DNA of 64,000 nt from an uncultured Spirochaetota bacterium. Its GTDB lineage: Bacteria; Spirochaetota; Spirochaetia; SZUA-6; Fen-1364. The notes beneath the pieces are model-generated. The model did not search any database and was not told where the DNA came from. It was given only the letters and a program-made list of their open reading frames with translations. Positions 1 through 64,000 of the stretch are shown piece after piece; positions within the stretch are counted from its first letter, which is position 1; every line of letters begins with the position of its first letter. Both the position numbers and the translations under genes were made by a program. Location: positions 192,001 through 256,000 of the forward strand of contig CAWAHW010000007.1 of assembly GCA_963781885.1 (NCBI GenBank), given 5' to 3'.

Positions 1-202
1 ACTTGCCGCCGTCGGGCTGGAAGTACACCTCGATCCAGCGGATGTGGTGCGGCGTCGTGTTGGGATGCGGTATCTCCTTGCCGACGCTCACCGCGACCTG
101 CACGGGCTCCCCCTTGGCGACCGTTTCCGGCGCCTCTATTGCGGGCGCGTGCTTTTCCTTTTTCCAATCCGCCTCTTGATACAAATCTTTCAATGACGAC
201 AT
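1..202 (-). CDS. Superoxide reductase (neelaredoxin/class II SORL), runs off the window edge
   Basis: Manual translation MSSLKDLYQEADWKKEKHAPAIEAP...VGKEIPHPNTTPHHIRWIEVYF shows the EKHxP and HP..HHIxWI Fe-ligand motifs; GGAGG RBS upstream. Confidence 0.85.
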   Translation of the reverse strand, partial: MSSLKDLYQEADWKKEKHAPAIEAPETVAKGEPVQVAVSVGKEIPHPNTTPHHIRWIEVYFQPDGGK

Positions 203-223
203 TCCGTTCCTCCCTTATCCGTT

Positions 224-448
224 TTATGCGCCGATGACTTCACTCACCCCCGGCACTTTCTGCTTCAGTTGTTTCTCTATTCCCATCTTCAACGTCTGCA
301 CGCCCATGGGGCAGCCATGGCATGCGCCGGTGAGCTTCACCTTCACGACGCCCGCCTCTGAAACATCCACGAGCTCCACGTCGCCGCCGTCCGCCTGGAG
401 GGCGGGCCGGATCTCATTGAGCGCGGTCTGCACCGATTCCTTCAACAT
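224..448 (-). CDS. NifU C-terminal (Nfu) domain Fe-S carrier protein
   Basis: IRPALQADGGDVELV...LTGACHGCP Nfu signature; start trimmed to MLKES after an AGGAG RBS. Confidence 0.9.
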   Translation of the reverse strand: MLKESVQTALNEIRPALQADGGDVELVDVSEAGVVKVKLTGACHGCPMGVQTLKMGIEKQLKQKVPGVSEVIGA

Positions 449-575
449 GATCGACTCCTGGTATGGTCTTGAAAGGTGCGCCCCTCCACGGGCGATCCGC
501 GGGGCGGCACATATCGAAGGTAGCAAAAACCGGGGCGGAAGTAAACAATCGCCGGGAAGCGCGGCCCCGCTTGCC

Positions 576-603
576 TTGATATCGGCCGTCCTCTCTCTAT
601 AAT
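576..603 (+). promoter_or_regulatory. sigma70-like promoter of murA, probably giving a leaderless mRNA
   Basis: TTGATA-16 nt-TATAAT ending 7 nt before ATG 611; no SD sequence. Confidence 0.6.
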
Positions 604-610
604 ACTGGCC

Positions 611-1903
611 ATGCAGCAATCACAGTACGTCATCGAAGGCGGTTTCCCCCTCAAGGGCAGGATCCGGGCCAGCGGCAACAAGAACTCCGCGCTCCCCTGC
701 CTTGCCGCCACGCTGCTCACCGACGAGCCCGTGGTCCTGCGCAATCTCCCCGAGATCGAGGACGTGCACGTGATGATCGAGATTCTCAAGGTGCTCGGAA
801 GCTCCGTGCAGAAGCTCGGGCACAACGAGTACCGGTTTCACACCCTGGACATCAAGAGGGAGGAGATTCCTCCCCACCTCGCGCAGAAGATCAGGTCCTC
901 CATCCTTTTCGCCGGTCCGATGCTCGCGCGCAAGGGGCGCGTCCTTCTGCCTTCCCCGGGGGGCGACTCGATCGGCCGGCGTCCGCTCGACACGCATTTC
1001 CTCGCCCTCATGGAGCTGGGGGCCCGGGTGGAGACGGGCAGCTTCTTCATCCTGTCCACGAACAAGCTCAAGGGGGCCGCCCTTTTCCTGGAAGAGGCGT
1101 CGGTGACGGCAACGGAGAACGCGATCATGGCGGCCGTGCTCGCCGAAGGGAGCACCGTCATCGAGAATGCTGCCTCGGAGCCGCACGTGCAGGACCTCTG
1201 CCGGATGCTCGTCGCCATGGGCGCGCGCATCGGCGGGATCGGCACGAATGTTCTCTCCATCGACGGTGTGGCGAAGCTCGCGGGCGCTGACGTGCGCATC
1301 GGCAGCGACTACATGGAGGTCGGCTCGCTCATCGGCCTTGCCGCCGCCACCCGGGGGGAGATCGAGATCGAAGACGCCTCACCGCGTAACCTGCGCATGA
1401 CGCGCATCGCTTTTGCGAAGCTGGGCATCTCCTGGGAGACCTCCGGCGAATCCATCCGCATCCCCGGCTCCCAGGCGTTGAAGGTCGTTCCCATGATGGG
1501 CGGGCAGATCCCGAAGATCGACGACGCCCCCTGGCCGGGTTTTCCCGCCGACCTCACGAGCATCGCGCTCGTGGCGGCGACGCAGGCGGAAGGGGTGGTG
1601 CTCATCCACGAGAAGATGTTCGAGTCGCGCATGTTCTACGTCGACAAGCTCATCGCCATGGGCGCGAAGATCATCCTCTGCGACCCGCACCGCGCCGTGG
1701 TCACCGGCCCGGCCCGTCTTGCCGGCTCCGAGCTCGTGTCCCCCGACGTGCGCGCCGGCATGGCGATGCTGATCGCCGCCATGGCCGCGCAGGGCCGAAG
1801 CACCATCCAGAACGTCTACCAGATCGAGCGCGGCTATGAGAATCTCACGCAGCGGCTCCAGTCGCTCGGCGCGCATATCGGGAGGAACGACGAATGCCCC
1901 TGA
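611..1903 (+). CDS. murA: UDP-N-acetylglucosamine 1-carboxyvinyltransferase
   Basis: SGNKNSALP, PGGDSIGRRP, PWPGFPADL, HEKMFESR, IERGYE motifs. Confidence 0.95.
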   Translation: MQQSQYVIEGGFPLKGRIRASGNKNSALPCLAATLLTDEPVVLRNLPEIEDVHVMIEILKVLGSSVQKLGHNEYRFHTLDIKREEIPPHLAQKIRSSILFAGPMLARKGRVLLPSPGGDSIGRRPLDTHFLALMELGARVETGSFFILSTNKLKGAALFLEEASVTATENAIMAAVLAEGSTVIENAASEPHVQDLCRMLVAMGARIGGIGTNVLSIDGVAKLAGADVRIGSDYMEVGSLIGLAAATRGEIEIEDASPRNLRMTRIAFAKLGISWETSGESIRIPGSQALKVVPMMGGQIPKIDDAPWPGFPADLTSIALVAATQAEGVVLIHEKMFESRMFYVDKLIAMGAKIILCDPHRAVVTGPARLAGSELVSPDVRAGMAMLIAAMAAQGRSTIQNVYQIERGYENLTQRLQSLGAHIGRNDECP

Positions 1904-2688
1904 CGATACCCTTCTGGCACATCGATGCATTCACCGGCGAGCCTTTTTGCGGTAACCCCGCGGGCGTCTGCCTGCTGGATGCCTGGCTTGCCCCCGCGCA
2001 GATGCAGCGCATCGCCGCGGAAAACAACCTGCCGGAGACGGCGTTCCTCGTTCGTCAGGGAAAGGGATTCGACGTGCGGTGGTTTACCCCCGCCGTGGAG
2101 ATCGACCTCTGCGGGCATGCGACCCTTGCCGCCGCGCACGTGCTCTTCCAGCACAGGCAATGGCCGGGCGCTGCCATCGAGTTTTCCTCCCAGAGCGGGC
2201 CGCTCCTGGTGGAGCGCCGCGGCGACACGCTCGTCCTGGACTTCCCGTCGCGCCCTGCCCTGCCGCGGGAGCCGTCCCCGGCGCTCCACCGCGGGCTGGG
2301 CGGCAACCCGATCCAGGTCCTGGGCGCGCGCGACTACCTCGTGGTTTTTGCCAGTGAGAAGGAGGTACGCGCGCTCGCACCCGACATGGCGGAGCTTTCA
2401 CGCATCGACCTGATGGGCGTCATCGCCACGGCGCCCGCGGCCGACCCGGTGCGGGCGGATTTCGTCTCCCGGTTTTTCGCTCCCGGCGTGGGCATACCGG
2501 AGGACCCCGTCACGGGCTCATCGCACTGCACGCTCATTCCCTTCTGGTCGCGCAGGCTGTCGAAGAAGAGCCTCCACGCCTTCCAGGTCTCGGCGCGCGG
2601 CGGGGAGCTTTTCTGCGAGGATGCCGGCGCGCGGGTGAAGATCGGGGGCAGGGCCGTCACCTACGCGGCAGGGACCATCACGGCGTGA
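1894..2688 (+). CDS. PhzF family isomerase
   Basis: IDAFTGEPFCGNPAGV, ETAF, EIDLCGHATLA, EDPVTGSSH. Confidence 0.9.
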   Translation: MPLTIPFWHIDAFTGEPFCGNPAGVCLLDAWLAPAQMQRIAAENNLPETAFLVRQGKGFDVRWFTPAVEIDLCGHATLAAAHVLFQHRQWPGAAIEFSSQSGPLLVERRGDTLVLDFPSRPALPREPSPALHRGLGGNPIQVLGARDYLVVFASEKEVRALAPDMAELSRIDLMGVIATAPAADPVRADFVSRFFAPGVGIPEDPVTGSSHCTLIPFWSRRLSKKSLHAFQVSARGGELFCEDAGARVKIGGRAVTYAAGTITA

Positions 2689-3479
2689 GAGGAGGGCGCG
2701 TCCGTCTCATCGTCTGGAACCCGGCAGAGGAGGCCGCGCGCGCGGCGCTCCTGGAAGAATCGGGGTGGACAGTGGACCCCCCGCTGCCGGCCGGCCCGGC
2801 GCTCCTGCGCGACATCCGCCGGTCTCCGCCGGATGCAATCGTCATCGACCTTGGCAGGCTCCCCACGCAGGGGCGCGACCTCGCGCTGTCGCTCCGTCAT
2901 GCGCGCGCCTCACGCGCAATCCCCCTTGTCTTCATCGAAGGGGACCCCGGGAAGACGGCCGCCGTCCGCGGGCATCTCCCCGATGCGCTGTACGTCGGGT
3001 GGCCCGGGATCTCTGGCGCGCTGGCGTCCGCGCTCGAAAACCCTCCGGCGAATCCCATTGCTCCCGCCTCCGTCTTTGCCGGATACTCCGGCACGCCGCT
3101 GCCCCGGAAGCTCGGCATTCGTCCCGGCATGACGGTGGCGCTGGTCGACGCGCCGGATGACTTTGCCGCCACCCTGGGTGCGCTTCCGGACAAGGTCACG
3201 CTCAGGGCCGGCGCGCGGGGCAGGGCGGACCTCGTCATCTGGTTCGTGCGGACCGAGACGAAGCTGACACGCGACGTCGCGCGAATGGCGCGCTTCATGG
3301 GCGACGGCCGTCTCTGGATCGCGTGGCGCAAGAGGGCCGCGCGGGAAGGCACAGGGGGTCCCGCGGAGGTGATGGTGCGCGCCGCGGGTCTTCACAATGG
3401 GCTTGTGGACTACAAGATCTGCGCCATCGACCGGACCTGGTCGGGGCTCCTTTTTGCCCGACGCCGGAGTGTTCGTTGA
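2685..3479 (+). CDS. Receiver-like N-terminus fused to a DUF3052-like domain
   Basis: PDAIVIDL...IPLVF REC-like pattern; GYSGTPLPRKLGI...WIAWRK...GLVDYKICAIDRTWSGLLF DUF3052-like C-terminus. Confidence 0.6.
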   Translation: MRGGRVRLIVWNPAEEAARAALLEESGWTVDPPLPAGPALLRDIRRSPPDAIVIDLGRLPTQGRDLALSLRHARASRAIPLVFIEGDPGKTAAVRGHLPDALYVGWPGISGALASALENPPANPIAPASVFAGYSGTPLPRKLGIRPGMTVALVDAPDDFAATLGALPDKVTLRAGARGRADLVIWFVRTETKLTRDVARMARFMGDGRLWIAWRKRAAREGTGGPAEVMVRAAGLHNGLVDYKICAIDRTWSGLLFARRRSVR

Positions 3480-3553
3480 ATTGCAATTTCCCCGTTCGGG
3501 GGGATATGATTGTGCATAGGGAAAAAATTCCGCATCGTGCGGAGGAGGGAATC

Positions 3554-4126
3554 ATGAAGAAAAGGCGTCTTATCGTATTCGTTGCGCTGGCCGTCATGCT
3601 CGCGGGGGCCGTACATGCAGGAGCGCAGCTGCGGCTGGACATCGACATCAACGATCCGGTCTATTTCGGTTATACGGCAAGCGGGTCGTCGCAGGGAGCC
3701 TGGAACCCGTATCCGTACATCCCCATTCCCGACGCCAAGCTGATGTACCAGTTCTCCTTGGGACCGGTCAACTTGGGCGCGGGCGTTCGCGTGTTCAGCC
3801 TCATCATCGAAAACTTCCTTTACCCCGAGCTCTACGCCGAGCTGAATCTGGGGCCGGTGGCCATCAACGCGAGCGTCGGGGGTTTGGCATTCCTGGAATT
3901 CGGGCTCCTGAGCACCGCCCTTGCCGAAGCGGGCATCAGCAATCTCAACGGCTTCCAGAGCGTGATACTCCCGGACCTGAGCGTTTCGTTCAAGCTGACC
4001 AATGTCTTCCGCCTGGGCGGCGGCGTGCTCATGATCGCCCCGCTGGGAAACAATCTCGGGGGTGTGCTGGGAGACAATGTTTTTGCCGGCTACATCAAGG
4101 CGACATTCGTCGTCGTGTTCAAGTAA
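3554..4126 (+). CDS. Secreted protein, possible outer-membrane beta-barrel
   Basis: GGAGG RBS, signal peptide MKKRRLIVFVALAVMLAGAVHA, alternating beta-strand pattern, aromatic residue near the C-terminus. Confidence 0.6.
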   Translation: MKKRRLIVFVALAVMLAGAVHAGAQLRLDIDINDPVYFGYTASGSSQGAWNPYPYIPIPDAKLMYQFSLGPVNLGAGVRVFSLIIENFLYPELYAELNLGPVAINASVGGLAFLEFGLLSTALAEAGISNLNGFQSVILPDLSVSFKLTNVFRLGGGVLMIAPLGNNLGGVLGDNVFAGYIKATFVVVFK

Positions 4127-4145
4127 GCCGACCGATTGATCGATG

Positions 4146-4176
4146 GGAGGGCCGGCCCCGCAGGTGCCGGCCTTCC
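4146..4176. terminator. Hairpin between convergent genes
   Basis: GGAGGGCCGGC...GCCGGCCTTCC inverted repeat between stops at 4126 and 4178; no U-tract. Confidence 0.4.
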
Positions 4177-4177
4177 G

Positions 4178-4960
4178 TCAGAATCCCCGTTCCCTGCGGA
4201 TCTCGTCGTACGCTTCCTGGATGGTCTTGAACTTCTCCTCGGCGACCCGCACGAACGCAGGGCCGAGATTCGCCACCTTGTCCGGATGATTCTGGAGCGA
4301 GAGCTGGCGGTAGGCGCTCTTGATCTCCTCCACCGTCGCCTCCGGGCCGAGACCCAGGATTTCCCATGCGCGTCCGGACTCGCGAACGAACTCGGCGCGC
4401 ACCTGGCGGAAGGCCTGCTCGGTGAGACCGAGCATCAGCGCGATGCGCCGGATGAGCTCCTCTTCAGCGCGGCTCACACCCACGGCGTCCGCGCGCGCGG
4501 TCTGGAAGAGCAGCCGGAGCAGCAGCACCCGGCCTTCCGGGGTGGAGACCGCCGCATAGTACGCGCACAATCCCTGGACGTCGATGCGGGCGCGGTTGAC
4601 GTAGAGCTCGTCGATGAGGCGCTGGATGAGCTCCTGGTCCACGGCCGGGAACGTGAAGTTCTGGCCGAAGAATCCCTTCAACGCCTCCACGTGCGTGCTC
4701 CTCACCGGACCGTCGGCCTCGGCCACCGAGAGGGAAAGCCCGATGAGACATGTGAGGAAATTGATCTGCGCCTGGGAGACGGGATCGGGGCGCCACCCAT
4801 CGGCCGCGGATGCGAAGCGCCGCGTCGATGCGGGACCGAGGAACTGCCGCTCCTCCGCTGCCTTGTCGAAAAGGTGGCCGATGAAGCCGCCCAGGAGAGT
4901 GCCCAGAGGGCCGGCGACCGACCCGATCAGGGCCCCCAGAAGCTTGCCCGTGATCGCCAT
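4178..4960 (-). CDS. djlA: DjlA-type co-chaperone (TM-TerB-like-DnaJ)
   Basis: N-terminal GKLLGALIG TM segment, ADG TerB-like middle, C-terminal J-domain with HPD. Confidence 0.85.
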   Translation of the reverse strand: MAITGKLLGALIGSVAGPLGTLLGGFIGHLFDKAAEERQFLGPASTRRFASAADGWRPDPVSQAQINFLTCLIGLSLSVAEADGPVRSTHVEALKGFFGQNFTFPAVDQELIQRLIDELYVNRARIDVQGLCAYYAAVSTPEGRVLLLRLLFQTARADAVGVSRAEEELIRRIALMLGLTEQAFRQVRAEFVRESGRAWEILGLGPEATVEEIKSAYRQLSLQNHPDKVANLGPAFVRVAEEKFKTIQEAYDEIRRERGF

Positions 4961-4961
4961 T

Positions 4962-5450
4962 CTATGCCAGCCCGACCAGCTCCCGCAGCTTTGCCGTGAG
5001 CGTCATGCCGCCGTCCAGCACGATTTCCCTGAACTCTGTATGCTCCTTCAGCTCCGCCGCGAGCCGGTCGAGGTGCTCGAACTCGTCGGTCAGCGCGAAC
5101 ATCTTGTCGTCCTGCTCGTTGTAGACGAAAAGCCGCCGCTCTTTCGTTCGCAGCCGGCCCTTGTCGTCCTGCTCGACCGCCATGCCCGCGAGCCGGATCC
5201 TTTCCCACGGGAAGGCGAGCTTCTCATCCCCGTGCATGACGAAGAGGATCTCGTCGGTGAGTGTTTCCACCTTCGAGGCGAGCTGTCGCCGCGCGAGCCT
5301 CAGGATCGACCAGGAAACAAAGGCGGCCGCCGCAAGTGCAACCAGGCCGAAGAGGAGGCCCAGAAGGAAGATGGCGCCGACGCCCGCGCCAAGGAGGACG
5401 GGGATGAAGAGATAGACCACGAGGAGGCGCGGATTGGAACGGAGCGTCAT
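4962..5450 (-). CDS. Hypothetical membrane protein (2 TM plus a possible PH-like domain)
   Basis: Two hydrophobic helices followed by a beta-rich soluble domain; abuts djlA. Confidence 0.6.
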   Translation of the reverse strand: MTLRSNPRLLVVYLFIPVLLGAGVGAIFLLGLLFGLVALAAAAFVSWSILRLARRQLASKVETLTDEILFVMHGDEKLAFPWERIRLAGMAVEQDDKGRLRTKERRLFVYNEQDDKMFALTDEFEHLDRLAAELKEHTEFREIVLDGGMTLTAKLRELVGLA

Positions 5451-5528
5451 GCGGTAGACCACGACGGAACACAGTACGGGCGCACGGCGCCGCATGTCAA
5501 GAAACCGCTGCAAGGGCAGCGGAAGGCC

Positions 5529-7232
5529 TCAGCGCGTCGATTGACCCGCGAGCATGACGAGGGACAGGGCGAGCAGGATGCCCTGGAGAAGCGCGAGCGC
5601 AATCAAGGCAACGCGCAGCCCGAATGCCAGGACGATGAAGCCCGCCACGATCCTGTGGCCGTAGAGATAGAGCAGCGTGAGCAGGGAGAGCACGATCGGG
5701 ACGAGCGGCAGGAGGATGACGCCGATGGCGGGCAGGCGGCCGGGGTAGCGGGCGCGGAAAGCCCACCCCATGGAGACGGCAAAAAGCGAGATGATGAGGA
5801 AGGCGAACGGCATGAGGAGCTTCATCACCATGTCGACGGTGAGCTCTTCCCGCGCCAGCCCGAATGCGCCCAGGTCCGCGCGGACGCGCAACAGCTCCGT
5901 GATGCCCATGGCGGCCAGGGTGGTGCGGCCGGTCGAAAGGGCGCGCAGCTCCTCGGGCGTCGGGCTCAGCGCCAGGATGTTTCTCTCCGCCGGGTCGCGC
6001 GTGCCCTTGATGTAGAGGGGCAGGTACTGGACCCGGGGATCCGTCCTGTCGATGCACCGCATCAAGACGGTGTTTCCCGTCGTGCGCACGCCATAGGGCG
6101 CCGAGAAATGCCACTGCACGTTGCCGTTGCCGTCGTAGCGGATTGCCTCGATGTCGAAGAAGTAGGCCTCACCGGTTGCAAGCTCCACCATTTTGCCGAT
6201 GGCAACCGCCTCCCGGCCGTCCGCGGCGACGCGATTGAGAAAGAGGATGCCCTGCGCGCCCGGAAGGGTCTGCAGCTTGCGCGCGTCGTCGAGGAAGAAG
6301 CTCGTTGCGGAAAGCGCCGCGCGCGCGCGCGCCAGGTAGGTGGCGATGTCCGGGTCCTTGGGATTTTTCGCGGCAAGCGCGACGAAGAGGTAGTATGCGC
6401 CGATGGCGTCCCCGTTCTCCAGGCGCGCGAAGGCGTCCTTCTTCTGGCTGAAGAGCGCGGCCGTCTGCGCGTCGTCCGACGGTAAAGGCCCGCCGATCCT
6501 GTTGAGCGCCTCGGCGGCCAGGCGCATCGCGTCGCGACGGCGCGCGTCCGCCGCGAGGGCCGCTTCCGCGTAGTAGTGCGCGGAGAACCAGTCCCCGTGG
6601 TCGAAATAGAACTGCGCCTTGTCGACGAGCGCCTGCGCATCCTGCGCCGGGGCAGGGGGGGGCGCGGCGGGGATACCCGTCGCGGGACCGCCCTTGGAAA
6701 TCGCCGCCTTGGCGGAGATGTCGAGCCGCCTTTCGAACATCGGCTTGTTCTTCGAATCGATGGCAAGGTAGCGGTCCATCGCGTCCAGGGCGGTGCCGTA
6801 GTCCAGCGTCGCGAGCGCGTCATTGGCCTGCCGCAGGTAGAGCCGCGCGAGGCTGCTCTGGTACTCCATGTCGGCGAGCCTGCTCTGCGCGCGCGGGTAA
6901 ACCCCTTCGAAGAGCGCGGTATACGCCGCGGTGAGGAGGAGGAACGCGACGAGCGTCGACGAGAGGATGCGGTTGAACGGCTGCGGCGCGCTTCCCCGCG
7001 AAGAGCCGATGGCGGCCAGGGAGGCGGCAACGGCGATCGCAGCAGCGTGCACCGGGATGAGGTAGTCCATGAACAGGACGAACGCCCGCTTCAGGGCGTA
7101 TTCCCAGCGGAGCATGGGGAGATAGCTCGAGACGGAAAACGTGATCAGTGCGTAGGCGAAGAGCACGACGAAAGAGAGCGCGTAGAAGCCGAGGAGGAAG
7201 GGCATGATACGGGAGAGGAGCGACCTGTTCAT
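5529..7232 (-). CDS. Membrane protein with TPR-like periplasmic region and LptF/G-like topology
   Basis: 3 TM, TPR-like repeats (DYGTALDAMDRYLAIDSKN; LAAKNPKDPDI), beta-rich region, 3 TM; start MNRSLL overlaps the upstream stop (ATGA). Confidence 0.6.
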   Translation of the reverse strand: MNRSLLSRIMPFLLGFYALSFVVLFAYALITFSVSSYLPMLRWEYALKRAFVLFMDYLIPVHAAAIAVAASLAAIGSSRGSAPQPFNRILSSTLVAFLLLTAAYTALFEGVYPRAQSRLADMEYQSSLARLYLRQANDALATLDYGTALDAMDRYLAIDSKNKPMFERRLDISAKAAISKGGPATGIPAAPPPAPAQDAQALVDKAQFYFDHGDWFSAHYYAEAALAADARRRDAMRLAAEALNRIGGPLPSDDAQTAALFSQKKDAFARLENGDAIGAYYLFVALAAKNPKDPDIATYLARARAALSATSFFLDDARKLQTLPGAQGILFLNRVAADGREAVAIGKMVELATGEAYFFDIEAIRYDGNGNVQWHFSAPYGVRTTGNTVLMRCIDRTDPRVQYLPLYIKGTRDPAERNILALSPTPEELRALSTGRTTLAAMGITELLRVRADLGAFGLAREELTVDMVMKLLMPFAFLIISLFAVSMGWAFRARYPGRLPAIGVILLPLVPIVLSLLTLLYLYGHRIVAGFIVLAFGLRVALIALALLQGILLALSLVMLAGQSTR

Positions 7233-8197
7233 GTCGCGGCAGGCTCCTTCCACCGGTCGGCGGGGATGAAGAGGACGTCGATGAGCAGAAGGATGACGGC
7301 GAGCGCAGCGAGCGCACCGGAGGGAAACAGCCGGGCGACCGTCCCGTCGGTGACGATGCCGTTCACCTGCGGGGCAAGCTGGACGGCGAGCAGGTGGTAG
7401 AGGGAAAAGTACCCGCGCACCGCGATGATGAGGATCATGATGTTCACGAGCGGCCACCGCGTGATGCGCAGAAGCGCAAGCGACGCGGTGCAGAGGAGCA
7501 CGAGTGAAAAGCACGCGGCAAAAAATTGGGCGCGGGAGCCGTCGAGGAGGGCCTGGTAGTCGGTGGTGAGGGTGGCCACGTCGCGGAGGAAGGCGTGGGT
7601 GATCGGATCGGCGGCAAAGACGCCCGTCCACGCAAGATCGGGCGCACCGGTCAAGGAAGCGCCGCCGACGCCCAGGCTGAGCGATCCTGCGCGGACGCTT
7701 GCGCGGACCGTCCCATAGACGTCGAAACGTGGCGTCGGCCGCGTCGGATCGAAGACGAGGACGCCGCGGAGGTTGGAGCCTTCCACCGCGGTCGCGTTGA
7801 GCTCGACCCCGCCGATGCGCACGAACGTGGAGGGCCGAATGTACTGCCCGGGCGCCGCGGGCGTGGGACGCACGGCCGCGGAGAGGGAATGGAAGGCGAT
7901 CATGCCGTTCACGAGGGCTGCATAGCTGATGACGAGCACGATCAGGAGGCCCAGGAATCGGGAGAAGGGCCGGGCGGCCAGACGGAAGCCGATGAGCACG
8001 ATGGAGAGGACGACGGCCGGTATCATGACGTCGTAGAGGCTGCGCGGCAGCTTCTGCATGATGTAGGTGAAACCAAACGCGCGGGAGGAGGAATCCCCCA
8101 TGCCCCAGGCGCCGATGACTCCCAGCAGGGCGAGTACGAACGTCGCGCAGGCGAGGATGAGAATGAGGATGAACGGGACCTTCAGGGGCTCTTTCAC
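7229..8197 (-). CDS. Membrane protein with LptF/G-like topology
   Basis: 3 TM, a beta-rich domain of roughly 110 aa, 3 TM. Confidence 0.6.
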   Translation of the reverse strand: MKEPLKVPFILILILACATFVLALLGVIGAWGMGDSSSRAFGFTYIMQKLPRSLYDVMIPAVVLSIVLIGFRLAARPFSRFLGLLIVLVISYAALVNGMIAFHSLSAAVRPTPAAPGQYIRPSTFVRIGGVELNATAVEGSNLRGVLVFDPTRPTPRFDVYGTVRASVRAGSLSLGVGGASLTGAPDLAWTGVFAADPITHAFLRDVATLTTDYQALLDGSRAQFFAACFSLVLLCTASLALLRITRWPLVNIMILIIAVRGYFSLYHLLAVQLAPQVNGIVTDGTVARLFPSGALAALAVILLLIDVLFIPADRWKEPAAT

Positions 8198-8221
8198 TCT
8201 GTGACCCAGCCTACCATAGAA

Positions 8222-8854
8222 TCATCTCACCATGTAGCCCTGGCCGCGCACGCAGACGATGAAGGGAAGCGCACCGGGCACCGCGCGTCCCATTTTCCCC
8301 CTGATGCCGGATATCTGCATGTCGATGGCGCGGCTGCGCGCGCTGCCCTCCCGGCCGGTGAGGGCGTAGGAGAGCGCGGCGCGCGGCACGGGCGTCCCCC
8401 GCGCACGCAGGAGCGCGGCCAGCACGACGGCCTCGCGGCGCGTGAGGGCCACCATGCCCCCCGGCGTCTGCAGCTCGTCGCCGTCGAGGCCCAGCTCCCC
8501 CCAGGAAAAGGAAAAGCGCCGCGCCGCGCGCGACAGGACCGCCTGCGCGCGCAGTGCAAGCTCCTCGGGACCCCACGGCTCGCGCAGGTAGTCGTCGCAG
8601 CCGCTCAGCCACGCGCTTCTCATACGGTCCGCCGGTCCCCAGGCGATCATCGGCACACCGGCCGCGGCCGTCTCCATCGCGTCCTGGACGGACAGCACGT
8701 AGAGGTCGACATCGTCGGGCGGCAGCGGCCGGGGCGTGGTCTCGAAATGGAACGGGCTTCTCCGCAGAGAAGCCCGGATTCGTTCACAGGTGACGGGGGG
8801 GCAGCCGACGAGATTGACCGTCCGGCCCGGTCTACTTCTTCTCTTTGTCTTCAA
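8222..8854 (-). CDS. Atypical OmpR-family regulator (degenerate receiver plus winged helix); start uncertain
   Basis: GCDDYLREPW receiver remnant (KP replaced by EP); LTRREAVVL...SRAIDMQISGIRGKM...VRGQGY Trans_reg_C; TTG start assumed. Confidence 0.7.
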   Translation of the reverse strand: MKTKRRSRPGRTVNLVGCPPVTCERIRASLRRSPFHFETTPRPLPPDDVDLYVLSVQDAMETAAAGVPMIAWGPADRMRSAWLSGCDDYLREPWGPEELALRAQAVLSRAARRFSFSWGELGLDGDELQTPGGMVALTRREAVVLAALLRARGTPVPRAALSYALTGREGSARSRAIDMQISGIRGKMGRAVPGALPFIVCVRGQGYMVR

Positions 8855-9533
8855 TCTGGCCCATCTTGGCCTTGAGATCCTCCAGCATCTTGTCCGTGCT
8901 GGAGCCCGCGGTCGACGCCTCCAACTCCTTGAACTTGTCTTCCAGCTTCTCATCGGCCGAGACGGTGCCCAGCTCCTTCATGGCCTCCGCCTCCGCCTCG
9001 ATCTGGTCCACCTTCTGCGCCATGCGGTCGAAGGTGTCGAAGGACGAGTTGGCGGACAGCGATCCCATGGTCTGCTGGATCTGCTTCTGCGCCTCGGCGC
9101 GCTTCGCGCGCGCGATGAGGAGGTTCTTCTTCCGGCTCGCTTCCTCGATCTTGCCCTGGAGCTGGCGCAGCGCGTCCTTCAGCTGCTCGACGGAGGCATG
9201 CTGGCTCTCGAACTCCTTCTGGAAGGAGGCGGCGTACCCGTCGTACTCCTGCTTGCGCTGGAGCGCTTCTTTTGCAAGGTCATCCTTGCCGGCCTTCACG
9301 GCGAGCATGGCCTTCTTTTCCCAGTCCTCGCTCTGCGCCTTGTTTTCCAGCATCTGCCGCTCGAGCTTCTTCTCATCCGCGATGGCCATCGCCGTCTGCT
9401 TCTTCGCCTCCAGCAGCGACTCGTTCATGTCCATGAGCAGCTGGTTGAGCATCTTCTCGGGATCTTCAGCCTTGCTGATGAGGGCATTGATATTGGATTT
9501 GAGGACCGTGCGAATGCGATCAAGAATCCCCAT
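8832..9533 (-). CDS. pspA: PspA/IM30 family protein
   Basis: MGILDRIRTVLKSNINALISKAEDPEKML, coiled coil, GKDDLAKEAL. Confidence 0.92.
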   Translation of the reverse strand: MGILDRIRTVLKSNINALISKAEDPEKMLNQLLMDMNESLLEAKKQTAMAIADEKKLERQMLENKAQSEDWEKKAMLAVKAGKDDLAKEALQRKQEYDGYAASFQKEFESQHASVEQLKDALRQLQGKIEEASRKKNLLIARAKRAEAQKQIQQTMGSLSANSSFDTFDRMAQKVDQIEAEAEAMKELGTVSADEKLEDKFKELEASTAGSSTDKMLEDLKAKMGQIEDKEKK

Positions 9534-9545
9534 GGATTCCTCCTG

Positions 9546-9935
9546 TCATGCCTTGACGCGGTATCGGGAGAGGGGGCGGTAATGCTGCGCGAGGGCGAGC
9601 CCGATGGCATCGATGGACGCCTCGAACTCTTCAAGGTCCATGGTGTCCGCCTCCAGCGTGTCGACGATGATGACGTTCTTTCCATCGACCGCATAGGCCC
9701 CGTGCACCATGTCGGTTGCGTTGAACCGCAGCAATTCCTCGAAGAACTTCTCCCTGCCCGTGGCGGGGACTTCCATCACGTGGATGCGGAGCACCACGAC
9801 GGGGTTGGAGAGGATGACGACGAGGTTTTCCAGCCCCCGCTGCTGGTCACGGACCACCCACGAACCCGGTCCTGCCTGGTGGAAGCTCAAGGAGAGCTTC
9901 GTGAGATACGCTTCGATCTTGTCATGGGAGATCAT
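9546..9935 (-). CDS. YbjN/CesT-like chaperone-fold protein
   Basis: EELLRFNATDMVHGAYAVD pattern, acidic 129 aa protein next to pspA. Confidence 0.7.
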   Translation of the reverse strand: MISHDKIEAYLTKLSLSFHQAGPGSWVVRDQQRGLENLVVILSNPVVVLRIHVMEVPATGREKFFEELLRFNATDMVHGAYAVDGKNVIIVDTLEADTMDLEEFEASIDAIGLALAQHYRPLSRYRVKA

Positions 9936-9945
9936 GGAGCCTCCC

Positions 9946-10497
9946 TCAGCCGAGGAACACCTGGCCGGCGTTGTCGATGGCGAGGATGGTTTTGCACTCC
10001 GAGCAGCGGAAGCGCCCGGCCTTGGAGGCCTTCAGCTTCTTGCTGCAGATGGGGCATTTGAATATCCGCGGGAACGTCGTTCCCTTGCCTTCCTCTCCGC
10101 GCGCCGCGAAGAAGGAGACCGCCTCGTCGAGGTTCTCCTTGATGTTGAAGAACTGGGAAAAACCCAGCAGTTGGAATACTTCATAGACTTTCGGCTGGAT
10201 CTCCAGGAGCACCAGGTCACCGCCGCGCGGTTTGACGGCCTTCAGGAATGCGGTGAAGGATCCGATTCCCGTGCTGGAAACGTAGTTCAGGCCGCTGCAA
10301 TGGAATATGAGCTTGATGAATCCCGTCTCGATCGCCTTGGCAACGCGCTTCTGGAAATAATTGGAATTGTACGTGTCGATGTAGCCGGTGAGATAGAGCA
10401 CAAGGCACCCTTCGGTGTCCTCGATTTTCTGGAGGCGGATTTTGAGGCTGTCGTCTTTTTCGTCGTCGAAGCCTGGAACAATCTCGTTGTTACTCAT
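9946..10497 (-). CDS. STAS anti-sigma factor antagonist with C-terminal Zn ribbon
   Basis: LTGYIDTYNS, LNYVSSTGIG; CPIC...CSEC. Confidence 0.9.
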   Translation of the reverse strand: MSNNEIVPGFDDEKDDSLKIRLQKIEDTEGCLVLYLTGYIDTYNSNYFQKRVAKAIETGFIKLIFHCSGLNYVSSTGIGSFTAFLKAVKPRGGDLVLLEIQPKVYEVFQLLGFSQFFNIKENLDEAVSFFAARGEEGKGTTFPRIFKCPICSKKLKASKAGRFRCSECKTILAIDNAGQVFLG

Positions 10498-10535
10498 GGC
10501 GCCCCTTTGCCTTCGAAATTCCCCTCATCCCTTCA

Positions 10536-10635
10536 ATTATAGCCACGGCGCAACCGAGCCGCAAGAGCTCATGTCTTGTGAGTCTCATTGTGTGATTTCG
10601 AAGACATTCTAAGTGTTTGACGGGCTTTTGTCAAA
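10536..10635 (-). promoter_or_regulatory. Tandem sigma70-like promoters of the STAS-pspA operon with an overlapping palindrome
   Basis: TTGACA-17-TAGAAT (10634..10606) and TTGCGG-17-TATAAT (10564..10536); TTTGAC-N8-GTCAAA palindrome at 10616-10635 over the distal -35. Confidence 0.6.
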
Positions 10636-10723
10636 TGGAGACGCCATTTCCGCGCGGAAAATGGACTTTCCCGGGCGGTATGCCGGCAGGGTATGGGCGC
10701 GGCTGTGCCCTGCGCCGAACCAC

Positions 10724-11384
10724 TCATTGGTTCGGGATCCCACTGCAGGGAGACGGCCGCCGTGTTGTAGGCGTCGTTTCCCGTGGCTGCTGCCGTCGGG
10801 GATCGCAGCTCGCCGCGGTAGCGGGCGGAGAGAAGCCACTGTCCCAGCCGGGAGCTGAGCCCCGCGGCGAAGACCCACGTGGAGAGGGAATCCGCCGGAT
10901 TCTGCGCATCGGCGTAGCGCCAGTCCAGGCCCGCCTCGATGCTGGTTCCCTTGCGCACAGTAAGGCTCACGCTGCCGGCGGCGCTCGCGGTGACGACGTC
11001 CTTGGACAGGCCGTTCGAATCGAGCATCGCGTAGTCCATCGACTTCAGGCCCAGCGCATAACCGAGCTTCCACGCGCTGCCGATGCGGACGGCACCGTCC
11101 TGCTCGATCCTGACATAGTCGTAGTCGCCGGACTGGTCGCCGGGCAGATAGTAGTCCTTGCCCGACAGGGTGAGGGCCAATCCGAACGCCGCCGGTCCCG
11201 CCGCCTCTTTCACCTGGAAGGTGACGAGGTTGCGCAGGGACGCCGCGAGGTACGTCTCGTCATCGGGGTCCTCCGCCGCGCCGCCCGCGGCCTCGTATTT
11301 CACGCTGAAGACGGGATAGGTCCAATCGAGACCGCAGGCGGGCAGACCGATGCACAGGAGGAGGAGGCACACACTTTTCTTCAT
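10724..11384 (-). CDS. Secreted beta-barrel-like protein; true 3' end probably obscured by a 1-nt insertion
   Basis: Signal peptide MKKSVCLLLLCIGLPAC; beta-strand pattern ending AVSLQWDP; removing one base at 10734-10736 gives WDPNQ*, whereas the ORF-track tail runs over the promoters. Confidence 0.55.
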
Positions 11385-11530
11385 ACGCCCATTATCGGCC
11401 CCGGCGGGACGAAGATGAGCAGCGCCTTCAGGTGCCGATATCGCGCGGCAGGGCCGCCGGGCGGATCCCCGGGCGGCTCCCGCGGGCTCACGGTATCCGT
11501 CTGGCCGATTCTCGGCTACTCTGGACCCTC

Positions 11531-12265
11531 ATGAGCAGTCAGAATGCCGACGTGCGCATCGTGCTGGTGAGGCCGCGGGACGCCGGTAATGTCGGCGCGG
11601 TCTGCCGCGCGATGAAATGCATGGGCTGCGGGTCGCTCGCCATCGTGCCGGACGGGCTCCTGGACCCGCGGCGCGCGCGCACCCTCGCGCATTACGCGGC
11701 GGACGTGCTGGACCGTGCGACGATGCACGCGACGCTGCGCGATGCAATTGGCGACGCGGTGCTTGTGGCCGGCACGACGCGTCGCCGGGGCAGGAACCGC
11801 AAGTATTTCAGCCTTTTCCCCGAGCAGCTCGCGCAGCGGATCGCGCAGATCCGCACGGGCGCCGTGGCCGTTCTTTTCGGCAACGAGGAGACCGGCCTCA
11901 CCGACGCCGAGCTTTCGCTCTGCGATGTCGCCGTGACGATACCCGCCACGCCGCGCTTCCCCTCGCTGAACCTTTCCCACGCGGTGCAGGTGATCTGCTA
12001 CGAGATATTCCGCGCGCTGCACGCGGACCACCTCACGCCCTTCACCCCCATCGGCGCGGGGGCGGTGGATGACCTGGTGGGCACCATCACGCGCTCCCTT
12101 GAGAGCATCGGGTTTTTTACCCAGGTCACCCCGGACCAGATGGGGGTGTTCTTCAAGGACATCATCGCGCGGGCGGGGTTGTCCGTGAGCGAAGGCCGGA
12201 GGCTGGGCGTCGTGTTCGGAAAAATCGCCGGCCTGGCCTCGAAGAACAGGGTGCCGGCGGATTGA
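11531..12265 (+). CDS. trmJ: TrmJ/TrmH family SPOUT RNA methyltransferase
   Basis: IVLVRPRDAGNVGAVCRAMK, FGNEETGLT, SLNLSHAVQVICYE. Confidence 0.85.
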   Translation: MSSQNADVRIVLVRPRDAGNVGAVCRAMKCMGCGSLAIVPDGLLDPRRARTLAHYAADVLDRATMHATLRDAIGDAVLVAGTTRRRGRNRKYFSLFPEQLAQRIAQIRTGAVAVLFGNEETGLTDAELSLCDVAVTIPATPRFPSLNLSHAVQVICYEIFRALHADHLTPFTPIGAGAVDDLVGTITRSLESIGFFTQVTPDQMGVFFKDIIARAGLSVSEGRRLGVVFGKIAGLASKNRVPAD

Positions 12266-12309
12266 CCCGGACCCGAATCCTCCATAGTATTGGCGCAAGG
12301 AGAGTTCCG

Positions 12310-12792
12310 ATGCGAAGATCCGTCCCAGTCATTGCGTGTGTCTTCCTTCTGCTCGGGTCCGGCTTTCTCCCCGCGCTCTCCCGCGCCGACCTGGACCGGG
12401 TGGTTGACATCAACGTCACCTTGAAGACCCTGTCCGAGGTCGCCGACGGCAAGGCCCCGCTTCCCGACGGCCGGCTCATCGTGCTGACGGGAACGGTCTC
12501 CGACGTGAACATCCTCAGCAAGGACCAGGCGACCTTCAAGGTGAGAATAGAGCTCCTGAGCGGCGAATGGTTCGGTGAAGAGGACGTGAAGGCATATGCC
12601 TGCTACGTCGAGTTCTCCGGGCCGGAGTACTTCAAGGTCTTCCCGGCGCGGCTTCCCGCCAATGCGCCTTCCGACCTCATCGGTCTCAGCACCCGGGTGC
12701 TCATCATCGGCAGGGCCGTGAGCGTCACCACGACCCCGCTGGGCGCCAAACGCGTGCTCGTCGACGGCGCGTACGTGCGGCCGATCGAATAG
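12310..12792 (+). CDS. Secreted hypothetical protein (possible OB-fold)
   Basis: Signal peptide MRRSVPVIACVFLLLG; LIVLTGTVSDV beta-rich pattern. Confidence 0.55.
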   Translation: MRRSVPVIACVFLLLGSGFLPALSRADLDRVVDINVTLKTLSEVADGKAPLPDGRLIVLTGTVSDVNILSKDQATFKVRIELLSGEWFGEEDVKAYACYVEFSGPEYFKVFPARLPANAPSDLIGLSTRVLIIGRAVSVTTTPLGAKRVLVDGAYVRPIE

Positions 12793-12823
12793 GCCACGTC
12801 GCGGCGCCCGCCGGGCGCGCGCA

Positions 12824-13948
12824 TCAGTCGAAACGCAGATGCCGTGCGTGGAGGGGTCCGCCCTCCGCCGCGAGCACGGCCCTCTCCAGCACATTTCGCA
12901 GCTCCCGGATATTGCCCGGCCAGTGATGGCCGCGCAAGGCCGCCCGCGCGTCCGGCGCAAGCTCCGTGTCCGGCCTGCCCAGCAGGCAGAGGAGATGGAC
13001 CGCAAGCAGGGGGATGTCGACCGCGCGCTCCCGCAGCGGGGGAATACGGATGGGCAGCACCCCGAGCCGGTAATAGAGGTCGCCGCGGAATCCTCCCGAC
13101 GTGACGTCGGCCTTCAGGTCCCTGTTCGTCGCGGAGACCACGCGGACGTCCAGCGGCAGCGCACGTGCGCCGCCCACGCGCGTCACCGATCGGCCCTCGA
13201 TCACGCGCAGGAGACGGCTCTGCGCGGCCGCTGACATTTCCCCGATTTCGTCGAGGAAAAGCGTGCCCCCGTTGGCCTGCTCGAAGCTTCCCGGCCGCGC
13301 CACCGCGTCCGTGTAGGCGCCCTTCTCCGCGCCGAAGAGCTCCGTCTCGATGAGCGTGTCCGGAATTGCCGCGCAGTTGATCGGCACGAAGGGCCCTGCG
13401 CGGCGTCGGGAAGCGTCGTGGATGAGCCGGGCCGCGAGCTCCTTGCCCGTGCCGCTTTCCCCGAGCAGCAGGATGGGCGATTCGGAGGCGGCATAGCGGA
13501 GGATGAGCTCCTTGACCGAGTGGATGCCCGCGCTTTCCCCGATCATGGCGTCCATGAGCCCCTGTTCCGGGCAGGCCGCGCGCCGCGCGTCGGCGCCCGC
13601 CACGGCGGTCCGCAGCGCGCCCAGGAGCTCCGGCAGCTCGTACGGCTTCAGGATGTAGTCGCAGGCACCCGCGAGGACCGCCTCCTTGACGATGCGCGGC
13701 GCGTTCATGGCGGTGAGCATGACCACCGGCGGGGCAAGGGGCTGGGCGGCGATCTGCTTCAGCGCGGAGATGCCGTCCATGTCGGGCAGCGTGATGTCCA
13801 GGAGCACGACGTCCGGGCGGTCCCGCTTCACGGCCTCGATGCCCTGCCGCGCGCTGTACGCCGACCGCAGGGTGTACGGGTCGGGCAGGACAAGGTCGAG
13901 AGTTCTCTGTGCTTGGGGATCGTCGTCGACGAAGAGCACTTTCACCAT
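12824..13948 (-). CDS. sigma54-dependent response regulator (REC-AAA+) without a Fis HTH
   Basis: VLFVDDD...LLDITLPD...KP; [30 protein letters not shown]; ends right after the AAA+ domain. Confidence 0.9.
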
Positions 13949-14061
13949 GGGAACGACCTTTTCAATGCACCGAGCATAGCCCAAAGGAGGGGCAGCGGCA
14001 AGCGGCGAAGGCGGCGCGGCTCGCTCCGTGGTCCATCGAGCCCTGGCAATTGTTCCAGTCG

Positions 14062-14107
14062 ACAACCATGATTGTGGCGAGAAAAGCTCCCGTACAACCC
14101 GGCTTGT
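14062..14107 (+). promoter_or_regulatory. Paired bEBP enhancer sites ACAA-N6-TTGT
   Basis: ACAACCATGATTGT (14062) and ACAACCCGGCTTGT (14094); same geometry as 17401/17433. Confidence 0.7.
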
Positions 14108-14183
14108 TGATTTTCTGCAAGGCGCGATATCGATCGATCGATAATTGTTTCTTCTGAAAAGACTTGCGACTGTTCCATAGGTT

Positions 14184-14199
14184 TGGCATGCAACGTGCT
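14184..14199 (+). promoter_or_regulatory. sigma54 -24/-12 promoter
   Basis: TGGCATG-CAAC-GTGCT, GG-N10-GC spacing. Confidence 0.7.
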
Positions 14200-14248
14200 T
14201 TGCATTTTATGGTCGCCGGCAATAGGCCGCGGCCTGAGGAGGCACGAG

Positions 14249-14926
14249 ATGCAGTATGGATCGAGGGTCGCGAGAGGGATCCTTTTGGCGTGTATCGGGG
14301 GATTGATCGCCATCTCCGGTCTGGGTGCGCAGACACGGGCGTTGCGCGTCCTGGCGGCAACGGGAAGCGCCGCTGAAATCACGAAGGCGCTCCAGGCGGG
14401 GGCGGATTTCAACGCGAGCGATTTCATCGGGGAAACGGCCCTCATGGCCGCCGCCGAGCGCAACCGGGACCCCAACGTCGTGCCGGCACTGCTGCGCTAT
14501 GGCGCGGTCGTGGACGCGCGCAACGGCTACGGTGAAACGGCGCTCATGTGCGCCGCGCAATTCAATGGGGATGCCGGGGTGATTGCGACGCTCCTCCAGG
14601 CCGGGGCTGACCCACGCGCGCGCGACACACTCGGCCGCACCACGGCGATGCACGCGGCGGCGTCGAATCCGTCGGTCGACGTCCTCCACGCGCTGATCCA
14701 GGCGGGGGCGGACGTGAACGCCATCGACGAAAGCGGCATGACCGCGTTGATGTTCGCGGCCTGGTCGAACCCGAATCCCGCGGTCGTCACCGCCCTGCTC
14801 GCCGCGGGCGCCGACGGCAGGGCGCGAAGCGCGGCCGGCAAGAGCGCATTTGAGTACGGGCAATCGAACCCCGCGCTTGCGGGCGGCGGCACGGTTCTCG
14901 CCTCCCTGGAAGCGGCGGCCAGGTAG
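14249..14926 (+). CDS. Exported ankyrin-repeat protein
   Basis: GAGGAGG RBS, signal peptide, repeated GETALMxAA...LLxxGAD ankyrin units. Confidence 0.9.
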   Translation: MQYGSRVARGILLACIGGLIAISGLGAQTRALRVLAATGSAAEITKALQAGADFNASDFIGETALMAAAERNRDPNVVPALLRYGAVVDARNGYGETALMCAAQFNGDAGVIATLLQAGADPRARDTLGRTTAMHAAASNPSVDVLHALIQAGADVNAIDESGMTALMFAAWSNPNPAVVTALLAAGADGRARSAAGKSAFEYGQSNPALAGGGTVLASLEAAAR

Positions 14927-14950
14927 ACCGTGGCCCACGGGAAAGGTGAG

Positions 14951-15175
14951 ATGGTCATGGCGGACGAAAACAATCAGCCGGCAAAGATCGGTGACTTCAT
15001 GGTGTCGATCGGTGCGATGAAGGCCTGGCAGGTGCAGGACGTGCTCCTGGAGCAGACACTCGGCGACTCGCGGATATTCGGCGAGATCGCGATCAGCTTC
15101 GGCTACATCGACGACGACGCGGTGAAGCGGTATCTGGATTCCCGGGTCGCAAAGTCGGCGGGCGCACGGGCGTGA
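14951..15175 (+). CDS. Stand-alone MshEN-like small protein
   Basis: KIGDFMVSIGAMKAWQVQDVLLEQ...RIFGEIAISFGYI resembles two RLGxxLxxxG...LxxQ motifs. Confidence 0.6.
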   Translation: MVMADENNQPAKIGDFMVSIGAMKAWQVQDVLLEQTLGDSRIFGEIAISFGYIDDDAVKRYLDSRVAKSAGARA

Positions 15176-15975
15176 AGGAGCCTGCGCGGCGGACCGCCCA
15201 GGCGGAGAAGCAGGCAGCACTCGGCATCCTGGGCGGCGGGTTGGCGCATGAGATCGGCAATCCCAACCAGGTGATCCGGCTCGGCGCGGATTTCTTCGCG
15301 CGCGCGTGGGGCGCGGCGGAGAGCGCGCTCGACCGTTCCGCCCGGGAGGACGCCGACCTGCGCGTGGGCGGCATCCCCTGGCAGCAGGCGCGCGCGGAGG
15401 TGCCTGCCGCGATCGAGAACATTCGCGCGGCCTGCGTGCGGATCGACGCCGTCGTGCGGGGCCTCGTGAGGTTCGCGCGCCCGGACAGCGACGCGCCGCC
15501 GACGCTTCTCGACCTGAATCTCGTCGTCACCGCGGCCCTGACACGGACCACGGCGCTCGTGCGACCCTGCCCGCGGCACATCGCCGTCGATCTTGCGCCG
15601 ACCCTGCCTCCCGTGCGCGGGTGCCTCGCGAAGATGCAGGAGGCGATCGTCAACGTAGTGACCAATGCCTGCCAGTCCCTGCGGTCACCGCAAGACGCGC
15701 TGGGCGTGTCGACCGCCTTTGACGACGGCACCAAAGAAGTGGTACTACTTGTCGTGGATGGTGGTCGCGGGATGAGCCCGGCGCAACTGCAGCAGATCAA
15801 GGATCCATTCTTCACGACGCGGCGCGAATCCGGCGGCCTCGGCCTGGGTGTCCCCATCGCCGATGCCATCATCACCGCGCACGGCGGCTCACTCGCCTAT
15901 GAGTCCACGGAGGGACGCGGCACGACGGCGATCGTGCGGCTTCCCGCGGACCCCGGGCCGGCGGCCGACGCATGA
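15172..15975 (+). CDS. Histidine kinase with no sensor domain (HisKA + HATPase)
   Basis: LAHEIGNP H-box about 25 aa from the start; NVVTNACQ, DGGRGM, DPFFTT, GLGLG. Confidence 0.85.
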   Translation: MKEPARRTAQAEKQAALGILGGGLAHEIGNPNQVIRLGADFFARAWGAAESALDRSAREDADLRVGGIPWQQARAEVPAAIENIRAACVRIDAVVRGLVRFARPDSDAPPTLLDLNLVVTAALTRTTALVRPCPRHIAVDLAPTLPPVRGCLAKMQEAIVNVVTNACQSLRSPQDALGVSTAFDDGTKEVVLLVVDGGRGMSPAQLQQIKDPFFTTRRESGGLGLGVPIADAIITAHGGSLAYESTEGRGTTAIVRLPADPGPAADA

Positions 15976-17387
15976 CGGACGCCTCCCCCGGCGCCATCTC
16001 CGTCCTCATCGTCGACGACGAGGAGGCGATCCTCCAGACATTCGCGGTCACGCTCCGGTCGGAAGGCATCGCGAACGTCTCCACGGAAAAGGACAGCACG
16101 CGCGTCATGGACCGCATCGCGCGCGAGCCGCCTGGTCTGATCCTCCTTGACCTCACGATGCCGCTCCTGTCCGGCCAGGAGCTGCTCCATCTCATCCACG
16201 AGAGTCATCCCCAGCTTCCGGTGGTCATCGTCACGGGAAACGCGGAGCTCGATACCGCGGTGGCGTGCATGAAGGCCGGCGCGGTGGACTACCTCGTGAA
16301 GCCCATCGATCGTCAGAAGCTCATCTCCACGGTACGCACCTACGGCGAGCTGCGCGAGCTGCGGGAGGAGAACGCCTCCCTCGCCCGGCACCTCTTCACG
16401 CGCACCCTGGAGCGGCCCGAGGTGTTCGAGCAGATCATCACGCGCGATCCGCGCATGCTCGCCCTTTTCCAGTACGTGGAAGCCGTCGCCTTCAGCTCCC
16501 ACCCCGTGCTCCTCACGGGCGAGACGGGGACCGGCAAGGACCTTTTCGCCGCGGCAATCCACCGGGCAAGCGCCCGGCCGGGCGAGCTGGTGACAATCAA
16601 TGCGGCGGGTCTCGATGACACGATGTTTTCGGACGTCCTTTTCGGCCATCGCAAAGGCGCCTTCACGGGGGCGGAGCAGCCGCTGCGCGGTCTCGTGGAG
16701 CGCGCGGGGACGGGCACGCTCTTCCTCGATGAGATCGGCGACCTGAGCCCCGCGTCCCAGGTGAAGCTCCTGCGTCTGGCCGAATCCGGCGAATACTACG
16801 CCCTTGGCACCGACGTCGTGCGCCGCTGCCAGGCGCGTCTGGTCGTGGCCACCAACAGGAACCTGGAGGAGGCCGTCGCGTCGGGGGCGTTCCGCTCGGA
16901 CCTCTATTACCGCCTCTCCACGCATCGCGTCTCGATTCCGCCGCTGCGCAGCCGCACCATGGATCTCCCCCTCCTGGTGGACAAGTTCGTGCAGAGCGCG
17001 GCGGAAGAGCTGGGCAAGGAGCCGCCGCTGGTTCCGCGCGCGCTGCTCGCGCACCTGCGCGTCTATGATTTTCCCGGCAACGTGCGGGAGCTGCGGTCGA
17101 GCATCCTGGACGCCGTGGGACGCCATCGCGAAGGGCCGCTCAGCGTGGAGCTGCCCGGCGAGGGCAATCGTGCCGGGTCCCTGCGGGAAGAGGCGCGGGC
17201 CGTCGTTGGATTCGGAGAATCCCTGCCGACGATCCAGCAATCGGTGCGCATGCTCATCCAGGAGGCGCTCAGCCGGTCGGGCGGAAACCAGACCGCGGCG
17301 GCGCGTCTCCTGGGAATCAGCCAGCAGGCGCTGAGCAAGCGACTGAAGGATTTCTCCCGGAACGAGGAATCGTCCGAAGACGTGTAG
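15972..17387 (+). CDS. NtrC-family sigma54 response regulator (REC-AAA+-Fis HTH)
   Basis: IVDDE, LLDLTMP, GETGTGKD, GAFTGA, FPGNVREL, GGNQTAAARLLGIS. Confidence 0.93.
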   Translation: MTDASPGAISVLIVDDEEAILQTFAVTLRSEGIANVSTEKDSTRVMDRIAREPPGLILLDLTMPLLSGQELLHLIHESHPQLPVVIVTGNAELDTAVACMKAGAVDYLVKPIDRQKLISTVRTYGELRELREENASLARHLFTRTLERPEVFEQIITRDPRMLALFQYVEAVAFSSHPVLLTGETGTGKDLFAAAIHRASARPGELVTINAAGLDDTMFSDVLFGHRKGAFTGAEQPLRGLVERAGTGTLFLDEIGDLSPASQVKLLRLAESGEYYALGTDVVRRCQARLVVATNRNLEEAVASGAFRSDLYYRLSTHRVSIPPLRSRTMDLPLLVDKFVQSAAEELGKEPPLVPRALLAHLRVYDFPGNVRELRSSILDAVGRHREGPLSVELPGEGNRAGSLREEARAVVGFGESLPTIQQSVRMLIQEALSRSGGNQTAAARLLGISQQALSKRLKDFSRNEESSEDV

Positions 17388-17400
17388 AGGCTGCTTGCCG

Positions 17401-17446
17401 ACAACCGACATTGTGTGAGCGCCCCCGGCACGACAACCTGTCTTGT
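17401..17446 (+). promoter_or_regulatory. Paired bEBP enhancer sites ACAA-N6-TTGT
   Basis: ACAACCGACATTGT (17401) and ACAACCTGTCTTGT (17433). Confidence 0.7.
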
Positions 17447-17522
17447 GTCCTGCCTACCTTTGCCAGAACAGGTCGAACTGTAAGCCCTTATGCGAAAAAG
17501 AATTATGCCATACCTGTCGCCC

Positions 17523-17538
17523 TGGCATGCGGATTGCA
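17523..17538 (+). promoter_or_regulatory. sigma54 -24/-12 promoter
   Basis: TGGCATG-CGGA-TTGCA, near-consensus. Confidence 0.8.
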
Positions 17539-17572
17539 TTTCAATGCGAATGACAGGTGGGGAGGTGAGCCC

Positions 17573-18133
17573 ATGAGAAGGGTCTGTGCATGGTGCAACA
17601 CGCCAATGAGTGACGACGCGCGCGCGGAAACAAGCGGTGAGCCGATCACGCACGGAATCTGCGATGCTTGCGCGGCTGTTTTCGGCAACCCGTACCGCCG
17701 TGCGCTGCGCGATTTTCTCGATTCGGTAGCGGAGCCCATTCTCGTCGTCGACGTGGCGGGCGTCGTCATCACGGCGAATGCCTGCGCGCGCGCGGCCCTC
17801 GGCAAGGACCTTGCCGACATGGAAGGCTTCCCGGGCGGCGACGTCTTCGAGTGCGTCAACGCGCGGCTCCCCGGCGGATGCGGGCGGACGGTGCACTGCG
17901 CCTCCTGCCAGGTGCGCAGCTCCGTGACCTACACGGTGGAGACGGGGTGCCCGCTCTGCAAGGTCGAGGCCTACCTCGACGTGGCCACCCCGCGGGGCTT
18001 CCAGAGGCGGCGTCTTCTCATTTCGACGGAAAAGGTGGGCGTCACGGTGCTCGTCCGACTGGATGCAATGCAGCCCGCGCTTGCCGGCGAGTTTGCACCC
18101 CTTGGATCCGGCTCTTCTTCCGCCGTGCCGTGA
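17573..18133 (+). CDS. Cys-rich stand-alone PAS protein with an N-terminal Zn-finger-like motif
   Basis: GGAGG RBS; CAWC...HGICDAC; FLDSVAEPILVVD...ANACA PAS start; ECVNA...GCG...CASC cluster. Confidence 0.7.
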   Translation: MRRVCAWCNTPMSDDARAETSGEPITHGICDACAAVFGNPYRRALRDFLDSVAEPILVVDVAGVVITANACARAALGKDLADMEGFPGGDVFECVNARLPGGCGRTVHCASCQVRSSVTYTVETGCPLCKVEAYLDVATPRGFQRRRLLISTEKVGVTVLVRLDAMQPALAGEFAPLGSGSSSAVP

Positions 18134-18137
18134 GCGG

Positions 18138-18881
18138 CTAACGGCCCCGCGCCCCGAGGCGCCATCGCCAGCGCGGCTTCGCAAAGCTCGGCCGCGCGTC
18201 GCGACCGGTCACCGGGTTTCCCGGCAGCACGGCAGAGGCGCCCTCGATCCAGACATTGATGTTGCGTGCCACCTCGCCATCCATCGCGATGCTCGCACCG
18301 TCGCATTCGATGACGTAGGACGGATAGGCCTGGTGGAGCTTCACCACCGTCCCGGGCCGGATCTGCAGCGAGGTGAGCCGGTGGAGCTGCTGGTCGCTGC
18401 GCGTGTAGACGTAGGCGACGCGCGCCGTCTGCCCGATGGCGAGCTCCGTGAGGGGCACGATGATCTTCTGCACGTAGCGCGCGGAGATGCGGCAGCATTC
18501 CCCTTCGGGGATGGGGAAGCCGTGCGGGCACTCCCGGGGGTGTCCCAGGAGCGTGCAGATGCCGTCCACGATCTCCGTCGCGAGGATATGCTCGAACTCG
18601 CAGGCCCCGGATTCGAACTCGCGGCCCATGACGTCGTGGATGAGCCGCTCGCCGATGCGGTGCGCGCGGATGAGCCTCTGCGCGTGCGCGATGCCGCTCT
18701 CCGTGAGCGCCACCTGCTCGCCGTCGCGCGTCACGAGGCCGTCCGCCTGCAGCCACTCCAGGTCCCGGGGCTGGAAGCGGTCGCGCAGGGAGGCGCGCAG
18801 CTCGTCCATGCCGGACGCGCCGCGCTCCCGCAGCTGCCACAGCCTTTCCAGCATCTCTTCACGGTCGGTGATCTGGTTCAT
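18138..18881 (-). CDS. DtxR/MntR-family metal-dependent regulator with a FeoA domain
   Basis: LTESGIAHAQRLIRAHRIGERL, ACEFEH, LGHPRECPHGFPIP, C-terminal FeoA-like domain; ATGA-coupled to feoB. Confidence 0.88.
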   Translation of the reverse strand: MNQITDREEMLERLWQLRERGASGMDELRASLRDRFQPRDLEWLQADGLVTRDGEQVALTESGIAHAQRLIRAHRIGERLIHDVMGREFESGACEFEHILATEIVDGICTLLGHPRECPHGFPIPEGECCRISARYVQKIIVPLTELAIGQTARVAYVYTRSDQQLHRLTSLQIRPGTVVKLHQAYPSYVIECDGASIAMDGEVARNINVWIEGASAVLPGNPVTGRDARPSFAKPRWRWRLGARGR

Positions 18882-20882
18882 AGCTTCAGCACCCCCGATG
18901 CAAGGACCAGGAGCCAGTGCACGGCGCCCGTGTAGGCGAATGCCGCGGCATAGATCCCGATCACGATGAAGACGGCCGCGCGCGGGCCGATCTCCTTGAA
19001 CATGGCGGCGATGTTGGCGAAGCACTGGGCGAATGTCGTGAGGAGCACGACGGCGACGATGGCCTGCATGCCGTTGAGAAGCCCTTCGTGCGACATGCGC
19101 AGGATGAAGCCCGCGGCGGCCTCGCTGCGCGCGAAGGTGAGGAGGAGCGCGTCCACCATGTCCAGCGGCAGACCCAGCCACCCGGTGATGAGCGGCCGCA
19201 GCGCCTCCTTGAGGAGCGCCAGGGCGCCAATCTTGTCCAGGACGAACATCGCCAGCGCCGCGGCGATGAATATCGGTATCGCCTCTTTCAGGAACCAGAG
19301 AAGGCGGTAGCCGGTCTTGCGCGCCACGGCGCCCACGCGCGGCATGCGGATGGGCGGCAGCTCCTGGATGAACTGGCTGTCCGTCTCGCCGGGGAGGAAA
19401 CGGTTGAGGAGCAGGCCGGCGGCGACTTCCAGGAGCGCAAGGAAGCCGAATGCGAGGATGAAATACTTCACGCCGTGCTGCCCGAGGATGGCGATGGAGA
19501 GCCCCATCTGCGCCGAGCAGGGTATGGCAAGGCCGATGAGGGCCACGACGATCAGCTTTTCCTTGCGCGACTGCAGTGTGCGCGCCGACATGGTCGCCAT
19601 GGTCTTGCATCCGAACCCGAGCACGAGCGGGATCACCGCGTTGCCCGTGATGCCGATCTTCTCCGATGCCCTCCGCGTGAGGATGGCAAGGTTGGGGAGG
19701 TAGCCGATGTCCTCCAGCAGCCCGAAGACCATGAAGAAGACCGAGAGGATGGGAAGCACCGTCGTGAGCGAGTTGAAGAGCCCCAGCGTCAGGAGGCCGT
19801 GCGGGCCGATCAAAAGGTCGTTCCAGAAGCCGCCCGGGACGATCCGCTGGATGAGGGCAACGACGGGGTCCGTGATCGCCGTCGTGAGCAGAAGGGAAAG
19901 CCCGCCGGCGACATAGACCACCATGATGTAGATGACGCCAAGGAAGAATGCCAGGAGCGGAAGCCCGTAGAGGGGATGCCGGCAGAGGGCGGCGAAGGTC
20001 TGGGAGAAACGCGGCCGCTGTCGCGCCGCGGCGGTGTTCACCGTCACGTGCGCCGCGATCTCGTCCACCCACTGCGTGCGCCGTGCGCTCACCAGGAGCG
20101 GCGCCTTTCCCGCCAGCCGTGCGCGCGTGTCCTCGATGGCGTTGAGCGCGGCCGCCGCGGCGTCGGGCGGGAGGCCGCCGAGCGCGAAGGTGGGGTCGTT
20201 TTCCAGCAGGAGAAGCGCCGAGGATCGGGGGAAGGGGGCCGATGCCGGCAGGAGACCGCTCACGCGGGCAACGGCGGCCTCGGTCTCCTCCCCGTAGGAG
20301 AGCGGCGGCGGTGCCGCGGGCCGCATCCGCAGCGCGCGCCGCAGCTCCGCCATGCCCGGCACCGGGCTCGGGTGAGGAGATGACGGGAACGCCCAGCCGC
20401 CGCGCGAGCGCATCCGGGTCGAGGCGGAGCCCGTCGCGCGCGCTCTCCCCGACCGCGGTGAGCACGAGGACGAGCGGCAGGCCGAGGCCGAGCAGGTCGG
20501 CGGTGAGCAGGAGCGATTCGCGCAGGCGGTGCGTGTCCACGCACTGCACGAGCACGTCGGGCGGCTCGGAGAAAAGCCGCGCGCGCACCACCAGCTCCTC
20601 CTCCGACTGGATGTACAGGCCGTGCAGCCCCGGAGTGTCCGTGACCGCCCACGCCTCCCCGTCGATGGCGCAGTCGTGCGTCTTCACCTCCACGGTGGTC
20701 TGCGGGTAGTTGGACACAAGCTCGTAGGCGCCGGTGAGGCTGTTGCAGAGCTGGCTTTTGCCGCTGTTGGGGAGCCCCGTGACGAGGATGCCGAGCGGGC
20801 GCGGGCGGGGGGAAAGGAGCGGCCCGCCCGCGGCGGGGCGGGGGACCGTGCCCGCGGCGCCCGGCCGACCCGTCTGCCTCAT
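18878..20882 (-). CDS. feoB: Ferrous iron transporter FeoB, split by a 1-nt insertion near 20355
   Basis: GLPNSGKS, SNYPQTTVE and DTPG in one frame; LEDIGYLP, GFGC, PCSAQ, ELPPIRMP membrane domain in another; removing one C at 20355-20357 joins them. Confidence 0.88.
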
Positions 20883-20884
20883 TC

Positions 20885-20905
20885 TGAGATTGAGATGCAT
20901 TCTCA
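20885..20905. promoter_or_regulatory. Fur-box-like operator upstream of feoB
   Basis: TGAGATTGAGATGCATTCTCA: TGAGA-N5-TCTCA palindrome plus a 6-nt-offset half site. Confidence 0.7.
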
Positions 20906-20938
20906 TATTGGAGACATGATGACGATGCGCCACGCGCC

Positions 20939-21373
20939 CTACCTTTTCGCCTTGCGGCAGGCGGCGCAGTAGCCGCGGATGCCGAGGTGATGCTCGACGG
21001 GGCGGAAGCCGTGGCGCCGGCAAACCTTGTCCTGCAGCATCTCCAGCTCGTCGTCCTTGAACTCGATGATGCGGCCGCAGGAGATGCACTCCAGGTGATC
21101 GTGGTGATCGCGGCCCCAGGCGGGCTCGTAGCGGGCCCTCCCGCGGGCGCGCAGGGTTTCCGTGATGATGCCGCTCTGCACGAAGAGGGGGAGCGTCCGA
21201 TAGATCGTCGCGCTGGACAAGGTTTCCCCTTTGCGCTTCAGGAGCTCGTGCAGCCCGTCGGCGTCGAAATGCCCGCGGGAGGCGACGATCCCCTGGAGGA
21301 TTGCGCTCCGTGTCGAGGTGAAGGAGAGACCCCTCCTCTTCAGGTATGCGCGAAAGTGCTCCGCCGGTTCCAT
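20939..21373 (-). CDS. fur: Fur family transcriptional regulator
   Basis: TSTRSAIL, ATIYRTL, HHDHLECISCGRIIEF, GYCAAC. Confidence 0.92.
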   Translation of the reverse strand: MEPAEHFRAYLKRRGLSFTSTRSAILQGIVASRGHFDADGLHELLKRKGETLSSATIYRTLPLFVQSGIITETLRARGRARYEPAWGRDHHDHLECISCGRIIEFKDDELEMLQDKVCRRHGFRPVEHHLGIRGYCAACRKAKR

Positions 21374-21374
21374 G

Positions 21375-21423
21375 TGAGATTGATTCTCAATCTCATAATG
21401 GCCCGCCGCGCGGCCCCTGTCAA
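21375..21423 (-). promoter_or_regulatory. fur promoter with an overlapping Fur-box-like operator
   Basis: TTGACA-17-CATTAT followed by TGAGATTGAGAATCAATCTCA directly before the ATG. Confidence 0.7.
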
Positions 21424-21501
21424 GGGCGTTCGTGCAGGAATGCGCGGGAGCGGGCTCCGTGCCGCGCAAAGGCCGCCCTGCGCCGCACGTCCGCTCCCCG
21501 G

Positions 21502-22341
21502 CTAGACCGCCTTGTCGCGCGGCCGGGGCGCCTCCGGGGCGGCTGCCTCCGTCGGGCGGGGCGCTGCGTCCCGATGCTTCACGAGGCGCGGCATCATGCC
21601 GCGGGACATGGTCTTGCAGCCGCCCTCCGCGTCGATCGTCTGCTGCATCGCCTCGCGCACGGCGGAAGACAGCGCGCGCGCCGCCCGGCGGGGCGAGGCG
21701 CCGGATGACGCCGCGCCCGCCGCATCGGCGGGGAGCGGGAAGACGGGCGTCCCCACGATGACCGATACCCGCGGCGGGATGCGGAAAGCCCGACCCGCGA
21801 TGCGGAGTGTCGCCCTGCCGCGCCAGGAGCGCCGATGGAGGACCGTCGTCACCGGAATGACGGGAACGCGCAACGTGCAGGCAAGGAGGAATGCGCCCGG
21901 GTGGAAGGGCATCAGCTCCTGGTTGCCGCGGTAGCATTCCCCTTCGGGGAAGAAGTGCAGGAATCCAAGCGAATGGAAAGCGCGGTGCGCCGCCGCATCG
22001 AGGATGCGCAGCGCGTCGGGCCTCTCCGGGATGGGCACGCCGCCCAGGAGCCGGACAAATGTGCCCAGCCAGGGGATGAGCGCCGTCTCCTCCAGCATCG
22101 TGAAGTAGGTCCGACGCGGCCGTATCGCGTGCGCGATGATGCCCGGGTCCAGGAGCAGGGTGTGGTTGCTCACGAGGATCGCCCGCTTCACACGGCGCAG
22201 GTTCTCCCGGCCGCGGATGCGGATATCGTAGACGATCCAGTCGAACAGCCGCACGACGGAGACGGCGAAGTGGTAGAGGAGAAAGAAGGGAATGAATGCG
22301 GGGTCAAACCGGATGATGCGGGCACCGTGCGTATATGCCAT
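21502..22341 (-). CDS. PlsC-like lysophospholipid acyltransferase
   Basis: VSNHTLLLD (NHxxxxD), FFPEGE, VPVIPV. Confidence 0.85.
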   Translation of the reverse strand: MAYTHGARIIRFDPAFIPFFLLYHFAVSVVRLFDWIVYDIRIRGRENLRRVKRAILVSNHTLLLDPGIIAHAIRPRRTYFTMLEETALIPWLGTFVRLLGGVPIPERPDALRILDAAAHRAFHSLGFLHFFPEGECYRGNQELMPFHPGAFLLACTLRVPVIPVTTVLHRRSWRGRATLRIAGRAFRIPPRVSVIVGTPVFPLPADAAGAASSGASPRRAARALSSAVREAMQQTIDAEGGCKTMSRGMMPRLVKHRDAAPRPTEAAAPEAPRPRDKAV

Positions 22342-22351
22342 GGAGAGCCTC

Positions 22352-23479
22352 CTAGTGCAGGGTGCGTCCCTTCCAGACGACCCCGTGCCCCGTGACGGAC
22401 TGCGCGAAGCTCCACCACGCCATGTAGAGCAGATGGCCGAAGAGGATGGGGTAGAGGAAGGGCACCCACCATTTCAGGCCCCGGTCGTAGAGAACGAGGG
22501 CCCATGCGAAAAGGAAAAGTCCGACGCAGAGCAGCGAGCGATCCGCACCCGCGATGCCGATCAGCGCCTGGACGGGCAGGAGCGCGAGTGGCAGCATGAC
22601 GAAGCCGACGAGCAGCGTCAGGGCCGCGGCGAAAAGGACCGACCGTGTGCGGGCGATATCGTAGATGTTCTTCGAGACGCCGGCGAAAGAGGCGCGGTAG
22701 CCGTCGTACATCCGGCAGCGCACGTGCCGGCGGATGTCGAGGAAGACCTCGCGGTAGCCCGCCTTCTTCAGCTCGCGCGCGATGGCGAGGTCGTCGGTGA
22801 TCGTGCCGCGCACGCGCGTGTAGCCCCCGATCGATTCGAAGGCGGCGCGGCGGAACACGATCACCTGCCCGATGGCGAATGAGAGCGCGGGAGAGCGCAG
22901 CGGCGCGATCAGCCAGAGGGGGAGCAGCATGGCGGACATGATGTAGGTGGCGGGCACGATGAAGTGCTCGCCGAGGCTTTCCATGTCCTGGTGCACGTAC
23001 CCCGACAGGCAGTCGGCGCGGTGAAACTCGATGTTCGTCACGACCCAGGCGAGGCTTTCCGCTCCGTGCACGGTGTCGGCGTCGGTGAACATCAGGTACT
23101 CGCCGCGCGCCTGGCCCGCGAGCTGCTGCATCGCGTGCGGCTTGCCCAGCCAGCCCGTGTCGGCAAGCGGCGCGCCGCGCACGGCGCGGACCTTTCCCGG
23201 GTAGCGATCGGCGTAGCCCGCGAGGATGCCCCACGTGTCGTCGGTTGACTGGTCGTCGAGCACGACGATCTCGTAATTGTCGTAGGTCTGCCGGAGGAGC
23301 GAATCCAGGCACGCCGCGATGTTCTTCTCTTCGTTTCGTGCCGGTATGAGGACGGATACCTTCCTGCCGCGCCGCACGCGCGGTGCCCGGGAGCTGAGAC
23401 GGAGCCACGCGATATTGGAGAGAGAGAGGAAAACAAAATAGATGGTTCCGAGCAGAAGGGCCGATCGCACGAGCCACAT
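22352..23479 (-). CDS. GT2 glycosyltransferase (CrtQ/HpnB-like)
   Basis: VSVLIPARNEE, DDQSTD, GWLGKPHA, FTDAD, TDD, RCRMY. Confidence 0.88.
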   Translation of the reverse strand: MWLVRSALLLGTIYFVFLSLSNIAWLRLSSRAPRVRRGRKVSVLIPARNEEKNIAACLDSLLRQTYDNYEIVVLDDQSTDDTWGILAGYADRYPGKVRAVRGAPLADTGWLGKPHAMQQLAGQARGEYLMFTDADTVHGAESLAWVVTNIEFHRADCLSGYVHQDMESLGEHFIVPATYIMSAMLLPLWLIAPLRSPALSFAIGQVIVFRRAAFESIGGYTRVRGTITDDLAIARELKKAGYREVFLDIRRHVRCRMYDGYRASFAGVSKNIYDIARTRSVLFAAALTLLVGFVMLPLALLPVQALIGIAGADRSLLCVGLFLFAWALVLYDRGLKWWVPFLYPILFGHLLYMAWWSFAQSVTGHGVVWKGRTLH

Positions 23480-23662
23480 GTTTTCCCCCGTTCGTTCTCA
23501 GCCGCTATTACATCGACACACAATGCATAGACAGGCTATGTAATAATAGTCAAGGGGGAGATGTGCCGTCAACCTGGATCGACGTCATGACTTTGTCAGT
23601 CGGAGTACGTGTTATTTCTGGGCGGGAGGCGGATTATTCCGCCTGTTTGCCGATAAGGAGGC

Positions 23663-23845
23663 ATGATGTCAGGAATTGCGAGCTCATCGCCCGTAGACCT
23701 CGCGAGATCCCTCGATGAGTTGGGCGCGGTCCTTCAGAACGCGCAGGGCCAGGCTTCCCAGCTCGCCGAAAAGCTTCTCAAAGCCGGCGTTCAGCAGGCC
23801 GTCCAGGACGATGCGCTCGGCACGCTCATCGACACGTCCGCCTGA
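23663..23845 (+). CDS. Small protein, YjfB/motility-protein-like
   Basis: AAGGAGG RBS; C-terminal LGTLIDTSA (GxxxDxxA) motif. Confidence 0.5.
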   Translation: MMSGIASSSPVDLARSLDELGAVLQNAQGQASQLAEKLLKAGVQQAVQDDALGTLIDTSA

Positions 23846-23927
23846 AGCAAGGCCGTCCTCCGCGTCGGTGCCGCGCGCGGCGAGGCCGGTTGGCAGGGGC
23901 GGCGTCATCCTGCTACACTCCAAACTC

Positions 23928-24377
23928 ATGACTATCACGCGTGTGCTGCTCAGGTTTCGCGACAGGGATTTTCTGTTTCGGACGATCCTGGTCCTCCTTC
24001 TTTTCTCCCTCGTTCCCCTGGCCGAGATTTTCCTGTTCGTGCTCCTGGGGAACGTGATCGGCAACTACCTCGTTCTCCTCTGTGCCGTGGTCGTGGGGCT
24101 GGTCGGGGGATACGTCGCCCTGACGCAGGCCCGACGCGCCGAGGCGCGGTTGCGCGAACGCGTGGCGGCCGGCGCCTGGCCCGGTCGGGAGATTGCCGAT
24201 TTCCTCGGCTGCGTCGCCGCGGCCATTCTCCTCATCACGCCCGGCTTCATCACCGATTGCGCCGGCCTGCTCCTGCTCATCCCGGCCCTGCGGCGCGCCG
24301 TGGGACGCATGCTCGCCGCGCGGCTTTCGACCGGCTTCAAGGAGCTCTACGACCTGCTTGTGCTGTCACGACTGTGA
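23928..24377 (+). CDS. fxsA: FxsA family membrane protein
   Basis: VPLAEIFLF, LLITPGFITDCAGLLLLIPALR. Confidence 0.85.
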   Translation: MTITRVLLRFRDRDFLFRTILVLLLFSLVPLAEIFLFVLLGNVIGNYLVLLCAVVVGLVGGYVALTQARRAEARLRERVAAGAWPGREIADFLGCVAAAILLITPGFITDCAGLLLLIPALRRAVGRMLAARLSTGFKELYDLLVLSRL

Positions 24378-24413
24378 GGTTTGATAGGCCGTCCGCGAGG
24401 CCCTGACGGGCCC

Positions 24414-25166
24414 CTACAGCTTGAAGATCCGGGAAACGAGCAGAAGTACCAAATAGTAGAAGTACGGGAATACGGCGGCGAGCCGCCATGGCTTGCGGCC
24501 GATGCCGGAAAGCGCGCCGAGACCCGCGGCATGCAGCTTCTTCGACGTCTGCTTCTCCCGGCCGGCGAAGATCTCGAAACAGTTCGCTGCATATAGCGAA
24601 ATGCCGGGATTGAGCTCCTTGCGGTGCTTGAGGATCCACTTGTCGCGCCCGGGGACGCCGGTTCCCACGAGGACCATCGAGGGCGACGACTTCTTCACCG
24701 CCATCACGATGTCCCCTTCCACACCCCGGGGGAAAAAGCCGTAGAAGCGGCCGACGACGCGGATCTCGTGGAAACTTCCCTTGAGATTTTCCTCCGCGAT
24801 CTCCAAGACCTCCTTGCGCGCGCCCAGGAGATAGACGGATCCCTTTGCCTTTTCGATGACGCTCAGGATGCGGATGATGTATTCGAAGGGATTGAACAGG
24901 CTGAGATTTCCCGCCCCGAGGAAGTGCGCGCCTTGCACGATGGGCAGGGAGACCGGGAGGATGAGGGCAGCGTCGCGCAGACAGCGCATGAGCTCGGGGT
25001 CGTGACGCGCGCGGAGCAGACCCCGCAGCGACAGGAAGACGACCTGGTTGTGCTGCCCGTTGTCCAGCAGCTCCGCGACGACCTGCGGCGTGGCATCCGC
25101 GCCGATGCAGTCCACGGGAACGTTGAGAACCTTGATCCTTTTCACTCCGCTTGTGCCGGTCTCCAC
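24414..25166 (-). CDS. WecB/TagA/CpsF family glycosyltransferase (divergent)
   Basis: VLNVPVD, VYLLGAR, VVGRFYGFF, VLVGTGVPG. Confidence 0.8.
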   Translation of the reverse strand: METGTSGVKRIKVLNVPVDCIGADATPQVVAELLDNGQHNQVVFLSLRGLLRARHDPELMRCLRDAALILPVSLPIVQGAHFLGAGNLSLFNPFEYIIRILSVIEKAKGSVYLLGARKEVLEIAEENLKGSFHEIRVVGRFYGFFPRGVEGDIVMAVKKSSPSMVLVGTGVPGRDKWILKHRKELNPGISLYAANCFEIFAGREKQTSKKLHAAGLGALSGIGRKPWRLAAVFPYFYYLVLLLVSRIFKL

Positions 25167-25924
25167 GCATCATTCTCCTGAAGAATCGTCATGACCGCCC
25201 CGAGCGCAAACGTCGCGGCGGTTTCCACGCGCAAGATGCCGGTGTCGAAATGCACCGGCTGGAAGCCCGCGCCCGTCGCCCGGGTGAGCTCCGCGTCAGA
25301 CAGGCCGCCTTCCGGGCCGATGAGCACGCTCACCGTCGCGGGCCTTCCCGCGAGGATCTGGTGGAGCGTCCTGCCGGCCACCGGCTTCTCGTGGAACACG
25401 AGCCCCGTCCCCCAGTCCTCCCCGGCTTCGAAAAGGGAGCTAAAGCTCCGCGGCTCGTCGATCACCGGCACCGTCGGCGTGCCGCTCTGCTGGACGGCCT
25501 CCCGCGCGATCCGCATCAGCCGTTCCGCCCTGCCGTCCCGGTTGCCCGGGCGCACGACCGAATGCTCGCTTTCAAGCGGAACGATCCGGGCCACTCCTGC
25601 CTCTGTCGCCTGTCGGACAATGAGATCGATTTTGCGCCCCTTTGGCAAGCACTGCAGGAGGACGATCCGCGTCCCTGTCGTCCGCGTCGGGGGCGCGCCG
25701 TCCGCGGCCTTTCCGCCGGCGGGCTGCGGGGTGAGCGCGACGAGGCAGTCGCGTGCGCCGACGCTGACGATGCGCATGAGGTAGGAGGCGCCCGCGAGGT
25801 CGCGCGCAGGCAGCTCCGCTCCCGGGGCGAGCCGCCGCACGACGATGAGGTGGCGGAAATCCCCGCCGTGGAGCGTGAGTCTCTCTTCCCCGGCGTACCG
25901 ACCGGGCAGGAGGAACTGTTTCAT
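25142..25924 (-). CDS. rsmE: 16S rRNA m3U1498 methyltransferase
   Basis: RHLIVVRRL, QATEAGV, EAVQQS, IGPEGGLS, ILRVETA. Confidence 0.92.
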   Translation of the reverse strand: MKQFLLPGRYAGEERLTLHGGDFRHLIVVRRLAPGAELPARDLAGASYLMRIVSVGARDCLVALTPQPAGGKAADGAPPTRTTGTRIVLLQCLPKGRKIDLIVRQATEAGVARIVPLESEHSVVRPGNRDGRAERLMRIAREAVQQSGTPTVPVIDEPRSFSSLFEAGEDWGTGLVFHEKPVAGRTLHQILAGRPATVSVLIGPEGGLSDAELTRATGAGFQPVHFDTGILRVETAATFALGAVMTILQENDAWRPAQAE

Positions 25925-25958
25925 GGCAGCGCCTCCTTTCGAGGGCCGTGTGGATGCC

Positions 25959-27368
25959 TTAAGAGGCGGGCGTCGGTATTTCGTGGTTCTCCAGGGCCTT
26001 CACCGCCGCCTGGAGAACGGTATCGAAGTCCAGGTCATAGGCCGGCGGCGTGTTCACGGAGGATTCCACCTGGTCGCGCACGAGCCGCCGCAGGTAACGG
26101 TCGTTCAGCACGTTGCCCTGCGCGTGGAGCGAGGCGACGAACTTCGTCACCTGGTCGTCGGTGGGCTGCGGGTTGGCCTTCACGAAATCCTTGATGAGCG
26201 TGCCGTTGAGCAGGTCGTTCAGCGATTTTTGCTCGACGTCCGTCAGGTCGGGCTCCTTGATCTCGCGGTCCGGCAGGATGCCCACCTTGTCGATCGTCAC
26301 GCCCGAGGGCAGGTAGTAGCGGGACGTGGTGAGGCGGAATCCGCCGTCGCCCAACGGCTGGACCGTCTGCACCGATCCTTTGCCATACGTCTTGACGCCG
26401 AAGAGCAAGGCGCGGTGGTAGTCGCGCAGCGCCCCCGCCACGATCTCCGAGGCGGATGCGGATCCTCCGTCCACGAGAACGACGACCGGGATCTTGGGAT
26501 CCACGAGCATGCGATTGCGCCGCGCGTTGTAGACGATGTTCTCCGAGGCGACCCGTTCGTTCTTCCTCTGGACGATGAGACCCTGGTCGATGAAGAGGTT
26601 CGCCACCTCCACGCCCGCGTCCAGGACGCCGCCCGGATTCTGCCGTAGGTCGAGGATGAGCGACGTGTAGCCCGCGTCCTGGAAGGCGCGGATGGCGTCG
26701 CGGGCGCGCTCGGGCGCCTGCGGCGTGAACTGCGTGATGCGCATGTAGCCGATGGTGCCGTCGATCATGGCATGGACGACGACGGGAAGCTCGATGATGT
26801 CGCGCGTGAGGGTGGCGTCGAACTGGATGTGCTCGCCGCGCTTCACCGTGACCGTCACGTCGGTCTTCGGCTCCCCGCGCAGCCGGGCGGTGATGTCGGT
26901 GAGGGAGATGTCCGCCATGGAGTCACCGTTCACCTTGATGATCACGTCCCCCGCGGTGATGCCGGCCTTGAAGGCGGGCGTGCCCTCGAAGGCGGTCGTC
27001 ACCTGGGCGCCCACCTTTTCGAGCTTCGTGATGGCAAGACCCACGCCGCCGAAGGATCCGTTCACGGTATCGCTCAGGGACTCCCAGTCTTTCGCCGCCA
27101 TGAAACGGGAGTTCTGGTCGCCCAGCGCGTTGAACATGCCGGTGAGCGCCCCTTCGTAGAGGGCCTTGGGCTGCGCCTTGTCGGCGTCAACGTAGTCGTC
27201 GCGTATCTCGCGAAAGACCTGGCCGATGGTTGCGAGGTACGCCTGCGTCTCATCCTCCGCGCTGCCGGCGAGCAGCCGCGGCGACAGGGCAAAGAAGGCG
27301 AGGCCGGCGAGCAGCACGGCGGTGACAACGGTCCAGACGATACGCTCTTTCGAGCCAAACGGTCTCAT
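25959..27368 (-). CDS. ctpA: S41 family C-terminal processing protease (PDZ)
   Basis: FGGVG PDZ motif, LDLRQNPGG, SASASEIVAGALRD, TYGKGSVQ. Confidence 0.9.
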   Translation of the reverse strand: MRPFGSKERIVWTVVTAVLLAGLAFFALSPRLLAGSAEDETQAYLATIGQVFREIRDDYVDADKAQPKALYEGALTGMFNALGDQNSRFMAAKDWESLSDTVNGSFGGVGLAITKLEKVGAQVTTAFEGTPAFKAGITAGDVIIKVNGDSMADISLTDITARLRGEPKTDVTVTVKRGEHIQFDATLTRDIIELPVVVHAMIDGTIGYMRITQFTPQAPERARDAIRAFQDAGYTSLILDLRQNPGGVLDAGVEVANLFIDQGLIVQRKNERVASENIVYNARRNRMLVDPKIPVVVLVDGGSASASEIVAGALRDYHRALLFGVKTYGKGSVQTVQPLGDGGFRLTTSRYYLPSGVTIDKVGILPDREIKEPDLTDVEQKSLNDLLNGTLIKDFVKANPQPTDDQVTKFVASLHAQGNVLNDRYLRRLVRDQVESSVNTPPAYDLDFDTVLQAAVKALENHEIPTPAS

Positions 27369-27506
27369 GCGCTTCTCCCCAAGGCACCATACCACGCCGG
27401 CGCCAATGGTTGTCAATGTACATCCTTTTCCCCTTGCCGGCATGTGCAGGCGGTGGCAGGTCAATGCCTTGACCTCTCTTTTGCACCCCCGCTACACTCA
27501 CCCGCG

Positions 27507-27980
27507 ATGTCCACACGGCGCGGCGTCCTCCTTGCCTGCTCCCTCTGGGAGCTGGTGCGTTTTTTTCTCGTCCTCCTCCTCTTTGTCGCCACGCTGCAGG
27601 ACGCCGCGGGAGTGGGCCCCTGGGTCTACCCGTGGCTGCTCTTCGTCGGTTCGGGAAACCTCCTCATCGCCGTGGGCGACGGCATGCTCGCCCTCTTTCC
27701 GGCGCGGTATGAGGCGCTCATCGCTTTCCTGCGTCTGGGCAAGCTCATGAGCGTCTTTTCATTCCTCCTCCTCATCCTCGCCGGCTCTCTCCGTGTCGCC
27801 TCCTCCCGCGTGGTTTTCGGCGTCGGTCTGGTCGCGGTCACCCAGGGTGCCGTGCTGCTTGCGGTGTTTCTCCTGGACCTCGTGAGCCTGGGAGTCCTCA
27901 TGACTTGGAAAAAGGAGTCGACGCCTGTCGCTCCGTCAGACGACAACCTGCCGGCGTATACGGAGACCGAATGTAGATGA
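27507..27980 (+). CDS. Hypothetical 4-TM membrane protein
   Basis: Four hydrophobic segments; TACACT -10 element 8 nt upstream of the ATG. Confidence 0.6.
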   Translation: MSTRRGVLLACSLWELVRFFLVLLLFVATLQDAAGVGPWVYPWLLFVGSGNLLIAVGDGMLALFPARYEALIAFLRLGKLMSVFSFLLLILAGSLRVASSRVVFGVGLVAVTQGAVLLAVFLLDLVSLGVLMTWKKESTPVAPSDDNLPAYTETECR

Positions 27981-28032
27981 CTATCACTAGGACATCCCCG
28001 CGCCTCTCCTCCCGCCCCGCTCCGGCCTGAGC

Positions 28033-29508
28033 ATGCCGCATCGACGGTTGTTTGGGGTAGCCCTGCTCCTGCTCTGTCTTTGCCCGTCCGTCTTTGCCGC
28101 AACGACGCCGCGGCTGCTCATGACGCCACCCGTTTGGAGATTCGGGTGGGTGCGGCAGGGCGACAAGATTTCGCTGGCCGTCGTCGTGAGAAACGAAGAG
28201 ACCCGCGGCCTTTCCGTGACATTCGTGCCGACCTGCGACTGCCTCACGGTGGAGAAGGGGACCCAGCAGGTCCCGGCCGGGGGACAGGCGACATTCGTCC
28301 TGCACTACGATTCCACGGACGATACCGGCAATATCCGTCGAGGCTTCCTCATCTCCACGGACCTCGCCGATGCAAAGCAGATCTCCTACATGATCTACGG
28401 CACCGTTCGGCAGGAGCGCGCGCTCCCCGCGGCTGGCGCCGCGCCGCCCGCGGGCGCGGACACGACGGGCAGCGTGACGGTGAGCTATTTCTACACGCCG
28501 GGCTGCCGCAGCTGCGAGGAGTTCCTTGATACGGAGATCCCGCGCCTCTCACGGGCGCTGGGCCGCGATATCGTGGTGGTGAAAAAGGACCTGCTGGACC
28601 CCGCGGTATTCGAGGAGCTGAATGCGGCGGCCGCGGCGCGCGGGCGCGCGCTCACCGAGGTGCCGGTCCTGCTCGCCGGGGATACGCTCCTGGTCGGCGA
28701 CAAGGAGATCCGCGCGCGCCTCCCGGGCGTATTGACGGCGCTCGTCGCCGGGGAGCCGCGCGCCGCGGCCCCGTCCGCGGCGGGCCCTCTCGGTCTCACG
28801 GACAAGCTTGCGATTCTTCCCGTGTTCGTTGCCGGGCTGATCGACGGAATCAACCCGTGTGCCTTCACCACCCTCATCTTTCTCCTCGCGTCCCTCGCCC
28901 TGGCGGGCAGGGGAAGACGCGAGGTGCTCCTCATCGGCGCGATCTTCTCCGCGTCGGTCTTTCTCACCTACTTTCTCATCGGTCTGGGATTCTTTGCGGC
29001 CCTTCGCGCGGCGAATGCCGTTCCCGTGGTCTCCGCGATCCTCCGCTGGGTGCTCGTCGCCGTGCTCGCGGTCTTCGCGGGTCTTTCCGTCTACGACTAC
29101 ACCCGCATCCGCGCCGGCCATCCCACGGAAATGCTCCTCCAGCTTCCCGCGTCTTTCAAAAAGCGCATCCATTCCTCGATTCGCGGCGGGGTCCGGACCG
29201 CGGCCATCGCGGGAAGCTCCGTTGTCATGGGCTTCCTGGTGTCCATCTTCGAGTTCGCCTGCACGGGGCAGGTCTATCTGCCCACCCTCGCCTACTTCGC
29301 GCGCTCCGCGCACCGGCTCTCCGCCGTGCTTCTTCTTGCCCTCTACAATATCTGCTTCATTCTCCCCCTCCTGGTAGTCTTCGCGGTCAGCTATTTCGGG
29401 GTGAGCTCCGCCCGCATCACGACGGCGTTCCAGAAGCACATGGGAAAGGTGAAGCTCGCCCTTGCGGTCGTGTTCGTCGGGCTCGCCGTCTTCACCCTTG
29501 TCGGATGA
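28033..29508 (+). CDS. DUF1573-like Ig + thioredoxin-like + CcdA/DsbD transmembrane fusion
   Basis: PTCDCLT; FYTPGCRSC; GLIDGINPCAF...EFACTGQVYLP. Confidence 0.8.
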   Translation: MPHRRLFGVALLLLCLCPSVFAATTPRLLMTPPVWRFGWVRQGDKISLAVVVRNEETRGLSVTFVPTCDCLTVEKGTQQVPAGGQATFVLHYDSTDDTGNIRRGFLISTDLADAKQISYMIYGTVRQERALPAAGAAPPAGADTTGSVTVSYFYTPGCRSCEEFLDTEIPRLSRALGRDIVVVKKDLLDPAVFEELNAAAAARGRALTEVPVLLAGDTLLVGDKEIRARLPGVLTALVAGEPRAAAPSAAGPLGLTDKLAILPVFVAGLIDGINPCAFTTLIFLLASLALAGRGRREVLLIGAIFSASVFLTYFLIGLGFFAALRAANAVPVVSAILRWVLVAVLAVFAGLSVYDYTRIRAGHPTEMLLQLPASFKKRIHSSIRGGVRTAAIAGSSVVMGFLVSIFEFACTGQVYLPTLAYFARSAHRLSAVLLLALYNICFILPLLVVFAVSYFGVSSARITTAFQKHMGKVKLALAVVFVGLAVFTLVG

Positions 29509-29568
29509 TATGCCTTTGGCTATGCTTTCCCTGACGGACCGCGGCACGAAGGGTCTGATGGAACCTCA

Positions 29569-32544
29569 ATGGCAATAAAAGGCGATCTGAAGCTCGAGAT
29601 CGACGAGCAGGGCATCGAGGTCCGCATCACCATCACGCCGGACGAGGCGGGCGGGGAGATCACGCCCGAGAGCATTGGCGCGATGCTCGCGGAAAAGAAG
29701 GTCCGGACCGGCATCGACAGCGAATCCATCGACAAGGCTTTCCGCACCCTCGCGCGAAAGAAGACGGAGCCCCTCACATTCGTCGCCGCGGCCGGCGCGG
29801 CTCCCCAGCCGGGCGCGCCGGAAAGCGTCGAGTTCATCGAGAGCCCGATCCCCGCGCGCCTCGCCGCGGTTGCGGAGAAGCTGCTCGTCGCAGCAGCCGC
29901 GCCCGTGGGCTACCGGCTGCGCGAAGAGCGGGTGAAGGTGGAGAAAAAGGTCCTCAAAAAGCCCGCGCTCCCCTTCCTTCCCGCACGGGTGCAGGTCGAG
30001 GTCGTCATTGAAAAGAGGATCGTGAAGGACCCGGTTCCGATCGACCCGACCGTGACGGAAACCGGTTACGTGATCAAAGGGGCCGTGGTGGCCCGCATAA
30101 AGCCGGGTGTGCAGGGAAAAGAAGGAAAGAGCGTCTTCGGCCGGCTCATTCCCGCCCCACGCCCCGAGGACGATGGCCTTCTCTTCTGCGCCGGCCTCAC
30201 GCGCGCGGGTGCCGAGGTCACCGCCGACGTCACTGGTTTCCTCCGCAAGGGCGCCGGCTGGTGCGACATGGTGCCCTTCCGCGATCATGCCGTGGTCGTC
30301 GCGGCATCAAAGGACAACCTCACGTGCCTCCTGTCGCTCGTGCCCGGCGACCCCGCGGCACCACGGCCCGACGCGGCGGACGTCCTTGCGCGGGCGCAGA
30401 CGCTGGGCTTCGCCGGGACGGACCTGCTTGCCGCCGATGAGATCGACGCGATGCTGCGCGATGCCATCTCCCGGCGGGCGCCCCTCACTGCCGTGTCCAT
30501 CACGCCCGTCGTCAACGGCGCCGCCGCGGTCATCGTGTCCGAGGATCGGATGAAGGCCGTGCTGCACCTGCGCAAGGGTCGGGGAGGCGGGAGGCCGCTC
30601 CTGCCCGCCGCGGTGAGCGAGGCAATCCGGGCGAGCCGGGTCAAGGGATTCGATGCGCAGACCGTCCGCAAGGATCTGCTTGCGTTCTTTGCGGGCCGCA
30701 CCGCGGAGCTTGCCGACTACGTGCTCGTGAGCGGAAGAGCCCCGAAGCCGGGCTCCGACCCCAAGCTGGAGTGGCGCGCCCTTTTCCTTCCGGCCGATGA
30801 AATGGAAACGATCCGGGGCACGGCGATGGCGAATGCCGGCCGTCTTGCATCCCTCGCGTCACTGACCTCGTTCCCCCTGGACAAAGTGGAGGCCGTGGCG
30901 CGCGTGAAGGCGGACGCCGAGGTCCTGAAGATCACCGCTTCCATCGGCGGGGAGCCGGGCGTCGACGTCTTCGGCACCGTCACGCCCCCTCCGCGCAGCG
31001 GCCGCGGCGAGGTGCGGCTTTTCGAAGGCGTCGCCCTGCGCAAGGACGCGGTGGTCGCCACCGAAGAAGGAATCCTGGAAAAGGGCAGCGACGGCCTGGT
31101 GACGCTCCTGCGGGTGCGGCCGCATCGGGACGCGGAGCTGCAGGTCGCCGTCGCTGCGGACCGCATGAAGGCCGTCCTCAGCCACTTTCCGCCGCGCGGC
31201 GACGGGGCCCTCCTCTCCGCGGAGGACGTGCGCGAGCGCATCCGCAGGGCCGGCGTGCAGAAGGGCATCGACGAGCCGATGCTGCGCGTCGCCCTGGACA
31301 GGGTGGCGCGCGGGGAGGAGTTCGCCGACCTCCTCATCGCGACCGGGAAGAAGCCTGCCCTGGAAGCGCGGAAGAGGATCGTCTATCACGTGCAGGTCGC
31401 CACCGGCAAGGCGGTGTCCATCCGCGCCGACGGCAGGGCGGATTTCCGCGCGCAGGACCGCATCACGCGGGTGACCAAGGGCGACAGGATCGCGACCGTC
31501 CGCGCGCGCGACCCGCAGGCAGAGGACGGCTGGGACGTCACGGGCACGGCCCTCACGCTTCCGCCAGAAGCGCAGGAAACGCTCCATCCGGGGAAGGGCG
31601 TGCGCGAAGACCTCCAGACGGATGGGAGCATTCTCTTCACGGCGGAGGCCTCCGGCGAGCTCGTCCACGACGGCGGCACGCTCTCCATCATGGAGGCGCA
31701 TACCGTGGAGGGCGACATCGGCATGGCCACCGGCAACGTCAAGTTTCCCGGCAACGTCCGCGTGGGCGGGTCGGTACGCGCGGGCTTCACCGTCGTGGCC
31801 GGCGGCGTGCTCGAGGTGGAGGCCTCCGTGGAAGCGGCCCTTCTCTCCGCGGACGGCTCCATCACCATCGGCCAGGGCATCAAGGGTGAAGGCAAGGCCG
31901 TCCTGCGCTCGAAGAAGGACATCTTCAGCGTGTTCGCGGAGCACTCCGTGCTCCTCGCCATCGGCGACGTGCACCTGCGCGGGCCCTGCGTCCGCTGCCA
32001 GGTGAAGTGCAACGGCCGGCTCCTGCTGGACTCGGAGAAGGGCACGCTGGTCGGCGGGCAGATACGCGTGAGCCGCGGCGCCGCCGTGCAGAACATCGGC
32101 TCGCCGGGGGGCGTGGCAACGGTCGTCTCTTTCGGTCAGGATTTCCTCGTGAAGGACCAGATCGAGCGGGAGGAGCGGGAGGTCGCTGCGCTCACGCAGA
32201 AGGTCGCCGAGCTCGATGCGGAGATGTTCGTGCTGGAAAAGAAGGCCGCCGTCACCGCCTCCGCGGGACCGCTGGGCGCGCAGTCGCAGGCGGCGGCGCT
32301 TCTTGTGCGTGCCCGGAGCCAGAAGCTCCAGGCGATGAAGCTCATCGAGCAGCACAAGCTGCGGCTCATCACGCTGCGTGACCGTTACGACGAGCACGTT
32401 GCGTCGGAGATCGTCGTGCGCGGCACGGTGTACCCGGGCGTCGTGCTGGAGAGCCATGGGCGGCGCTGGGAGACCCGGACGGAAAAGAAGATGATCACAT
32501 TGCATTTCGACCCGTCGCAGGGCAAGATCGTCGAGAAGCTTTAG
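29569..32544 (+). CDS. FapA (DUF342) family protein with a duplicated N-terminal region
   Basis: Repeated V..D.M.A modules, G.DV.G, VEGDIGMATGNVKFPGNVRVGGSV, coiled coil, VYPGV. Confidence 0.85.
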   Translation: MAIKGDLKLEIDEQGIEVRITITPDEAGGEITPESIGAMLAEKKVRTGIDSESIDKAFRTLARKKTEPLTFVAAAGAAPQPGAPESVEFIESPIPARLAAVAEKLLVAAAAPVGYRLREERVKVEKKVLKKPALPFLPARVQVEVVIEKRIVKDPVPIDPTVTETGYVIKGAVVARIKPGVQGKEGKSVFGRLIPAPRPEDDGLLFCAGLTRAGAEVTADVTGFLRKGAGWCDMVPFRDHAVVVAASKDNLTCLLSLVPGDPAAPRPDAADVLARAQTLGFAGTDLLAADEIDAMLRDAISRRAPLTAVSITPVVNGAAAVIVSEDRMKAVLHLRKGRGGGRPLLPAAVSEAIRASRVKGFDAQTVRKDLLAFFAGRTAELADYVLVSGRAPKPGSDPKLEWRALFLPADEMETIRGTAMANAGRLASLASLTSFPLDKVEAVARVKADAEVLKITASIGGEPGVDVFGTVTPPPRSGRGEVRLFEGVALRKDAVVATEEGILEKGSDGLVTLLRVRPHRDAELQVAVAADRMKAVLSHFPPRGDGALLSAEDVRERIRRAGVQKGIDEPMLRVALDRVARGEEFADLLIATGKKPALEARKRIVYHVQVATGKAVSIRADGRADFRAQDRITRVTKGDRIATVRARDPQAEDGWDVTGTALTLPPEAQETLHPGKGVREDLQTDGSILFTAEASGELVHDGGTLSIMEAHTVEGDIGMATGNVKFPGNVRVGGSVRAGFTVVAGGVLEVEASVEAALLSADGSITIGQGIKGEGKAVLRSKKDIFSVFAEHSVLLAIGDVHLRGPCVRCQVKCNGRLLLDSEKGTLVGGQIRVSRGAAVQNIGSPGGVATVVSFGQDFLVKDQIEREEREVAALTQKVAELDAEMFVLEKKAAVTASAGPLGAQSQAAALLVRARSQKLQAMKLIEQHKLRLITLRDRYDEHVASEIVVRGTVYPGVVLESHGRRWETRTEKKMITLHFDPSQGKIVEKL

Positions 32545-32545
32545 C

Positions 32546-32663
32546 GCCACGGAATACCGTGGCGGCACATAATGCCACGGTATACGGTGGCCGAAATGCC
32601 ACGGCGTACCGTGGCCGAAATGCCACGGCGTACCGTGGCCGAAATGCCACGGCGTACCGTGGC
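32546..32663. repeat. Five tandem palindromic 18-mers with a 24-bp period
   Basis: GCCACGG-N4-CCGTGGC at 32546, 32574 (one arm mismatch), 32598, 32622, 32646; CGAAAT linkers. Confidence 0.9.
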
Positions 32664-32674
32664 CGGGAGGAACG

Positions 32675-33703
32675 ATGCTCGCTTACATAAACTTCCCCTC
32701 GTGGATCCGTCCCGAGATCATACCCGGCCTCCCTATCCGGTGGTACGGGTTCATGTACCTTGTCGCCTTTGCCATCACGTACCTGCTCTTCACCTGGCAG
32801 ATGAAGAAAGCGGGGATCGTGCCACCCAAGGACTCGGTGATCGACATGTTCTTCTGGGCCATCGTCGGGCTCCTGGTCGGCGCGCGGCTCTTCGCCGTGA
32901 CGATCTACGATTCAAGCGGCTACTATTTCCAGCACCCTCTGCAGATCATCCTTCCCGTCTCCCGGGTGAATGGCAGGCTTACCCTGACCGGCATCGCCGG
33001 CATGTCCTACCACGGGGGTTTCGTGGGCGCCACGATCGGCATCATCACGTACCTGAAGGTGAAAAAGCTCGACGTCCTGGAGTGGGGTGACATGCTGGTG
33101 GCAGGCATCCCGCTGGGATACACCTTCGGCCGTCTGGGCAATTTCATCAACGGCGAGCTGTACGGCCGCATCACGAAGGTCTCCTGGGGCATGGTATTCC
33201 CGAACGCGGAGACATTCCCCGCGAACCAGCCGTGGGTGAAGGATTTCGCTGCCGCGGTCGGCATGCCGGTTCCGGGCGCCGGCGTCGTGAATCTCCCACG
33301 CCATCCCTCCCAGCTCTACGAGGCTTTCTTCGAGGGATTCGTGCTGTGGCTCATCCTCTGGTTCATCGTCCGCAAGCGCAAGCCGTACAAGGGCTTCGTG
33401 ATCGCCTGCTATGCCCTGGGGTACGGGGTGATCCGTTTCTTCATCGAATACGCGCGGCAGCCCGACCGCGGCATCGGCTACGGCGGCTACGGCTACCCCA
33501 TCATCCTGCAGCCGCTGGACAACTTCCTGGGCCAGTTCAGCTGGTTCAACTTCAGCACGGGCCAGATCCTGAACGTCCTCCTGATCGCGGCGGCCGTCAT
33601 CATGATGGCGGTCTTCAGCTCCATGGCGCGGAGAACGCCGGCGGGGCCCGAGCTGCCGCACCCCACGGGGCGGAAGCTCCGCAAGAAGCTGCGCCAGGGC
33701 TGA
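32675..33703 (+). CDS. lgt: Prolipoprotein diacylglyceryl transferase
   Basis: IRWYG, GARL, GMSYHGG, GRLGNFINGELYGR, HPSQLYE, RFFIEYAR. Confidence 0.95.
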   Translation: MLAYINFPSWIRPEIIPGLPIRWYGFMYLVAFAITYLLFTWQMKKAGIVPPKDSVIDMFFWAIVGLLVGARLFAVTIYDSSGYYFQHPLQIILPVSRVNGRLTLTGIAGMSYHGGFVGATIGIITYLKVKKLDVLEWGDMLVAGIPLGYTFGRLGNFINGELYGRITKVSWGMVFPNAETFPANQPWVKDFAAAVGMPVPGAGVVNLPRHPSQLYEAFFEGFVLWLILWFIVRKRKPYKGFVIACYALGYGVIRFFIEYARQPDRGIGYGGYGYPIILQPLDNFLGQFSWFNFSTGQILNVLLIAAAVIMMAVFSSMARRTPAGPELPHPTGRKLRKKLRQG

Positions 33704-33726
33704 GGACCGTCCTGGGGTGACGGTGA

Positions 33727-34929
<1,203 letters not shown>

Positions 34930-34943
34930 AGGAGAGCATCGTC

Positions 34944-35921
34944 ATGGCAAAGTCCGACCTGATCGGGGGCACCCTCTGGGAGAGCTATTCGCGCAAGGTG
35001 AACGATCGGATGCTCAACCCGCGTCACCTTGGCGAGATCACCGCCGCGGACGCGGAAAAGCTGGGCGCACGGCTCGTCGTCGCCGACTGGGGCGCCGAGG
35101 TGTGCGGCGACGCCATCCGCGCTTTCTGGGCCGTGGACCCCGTGACGAGCAGGATCAAGGACGCGCGGTTCAAGACATTCGGCTGCGGCACGGCCATCGC
35201 ATCGAGCGACATGATGTGTGAGATGATCATCGGCAAGACCGTGGACGAGGCCATGAAGATCACCAATATCGACGTCGAGGCGTCCCTGCGGGACGACGTG
35301 GACACCGCCGCCATACCGCCGCAGAAGATGCACTGCAGCGTCATGGCCTACGACGTCATCCGAAAGGCCGCCGCGGAATACAAGGGCGTGGACATGGGCT
35401 CGCTGGAAGAGGAGGAGATCGTCTGCCAATGCGCGCGCGTGAGCCTGCGGACGGTGCGGGACGTCATCCGCATCAACGATCTTAAGACCGTGGAGGACAT
35501 CACCCACTACACCAAGGCGGGCGGGTTCTGCAAGTCCTGCATCCGCCCCGGCGGCCACGAGTCGCGCAAGTACTACCTGGTGGACATCCTGCGCGACGTC
35601 AGGGCCGAGATGGAGCGTGAGAAGGCGGATGCCGCCGCGGCGGCAAAGGCGCACGTCGTGCAATTCGACGCCATGAGCATCATCCAGAAGCACCGCGCCG
35701 TGGAGAAGGTGCTCGACGAGAAGGTGCGCCCGAATCTGTTGAAGGATGGAGGGAACCTCGAGGTCGTCGACATGAAGGCGCGTGACGGCGTCACGGAGGT
35801 TTACGTCAGCTATCTGGGTGCCTGCAAGGGCTGCCCGAGTGCCACGGTCGGAACACTTGGCTTTGTCGAAGATTTCCTCAAATCAGAGCTCGACCAGAGA
35901 ATCAAAGTCCTTTCAGTTTAG
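34944..35921 (+). CDS. nifU: Three-domain Fe-S scaffold NifU (Campylobacterota-like)
   Basis: MAKSDLIGG leader, GAEVCGD, FGCGTAIASSD, KMHCSVM, CQC..GGFCKSC, GACKGC. Confidence 0.92.
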   Translation: MAKSDLIGGTLWESYSRKVNDRMLNPRHLGEITAADAEKLGARLVVADWGAEVCGDAIRAFWAVDPVTSRIKDARFKTFGCGTAIASSDMMCEMIIGKTVDEAMKITNIDVEASLRDDVDTAAIPPQKMHCSVMAYDVIRKAAAEYKGVDMGSLEEEEIVCQCARVSLRTVRDVIRINDLKTVEDITHYTKAGGFCKSCIRPGGHESRKYYLVDILRDVRAEMEREKADAAAAAKAHVVQFDAMSIIQKHRAVEKVLDEKVRPNLLKDGGNLEVVDMKARDGVTEVYVSYLGACKGCPSATVGTLGFVEDFLKSELDQRIKVLSV

Positions 35922-36034
35922 CGACCGCCAGCCGGTGATTGTGCGTGCAGCCTCTGGTGCCATTGACATTTTGGATATCTTGTTCATAATGTTTCTGTGA
36001 TATAAAAAAAGTGAAGTGATTATGAGGGGGAACG

Positions 36035-36937
36035 GTGCTTCACATCGTCAACGGGCTTTACATAGTCTGCCTTTCCGGCGGAATCACCCTCATCATTTTC
36101 TCCTTTTTTACATCTGCGCGCCTTGCTTCGAACGGTTTCCGGCGTTTTGCCTATCTTTTCACGGCAGCGACACTGCTGCTGATCATTGAGGCCCTGCGAA
36201 CCTATGAGACCGCCCTGGCCATCGATAACGGTCTTCCCGGCGCGATCATCGATGCGGCCGGGTCTTTTGTCGCGAATACGCTGATTGCCTGGTTCCTTTT
36301 CCGCATCGTCCATTCCATCGTAGGGCCGCGCTTTTCCCCGGCGCGTGCCATTTCGTACGCGGTGGTGAGCGTCGTCATCGGGACATTTGGTGCGTTGAAG
36401 GAAGTCGTTCTGCCCTTCCTCTTCTGGAATATCAACTATTGCACGCTCCTGGCGCTGCATATCTACTGCGCCGTCCTTCTCTTCCGCGGTCTTGCCTCGA
36501 TTTCTCCTCCTCTCCTGCATTCCTTGATCCGCACGCTGCTCATCTTCCTGGGTGTTTTCGCGCCAATCGCGATCGCGCAGCTCGTGCTGCAGGATATGCC
36601 GGCCACGCCCCCGTTCATCCACGACTGGCCGCTGGAGGAGCTTCTCTACTATATAGGGTTTGTCGTGATTGGCTTGGTATACCTGGCAAAGCTTTTCTTG
36701 AGCCCTGACGCTGATCCAGTCCTCGCGCTGGACGAAGCGCTTCTCCGTCGCTACGGCATTTCAAAGCGGGAAGCAGACATCATCGCCATGATGATCAGGG
36801 GTCATAACAACCGCACGATCAGCGAAAAGCTCTTCATATCAGCAAGCACGGTGAAAAACCATATTTATCACATCTATCAAAAAACAGGGGTCGACAACAA
36901 GATACAGCTCCTCAATCTCATAAACCCCCCAAAATGA
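36035..36937 (+). CDS. Membrane-bound LuxR-family regulator
   Basis: About 7 TM segments plus ISKREADII...ISEKLFISASTVKNHIYHIYQK HTH; lower GC than flanks. Confidence 0.88.
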   Translation: MLHIVNGLYIVCLSGGITLIIFSFFTSARLASNGFRRFAYLFTAATLLLIIEALRTYETALAIDNGLPGAIIDAAGSFVANTLIAWFLFRIVHSIVGPRFSPARAISYAVVSVVIGTFGALKEVVLPFLFWNINYCTLLALHIYCAVLLFRGLASISPPLLHSLIRTLLIFLGVFAPIAIAQLVLQDMPATPPFIHDWPLEELLYYIGFVVIGLVYLAKLFLSPDADPVLALDEALLRRYGISKREADIIAMMIRGHNNRTISEKLFISASTVKNHIYHIYQKTGVDNKIQLLNLINPPK

Positions 36938-36984
36938 GACTTTTGGACTATTGCGGAAAGCTAGGGATGGGATACACTTCGAAC

Positions 36985-37097
36985 ATAAAGTCAGAACGCC
37001 AGCGGGAAGGTAATTAAAAAGTAAAGTTGAACGTGCCTCCAAGAGAAAGAAAGTAGTCCTATTGTAAAAGCGGGGTATCTTCCTGCTGGCGGTTTTT
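36985..37097 (+). ncRNA. Candidate structured small RNA
   Basis: 16-bp stem 36997-37012/37076-37091 with two G-U pairs, T-run after it, TTGCGG-16-TACACT promoter upstream. Confidence 0.35.
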
Positions 37098-37201
37098 AAG
37101 TCTTCTGGCGGAAAATAAAAATCTCAAAAAAATACAGCATATTTATATAAAGTAGGTTGGCGCCTGCCGGGATAGGCTCCATCCCTCATGAGGCCCCGGC
37201 A

Positions 37202-38689
37202 CTATCCCAGGCGAAATGTCGCCGCTGCGACGCTGAGCGGGGGAAGCTTCACCGAGGCCCTCCCGGCGCGCAGGGTGAACCCGTCGAAGCTCCGCGCGCT
37301 CACCAAGTCGGGCTGCTCGAAGCTGTTCGCAGCCTTGGGCCCGGGTCCGGTGAGGATCTCCGCGCTTTCCAATGACGCGATGCGCGCGTCGGCGACATCC
37401 ACGACGACAGGCGCGGACTTGCCCGGGCTGCGGCTGACGAGGAAGACCGACAACCTGTCACCGTCCCGGATCGCGCCGGAGTCGACGAGCGGCACCGTGC
37501 CGTTCGTTTTTCCGTGCGCGACCGGACCCTCCACTGAAACGCGCAGCGCGGTTCCCTGCCGCCTCTTCGCGTACATCTCCACGGCGTGGAATGTCGACTG
37601 CACGAGCAGCCGGTCACCATCGGTGATGAGGGGCGCGATCACGTTCACGATCTGCGCGAGATTGGCGATCTTCACCACGTCTGCGTGGCGCAGGAAACAG
37701 TTCAGCCATTCGGCGACGACGAGCGCATCCTCGAGGTTGTAGACCTCTTCGAGGAGGTGGGGCGCAAAGTGGCCCTTCCCGTCCATCTGCATGTCCTTGT
37801 ACCAGACGTTCCATTCGTCGAAGCAGAGGTAGGTTCGCTTCGCGCTCCTGCGGCGCGCCCGCGCGGTCCGGCAAACGGCATCCATCTCCTCGATCTGACG
37901 GTCAATGCCCGCTCCCGCCGCCAGGTAATCCTCCGTGTCCCCGGACCTGTTGCCTTCGTAGCGGTGGAGGCTCAGGTAGTCGGCCTGATCCCCCAGGCAT
38001 TCGAGCACGACCCGGTCCCATTCCATGTACGTTGGCATCAGGGGACCGCAGCTTCCGCAGGCAATCAGCTCGATCGTCGCATCCGCGTCTTTCATCATCT
38101 TGGCCGCCTGGCGCGCGCGCAGCGCGTATTCCGGGGCAGGCACGTTGCCCAGCTGCCAGGGACCGTCCATTTCATTGCCCAGCGACCAGAGCTTCACGCC
38201 GTGCGGAGCAAGGCTCCCTGCCGCGGCGCGCATGTCGGCATAGCGCGTGCCGGCCGGACAATTGCAGTATTCCACCCAGTTGCGCGCCTCCTCGGGCGAG
38301 CCGGTGCCCAGATTGACGGCCAGCATCGGCGCGCAGGAAAGCGCCCGGCACAAGCGCATGAACTCCTCGGTGCCGAATGAGTTGGGCTCGATGCTCTGCC
38401 ACGCAAGGTCGCGCGTCGATGGCCGCTTCTCCACGGGGCCGATCCCATCCATCCAGTGATAGCCAGAAACGAAATTGCCCCCCGGGTAGCGCATTGTGGT
38501 GAAGCCGAGCTTCCGCAGCGCCTGGAGCACGTCACCGCGGAAACCGTCCTTGTCGGCATGCCTGCTGCCCGGCTCATAGACGCCCTGGTAGACGGCGCGG
38601 CCCAGGTGCTCGAGAAAGCCGCCGAAGAGCCGGGGATCGACGACACCAATGGGAAATCCCGTATGCAGGTGGATGCGCGTTGTTTCCAT
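37202..38689 (-). CDS. abfA: Alpha-L-arabinofuranosidase (GH51)
   Basis: GGFLEHLGRAVY, RYPGGNFVSGY, WSLGNEMDG, FDEWNVWY, NLAQIVNV. Confidence 0.92.
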   Translation of the reverse strand: METTRIHLHTGFPIGVVDPRLFGGFLEHLGRAVYQGVYEPGSRHADKDGFRGDVLQALRKLGFTTMRYPGGNFVSGYHWMDGIGPVEKRPSTRDLAWQSIEPNSFGTEEFMRLCRALSCAPMLAVNLGTGSPEEARNWVEYCNCPAGTRYADMRAAAGSLAPHGVKLWSLGNEMDGPWQLGNVPAPEYALRARQAAKMMKDADATIELIACGSCGPLMPTYMEWDRVVLECLGDQADYLSLHRYEGNRSGDTEDYLAAGAGIDRQIEEMDAVCRTARARRRSAKRTYLCFDEWNVWYKDMQMDGKGHFAPHLLEEVYNLEDALVVAEWLNCFLRHADVVKIANLAQIVNVIAPLITDGDRLLVQSTFHAVEMYAKRRQGTALRVSVEGPVAHGKTNGTVPLVDSGAIRDGDRLSVFLVSRSPGKSAPVVVDVADARIASLESAEILTGPGPKAANSFEQPDLVSARSFDGFTLRAGRASVKLPPLSVAAATFRLG

Positions 38690-38803
38690 GCCGCAGATTA
38701 TGTCAGCCCCGGCGCGTCCCGACAAGATTTGATTTCAACCCGGTCGAGGGCGCCTGCCGCGCATCCTTGAAGCCCCGGGCATTTGCGCGTACGCTTGTCA
38801 GTC

Positions 38804-39910
38804 ATGGCTGATACAGCAGGGCGTTCCCGGGTCATCGTCGCCGAGGCGACATATGAGACTGCCGCAACGGCGATCGAGGGTCTCATCGGGCGATTCTCCA
38901 TCGACTGGAAGGGCAAGAGCGTGCTCCTCAAGCCCAACATGCTCGCGGCATGGAAGCCCGAGCGCGCGGTGACCACGCACCCGGCCATCGTGACGGCCGT
39001 GATCGCGGCGCTGGAACGCCGCGGCGCACGCGTGATAGTCGGCGACAACCCCGGCGCTCACGAGTACGGCGATGCCGGGCGGGCAGCGGACGTGACCGGG
39101 CTTCGCGCCGCGGCAGGGGATCGTTGGGTGGACCTTGCCACGAGCCCCGTCGAGGTGGAGGTCAACTCCCGCCACTTCCCCCGGCTCGCCGTCTCCCGCG
39201 AGGTGCTGGAGGCGGATCTGATCGTGAATCTCCCGAAGCTCAAGACGCACATGCAGACCACGTTGAGCGGCGCCGTGAAGAACATGTTCGGCATCCTCGT
39301 CGGCTCGCAGAAGGCGCGGGTGCACCACGTCTGCGCGGGGATTGCCGATTTCGCCGAGGCGATCGTCGACATCTATGCCATACGGCCGCCGGCACTCTCC
39401 CTGATGGACGCTGTTGTCGGCATGGAGGGCAACGGGCCCAGCGGCGGGAAACCGCGGACGATCAACCGCATCATCGCGAGCACGCACGGCGTCGCCGTGG
39501 ACGGGGTTTTTGCGGCGATGGTCGGGATCGATCCCGATCGCGTGGGAATACTCCGCGCGGCCCGCGGCCGGGGATTGGGCGCCGTGGACGTTGCCGACAT
39601 GGACGTCGAGGGGGACATCCCGCAGCTCCACCGGTTCCAGCTCCCGATGAATGTCGTGGGGGAAGACCTCGTGAGCCGGATCTCCGCGCGGATCATGGGC
39701 CGGATGGGAAGCCCGCGCTTCCGCCTCCGCCAGGACGCCTGCACGAAGTGCGGCACGTGCGCCAAGGGCTGCCCGACGGGTGCCATCACCCTGCGCCCCT
39801 TTCCGACCTGGAACTACGAACGGTGCATCGGCTGCTACTGCTGCTACGAGCTGTGCGAGCAGAACGCGATAAGGCTGGCGGGCATGTTCTCCCGCGCGGG
39901 CAGCAGGTAG
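38804..39910 (+). CDS. DUF362 domain protein with C-terminal 2x[4Fe-4S]
   Basis: VLLKPNML, TTHP, NLPKLKTH, GMEGNGP; CTKCGTCAKGCP and CIGCYCCYELC. Confidence 0.9.
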   Translation: MADTAGRSRVIVAEATYETAATAIEGLIGRFSIDWKGKSVLLKPNMLAAWKPERAVTTHPAIVTAVIAALERRGARVIVGDNPGAHEYGDAGRAADVTGLRAAAGDRWVDLATSPVEVEVNSRHFPRLAVSREVLEADLIVNLPKLKTHMQTTLSGAVKNMFGILVGSQKARVHHVCAGIADFAEAIVDIYAIRPPALSLMDAVVGMEGNGPSGGKPRTINRIIASTHGVAVDGVFAAMVGIDPDRVGILRAARGRGLGAVDVADMDVEGDIPQLHRFQLPMNVVGEDLVSRISARIMGRMGSPRFRLRQDACTKCGTCAKGCPTGAITLRPFPTWNYERCIGCYCCYELCEQNAIRLAGMFSRAGSR

Positions 39911-39918
39911 CGCGCCCT

Positions 39919-41109
39919 TCACGCGCGGGGCAGCCCCGCCGCTTCTTCCCGGGTCATCGGCGCGGTGAAGCGATGCAGGCCGATCAGGGCGCCCGGCGCA
40001 ACCAGCGAAAATACGGCGACGATCGCGAACATCGTCCGGATGCCGAGGAGATCGGCAATGATCCCTCCGATCCAGGGACCGGTGAACATGCCGATGGCGT
40101 AGACGGCCTGGTGGATGCCCATCGCCGTATTGCGGTGCGCGGCGTCCACCTGTTGAATGGAAAGCCCGACGAGGACGGGGAATATGAGGCCGTTCGCCAG
40201 TCCCATGATCGCGGTGGAGATGAAGAGGAGCGGGATGGACGACGCGAGCGCCGCGAGGATGCCGCCAATGGCTGTCACCGTCATGCTCGCGTAGAGGATG
40301 GCGCGTCTGCCGCCCCGGTGGGCGATGAGGGTCGCGAAGAGATTCGCCGCAGTGTTGGCCGCGATGTTCGCCGTCATGATGAGACCCGTGGTAACGGGGC
40401 TTGCACCCATGCTCCGTGCCAGGAGGGGCATGAAGCCGAAAACGAGCGCCCAGACGCTGAACTGGCAGAGGGCGTTCGTGAAGGAAGGGACCAGGACGTC
40501 GCGGCGACGGAATATCGCGAGCACGGAGGACACCGTCACCTCGCCGCGCCGCGCGGCGTCCTGCCGGGGAATCCGCACGAATGCGACGATCGTGCTTGCC
40601 GCCACCGAGATGGCCGCCGCCGCGTACAGCGCGACGCGGAGGCCGCCCAAACTCTCCAGGGGACCGGTGAGGCCGGTGCCGATCATCTGGCCGAGTGACG
40701 AGCCGAAGGACAGGAGCGAAGTGGCGAAGACGGTCCGCTCCGGCGGAAAGAAACCGGCAAAGGTGGCCATCATCGGCACCCAGGCGGCTGCCGCGACACC
40801 GGTGAAGGCGCGGCCGACCGCCAGCGCGCCGACGGATTTTCCCAGCGCCATCACGATGGCCCCGATTCCCGCCATGAGAATGCCGCCGATGAGGTAGGGC
40901 TTGCTGCGGCCGGTGGCATCGGAGAGGACACCCAGCGGTATGCGGAACACGGCCATCAGGAGGCCGTACATGGAGAGCACGACGCCGATCGCCGTGAGGC
41001 TGGACGTCCGGCCGGCGACGTAGGCCGGGAGACTCGGCACGTAAGAGTAAAGGGCGACGAAAAAAAGGACGGCTGCCGTGAAAAGGGCGGCGATGCGGTT
41101 GCGGTTCAT
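39919..41109 (-). CDS. MFS transporter
   Basis: About 12 TM segments, GVLSDATGRSK motif A. Confidence 0.88.
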   Translation of the reverse strand: MNRNRIAALFTAAVLFFVALYSYVPSLPAYVAGRTSSLTAIGVVLSMYGLLMAVFRIPLGVLSDATGRSKPYLIGGILMAGIGAIVMALGKSVGALAVGRAFTGVAAAAWVPMMATFAGFFPPERTVFATSLLSFGSSLGQMIGTGLTGPLESLGGLRVALYAAAAISVAASTIVAFVRIPRQDAARRGEVTVSSVLAIFRRRDVLVPSFTNALCQFSVWALVFGFMPLLARSMGASPVTTGLIMTANIAANTAANLFATLIAHRGGRRAILYASMTVTAIGGILAALASSIPLLFISTAIMGLANGLIFPVLVGLSIQQVDAAHRNTAMGIHQAVYAIGMFTGPWIGGIIADLLGIRTMFAIVAVFSLVAPGALIGLHRFTAPMTREEAAGLPRA

Positions 41110-41240
41110 ATCGGGAGCGAATAGTAACGGGAAAGAGAGGCGTCGGTCCATGTGGCGTTGGCCCGCCCAGCGGTCTTCCCTGTCCGGCGCGGGGCGCGGG
41201 GTGCGGATGACGCGGGCGGGCGCGCGTGAGGCCGGCCCGT

Positions 41241-43157
41241 TCAGGCGCCGTCGCGCGCGTCCAACATCTCCCTCACTTTCCGCAGGAAATCTTCGCGGCG
41301 GAAGGGCTTGGAGAGGAACTCCCCGCCGACGGATTGCGAGACGGAATTGTCCACCGTGCTTCGCGCGTAGCCGGAGACGAGCAGCGTCTTCAGGTGCGGA
41401 AACTTCGCTTCGATTGCCCGCGCGAGCTCGCGTCCGCCCATTCGCGGCATCACCGCGTCGGTGATCACGAGGGCGAGCGTTCCCGCGCGTCGCTCGGCGA
41501 CCTGCAATCCCTTCTCCCCGTCCTCCGCCTCTTCCACCTGGTATCCGACGGACCGCAGCGCCCTGACCATGAGCATCCGCACCTCGGGATCGTCCTCCAC
41601 CACCAGAAGGGTTTCCGTCCCTCCCCGCGGCGCGGCGCGGCCGCCCTCCGGCGTCCGTGATTCTGGTACACCGTCGACGTGCGGGAGGTGGATCGAGAAG
41701 CAGGCCCCCTTCCCCGGCTCGCTCTCCACGGTGATGAAACCCCCGCATTGCTGCACGATGCCGTACACGGTGGAAAGCCCCAGCCCCGTTCCCCGTGCCC
41801 TGCGCCTTTCGTCGTGAAGAACGGGTCGAATATCAGCGGAAGGATCTCTTTCGCGATGCCGATGCCGGAGTCGCGCACCGCAATGACGGCGTAGCGCCCG
41901 GCTTTCGCCTCCGGCCGCGCCTGCGCCTCGGCCTCAGTGAGGGTGCGATTGGAGGTGGCGATCGAAAGCCGCCCGCCCGCCGGCATGGCGTCGCGCGCGT
42001 TGACGACGAGGTTCAGCAGGATCTGCTCGATCTGGTGCGGGTCGGCGCTGACCAGAGACAGGTTGCGGCAACGGGTGATCGTGAGCTCGATGTTCTCCCC
42101 GATCAGGCGCGTGAGCATCACCTCCATCGAACGAACGACGACGTTCACGTCGAGGATCGCCCTCTGGACGACCTGCTGCCGGCTCGAACGCCAGGAGCTG
42201 CTGGGTGAGCATCGCCGCGCGCCGGGCCGCATCCGCGACCTCCTGCACCATCACGCCCCCCTCCGTCTCCGGGGGCAGGCTGTCGCGCAGCAGCTCGCAA
42301 TACCCCGTGATGACGGCGAGAATGTTGTTGAAGTCATGCGCGATCCCGCCCGCCAGGCGGCCCACTGCCTCCATCTTCTGCGCCTGGACGAGCTGCGCTT
42401 CCAGCATCCGCCGCTGGGAGATGTCTTCCAGGAAGGCGGTGTACGAGTGGAGGGACAGGTCGCCGTTGAAGAGAGCATTGGCGTTGATCGAGGCCCAGAG
42501 CGTGCCGCCGTCCTTGCGGCGGAGCTGGGCCTCGAAGCCGTGGACGCTGCCGTGCGCCGCAAGGGCCTGGAAAAGCGCTGCATGCCGGGCGGGATCGGCG
42601 AAGAGCTGCCGGTCGACGTCCGCGATGCAGGCGACCAGCTCGCGCGGTGAGCTGTAGCCGAGCGCCTGGGCCAGGGAAGGGTTCGCCGTGCTGAGACCAG
42701 CGTCGCGCGTGAACTGGTAGATGCCCTCGACCGAGCACTCGAATATTTCCCGGTAGTTGTTCTCGATGTCCAGGAGGGCGGCCATGTTGTCCCGCATGTC
42801 GGTGATGTCGTACAGGGTGGCGAGCCCCGCCGGCGCTCCGTCGATTTCCAGGAACGCGCTGGTGAACTCCACCCAGCGCCCGGCGCCGCCTTTCGTCACG
42901 ATCTTGAACTCGTGACGCTTGCGGGGCGCGTCGACCGGCGGCGGTGCGAGCACCTTCTCCACGACCCGGGCGCGATGCTCGGGATGCACGAGGTCCGGGA
43001 AGCGCATGGCAAGGAGATCGCTCTGGGGGTAGCCCGTGAGGATTTCCGCGTTCCTGTTTGCAAAGACGAGTCTCTGCTCCTGGTAGATCACCACGGCGGC
43101 GGCGGTGGTCTCCGAGAGGACGCGGAACTTGTGCTCGATTTCCTGCAGGGCGGTCAT
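41241..43157 (-). CDS. Cytoplasmic PAS-PAS hybrid histidine kinase (HisKA-HATPase-REC), interrupted by insertions
   Basis: [19 protein letters not shown]; [10 protein letters not shown]...DPFFTTK; VYGIV...LVVEDD...TDAVMP across three frames, breaks near 42185 and 41790-41808; ATGA-coupled to pstB. Confidence 0.85.
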
Positions 43158-43912
43158 CCGAATCGGCCCGAGATGTAATCTTCGGTCCTCTTGTCCCGCG
43201 GGTTGAACAGGATCTCCTCCGTTCTTCCTATTTCCACCACCTCGCCATTCAGGAAAAACGCGATGACCTCGGAGATACGGCTCGCCTGCTGGAGGTTATG
43301 CGTGACGACGACGATCGTGTAGTTCCTCTTCAGCCCGTCGATGAGATCCTCGACCTTTGTCGTGGATACCGGGTCGAGCGCCGAGCTGGGCTCGTCCATG
43401 AGGATGACGTCCGGCTCCACGGCGAGCAGGCGCGCGATGCACAGGCGCTGCTGCTGTCCGCCCGACAGGCCCAGCGCGGGCTTGTGGAGCCGGTCCTTCA
43501 CCTCCTCCCAGAGCGCGGCGCGCCGGAGGCTCTCCTCCACGATGGCCGCGACCTCCGTCTTCTTGCGGATGCCGTGGACGCGCGGCCCGTAGGCCACGTT
43601 GTCGAAGACCGTCATGGGAAAGGGGTTGGGCTTCTGGAAGACCATGCCGATCCTCTTCCGCAGCTCGATCACGTCGCACTCGCCGTAGATGTCCGCCCCG
43701 TCGTAGAGGACGCGCCCCTCCACGGTGACCGCGGGAATCAGGTCGATCATGCGGTTGATCGTCTTCAGGAAGCTCGTCTTGCCGCATCCCGAGGGGCCGA
43801 TCAGCGCGGTCACCTGGTGGGCGAGCATCTCGATGCTCACGTGGGAGAGAGCCGCCGCATCGCCGTAGGAGAGGGAGAGGTTTTCCGTGCGAAGCTTAAC
43901 GTGACCTTCCAT
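43154..43912 (-). CDS. pstB: Phosphate ABC transporter ATPase
   Basis: [37 protein letters not shown]. Confidence 0.96.
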
Positions 43913-45569
43913 TTCGACCGCCTTCCACGCGCAGGAGATTCATCCGCCCGATGAGCCGGGTCGTGACGAGATTGACGATGAGGACGATGATCACGAGGAT
44001 CGTGCCCGTTGCAAATGCCTTGTCGAAGGAGATGCCCTCCTTCAAGAGGTAATACAAGTGCACCGACAGCACGCGGGCCGAGGAGCGCAGGCCCTCGACG
44101 AGGCGATAGTCCGTTCCCATCGTGAAGAGGAGCGCCGCGGTCTCACCCACCGCGCGGCCGACCGCGAGAAGGACGCCCGTGAGGATGCCCGGGATCGCCG
44201 CCGGAACGACCACGAGGACCGTCGTCTGCCACTTCGTCGCGCCAAGGGCGAGACTCCCTTCGCGGAGGGCAAGCGGCGCGCCGCGGATCGCCTCCTCGGA
44301 GGTCCGGATGATGGTGGGCAGGAGCATCATCGTCAGGGTGAGGGTTCCCGAGAGGAGCCCGATGCCGAGGTGGAGGAGGGTGACGAAGACGATGAATCCG
44401 AAAAGGCCGAATATGATCGACGGGATTCCCGCGAGCGTCTCGGTGCCGAACCGGAGGATCCTCACGAAAAGCCCCTGGTGCGTGTACTCGGTGAGATAGA
44501 TCGCGGCGCCGACGCCGATCGGGGTCGTGAAAAGCAGCGTGAGAAGGATCATGAGCATGGTGTTGAGGACGATCGTGGACACGCCCCCGACCTTGCCCGC
44601 GCGCCGCGGCTCTTCCAGGAAATAGGCCAGCGTGAGGTTCCGTCGCACCTCGCGGCGCTCCACGCTGAGAATCCTCTCCGGCTGGGACGCCGCGTCGCTC
44701 CAGCCGCAGACCCCCACCGCGCCATCGGTGGCGGCGATGGCCGCCTGCAAGTCCCGCGCGTTCCCGACGACCGTCGCACCGGCCGGCGGCGTTCCGGCAC
44801 CGGGGAGAGCGAGTCGCGCCATCTCCCTGCCCTCCGCGGTCCCGGCTCCCATCGTCACGACGTGCACCGGGAGATTCGGGCCGCCCACCGCGCGCCAGCT
44901 TGCAATGCTGCCGGAGAGCAGCCCTTCTGCCTGGGTCTCCGTGACGGACAGGAGTCTTCGGCCGTCGCGCAGCGCGAGCACCGCGGGGTTGACAATGACG
45001 GAAAGGGCCCGCACGGGGACCAGCTTCACGCCGGGAAGCGTGGCCGCCGCCGTTGCGCTCACCCACCCGATGCCCCCGCGGGTTTCCGCCACCTTCTGCA
45101 GCACGGCCCGAGTGTCCGGCACGGCGACGGCCGTCGGCGACCAATTCGCGCCGTCCCCAAGGAGTGTTGCCTTCACCGCCGCGGGCGGCAGCGGTGAGTC
45201 ACCGGGGAGAAAGACCGTGACGTCCAGGTCCTGGCCGGACAGGTCGCCCCAGCTTGCGGCATCCCCGGTGAAAAGCCCACGGACGTCATCGGCCGTGAGG
45301 TCGCTGACGCGCAGTCCCGCGTTGATGACGACCGAGACGTTTCCCGCGCCGGTCCGCAAAGGGATGGCGATGGCGCCCTTGCCGATAACGGGGTACTCCC
45401 GCGTCGCATCAGAGACCAGGCCGCGGAAGATGATGAAACCGACGATGAACAGGAGGATCCCCATCGTGAGGCCGGCCGCGATCCAGAGCAGCACCCGCAG
45501 CGTGCCATCGGTCTTGCGGACGCGCCGCGTGTAGGGCGAAGGCTGGAAAATGGAGACCCGGTCCTCCAT
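43896..45569 (-). CDS. pstA: Phosphate ABC permease PstA with a large periplasmic insertion
   Basis: [42 protein letters not shown]. Confidence 0.9.
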
Positions 45570-45570
45570 G

Positions 45571-46446
45571 CTACGCCGTCCGGCGGATGGCGCGCCGCGA
45601 GATCGCCATGACGGCGACGTTGAGGATCATGATGAGGACGAAGAGCACCATGCTCGTGGCAAAGAGCGCGGTGAGGTGCAGGCCGGAGGCGTAGCCCATG
45701 TCGGTGACGATATTCATCGTCAGGGTTCTCACCATGGAGAGGGGACCGGTGGGCATGATGGGGGCATTGCCGCCGACCATGAGGACGGCCATGGTCTCGC
45801 CGATGGCGCGGCCGACTCCCAGGACGACACCGGCCATGATGCCGGATCGCGCCGCGGGCAGCAGGATGCGCCCGATGGTCTGCGTGCCCGTCGCGCCCAT
45901 GGCAAGCGAGGCCTCGCGGTATTCCGCCGGCACGCTGCGGATGGAAACCTCCGTGATGCTCACGATCGTCGGGAGGATCATGATGGCGAGGATCACGGCC
46001 GCGGCGAGCGCGCTGTACCCGGTGCCTCCGAAGAGGTTTCGGATGAGCCGTGAAATCACCGCGGCCCCGAAGAAGCCGTAGACGACCGAGGGAATGCCGG
46101 CGAGCAGCTCGACCATCGCGCGCAGGACGCGCGCGAGCCTCCCGGCGGCCACCTCCGCCAGAAAGATGCCGCAGGCAAGGCCGATAGGCACCCCCAGGAG
46201 GAGGGCGCCGAAGGTCACCACCAGCGTGCCGACGATGAAGGAAAGTATTCCGTAGCGGGGATCCGACGTGGAAGCGGGCTGCCAGTTTGTACCGAACAGG
46301 AACTCCCCGACCGGCACCTTCCGGAAAAGCGGCAGCCCTTCCATGAACACGAAGACGGTGATGAAGAGAACGGACAGGATCGAGACCAGCGCGCAGACCA
46401 GCAGCACCTTCTCCTTCGATGACTCGAAAAGCTTTCGGGAGATCAT
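45571..46446 (-). CDS. pstC: Phosphate ABC permease PstC
   Basis: ELLAGIPSVVYGFFG, EASLAMGAT, RAIGETMAV. Confidence 0.94.
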   Translation of the reverse strand: MISRKLFESSKEKVLLVCALVSILSVLFITVFVFMEGLPLFRKVPVGEFLFGTNWQPASTSDPRYGILSFIVGTLVVTFGALLLGVPIGLACGIFLAEVAAGRLARVLRAMVELLAGIPSVVYGFFGAAVISRLIRNLFGGTGYSALAAAVILAIMILPTIVSITEVSIRSVPAEYREASLAMGATGTQTIGRILLPAARSGIMAGVVLGVGRAIGETMAVLMVGGNAPIMPTGPLSMVRTLTMNIVTDMGYASGLHLTALFATSMVLFVLIMILNVAVMAISRRAIRRTA

Positions 46447-46488
46447 GCCGTCCTGCTTCGTCCGTCGGGGAGTCGACCCTGCCACCGG

Positions 46489-47358
46489 CTATTTCGGAAG
46501 AGCAATATACCCTTCCTGCTTCACGATCGCCTGTCCCTCGGGTGAGAGAACAAAATCGACGAACGCCTTCTCGACCGTCCCCTCTTTCAGCGGGCCCTTG
46601 GAGACGAAATACAGGTATCGGGAGACGGGATAGGTTTTGTTCAGGACGTTCTTCGTGTTTTCCATGATCCCGTTGACGGAGATTGGCTTGGCGCCATTGC
46701 TTTTTGCCTGATCGAGAAACCCGTCGCCGCAGTAGCCGATGGCATTCGGCGTCGAGCCGACCTTGGTCACCATGTCGCCGTTGGAAGTGACAGTGACGGC
46801 ATTCTTCATGAAATCGGCCTTCGGGTCGCCCTTGGTCGTGTACTCCTTCGAAAAGACGAGATCGACCATCGCGACCCTTGTTCCCGACGCCTCATCGCGC
46901 GTGACGACGACGATCGGCTGATCAGCGCCTCCCACTTCCTTCCAGTTGGTGATCGTCCCGTTGAGGATGTCGGCCACCTGTCTGCGCGTGAGGTCAGCGA
47001 CCGCGACATCATCGTTGACGATGATGGCAAGACCGTCCAGTGCGATCGTGACCGGCACCAGCCCCTTGTCCTTTTCCTCCTGGGTCAGCTCGCGCGACGA
47101 GCCGCCGAGGGAGTAGACGCCGCTCAGGACACCCGTGATGCCGGGGCCCGAGCCCTGCGCGTCGTAGCCGATCTTTGCCTCGGGGAATTTTTTCGCGAAT
47201 GCCTCGATCGCCGAGCGTGCGATGGGATCCACGGTGGTGGAGCCCCCGAACTTGTAGGTCCCCTTGTACCCGGCCGCCGTCCCTTCGCCGGCCCCACTGG
47301 CAAAGGCCGCACCGGCGATCAGGGAAACAGCGATCACGACAAGAAACGCCTTTTTCAC
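46489..47358 (-). CDS. pstS: Phosphate-binding protein PstS
   Basis: AGGAGG RBS plus GTG; GGSTTV, GSGPG, SSREL, RDEASGTR, YPVSRYLY. Confidence 0.93.
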   Translation of the reverse strand: MKKAFLVVIAVSLIAGAAFASGAGEGTAAGYKGTYKFGGSTTVDPIARSAIEAFAKKFPEAKIGYDAQGSGPGITGVLSGVYSLGGSSRELTQEEKDKGLVPVTIALDGLAIIVNDDVAVADLTRRQVADILNGTITNWKEVGGADQPIVVVTRDEASGTRVAMVDLVFSKEYTTKGDPKADFMKNAVTVTSNGDMVTKVGSTPNAIGYCGDGFLDQAKSNGAKPISVNGIMENTKNVLNKTYPVSRYLYFVSKGPLKEGTVEKAFVDFVLSPEGQAIVKQEGYIALPK

Positions 47359-47401
47359 AGTTTTCCTCCTCTGGATACCGGCGTGTGCGCGCACGCACCG
47401 C

Positions 47402-47758
47402 CTAATGCGCAGGCTGCTGCCCGCCCGCCACGGATTCGATTGCTTCGAGCTCGTTGGAGCTGATCGGCAGGAAGCCGACGAGCTTCGTGAGCTCCAGGAC
47501 GCGCATCACGGGCTTCGCGACGTTCACGAGCCGAAACGACCTGCCCTCCTGCGCGAGCATGGCGTTGACCGACATCAGGGCGCCGACGCCGCTGGAGTCG
47601 ATGTAGGTCGCCTTCTTCAGGCTCAGGATGAAGATGTGGACATGCTTTTCGATCATGCCGCGCACCACGTCCTTCAGCCGGTAGGCGTTGTACAGGTCGA
47701 TCTCGCCGGAGACGTCGATGATGTAGTTCTGCTCGAATTTCCTTATCTTGATGTCCAT
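47402..47758 (-). CDS. STAS anti-sigma factor antagonist, first gene of the pst operon
   Basis: VSGEIDLYNA, YIDSSGVGAL (phosphoacceptor Ser), VLELTKL. Confidence 0.92.
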   Translation of the reverse strand: MDIKIRKFEQNYIIDVSGEIDLYNAYRLKDVVRGMIEKHVHIFILSLKKATYIDSSGVGALMSVNAMLAQEGRSFRLVNVAKPVMRVLELTKLVGFLPISSNELEAIESVAGGQQPAH

Positions 47759-47803
47759 GGCGTCCTCTCTGTGGTGGATACCGGGGCGCATTGCAGAGCG
47801 CGA

Positions 47804-47879
47804 GTGTTAAGGGCGTATGAAAAAAGAACGACTATTCGGTGAATCCGTGCGGGCGCACCAGTTAACACAATATTCATGA
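47804..47879. promoter_or_regulatory. Divergent Pho-box-like repeats
   Basis: Minus strand TTCATAC-N4-TTAACAC (47821..47804); plus strand TTAACAC-N4-TTCATGA (47862..47879). Confidence 0.6.
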
Positions 47880-49177
47880 GCGATTCGTCGTTTCTTAATC
47901 TTTTTCGGGGAATGTCGACGGAAATGATAGAGCCCGTATTCACGGCCGCCGATCTGGATCTCACTGCGCTGGAGACGCCGGAAGAAGTCCCCGAGGAAAC
48001 GAGCATCGACGACCCGCGGCGCATCCTCCATCGGGCTCCCGGGTCCCACCGCCAGGGGGAGGTCATCGCGAAGCTCGCGAGCAGCCGCTACTACGTGCGC
48101 GCGACCGACGACATCGAGGCGCTCGCCGCAGCCATGGACAAGGCGCCGGGGCTCATCGCGGTCGGCGTCGTCGCGGAGACGGGCACGCCGCGCGGGCTCA
48201 TCCTCCGGCGCGAGCTATTCGACCTGCTGGGAAAGCCCTACGGGAGGGAGTTCTACAAGAAGAAGCCCGTTTCCGCGGTCATGCAGACCGCACGCGCGTT
48301 CGGCGACGACACGAGCATCATCGGCGTCGCCGAATCGTTGAAGGAGGAGGTCCGTCAGCTCGACGATACCTATTACCTGCTCGTCGACGGCGCGGGAAGT
48401 TTCAGCGGCATCTTCACGAGCAAGCATCTGCTCATCTACCTCTCGGACACAACCGCGCGGGATATCGCGCTGGCGCAGAGGCTGCAGGCCGCCATCGTGC
48501 GCGAAAGCTTCCGGTTCGAGGATCCGCGCTGCACGATCCTGTGCACATCCCGGATGGCGAAGGAAGTGGGCGGCGACTTCTACACCGTCAAGCGGCTGGA
48601 CGCGCACCGCGTGCTCATGTGCATCTGCGACGTCTCCGGCAAGGGCATCGCGGCCTCCCTCATCACGGCTGTCCTGGGAGGCATCTTCAACACCTATACC
48701 GGCACGCATTCTCTGCAGCCCTTTCTCCGCAGCCTCAACGCGTACCTGTTCGAGACGTTCCGTCTGGACTACTTCGTCACCGGCGTCTTCATGGAGCTGG
48801 ACCTGCGCACGGGACACGCCACGATCTGCGACATGGGGCACTCGTTCGTCCTCGTGCGGGAAAAGACGACCCTGTTTCGTTTGGGCAGGAAAACGTCGAA
48901 TCCGCCGCTCGGGATCGTGGCGGACCTTTCACCGGTCGTGAGCAGCTATTGCTTCCCGAAAGACGGGCTTGCCATCCTTTTCACCGACGGGGTCGTGGAG
49001 CAGACCAGCCGCCGGGGGGCCGAGTACTCACAGGCACGGCTCTGGGGCCTCCTGAAGCGCCACGCCGCCGATTCGCCGGCCGCCCTCGGGGAGGCGCTCA
49101 CGGCGGACTTCGACTCTTTCAAAGGCGATCAGCCGCAGAACGACGACGTGACGTTCATGATCATGAAGTACAACTGA
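47876..49177 (+). CDS. CBS-pair plus SpoIIE/PP2C phosphatase
   Basis: GLILRRELF...YGREFYKKKPVSAVM CBS-like region; AQRLQ, VGGDFY, DVSGKG, FVTG, FTDGVVE, QNDDVT. Confidence 0.88.
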   Translation: MSDSSFLNLFRGMSTEMIEPVFTAADLDLTALETPEEVPEETSIDDPRRILHRAPGSHRQGEVIAKLASSRYYVRATDDIEALAAAMDKAPGLIAVGVVAETGTPRGLILRRELFDLLGKPYGREFYKKKPVSAVMQTARAFGDDTSIIGVAESLKEEVRQLDDTYYLLVDGAGSFSGIFTSKHLLIYLSDTTARDIALAQRLQAAIVRESFRFEDPRCTILCTSRMAKEVGGDFYTVKRLDAHRVLMCICDVSGKGIAASLITAVLGGIFNTYTGTHSLQPFLRSLNAYLFETFRLDYFVTGVFMELDLRTGHATICDMGHSFVLVREKTTLFRLGRKTSNPPLGIVADLSPVVSSYCFPKDGLAILFTDGVVEQTSRRGAEYSQARLWGLLKRHAADSPAALGEALTADFDSFKGDQPQNDDVTFMIMKYN

Positions 49178-49213
49178 GAGGCCCGGCGGGAGCCGCGCCC
49201 GGTTGCGGCGGCG

Positions 49214-49903
49214 TCAGGCGCTCGCGGATCCTGCCGCGCCCGCCTCGGCCGTGGCGCCGGGGGACTCCAGCTTCAACGTGGCCACCGTCTCCGCGTTCGA
49301 GATGCGGATGGAAAAGGCGTCCTGCCCGAAACCAAGACTCTTGAGCATGAACATCATCATGACGAGACCCAGCCCGGCTCCCTCGGTTCCGTCCTCGATG
49401 CTCGTGAATGCCTCCGCAAAGCAGGTGTACTGCCGCGCGACGGCGATCTTCTCCGTAATCCGCGCTTCCTCGGCCGCCGTGAGCGTCACATTGTTGCGCA
49501 CGCTGATGCGCACGCCGTTCCTGAGCTTGCGGAACTGGAACTTCACGTACAGCCCCGCTTTTTTCAGCTTTTCAAGGTACTGGTCGATATGCTCCGTGGT
49601 CTCACGCTTGAAACCCTTCATGCCGCGGGCGTAGTCGCGCGCATCCGCGATGTCGAGCTTGTTCTCAAGGAAATAGAGACGTTTCGTATTCGCCTTCTTG
49701 GCGTTTCCCGCCAGCTCGTGAACGCAATAGCTGAGCTTGTCCTTGATGGCGATCATGCCGGAGGCATCGAGGAAGGCGCCGAGGATGCGGTCGATATGGA
49801 CCCGCTCGTACGGCAGGTACGTCGTCGTCCTGAGCGTGAGAGTCTTCGACTGGGCGATCGCCTCGTGAACGCTGTCCCACAGAGCCCGCCTTCCGCTCGG
49901 CAT
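49214..49903 (-). CDS. Stand-alone HATPase (anti-sigma/Ser kinase-like)
   Basis: HELAGNAKKAN N-box, ISVRNN, EGAGLGL G-box; no HisKA domain. Confidence 0.7.
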   Translation of the reverse strand: MPSGRRALWDSVHEAIAQSKTLTLRTTTYLPYERVHIDRILGAFLDASGMIAIKDKLSYCVHELAGNAKKANTKRLYFLENKLDIADARDYARGMKGFKRETTEHIDQYLEKLKKAGLYVKFQFRKLRNGVRISVRNNVTLTAAEEARITEKIAVARQYTCFAEAFTSIEDGTEGAGLGLVMMMFMLKSLGFGQDAFSIRISNAETVATLKLESPGATAEAGAAGSASA

Positions 49904-49936
49904 ATCGTGTCCTCCTGGAGCGACAGTGGATGCTTC

Positions 49937-49976
49937 CTGTTAGTATTTGCTTGCGGCAGTCTTAAGAACGGGTTAA
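49937..49976 (-). promoter_or_regulatory. Pho-box-like repeats upstream of the HATPase gene
   Basis: TTAACCC-N4-TTAAGAC-N15-CTAACAG in 11-bp register. Confidence 0.55.
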
Positions 49977-49983
49977 TTCCGGT

Positions 49984-50106
49984 CTATTCGCTGCACCGGA
50001 AGAACTTTTCCAGGCACATGACGTGGAGGATCTCCCGGACCCTCGGGTGGACGTCCACGAGCGCTATCCAGCCACCCTTCTCCTCGACCGTGCGCAGAAT
50101 TAACAA
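49984..50106 (-). pseudogene. C-terminal STAS fragment or mini-protein (40 aa)
   Basis: (M)LILRTVEEKGGWIALVDVHPRVREILHVMCLEKFFRCSE* aligns with FLKAVKPRGGDLVLLEIQPKVYEVFQLLGFSQFF of the STAS protein at 9946-10497. Confidence 0.6.
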
Positions 50107-50123
50107 TCCATTTGTGCGCCGTG

Positions 50124-50752
50124 TCAGGCGCGGGCCGTTTCGTTCATCGCATATTCGTATTTGCTCAGGGGCTCGGGTTCCAGGGTGACGATCGCGGCCG
50201 AGGCTGGCGGCGAAAACGGGCAGGCAGGACGCGTCGGCTCCCGGGCAGCAGCTCCGCCTCGAGGATCCGGTGCGGCCGGTGGCGATGCCTACGGTAATCC
50301 ACGACGCGAAACGAATCGAGACTCAATTCCAGGAGATTGCGGCCCTCTGCCGACACGATGCGCTGCCGGCGAACCTGGCGGATGCGAAACAGAACGACCA
50401 GCGCCCTGCCGCGCGCGTGTTCGTCGACACGACGCCGCAGGGAGGCGGGCCACGCGCGCTGCCCGGGGGAATCGATTTCTTCCTGCAATTCCTCGCGGTC
50501 GTGGATGCTGCCGGTGTCGTTGGAGAGCGACTTCAGCGCAAGCTGCATTTTTTCGCCCCTACGCACCCGGCATGCCCAGCCCGCGCTTTGAAGGTCGCCG
50601 GCGGTCGTGTCGTAGTACGCGTCCTCGACGCGCACGACGCGTGCAGGGCCGAGGGAGAAGTCTCCAACCCGCCGGAGCCTTGCCAGGACGGCCATCGTTC
50701 TTGCGTCGGGGATCTTCAGCTTGAGCTCGATCTCCCTCGTGGGCTTGCTCAT
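50124..50752 (-). CDS. CYTH domain protein, 3' end disrupted by insertions
   Basis: EIELKL, DAYYDT, RVR, ELSLD, EAEL; the conserved PEPLSKYE.A* tail lies in another frame ending at 50124. Confidence 0.8.
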
Positions 50753-50758
50753 TCCAGA

Positions 50759-50830
50759 ATGGTAGCGTGAATGCAGCTTCGAGGCAAGTGTTAAGAATCT
50801 GTTAATTCCTTCCTTAGCAAGGATTTACTA
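50759..50830. promoter_or_regulatory. Pho-box-like sites and promoter between CYTH and ppx
   Basis: Minus strand TTAACAG-N4-TTAACAC (50805..50788) abutting TTGCCT-17-TACCAT; plus strand TTAGCAA-N4-TTACTAG. Confidence 0.65.
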
Positions 50831-52429
50831 GTGACACCGGGCCCATGGACGGTTTATCATGCGTCTGTGGGCGGGACAGAGAAAGCGGCGAAGCTCCCCG
50901 ATTTCCCATTCAAAGTCGCGGCAATCGACATAGGCTCGAACGCTCTGCGCTTCAGCGTCGCGGAGTTCGCCGACGTCGACCGCTTCTCCGTCGTGGAGAC
51001 GGGACGCCAGGCCCTCCGGCTCGGGCATGACGTCTTTCATACCGGGAAGCTCACCGACGAGACGCTCCTGGCAGCGGTTCAGGGGCTGAAGAGTTTTTCG
51101 CAGCGTATCGCGGAGCTCGGCGCGCAGATGTCCGTTGCCATTGCAACGAGCGCCATCCGGGAAAGCGGGAATCAGACTGCATTCCTGCGCATGGTGGACG
51201 AAAAGGCGGGCGTCAAGGTCAAGGTCATCACGGGAAGCGAAGAGGCGCGCCTTGTATACCTGGCAGTGAAGAGCCGCATCCCGCTCGGTGACGACCCGTG
51301 GGTGCTCGTGGAGCTGGGCGGCGGGAGTGTCGAGGTTTCCTTCGCAAACGCGCAGGGTATCCTCTGGAGCGAATCGCACACCATGGGTTCCGTGCGGCTC
51401 TTGGAGGAGCTCACCGGCGATGCGGACGAGCCGGGCCGGTTTGCGCGCCTGCTCACGGAGTACGTGGCGACGCTCCACATTCCGCCCGGCCTGGCCAATC
51501 AGAGGCCGGCCGGCTTCGTCGCAACGGGCGGCAACATCGAATCACTCGCGCGCCTGGCCGCCTGTGAAGAGCGGGAGGACGGGGTGCGGGCCCTGCCCCT
51601 CACGGCGCTGAAAGCGAACATCGTCGCCCTGTCGCGTCTCTCTTTCCGTCAGCGGATGGAGCAGCTCGACCTCCGTGAGGATCGCGCCGACGTCATCCTT
51701 CCGGCCGCGCTGGTCTATGCGCGGCTTGCCGAGCTCGCGCGGGCGGAGACGATCCTCGTGCCGGCCGTGGGAATCAGGGAGGGGCTCATGATCGATCTCG
51801 TGGCAAATCTCTTCCACCACAAGCAGTCCCAGGATTCGCAGAGCCACCTGACCTATGACGCCGCCCTTGCGCTCGGACGCCGCTACCAGTTCGAGGAGGC
51901 GCATGCCGTGCAGGTCTGCCGGCTCGCGCTTTCCCTTTTCGACCAGCTCACGACGCTTCATGAGCTGGGCGAAGAGGAGCGGCGCATGCTCCTGGCCGCG
52001 GCGCTCCTCCACGACACCGGCTTCTACATCAGCTACCAGAGGCATCACAAGCACTCGCAGTACCTGATCACGCAGTCGGAGCTGCCGGGGTTTTCCTCCC
52101 AGGACATGCAGCTCATCGGCATGGTGGCCCGCTACCATCGCAAGAGCGAGCCATCGGACCGGCACGTGGATTACAGCGCGCTGTCGGCGGAGGACCGCAT
52201 GCGCGTGAGCCGGCTCGCCGCGATCATCCGCATCGCGGATGCCCTTGACCGCGAGCATCTGCAGAAGGTGAGGGGCATCCGCCTGGAGATCGGGCCGCAG
52301 ACCGTGGTCGTCCACGTCGATTGCTCGGGCGATTTCCTTCTGGAAACCTGGGGCGTGCAGAAGAAGGCCGACCTCTTCGGCAGGGAATTTCATCGCGGGA
52401 TACGGCTCGCGCTGGAGGGGAGCTCCTGA
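50831..52429 (+). CDS. ppx: Exopolyphosphatase Ppx/GppA with HD domain; start uncertain
   Basis: AIDIGSNALR, ATSAIRE, GSEEAR, ELGGGSVE, RADVI, GIREG, LLHDTG..HHKHS. Confidence 0.92.
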   Translation: MTPGPWTVYHASVGGTEKAAKLPDFPFKVAAIDIGSNALRFSVAEFADVDRFSVVETGRQALRLGHDVFHTGKLTDETLLAAVQGLKSFSQRIAELGAQMSVAIATSAIRESGNQTAFLRMVDEKAGVKVKVITGSEEARLVYLAVKSRIPLGDDPWVLVELGGGSVEVSFANAQGILWSESHTMGSVRLLEELTGDADEPGRFARLLTEYVATLHIPPGLANQRPAGFVATGGNIESLARLAACEEREDGVRALPLTALKANIVALSRLSFRQRMEQLDLREDRADVILPAALVYARLAELARAETILVPAVGIREGLMIDLVANLFHHKQSQDSQSHLTYDAALALGRRYQFEEAHAVQVCRLALSLFDQLTTLHELGEEERRMLLAAALLHDTGFYISYQRHHKHSQYLITQSELPGFSSQDMQLIGMVARYHRKSEPSDRHVDYSALSAEDRMRVSRLAAIIRIADALDREHLQKVRGIRLEIGPQTVVVHVDCSGDFLLETWGVQKKADLFGREFHRGIRLALEGSS

Positions 52430-53106
52430 TGGACGAAAAGGGCATCACCGGAAAGCTCATCGCCGTGGAGGGCCTCGACGGCTCCGGCAAGACCACGCAG
52501 ATCTATCTTGTCTACCAGTGGCTCCTCGGGCTGGGGTGCAAGGTCTTCTACTCGGAGTGGAACTCGAGCGAGATCGTGAAGGGCGCGACGAAACGCGGGA
52601 AGAAGAAGCAGCTCCTCACGCCCACGACTTTCAGCCTCATCCACGCCACCGATTTCGCCGACCGCTACGAGCGGCAGATCCTGCCGATGCTGAAGGGCGG
52701 CTACATCGTGCTGTGCGACCGCTACGCGTACACCGCTTACGCGCGCGATTCGGTGCGGGGGTGCGACCCGGCGTGGCTGCGCGAGATGTACAGTTTTGCG
52801 ATCCGGCCCGACATCGTCTTCTATTTCCAGGTGCCGCTGGAGATCGCCATCAACAGGATCCTCGCCGGCCGGGCCGAGCTGAAATACTTCGAGGCGGGCA
52901 TGGACCTGCACCTGTCGCCCGACATCAAGGAAAGCTTCCGCCTTTTCCAGCGCATGGTGAAGAACGCCTATGACGGGATGGTGGACGAACAGGGCTTCTC
53001 GGTGATCGACGCGACGAAGAGCATCCCGGATCAGCAGGAGGTCGTGCGCTCCTCCATCCTGGAGCGCATCGATCTCGCGCGGTATCGGGCCAAGGTGAGA
53101 CAATGA
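52429..53106 (+). CDS. Thymidylate-kinase-like P-loop kinase A
   Basis: IAVEGLDGSGKTTQ, SEWNSS, DFADR, LCDRY, YFEAGMD. Confidence 0.85.
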   Translation: MDEKGITGKLIAVEGLDGSGKTTQIYLVYQWLLGLGCKVFYSEWNSSEIVKGATKRGKKKQLLTPTTFSLIHATDFADRYERQILPMLKGGYIVLCDRYAYTAYARDSVRGCDPAWLREMYSFAIRPDIVFYFQVPLEIAINRILAGRAELKYFEAGMDLHLSPDIKESFRLFQRMVKNAYDGMVDEQGFSVIDATKSIPDQQEVVRSSILERIDLARYRAKVRQ

Positions 53107-53895
53107 ACAAGAAGAGGTGCTACGGCAGGCCCCCCGTGGGGGTGGACCTCGCCCAGCTTTCCGGGGCGCTCATCGTGATCGAGGGGCAGGACTCCTCGGG
53201 CCGGTCCACGCAGATCCGCGCGCTCTCCTCGTGGCTGGAGCAGCAGGGCTACGCGGTGGAGCAGGTCGGGCTTCGGCGCTCGGAGCTCGTCACGCCGGAG
53301 CTGGACCGCGCGAAGCAGGGCAACATTCTTTCCCCGCGCACGATGAGCCTCTTTTACGCCACCGACTTCTACGACCAGCTGGAGAACCGGATAGTGCCGG
53401 CGCTGCGCGCGGGATACATCGTCCTGGCCGACCGCTACATCCCCACCCTGGTGGCGCGCGACCTGGTGCGGCGCGGCAACCAGGAATGGCTGGACTCGCT
53501 GTACTCCATGGCGATCGTGCCCGGACGCGGTCTATTTCATCTCCGCCTCCATCGGCAGTCTCGTGGAGAGGAAGCTTTCCTTCCAGTACAACCTCGACTA
53601 CTGGGAGTCGGGCATGGACCTCGGCCTCGCTCCCGACTGGTACGGCAGCTACGTGAGCTACCAGCGCAAGCTGAAACAGGTCTTCGTGCAACTGCAGAAG
53701 CGCTACGGCTACGAGGCCATCGACGGCAACAGGTCGATCGCCGCGGTCCAGCGGGATCTTCGTGCACGGGTGAGCGCAAAGTTGAAGGAGGTATACCCCA
53801 GTGGCCAGAGACAAGCCGATGGAGCGGAACGAGAGGGTGGAGGAGCTGCTGCAGGAGCTGCAGGGGCTGCAGGCGTCGTGGAAGGAAATTCTTGA
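53103..53895 (+). CDS. Thymidylate-kinase-like kinase B (variant P-loop), 1-nt insertion near 53521
   Basis: IEGQDSSGRSTQ, LFYATDFYDQLE, LADRY; continues in the other frame as PDAVYF...LDYWESGMDLGL. Confidence 0.8.
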
Positions 53896-54124
53896 GCGCT
53901 ACACGCTGAATGTCCGGTCGCGCTTCGCGGAGATCGCCACAGCGGTCGCCGGCCCTCCCACGGAGGAGGAGACGCACGTGCCCCTCTCGAAGAAGCAGCT
54001 CGACCTGATGCTGCTGGAGCTCCGCACGATCAAGCTCAAGCCCGACAAGGGGAGGGGCAAGGACCTCGCGCGGATCGAGAAGGCACTCGATGACCTCCTG
54101 GCAGCGCATGGCGAGCGCGCCTGA
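53801..54124 (+). CDS. Small helical hypothetical protein with a basic KLKPDKGRGKDL motif
   Basis: GGAGG RBS plus GTG; embedded in the operon. Confidence 0.65.
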   Translation: MARDKPMERNERVEELLQELQGLQASWKEILERYTLNVRSRFAEIATAVAGPPTEEETHVPLSKKQLDLMLLELRTIKLKPDKGRGKDLARIEKALDDLLAAHGERA

Positions 54125-55907
54125 AAAGCCGGCCGAATCCTTCCTGATGCCTCCTCTCCAAACCGGGGAGGAGCTTCTCTCGGCGCTGGAGCGGCTGGGT
54201 TATGCGCCGCGCCCGCTCCGCCGCCTGGTCTCCACCTACACGTACCGGGACACGCGCGACGGCGCGCTGCGCGCGGCCGGCCTTGAGCTGCGCCTGCACG
54301 CGGAAGGCGCGCGCTGGCAGCTCCTGGACCGCGGCATGGTCAGCGCGCAGCGCAAGGCTGCCGACTCCACGGACGATGTGCCGGGCGCGGGTCGGCTGGG
54401 GCTCCGCCTGCGCGCCCTTGCCGGCGGCCGGCCCCTGCTTTCCCAGCTTTCGGCCGCCTGCACGGAGACGGTCCATCTCCTTTCGGGTCCCTCGTCGCGG
54501 CCCATGTCGCTCTCCGTCCAGGAGTGGGAGTTCAGCGATCTGCCGGAGAGGAACCATCGCGTGCGCTGCCGCGTGGCGCGCATCGTTTCCTCGCGCGGCG
54601 CGCGCGTCGACATCGACTATCTTGCCGCCCTCCTGCACCGCCATCTCTCCCTCGTGCCGACCCGCACGGGCATCTTCGAGACCGGTCTCGGCCTTCTGGA
54701 GGCACCGCTGCCGGGCGCCGCGGTGCCCGCGACGTATCGACTGAACCGGCGCGACACGCGCGTCACCTCCGCGGCGAAGCTCCTTTCCGCCCAGGCATGG
54801 GCCATGCGGGTGAACACCGCGGGCACCCGTCACGACCGCGACATCGAGTACCTCCATAACCTGCGCGTCGCCACTCGTCGGGCGCGCTTCCTCGTGCGGC
54901 TCTTTCACGACGTGCTGGGCGCTTCACGGGCCGCGGCCCTGCGTGGCGAGCTTTCATGGATCGCGGGGATGCTGGGAGTCGTGCGGGACCTCGACGTTCT
55001 GCTGCAGAATCTGCCCGCGCAGCTCGCCGAGGTCGAGGCTCCGCCGGAGGCCGCGGCCGAGGCGATACGCCTCCTCCGTGCGCGACGGGGCGACGCGTTT
55101 GGACCGATGGTGGCCGCACTTGTTTCGGGCCGGTATCGCGCGCTTCTCATGGACCTGGCGGCGCCGTTGCCGGAGCCTCGCCGCGCCGGCACGGAGGAGG
55201 AGGCAGGAGGGGCGCGGCTGGTCGATTTCGCCCGCCGCCAGATCCGCCGCACGTCCCGACGACTGCTCGCCCTGGGCTCCGGGATAACGAGCGATCCCTC
55301 GCGCGCCGCTGCCCTTGCACCGTCCACGCTCCACCGTGCCCGCATCCTCTTCAAGAGGCTGCGTTACACGTGCGAGTTTTTCCGCCCCGTCCTGGGCGAC
55401 GACATGCGCGGCGCTCTGCGGCGCCTCGTCGCCTGCCAGGACTGCCTGGGCGCGCACCAGGACGCGGTGTCGGCGCTGCGAGCGTTCGAGCGAATTGCGC
55501 GGGAGTCGGACCCGGGCGCATCGCCTGCCATCTATCTCTGCCTGGGAGCGCTCATGCAGCTCCAGCGAAGAATACAGCTCCAGAAGCGCGTCGAGTTCGC
55601 CGGATTGTGGGAGAAGTTTCCGCTTCTGGCGCGCCACATGGAGCGGGGAGGAAAGGAGCCGGGGCATGCCCGTGATCGCGTTGTACAATCTGAAGGGCGG
55701 GGTGGGAAAGACGGCGGCCGCGGTCAACCTCGCGGCGCTGGCCGCCTCCGAAGGCGCAGCGTGCCTTCTGTGGGACCTGGACCCGCAGGCAGCGGCGACA
55801 TTCCACCTGCGCGGGAAGGAAGGCCTGCCGGTGCGGGGCCGCAGGATCCTCCGGAGCAGGGCGGGGGTGGGCGACCTGCCCGCGGCGACCCCGGTTCCCC
55901 GTCTTGA
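54108..55907 (+). CDS. CYTH-like plus CHAD domain protein; 3' end uncertain
   Basis: YRDT.DG.L N-terminus; LHNLRVATRRAR, LG.VRDLDV, LHRARILFKRLRY..EFF, QDCLGAHQD; the ORF tail overlaps parA. Confidence 0.85.
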   Translation: MASAPEKPAESFLMPPLQTGEELLSALERLGYAPRPLRRLVSTYTYRDTRDGALRAAGLELRLHAEGARWQLLDRGMVSAQRKAADSTDDVPGAGRLGLRLRALAGGRPLLSQLSAACTETVHLLSGPSSRPMSLSVQEWEFSDLPERNHRVRCRVARIVSSRGARVDIDYLAALLHRHLSLVPTRTGIFETGLGLLEAPLPGAAVPATYRLNRRDTRVTSAAKLLSAQAWAMRVNTAGTRHDRDIEYLHNLRVATRRARFLVRLFHDVLGASRAAALRGELSWIAGMLGVVRDLDVLLQNLPAQLAEVEAPPEAAAEAIRLLRARRGDAFGPMVAALVSGRYRALLMDLAAPLPEPRRAGTEEEAGGARLVDFARRQIRRTSRRLLALGSGITSDPSRAAALAPSTLHRARILFKRLRYTCEFFRPVLGDDMRGALRRLVACQDCLGAHQDAVSALRAFERIARESDPGASPAIYLCLGALMQLQRRIQLQKRVEFAGLWEKFPLLARHMERGGKEPGHARDRVVQSEGRGGKDGGRGQPRGAGRLRRRSVPSVGPGPAGSGDIPPAREGRPAGAGPQDPPEQGGGGRPARGDPGSPS

Positions 55908-56433
55908 TCTGCTGCCTGCGGATTTCTCCCTGCGCCGCCTGGATACCCTGCTTGCGGAGATGAAGAAGCCGCGCAGGAAGATCGCCGAGCTCCTGCGGCC
56001 TCTGCGGAAGACCTACGACGCGATATTCCTGGACTGCCCGCCGGGGATTTCGCTCGTGGCGGAGAATGTCTTTCGCGCGGCGGACCTCATCCTGGTCCCG
56101 CTGGTTCCCACGCCGCTGTGCATGCGGACGTATGAGGAGATCGTGGTCTTCTTTCGGCGCAAGGATCTACCGTCGAGAAAGATCCTCGGCTTCTTTTCCA
56201 TGGTCGAGCAGCGCAAGAAGCTGCACCGCGAGCTCATGGCGCTGTCGAGGGAACGCGATCCGCGTATCTGCGTCGCGACCATTCCCTACAGCTCGGACGT
56301 GGAAAGGCCGTCCCGCTCGGGCCGGCCGATGGTCCTCAGCAGGCCGCGCTCATATGCTGCGCAGTGCTATCGCGCACTCTGGAAGGACGTCCAAGCCGAC
56401 CTCGCGGCCGGCAAAGCGCGTCACGGGCGGTAA
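55666..56433 (+). CDS. ParA/MinD family ATPase
   Basis: YNLKGGVGKT, WDLDPQ, LDCPP, FFSMVE. Confidence 0.9.
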   Translation: MPVIALYNLKGGVGKTAAAVNLAALAASEGAACLLWDLDPQAAATFHLRGKEGLPVRGRRILRSRAGVGDLPAATPVPRLDLLPADFSLRRLDTLLAEMKKPRRKIAELLRPLRKTYDAIFLDCPPGISLVAENVFRAADLILVPLVPTPLCMRTYEEIVVFFRRKDLPSRKILGFFSMVEQRKKLHRELMALSRERDPRICVATIPYSSDVERPSRSGRPMVLSRPRSYAAQCYRALWKDVQADLAAGKARHGR

Positions 56434-56473
56434 GCGGGACGGGCGTTTTCCCCACGCCGATGATTCATGTCAT

Positions 56474-57199
<726 letters not shown>

Positions 57200-57382
57200 T
57201 CATCCCTTTCCCTGCAGGTTGTTCTGCGACAGGTAATACAAGAGCGCTTCGTTGATCACGTGTGCATCCTTGATCCGCGGGGTGTCCCGCCCCGGGTTCT
57301 TGTTGTAGAGCTTGATGTAGCGCTCCAGCCTCTTCCAGTTCGCGGGCACGATCTCCACATGAATGGTCTTTCTCTTACCCAT
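57200..57382 (-). CDS. Small ribbon-helix-helix-like protein
   Basis: KTIHVEI-helix-loop-HVINEALLYYL; TTGCAT-17-TATCCT promoter ending 8 nt before the ATG. Confidence 0.6.
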   Translation of the reverse strand: MGKRKTIHVEIVPANWKRLERYIKLYNKNPGRDTPRIKDAHVINEALLYYLSQNNLQGKG

Positions 57383-57439
57383 GGCAATGGAGGATAGCAA
57401 GAAACTGAACGAAATGCAACACATTTTGAATAATTAAAT

Positions 57440-58567
57440 TCAAAGATTGAATCCTTTCTTCCAGTACATCGACTTCGCCGCCGCGGCAAGGAAGGACCGC
57501 ATCGTCGCGGGGGTGACGTCGCCGATCGTACCGACGCGGAAGGTATCGGCGTGGGAGACCTTGCCGGGATAGATCACGAAGCCGTGCTGTTTCAGCTCGT
57601 TGTAGAAGAGCGGAAACGCATAGGCGGGATCCGTGGGATTGCGGAACGTCATGATGATCGGCGAGCGTATCTCCCGGGGCAGGAAGCAGGCGAATCCCAG
57701 GCGCTCCATCCCCCGTGTGAGCACGTCGGCGTTCGAGGAGTAGCGCTTGAAACGGCGTGCAACGCCGCCTTCCGCCTTCAGCTCGGCGAGCGCCTGGGAG
57801 AAGGCGTGTACCGTGTGGGTGGGCGCCGTGAAACGCCATTTCCCGTGCTTTTCCTCCATCGTCATCCACTGGTCGTGGAGGTCCAGGGAGAGGGAGGGCG
57901 ACCTGCCCTTGCACGCCGCAAGCGCCTCCCGGCGGGCGATCACGAAGCCGAAGCCGGGCACGCCCTGGATGCATTTGTTCGCGCTGCTGATGAGGAAGTC
58001 GATCTTCAGCGCCCCGACGTCCAGGGGAATGCCGCCGAAGCTGCTCATGGCATCCACAATCAGCATGCGGCCGCTTTTCTGCACCGCCTCGGCGATCTGC
58101 GGCAGCGGGTTCAGAAGGCCGGTGGTGGTCTCGCAATGCACCACGGCGACGTGCGTGGTCGTATCGTCTCCTTGCAGGGCGTTCGCGATGGACGCGGGGC
58201 TGCAGGGCTCCGTCTCCGGGAAGCGCAGCATCCGATGCGGAATGCCCAGCCGGGCGGCGATCGTCCCCATCCTTTCCCCGTACGCCCCGTTGGCGGCGAT
58301 CAGGAGCCCCGTCTCCCGCGGCACGACGGTGCCGAGCGTCGCTTCGACGCAGAAAGTGCCCGAGCCCTGCATGAGAACGCTCGTGTAGCCGGCGTGGCCG
58401 GTGGCCAGCGCCGTGAGCTCTACCCGGACGTCCTGCACGACCCTGCCGAAATCCTCGTCCCAGGTGCACCAATCCCGCAACATGGCGGCTTTCACGCTCT
58501 TTGTCGTGCTCAGGGGGCCCGGTGTGAGGAGCACGTAGGGGTTCGCCGGAAGGTCGTCGGGGGTCAT
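57440..58567 (-). CDS. phnW: 2-aminoethylphosphonate-pyruvate transaminase
   Basis: LLTPGPLST, DWCTWD, QGSGT, VHCETTTG, DAMSSFGG, SANKCIQGVPG. Confidence 0.95.
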   Translation of the reverse strand: MTPDDLPANPYVLLTPGPLSTTKSVKAAMLRDWCTWDEDFGRVVQDVRVELTALATGHAGYTSVLMQGSGTFCVEATLGTVVPRETGLLIAANGAYGERMGTIAARLGIPHRMLRFPETEPCSPASIANALQGDDTTTHVAVVHCETTTGLLNPLPQIAEAVQKSGRMLIVDAMSSFGGIPLDVGALKIDFLISSANKCIQGVPGFGFVIARREALAACKGRSPSLSLDLHDQWMTMEEKHGKWRFTAPTHTVHAFSQALAELKAEGGVARRFKRYSSNADVLTRGMERLGFACFLPREIRSPIIMTFRNPTDPAYAFPLFYNELKQHGFVIYPGKVSHADTFRVGTIGDVTPATMRSFLAAAAKSMYWKKGFNL

Positions 58568-59430
58568 CGCGCGTCCTCCCGTGATGGCATGTCGCCGCGG
58601 AGGACCCTCTGCTCGATGCGCCGGATCCGCGCCGCGCATTCCTCCAGGTCGTCCGCCACGTAGTGGGCTCCGGACCCGAGAAGGCGCAGCGCGGCCCGCT
58701 CCCGGCGGGAGGCGAGCACTTCCGGGGGGATCGCGGCAAGGTCATCGAGGGAGAGCCCGATCTCGTTCCCGCACTGCACGACCCCGATGGTCCACATGCC
58801 GGCATTGACTCCTTCCCGCATGTCCGCCGGCGTGTCGCCGACCTTCACCATGCGGGAGAGGGGGTAAGCGTTCAGACGCATCGCGTTCTGGTAGCACATC
58901 CAGGGGAAGGGCCGGCCCGCAGGTACATCAGAGGGGCAGATCACCGCGTCGGGCCGGTAGCCCCGGCGCGCCGCCTCCGGCACCAGCACGTCCATGATGG
59001 AGCGGGAATATCCCGTCGTGGACCCTATTGCGATGCCCCGGCCGCGCAGCGCGCCGGTGAGCTCGATGACACCCGGAACGAGCGCGGCATGCTGGCGGAC
59101 GGCGTCCAGGAGGCGCGTCTCCAGCTCCGCGTAGATCTGCTCGACGTCCGCCTCGGTCGGGTCGCCATTGCCCTTCTCTCGCCAGCGCGCCTTCACGACC
59201 GGCCGGGAAAGCAGCGCGCGGATGTGGTCCTTCTTCTCCAGTCCCATCGGTCCGCGCGCTTCTTCCATGGTCAGGACGATCCCCCGTGCGCGGAATGCCT
59301 GGACCATCGACACCGCCGGGGCGAAGCAGCCGAAATCCACCGTCGTTCCCGCCCAGTCGAAGACGACCGCCTGAACGCCCGGCTCGCGCTCGGCTCCACC
59401 CTGGCGCCCGTTCACGATCGAAGGGTTCAT
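58564..59430 (-). CDS. phnX: Phosphonoacetaldehyde hydrolase
   Basis: FDWAGTTVDFGCFAP, PMGLEKKDH, STTGY, GRPFPWM, KVGDT. Confidence 0.95.
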   Translation of the reverse strand: MNPSIVNGRQGGAEREPGVQAVVFDWAGTTVDFGCFAPAVSMVQAFRARGIVLTMEEARGPMGLEKKDHIRALLSRPVVKARWREKGNGDPTEADVEQIYAELETRLLDAVRQHAALVPGVIELTGALRGRGIAIGSTTGYSRSIMDVLVPEAARRGYRPDAVICPSDVPAGRPFPWMCYQNAMRLNAYPLSRMVKVGDTPADMREGVNAGMWTIGVVQCGNEIGLSLDDLAAIPPEVLASRRERAALRLLGSGAHYVADDLEECAARIRRIEQRVLRGDMPSREDAR

Positions 59431-59452
59431 GCAGCGCTATTTAAACCTGCAA

Positions 59453-59538
59453 GTGTTAGGTTGCTGTGAAGAAAGGAAAAAAAAGGGCGGAATCGGAATC
59501 AACACATTCTTAACACGGCGCTAAGGGAAAACTAAACA
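59453..59538. promoter_or_regulatory. Divergent Pho-box-like arrays between phnX and phnG
   Basis: Minus strand TTCACAG-N4-CTAACAC; plus strand TCAACAC/TTAACAC/CTAAGGG/CTAAACA at 59499, 59510, 59521, 59532. Confidence 0.65.
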
Positions 59539-59560
59539 AGCCGGTATCCCTTGAGTCGTG

Positions 59561-59971
59561 ATGATGGAACATGCGCAGATCGTGGCGGAGGGAAGTCTCG
59601 AAGCGGTGACGAGCATCGCCGAGATGATCGCCGCCCGGCTGCCGGTGCGGCTCCTGAAGCCCCCTGCGCCCGGGATGGTCATGGTACGGCACGTCGACCC
59701 GCTGGAGAACACCTTTTTCCTGCTCGGGGAGGCATTCGTCACCGAGTGCGAGGTGGAGGTGGACGGTCTCCTGGGCTACGGCTGCGTCCTGGGCGGCGGG
59801 AACGAGCATGCGCTGTGCGCCGCGCTCGTGGACGCGGTGGTCGGCGGCGGTCATTCCTTTGCCGCCGAGCTGCGGCCGCTGCTCGAGTCCGAGCAGAAGC
59901 GCATCGAAGAGCGCTGGGACAGGGAAAGCAGGGCAGCCGCCTCCACCCGGGTCAATTTCGAGGTCCGCTAG
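59561..59971 (+). CDS. phnG: C-P lyase subunit PhnG
   Basis: P.PGMVM, FLLGEAFVTECEV, ALVDA, AASTRVNF. Confidence 0.9.
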   Translation: MMEHAQIVAEGSLEAVTSIAEMIAARLPVRLLKPPAPGMVMVRHVDPLENTFFLLGEAFVTECEVEVDGLLGYGCVLGGGNEHALCAALVDAVVGGGHSFAAELRPLLESEQKRIEERWDRESRAAASTRVNFEVR

Positions 59972-60589
59972 ATGGGTCCCACGCGCGAGGTGGCCTTCGA
60001 CGAAGTTTTCAGCAGCCAGGCCGTCTTTCGGCGCCTGCTCGACGCGCTCAGCCGTCCGGGCACGATCTTTTCGCTCCCCCCGGTGGCATATACCGGTTCT
60101 CCCCACGGCTTCCCCGTCTCCGCGCTTTCCGTCCTGAAGACTCTCTGCGATCACCGCGTCACGTTTTCCGTGGGCAGGCCGAATGAACGCCGCGCGTGGA
60201 TCTCCTACCTGGAGGTGAATCTCTCGACGCCCTTCCGCCGGCCCGAGGAGGCAGATTTCGTGCTTTTCGACGGCGCAGGGTTCGACGAGGAGTTCGCCTA
60301 CCTGAAGCGGGGGACTCCGGAATTTCCCGAACGTTCGGCAACGGCGCTCCTCTGCGTTGGAGCGCTTGCCGATTTATCCGCTGCCTCGGACGACACCCGC
60401 ACGTTGCACCTGGAAGGGCCCGGCGTGAAAGGCCGTGCGAGCCTATTTGTCGCGGGCCTGGACGGCCGCTACATCGAGGAGCGGGCCCGCGCCAACCGGT
60501 TTGCGCCCATGGGCATCGACTTGATCCTCATCGACCGGGACGCCCGGGTCGCGGGCCTTCCCCGGTCCACGCGCGTGGACGCGGCCTGA
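59972..60589 (+). CDS. phnH: C-P lyase subunit PhnH
   Basis: QAVFRRLLDALSRPG, GTPEFPERSAT, LEGPGV, PMGIDLIL, LPRST. Confidence 0.92.
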   Translation: MGPTREVAFDEVFSSQAVFRRLLDALSRPGTIFSLPPVAYTGSPHGFPVSALSVLKTLCDHRVTFSVGRPNERRAWISYLEVNLSTPFRRPEEADFVLFDGAGFDEEFAYLKRGTPEFPERSATALLCVGALADLSAASDDTRTLHLEGPGVKGRASLFVAGLDGRYIEERARANRFAPMGIDLILIDRDARVAGLPRSTRVDAA

Positions 60590-61680
60590 TGGGGTACGTC
60601 GCGGTCCAGGGTGGCATCACCGCCATCGAGAGCTCGCAGAAACTGAACCGGTACCTGCGCCTGCGCGGCGAAAGCGCGCCCCTGTCCGTGCAGCAGATCA
60701 TGGAGCAGATGGGGCCGCTCGTGGACAGGGTGATGAGCGAAGGCAGCCTCCATTCCCCTTTCCATGCGGCGCTTGCCTTGAAGCAGGCAAGCGGAGACCC
60801 CATCGAGGCGTCGTTTCTCCTCCGCGCGTATCGCTCGACGCTCCGCCGCCTGGTCGACTCGCTGCCGATAAACAGCGGGCAGATGCGGATCCTTCGGCGC
60901 ATCTCCAGCGCCTTCAAGACCATTCCCGGCGGGCAGGTGCTGGGCTCCACGTCGGACTACGAGCAGCGCATCCTCGATTTTTCCCTCGCGGAGGAGACCG
61001 CGGCCACCCAGTGCGAAGCCACGCACGAGTTCGAATCCCTCATCGACGGGATGGAAGAGAGTCTCGATCCCGACCAGTTCCGCAAGGTAGTCGGGATGTT
61101 GCGCGAGCAGGGACTCGTGGCGCCGCTTGCCCCGGCCGGATCGGCGGAGCCCACCGACATCACGCAGGAATCGGCGGAGTTTCCCCTGGACCGCAGCGGC
61201 CGGCTGCAGATGCTCGCCCGCGCGGAAACCGGGGGTCTCCTCGCCCTTGCCTACAGCAGCATGCGCGGCTACGGCAGCGTGCACCCCACGATCGCCGAGC
61301 TGCGCGTCGGGTACGTGCGCGTCCAGATCCCCCATCCCTTCCGCCCGGGCGCAACCGTCACGCTCGGGTCTCTTGAGATCACGGAGGTGGAGATCGTGGC
61401 CTCGGTCCAGCGCTCCGAGCAGGAGGAAAAGCCGGCCTTCAGCCTGGGCTATGGCGCCTGCTTCGGACACAATGAGGTGAAGGCGATTTCGATGGCGGTG
61501 CTGGACCGGGCCATGAAGTCCTCCTCCCCCCACGCCCCGGCGGAGGACCAGGAGTTCGTCCTCCTGCATACCGACGGCATCGAATCGTCGGGGTTCTGCT
61601 CGCACTTCAAGCTCCCCCACTACGTCACTTTCCAGTCGGACCTCGACCGGCTGCGGGACCTCCAGGGGTCCGCGGAATGA
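60589..61680 (+). CDS. phnI: C-P lyase subunit PhnI
   Basis: YVAVQGG, EASFLLRAYRSTL, RRISSAFK.IPGGQ, HFKLPHYVTFQS. Confidence 0.95.
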   Translation: MGYVAVQGGITAIESSQKLNRYLRLRGESAPLSVQQIMEQMGPLVDRVMSEGSLHSPFHAALALKQASGDPIEASFLLRAYRSTLRRLVDSLPINSGQMRILRRISSAFKTIPGGQVLGSTSDYEQRILDFSLAEETAATQCEATHEFESLIDGMEESLDPDQFRKVVGMLREQGLVAPLAPAGSAEPTDITQESAEFPLDRSGRLQMLARAETGGLLALAYSSMRGYGSVHPTIAELRVGYVRVQIPHPFRPGATVTLGSLEITEVEIVASVQRSEQEEKPAFSLGYGACFGHNEVKAISMAVLDRAMKSSSPHAPAEDQEFVLLHTDGIESSGFCSHFKLPHYVTFQSDLDRLRDLQGSAE

Positions 61681-62570
61681 GTCTTCGCGAGCTCCTGCCG
61701 GCGTCCGGGCCGCTTCGCTACAACTTCGCCTTCATGGACGAAGGAGCGAAGCGGGAGGTCCGACGCGCGCTCCTGAAGGCCGTGGCGCTCCCCGGTCACC
61801 AGGTGCCCTTCGCTTCACCCGAGCTTCCCATTGCGCGGGGATGGGGCACGGGCGGGCTCCAGGTGACGATGTCTCTCATCGGACCCAATGACGTGCTGAA
61901 GATCATCGACCAGGGCTGTGACGGGAGCGTGAACGCGGTGAACCTCCGCAAGCTCCTTGTCGCCACCACCGGTGTGCGCACGACCTTCGACTCGCGGGAG
62001 GCCACGCTGCTGCAGTCGCGCCATCGCCTGCCCGAGATCCCGATGAACGAGGGGCAGATCGCGGTGCTGCAGGTGCCGCTGCCCGAGCCCTTGCGCCTGG
62101 TGGAGCCCAGCGAGGTGGAGACGCGCAGGATGCACGCGGAAGGCGACTACGCCCGCATGTGGGTCTCCCTGTACGAGGACGTCGTGCAAAACGGCGCGAT
62201 CTCGCTGGCCGCGGGCTATCCCTGCCGGGTGAATGGCAGCTACATCATGTCCCCGTCCCCCGTGCCGCGATGGGACCTCCCCATGCTCGATCAGGCATCC
62301 CACCTCACGCTGCTGGGCGCGGGACGGGAGAAGCGCGTCTATGCCGTGCCGCCGTACACGAGCGTCCGGCCGCTCGAGTTCGACGATCTCCCTTTCGAAG
62401 TGGAATCATTCGCCGGCCTGTCCTGCGCGCGCTGCGGATCGACCGGCACCTACCTGGACGAGATCTACGACGAGCGCACGGGGGAGCCGTCGCGCGTCTG
62501 CTCGGACTCCGGTTTCTGCGACCTCGTGCGGGCGGGGGTCATTCCCGCGAAGGGCGGCCCGCATGGCTAG
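61677..62570 (+). CDS. phnJ: Radical SAM C-P lyase PhnJ
   Basis: RGWGTGGLQVT, GAGREKR, CARCG...YLDE...CSDSGFC. Confidence 0.96.
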   Translation: MSLRELLPASGPLRYNFAFMDEGAKREVRRALLKAVALPGHQVPFASPELPIARGWGTGGLQVTMSLIGPNDVLKIIDQGCDGSVNAVNLRKLLVATTGVRTTFDSREATLLQSRHRLPEIPMNEGQIAVLQVPLPEPLRLVEPSEVETRRMHAEGDYARMWVSLYEDVVQNGAISLAAGYPCRVNGSYIMSPSPVPRWDLPMLDQASHLTLLGAGREKRVYAVPPYTSVRPLEFDDLPFEVESFAGLSCARCGSTGTYLDEIYDERTGEPSRVCSDSGFCDLVRAGVIPAKGGPHG

Positions 62571-63417
62571 CGCGCCCGTTGCGGACAGGTCCGTGGTCCT
62601 GAGCGCGCGGAACATCGGCAAGCGCTATGGCCTGGGGTGCGACGTCTGCGAAGACTCCACCGGGCCCGATCGCGGCACGAATGTCTGCCCGCGCTGTGGG
62701 TCGGTCATCGCGCTGCGCGGCGTGAGCTTCGACCTTCGCGAGGCCGAGATACTCGGCATCGTCGGTGAAAGCGGCTCGGGCAAGAGCACGCTCGTGCAGT
62801 GCATCTACTTCGACATCGAATCCACGAAAGGGGAGCTGCGCCTGCGCGATCACGACCCGGACGTGGACGTGCTGAAGCTGGCACGGAATCTCAAGCGGCG
62901 CATCCGCGCGCGCCTCATGGGAATGGTCTATCAGAATCCGCTGCGCGGACTTCGCGTGGACATCACGAGCGGCGCCAACGTGGCGGAGAAGCTGCTTGAA
63001 GCCGACGTCTTTCACTTCGCGCGCATCCGCGCGCGGGCGGGAGAGCTCCTGGCAAAGACCGAGATACCAATGGCGTATATGGACGCCCTTCCCCGCACCC
63101 TCTCCGGCGGCATGCAGCAGCGCATCCAGATCGCCAAGGCGCTTGCGAACAACCCACCGCTCGTCCTTCTGGACGAGGTGACGTCCGGCCTGGACGTGAG
63201 CGTGCAGGCGCGCGTGCTGGACCTGATCCGCGAGCTGCAGCACGAGCTGGCCATCTCCCTGATCGTCGTCTCCCATGACATGGGGGTGATCCGGCTGCTC
63301 GCCGACCGCACGATGGTGCTGAAGAACGGCTGCGTCGTGGAGCAGGGGCTCACGGACCAGATCCTCGAGGACCCCCAGCATGCCTACACCCAGCTGCTCG
63401 TGCATTCGACGCTCTAG
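62563..63417 (+). CDS. phnK: C-P lyase ATPase PhnK with an N-terminal Cys-rich insertion
   Basis: CDVC...CPRC; GESGSGKST, YQNP, SGGMQQR, DQILEDPQHAYTQLLV. Confidence 0.93.
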   Translation: MASAPVADRSVVLSARNIGKRYGLGCDVCEDSTGPDRGTNVCPRCGSVIALRGVSFDLREAEILGIVGESGSGKSTLVQCIYFDIESTKGELRLRDHDPDVDVLKLARNLKRRIRARLMGMVYQNPLRGLRVDITSGANVAEKLLEADVFHFARIRARAGELLAKTEIPMAYMDALPRTLSGGMQQRIQIAKALANNPPLVLLDEVTSGLDVSVQARVLDLIRELQHELAISLIVVSHDMGVIRLLADRTMVLKNGCVVEQGLTDQILEDPQHAYTQLLVHSTL

Positions 63418-63429
63418 GAGGACGCGCAG

Positions 63430-64000
63430 ATGATGCGATGCGAGGGGCTTTCCAAGAACTTCATCCTGCACGTGCGCGGGGGGGCGCTCATCGAGGCTTT
63501 CCGGGACGTGAGCTTCACGCTGGAGCCCGGCCAGTTCCTCGGCGTGAGCGGGCCGAGCGGCAGCGGCAAATCGTCGCTCCTGAAATGCCTCTATCGCACC
63601 TACCTGCCCTCCGCGGGCAAGGTCTGGTACACCGATGCCCGCTCCCGCACGCACAACCTGTCCGCCGCAGACGAGCACGTCATCCTCCGTTTGCGGCGAC
63701 AGGAGATCGGCTATATATCCCAGTTCCTTCCCGTCATCCCCCGCGTCTCTGCGCTGGACACCATTGCCAACGGCATGGTCGCGCGCGGTCATGCCCGGCC
63801 GGAGAGCGAGACGCGGGCGCGCGAGCTCCTGGAGCGCCTGGGCATCCCGCAGCGGCTGTGGGCGATGTATCCCTCCACGTTTTCCGGCGGGGAGAAGCAG
63901 CGCATCAACATCATCCACGCCGTCATCGCGCGCCCGCGTCTCCTGCTCCTCGACGAGCCCACCGCGTCCCTGGATGCGGCCTCCGCGCGCGAGGCGGTAT
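63430..64000 (+). CDS. phnL: C-P lyase ATPase PhnL, partial (runs off the window edge)
   Basis: Manual translation LSKNFILH, GPSGSGKSSLLKCLYRTY, SQFL.VIPRVSA, PSTFSGGEKQRINI, LLLDEPTASLD. Confidence 0.93.
   Translation, partial: MMRCEGLSKNFILHVRGGALIEAFRDVSFTLEPGQFLGVSGPSGSGKSSLLKCLYRTYLPSAGKVWYTDARSRTHNLSAADEHVILRLRRQEIGYISQFLPVIPRVSALDTIANGMVARGHARPESETRARELLERLGIPQRLWAMYPSTFSGGEKQRINIIHAVIARPRLLLLDEPTASLDAASAREAV

Follow-up and report, generated by a model that had tools for sequence, protein, structure and literature searches.

The 64,000-nucleotide stretch analysed here (the window), from an uncultured Spirochaetota bacterium, very probably carries a phosphate-regulated polyphosphate (polyP) operon in which a bacterial polyphosphate kinase of the PPK3 family is the kinase and has taken the place of ppk1 in an older operon. 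The two thymidylate kinase-like (Tmk-like) genes at its core, A and B, are supported by their sequences as cPPK3 and rPPK3, bacterial members of the PPK3 family published by Höfmann et al. (J Biol Chem 2026, PMC12995831; preprint 10.1101/2024.08.28.610084). The available part of that paper reports that Saci_2019 makes polyP from ATP, that Saci_2020 is inactive but activates Saci_2019 and that neither is a dTMP kinase. By homology with this enzyme (SaPPK3), A would move phosphoryl groups reversibly between ATP/ADP and polyP. B would be a catalytically dead paralogue that combines with A, as in the alpha2-beta2 heteromer of PPK3, and makes it more active. Ppx would trim polyP, and the TTM-CHAD protein would bind it, probably on granules. 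The first-pass annotation had proposed that the pair was a heteromeric polyP kinase or polyP:nucleotide phosphotransferase of an uncharacterised class. Homology to the biochemically shown Saci_2019/Saci_2020 supports the proposed function, which the available part of the paper already describes; the class has been known as PPK3 since the 2024 preprint and the 2026 paper. What the window would add to known PPK3 is the exchange in the place of ppk1, a small partner protein and a ParA neighbour.

Layout of the operon and identity of the kinase pair

The operon is flanked by a divergent, stand-alone CYTH/triphosphate-tunnel gene on the minus strand (50165-50752; 195 aa, PF01928 43 bits), whose product carries the E-x-E-x-K motif as EIELK. 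On the plus strand it starts with ppx (50831-52429), which encodes a Ppx/GppA-family exopolyphosphatase of 532 aa if translated from the GTG at 50831, the start being uncertain. This is followed by cPPK3 (gene A, 52429-53106; 225 aa, PF02223 84 bits, P-loop GSGKT), rPPK3 (gene B, 53103-53895, read in two frames, 53103-53522 then 53521-53895; P-loop SGRST) and a small conserved protein of 107 aa without a Pfam family (53801-54124), which has the loop motif K-P-x-K-G-R-x-K-D. Next comes a YgiF-like two-domain TTM(CYTH-like)-CHAD protein (54090-55675, with an open frame that extends to 55907 in the assembly; PF05235 166.8 bits), and the last gene encodes a ParB-less ParA/MinD-type ATPase (55666-56433; 255 aa, PF13614 104.7 bits, KGGVGKT). 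The ppx stop and the A start have one base in common (TGATG), the end of A and the beginning of B are joined in an ATGA, and overlaps also link B, the 107-aa frame and CHAD. Pfam matches and coordinates confirmed the gene set and order first read from the letters, including the divergent CYTH gene, the canonical P-loop of A and the GRST of B, and the overlapping stops and starts bear out the tight coupling.

The matches of Ppx to PF02541 (131.4 bits) and PF21447 (104.8 bits) indicate that domains I/II and the HD-like domain III are present. As its score on TIGR03706 (196.8 bits) lies under the cut-off of 307, the protein was assigned to the Ppx/GppA family without a choice between Ppx and GppA. 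The CHAD protein, known to the first-pass annotation by its CHAD domain, also carries an N-terminal CYTH/TTM-like domain. Its AF2 model (pLDDT 87.3) matched 6qva, the Chlorobium CHAD with polyP (E 1.5e-9, TM 0.82 on the target), and full-length YgiF, 5a60 (E 6.2e-8), by Foldseek, and by sequence the protein matched 6qv5, 6qv7 and 3e0s. The N-domain aligned with thiamine triphosphatase by Foldseek (E 3.7e-4); it gave zero Pfam families at E<=1, and thus no Pfam CYTH, and the E-x-E-x-K motif was not seen in it, unlike in the stand-alone CYTH protein, the TTM assignment being made by fold alone. CHAD homologues in five loci (L019, L021, L023, L026 and L027) terminate just ahead of the ParA start.

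Between CYTH and ppx the presence of Pho-box-like repeats had been remarked, and a direct repeat TGTTAA-N5-TGTTAA with an 11-bp period was confirmed there as an exact match (50789-50805, plus strand). With up to two mismatches allowed, the window has five matches where 0.10 would be expected; besides the exact one, they lie at 47805, 49960, 59454 and 59499 (minus strand). All five are intergenic and lie 5' of pst, ppx and phn genes and of a 229-aa ORF. As the repeat ahead of ppx is common to the pst and phn promoters, it suggests that the operon would be controlled by phosphate supply. Counts from the promoter and terminator scan were not above those of shuffled sequences.

In a PDB sequence search, A aligned over nearly its full length with 2plr/5h70, the cPPK3 homologue of S. 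tokodaii (214.6 bits, E 1.2e-62); the second-ranking PDB sequence, which is the best dTMP kinase, reached 55.2 bits. The N-terminal half of B scored 84.7 bits to 2plr versus 42.4 for the best dTMP kinase. A quick IQ-TREE of Tmk, A and B sequences (113 rows, the characterised Sulfolobus sequences not among them) split 24 canonical Tmk from A and B with support 100, and A and B each formed one side of a branch (support 79 and 94). A canonical tmk is present elsewhere in the genome (contig C2, 136 bits). With this separate gene, and with A far closer to the cPPK3 homologue, the earlier view that the pair is not a housekeeping dTMP kinase is supported. Neither PPK1 (PF02503) nor PPK2 (PF03976) had a match in the genome, which is 92.55% complete and of which 16,000 bases lay outside the search, so that the lack of ppk1 and ppk2 first noted for the window extends to the genome as searched.

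At least 579 relatives of the window cPPK3 were confirmed among at least 600 matching stretches of species-representative genomes, as compared to a family that was published as largely confined to Crenarchaeota, 'a few' bacteria apart (PMC12995831). The best 80 of these relatives are spread over many bacterial phyla, and in 79 of these 80 loci cPPK3 is followed by a second Tmk-like gene, with Ppx in 45 and CHAD in 22. The first-pass annotation had proposed a tree against Tmk, a search for a separate tmk and a survey of co-occurrence with ppx and CHAD, and all three agree with its reading of the pair. Databases still label such PPK3 genes as dTMP kinase.

Position of ppk1 in related genomes

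According to the available part of the published account, PPK3 and PPK1 neighbourhoods are alike, and in situ replacement was suggested by its authors (PMC12995831). The locus would be a concrete case for this idea, as congeners hold ppk1 between the same neighbours. PPK3 was found in none of the 40 relatives searched, and among 20 congeners PPK1 was present in 16 and PPK2 in 10; in the phylum, 10 of 300 other genomes carry PPK3, seven of these in one family. All five congeners examined encode ppx, ppk1, CHAD and ParA in this order at the corresponding place, four of them with CYTH as well, and pst, STAS, collagen-like or phnWX genes are close by, like in the window. Besides, the window CHAD formed a clade with the CHAD proteins of the five congeners, apart from 17 PPK3-linked CHADs that include those of two Spirochaetota MAG loci, L026 and L027 (SH-aLRT 98.4). 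Taken together, the synteny and the CHAD grouping look like an in-place swap, in which the PPK3 pair and the small protein would have replaced ppk1 inside the older ppx-ppk1-(CYTH)-CHAD-ParA operon of the lineage. The stand-alone CYTH protein is 34-37% identical to those encoded between ppk1 and CHAD in the congeners; as it is found on the opposite side and the opposite strand in the window, more than the plain swap of one cassette for another would have taken place. For the closest congener (G005), the genome is 69% complete and the contig stops at the locus.

It is also conceivable, although improbable, that everything between ppx and ParA inclusive, perhaps with CYTH too, arrived in one piece from a lineage with PPK3 and just happened to insert into this phosphate island, so that nothing native was kept. 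L026 and L027 carry cPPK3, rPPK3, CHAD and ParA in order, with Ppx also in L027 and small-protein matches in both, and the window A falls inside the A clade as sister to that of L026 (support 91), with B sister to that of another locus, L030 (support 99). The window Ppx is 57% identical to the Ppx of the PPK3 locus L025 versus 45-49% to those of the congeners; the best Ppx tree placed it with PPK3-linked Ppx, and by the AU test a clade with the congeners was not rejected (delta lnL 1.54, p 0.45). However, the grouping of the window CHAD with the congeners argues against such an import, as does ParA, which is 50% identical to that of three congeners versus 47% and 44% to those of L026 and L027, in a ParA tree (seven rows and the window) that is itself ambiguous. 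The in-place swap from ppk1 to PPK3 is the reading we prefer.

State of rPPK3 and alternative roles of the pair

The residues G18, S19, G20, K21 and T23 (GSGKxT) and D97 and R98 (DRY) were invariant in 33 cPPK3 sequences, that of the window included. In rPPK3, an arginine occupies the position of the Walker lysine (SGR.T) in all 32 sequences aligned. According to the paper, rPPK3 has another residue in place of the DRX arginine (PMC12995831), and the same was expected here; instead, D110, R111 and Y112 (DRY) were invariant in all 32, a set without the Sulfolobus rPPK3, and the B of the window has DRY. As DRY is invariant, the cause of inactivity may differ from the published one, or B may retain some function. 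Replacement of the Walker lysine by arginine with DRY retained would thus be another inactivating signature, beyond the one given in the available part of the published account. For PPK3, a positively charged polyP cleft is expected to be conserved in cPPK3 and not in rPPK3; from the sequence only, A carries KGATKRGKKK where B carries ELDRAKQGN.

B is split into two frames by a one-base insertion in the assembly near 53520, where a C run precedes GG (53519-53523, plus strand, from reading of the sequence); the insertion is most likely an assembly error. Of 79 related loci, 78 have the two halves in a single frame, and in B both halves retain the conserved family residues. A 271-nt public contig, otherwise identical (53471-53742, 0 mismatches), lacks one base at 53520; this intact allele was seen in the one contig, at a depth of 2.6, as much of 52400-54200 was without cover in three sequencing runs. 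Another gene of the window, for a histidine kinase, is likewise broken up into three frames, a sign of indels in the assembly. A truly broken rPPK3, with cPPK3 working alone at a lower homomeric activity or the operon decaying, appears unlikely. The insertion as assembled would fit it, as would the unusually long open frames of both B and CHAD, ending at 53895 and 55907, and Sulfolobus cPPK3 alone is reported as active at a ~6- to 10-fold lower level (PMC12995831, available part); the intact contig, the conserved residues in both halves and the three-frame histidine kinase speak against it.

A reading of A and B as kinases of nucleotides or other small molecules outside polyP turnover, linked to ppx and CHAD by chance, is very improbable: A scores 89.7 bits on TIGR00041 (dTMP kinase), slightly over the cut-off of 83.25, and no assay of a bacterial PPK3 member was found in the literature searched, but the close archaeal homologue has polyP kinase and no dTMP kinase activity, PPK3 does not retain the residues that bind dTMP (PMC12995831), a separate canonical tmk is present in the genome, and Ppx and CHAD recur in the PPK3 loci counted above.

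Small protein, ParA and comparison with known systems

The small protein was found by HMM directly 3' of rPPK3 in 40 of the best 80 of the at least 579 loci, and K80, G84 and D88 were invariant in an alignment of 26 sequences (A1). A profile search gave 757 cluster representatives at E<=1e-3, and a word-based homologue search returned three near-identical proteins only. No Pfam family was present in more than two of the 26 members. The AF2 model (pLDDT 89.2) has three helices, for which Foldseek against the PDB gave nothing at E<=0.001 and the wide VIA search a best Z of 6.9, in the range usual for helical models. In the ESM Atlas the best score for the protein was 0.75, with no lead. The first description of it as a small basic protein suits the family (median pI 9.9, with 23 of 26 above 8) and not the window member, whose pI is 6.15. 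A conserved small protein encoded right 3' of rPPK3 goes beyond the available part of the published PPK3 account.

ParA scored 87.2 on NF041546, under the cut-off of 180. The earlier description of an orphan ParA stood, as no ParB was found in the window and the ParB matches of the genome are confined to two contigs, C1 and C4; next to the ParB of C1 is a ParA with 28% identity to that of the window. ParA follows CHAD in all five congeners fetched and also in L026 and L027, and elsewhere in the phylum its relatives adjoin CHAD in only three of 20 loci. A metagenome scan with ParA gave one distant locus only, and the small ORFs 5' of ParA relatives matched no Pfam family at its cut-off. Some ParA/MinD-type ATPases position cellular cargo, such as McdA for carboxysomes and ParC/PpfA for chemoreceptor arrays. 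In the titles and abstract openings of the papers listed, no ParA was named for polyP granules. The CHAD-ParA gene pair, which likewise extends the available part of the published PPK3 account, could bear on the placement of polyP granules in cells. Tentatively, all these features may be joined in one reading. In this, the small protein would be an undescribed third component of polyP kinase operons, mostly of PPK3 and occasionally of PPK1, with the kinase or the end of the polyP chain as its possible target; TTM-CHAD and the translationally coupled, ParB-less ParA would form a system for positioning or partitioning of polyP granules, and the locus would record a recent in-place exchange of ppk1 for PPK3 within one genus.

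The window ParA resembles known orphan-ParA systems in its deviant Walker A (KGGVGKT), the lack of a ParB partner and a neighbour protein that may bind cargo, and differs from them in that no polyP-granule ParA was named among the papers listed and in its limited adjacency to CHAD in the phylum. The window CHAD model aligns with full-length E. coli YgiF (TTM/CYTH and CHAD, 5a60), although its N-domain has diverged beyond the reach of Pfam CYTH and no E-x-E-x-K is seen there. The CHAD fold is that of the CHAD-polyP complex (6qva), and polyP binding is predicted here.

The SaPPK3 operon of Sulfolobus acidocaldarius is given as sixA-ppx-saci_2019 (cPPK3)-saci_2020 (rPPK3)-CHAD in the available part of the paper (PMC12995831). 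The window operon shares with it the order of ppx, catalytic Tmk-like, regulatory Tmk-like and CHAD genes, a canonical dTMP kinase gene at another site, a host without a PPK1 or PPK2 match and the intact Walker A and DRY of the catalytic subunit. The ppx, CHAD and pst genes expected near PPK3 also surround the pair. Its differences are the bacterial host, the absence of a sixA homologue in Pfam scans of the operon's ORFs, the extra 107-aa protein between rPPK3 and CHAD, the fusion of CHAD to a TTM-like domain, the closing ParA with the divergent CYTH gene, and an rPPK3 type that keeps DRY with arginine at the Walker lysine, where the published account has the DRX arginine exchanged for another residue. 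With the classical bacterial ppx-ppk1 operon of the congeners it has in common the partners ppx, CYTH, TTM-CHAD and ParA and the neighbourhood of pst, STAS, collagen-like and phnWX genes; in the window, cPPK3, rPPK3 and the small protein stand in place of the ~2.1-kb ppk1, and CYTH now lies upstream on the other strand.

Gene order and identity of the Tmk-like pair

The polyphosphate (polyP) module is located inside a phosphate island, with pstSCAB upstream and phnWX, the C-P lyase genes phnGHIJ and ABC ATPases downstream. All the genes named by the first-pass annotation were found: a CYTH gene on the minus strand (50165-50752) and, on the plus strand, ppx/gppA (50831-52429), the thymidylate kinase (Tmk)-like genes A (52429-53106, P-loop GSGKT) and B (53103-53895, P-loop SGRST), an ORF for a 107-aa protein (53801-54124), a CHAD protein gene starting at 54090 and a ParA-type ATPase gene (55666-56433). 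Stop and start codons overlap between ppx and A (TGATG) and between A and B (ATGA), with longer overlaps downstream. The repeat TGTTAA-N5-TGTTAA has an exact copy at 50789-50805; if up to two mismatches are allowed, the window contains five sites where 0.10 would be expected. Each of them is intergenic, lying before the STAS-pst operon, a 229-aa ORF and ppx, and twice in the divergent region between phnX and phnG; the repeat fits a candidate Pho-type regulon motif. Between pst and the polyP operon (47402-49903) is a partner-switching-like gene set, flanked by Pho-box-like sites at 47805 and 49960. It comprises a STAS protein, the 229-aa ORF, which has no Pfam match, and a phosphatase of the SpoIIE type whose CBS match is weak. 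Beyond parA, the stretch 56474-57424 (minus strand) contains an ORF with collagen-triple-helix repeats (PF01391, 39.6 bits). Two small ORFs at 56928-57203 and 57200-57424, paralogous and arranged in tandem, have no Pfam match, and the first of them overlaps the collagen-repeat ORF in another frame.

In Sulfolobus acidocaldarius, two 'thymidylate kinases' encoded beside ppx are described as a heteromeric polyP kinase, PPK3, by Höfmann et al. (PMC12995831). The catalytic subunit Saci_2019 (cPPK3) synthesizes polyP from ATP, while the regulatory subunit Saci_2020 (rPPK3) is inactive, yet activates Saci_2019; neither has dTMP kinase activity, and the preferred reaction is phosphorylation of ADP from polyP (PMC12995831). 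The Sulfolobus operon is ordered sixA-ppx-cPPK3-rPPK3-CHAD, and the PPK3 clade consists mostly of bacterial paralogues adjoining ppx, CHAD, sixA or pst; most of their genomes have neither PPK1 nor PPK2 (PMC12995831).

Protein A matched the S. tokodaii cPPK3 homologue (2plr/5h70) with 214.6 bits (E 1.2e-62), the next match being a dTMP kinase with 55.2 bits, and the N-terminal half of B scored 84.7 bits to the cPPK3 homologue versus 42.4 for dTMP kinase. A quick IQ-TREE of 113 rows split A and B from 24 canonical Tmk proteins of the same genome and its relatives with support of 100, and placed A and B each on one side of a branch (supports 79 and 94), with proteins from a Spirochaetota MAG and a Spirochaetia MAG as their respective sisters. 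A separate canonical tmk is present on contig C2 of the same genome (136 bits), and PF02503 (PPK1) and PF03976 (PPK2) had no match in this genome, which is 92.55% complete and was searched except for 16,000 bases. Judged from sequence, A and B fit the PPK3 family. The first-pass annotation had taken the pair for a polyP kinase or polyP:nucleotide phosphotransferase and not a housekeeping dTMP kinase, which the scores to the PPK3 homologue and the separation from Tmk in the tree bear out; the 'uncharacterised class' that it proposed has already been published as PPK3 (PMC12995831).

The canonical Tmk of the genome itself (C2:1479029-1479514, L001) and those of all 23 relatives fetched (L105-L127) have the P-loop E-G-L-D-G-[AS]-G-T-[TS]-T, without the Walker lysine. 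Such a P-loop is unusual for a dTMP kinase.

Distribution and subunit signatures of PPK3

With A as query against species-representative genomes, at least 579 relatives were confirmed among the 600 matching stretches listed. The best 80 of these share 60-74% identity with A and belong to Acidobacteriota, Spirochaetota, Verrucomicrobiota, Gemmatimonadota, NC10 and others, along with some Thermoplasmata and Halobacteriales. A second Tmk-like gene directly follows the first in 79 of these 80 loci, the contig ending at that point in the remaining one. Linkage of the pair to ppx (45 of the 80) and CHAD (22) recurs across these genomes, as the first-pass annotation thought possible; ParA was present in two loci and CYTH in one. 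Within the phylum, PPK3 was found in 10 of 300 other genomes sampled, seven of them from one family.

Alignment of 33 cPPK3 sequences revealed G-S-G-K-x-T and D-R-Y to be invariant. In 32 aligned rPPK3 sequences an arginine always occupies the position of the Walker lysine (S-G-R-x-T), and D-R-Y is invariant as well. The published rPPK3 feature is a replaced arginine of the DRX motif (PMC12995831), which these 32 sequences, a set without the Sulfolobus rPPK3, do not show. The rPPK3s of the window's branch, the small number from archaea among them, carry a mark other than the published one.

Putative replacement of ppk1 by PPK3

PPK3 had no match at E<=1e-20 in 40 relatives, 20 of which belong to the same genus; among these congeners PPK1 was present in 16 and PPK2 in 10. 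Comparison at DNA and protein level showed that five of them (G006, G007, G009, G016 and G018) encode ppx, ppk1, (CYTH), CHAD and ParA in one direction, among neighbours of the kinds present in the window: pst genes, STAS or a collagen-repeat gene, and phnWX in G009. The CYTH gene of the window lies on the other side and the other strand relative to these congeners. The window CHAD clades with the CHAD proteins of these five congeners, apart from 17 PPK3-linked ones (SH-aLRT 98.4). Ppx of the window is 57% identical to that of an acidobacterial PPK3 locus versus 45-49% to those of congeners, and the best tree groups it with PPK3-linked Ppx; a clade with the congeners was not rejected by the AU test (p 0.45). 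The affiliation of ParA was ambiguous. From the CHAD clade and the congener synteny, we infer that cPPK3, rPPK3 and, as a minimum, also the small gene took the place of ppk1 beside a native CHAD gene, with ParA probably native too.

Three congeners without PPK1 (G014, G015 and G019) had no match to PPK2 and no CHAD either. The closest congener, G005 (69% complete), has neither PPK1 nor CHAD but has a PPK2 fragment (L024, G005:C305, 14339-14608), which lies at a contig end by a collagen-repeat gene, in the place of the window's ParA. Which type of gene occupies this locus, PPK1, PPK2 or PPK3, may vary between species. In G009 (L022, G009:C24), ppk1 contains an internal TGA and ppx matches in two pieces; either decay of the PPK1 operon or errors in the assembly could explain this.

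The small protein, the CHAD-ParA pair and frame breaks

An HMM built from the window's 107-aa ORF and 25 tblastn hits located a member directly 3' of rPPK3 in 40 of 80 PPK3 loci, and also matched in two PPK1-type congeners, between ppx and ppk1 in G018 and after ParA in G009. When 1.84 billion cluster representatives were searched with a profile, 757 matched at E<=1e-3 (501 at E<=1e-10), with lengths of 87-238 aa among the 150 listed. In the family alignment K80, G84 and D88 never vary, while K83, R85 and K87 are almost fully conserved; in the AF2 model (pLDDT 89.2; helices 6-50, 64-76 and 86-104) this conserved motif lies in the loop ahead of the last helix. No Pfam family fitted the protein and structure searches with the model found no convincing fold match. 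Its earlier description as a small basic protein holds for the family (median pI 9.9) but not for the window copy (pI 6.15). A keyword search of the main text and supplementary PDF of PMC12995831 found no mention of the gene in this paper, whose COG-based neighbourhood method would presumably miss it.

The CHAD protein resembles E. coli YgiF (5a60), which it matches over the full length (E 6.2e-8): a triphosphate tunnel (TTM)/CYTH-like barrel not recognised by Pfam (thiamine triphosphatase, E 3.7e-4) precedes a helical CHAD domain (6qva, E 1.5e-9). ParA follows CHAD in two Spirochaetota PPK3 loci (L026 and L027) as well as in all five congeners examined. Elsewhere in the phylum, CHAD lies upstream in only three of 20 loci of ParA relatives, two of them again L026 and L027. 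No ParB is encoded near the window ParA; ParB matches in the genome are confined to contigs C1 and C4, and the ParA encoded next to ParB on C1 shares 28% identity with that of the window. One hypothesis is that the window ParA positions polyP granules, a role that none of the papers listed by a literature search reports. ParA relatives in other families of the phylum (L134-L142) are preceded by ORFs of ~100-140 aa without significant Pfam family, which might be their own adaptor proteins.

Frame breaks in B, a histidine kinase and CHAD are read as assembly indels, with read support for the one at 53520 only. B changes frame at a C run near 53520. Of 79 related loci, 78 have both halves in a single frame, and in the remaining one the contig stops within the gene; a 271-nt public peat metagenome contig (depth 2.6) spans 53471-53742 with 0 mismatches and exactly one base fewer at 53520. 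The hybrid histidine kinase at 41244-43295 (minus strand; PAS, HisKA, HATPase_c and receiver) is spread over three overlapping frames, likely through assembly indel errors or as a broken gene. The CHAD frame meets its first stop only at 55907, 240 nt inside ParA, while its homologues in five other loci (L019, L021, L023, L026 and L027) stop just ahead of the ParA start. A TGA in another frame lies near this junction, at 55673-55675, and the G run near 55661-55664 may contain an error of one base.

Taken as a whole, the locus reads as a bacterial PPK3 operon, a system already known. Beyond that system, the apparent in-place exchange of ppk1, the conserved unannotated small protein, the different rPPK3 signature and the coupling of CHAD with ParA are worth recording.
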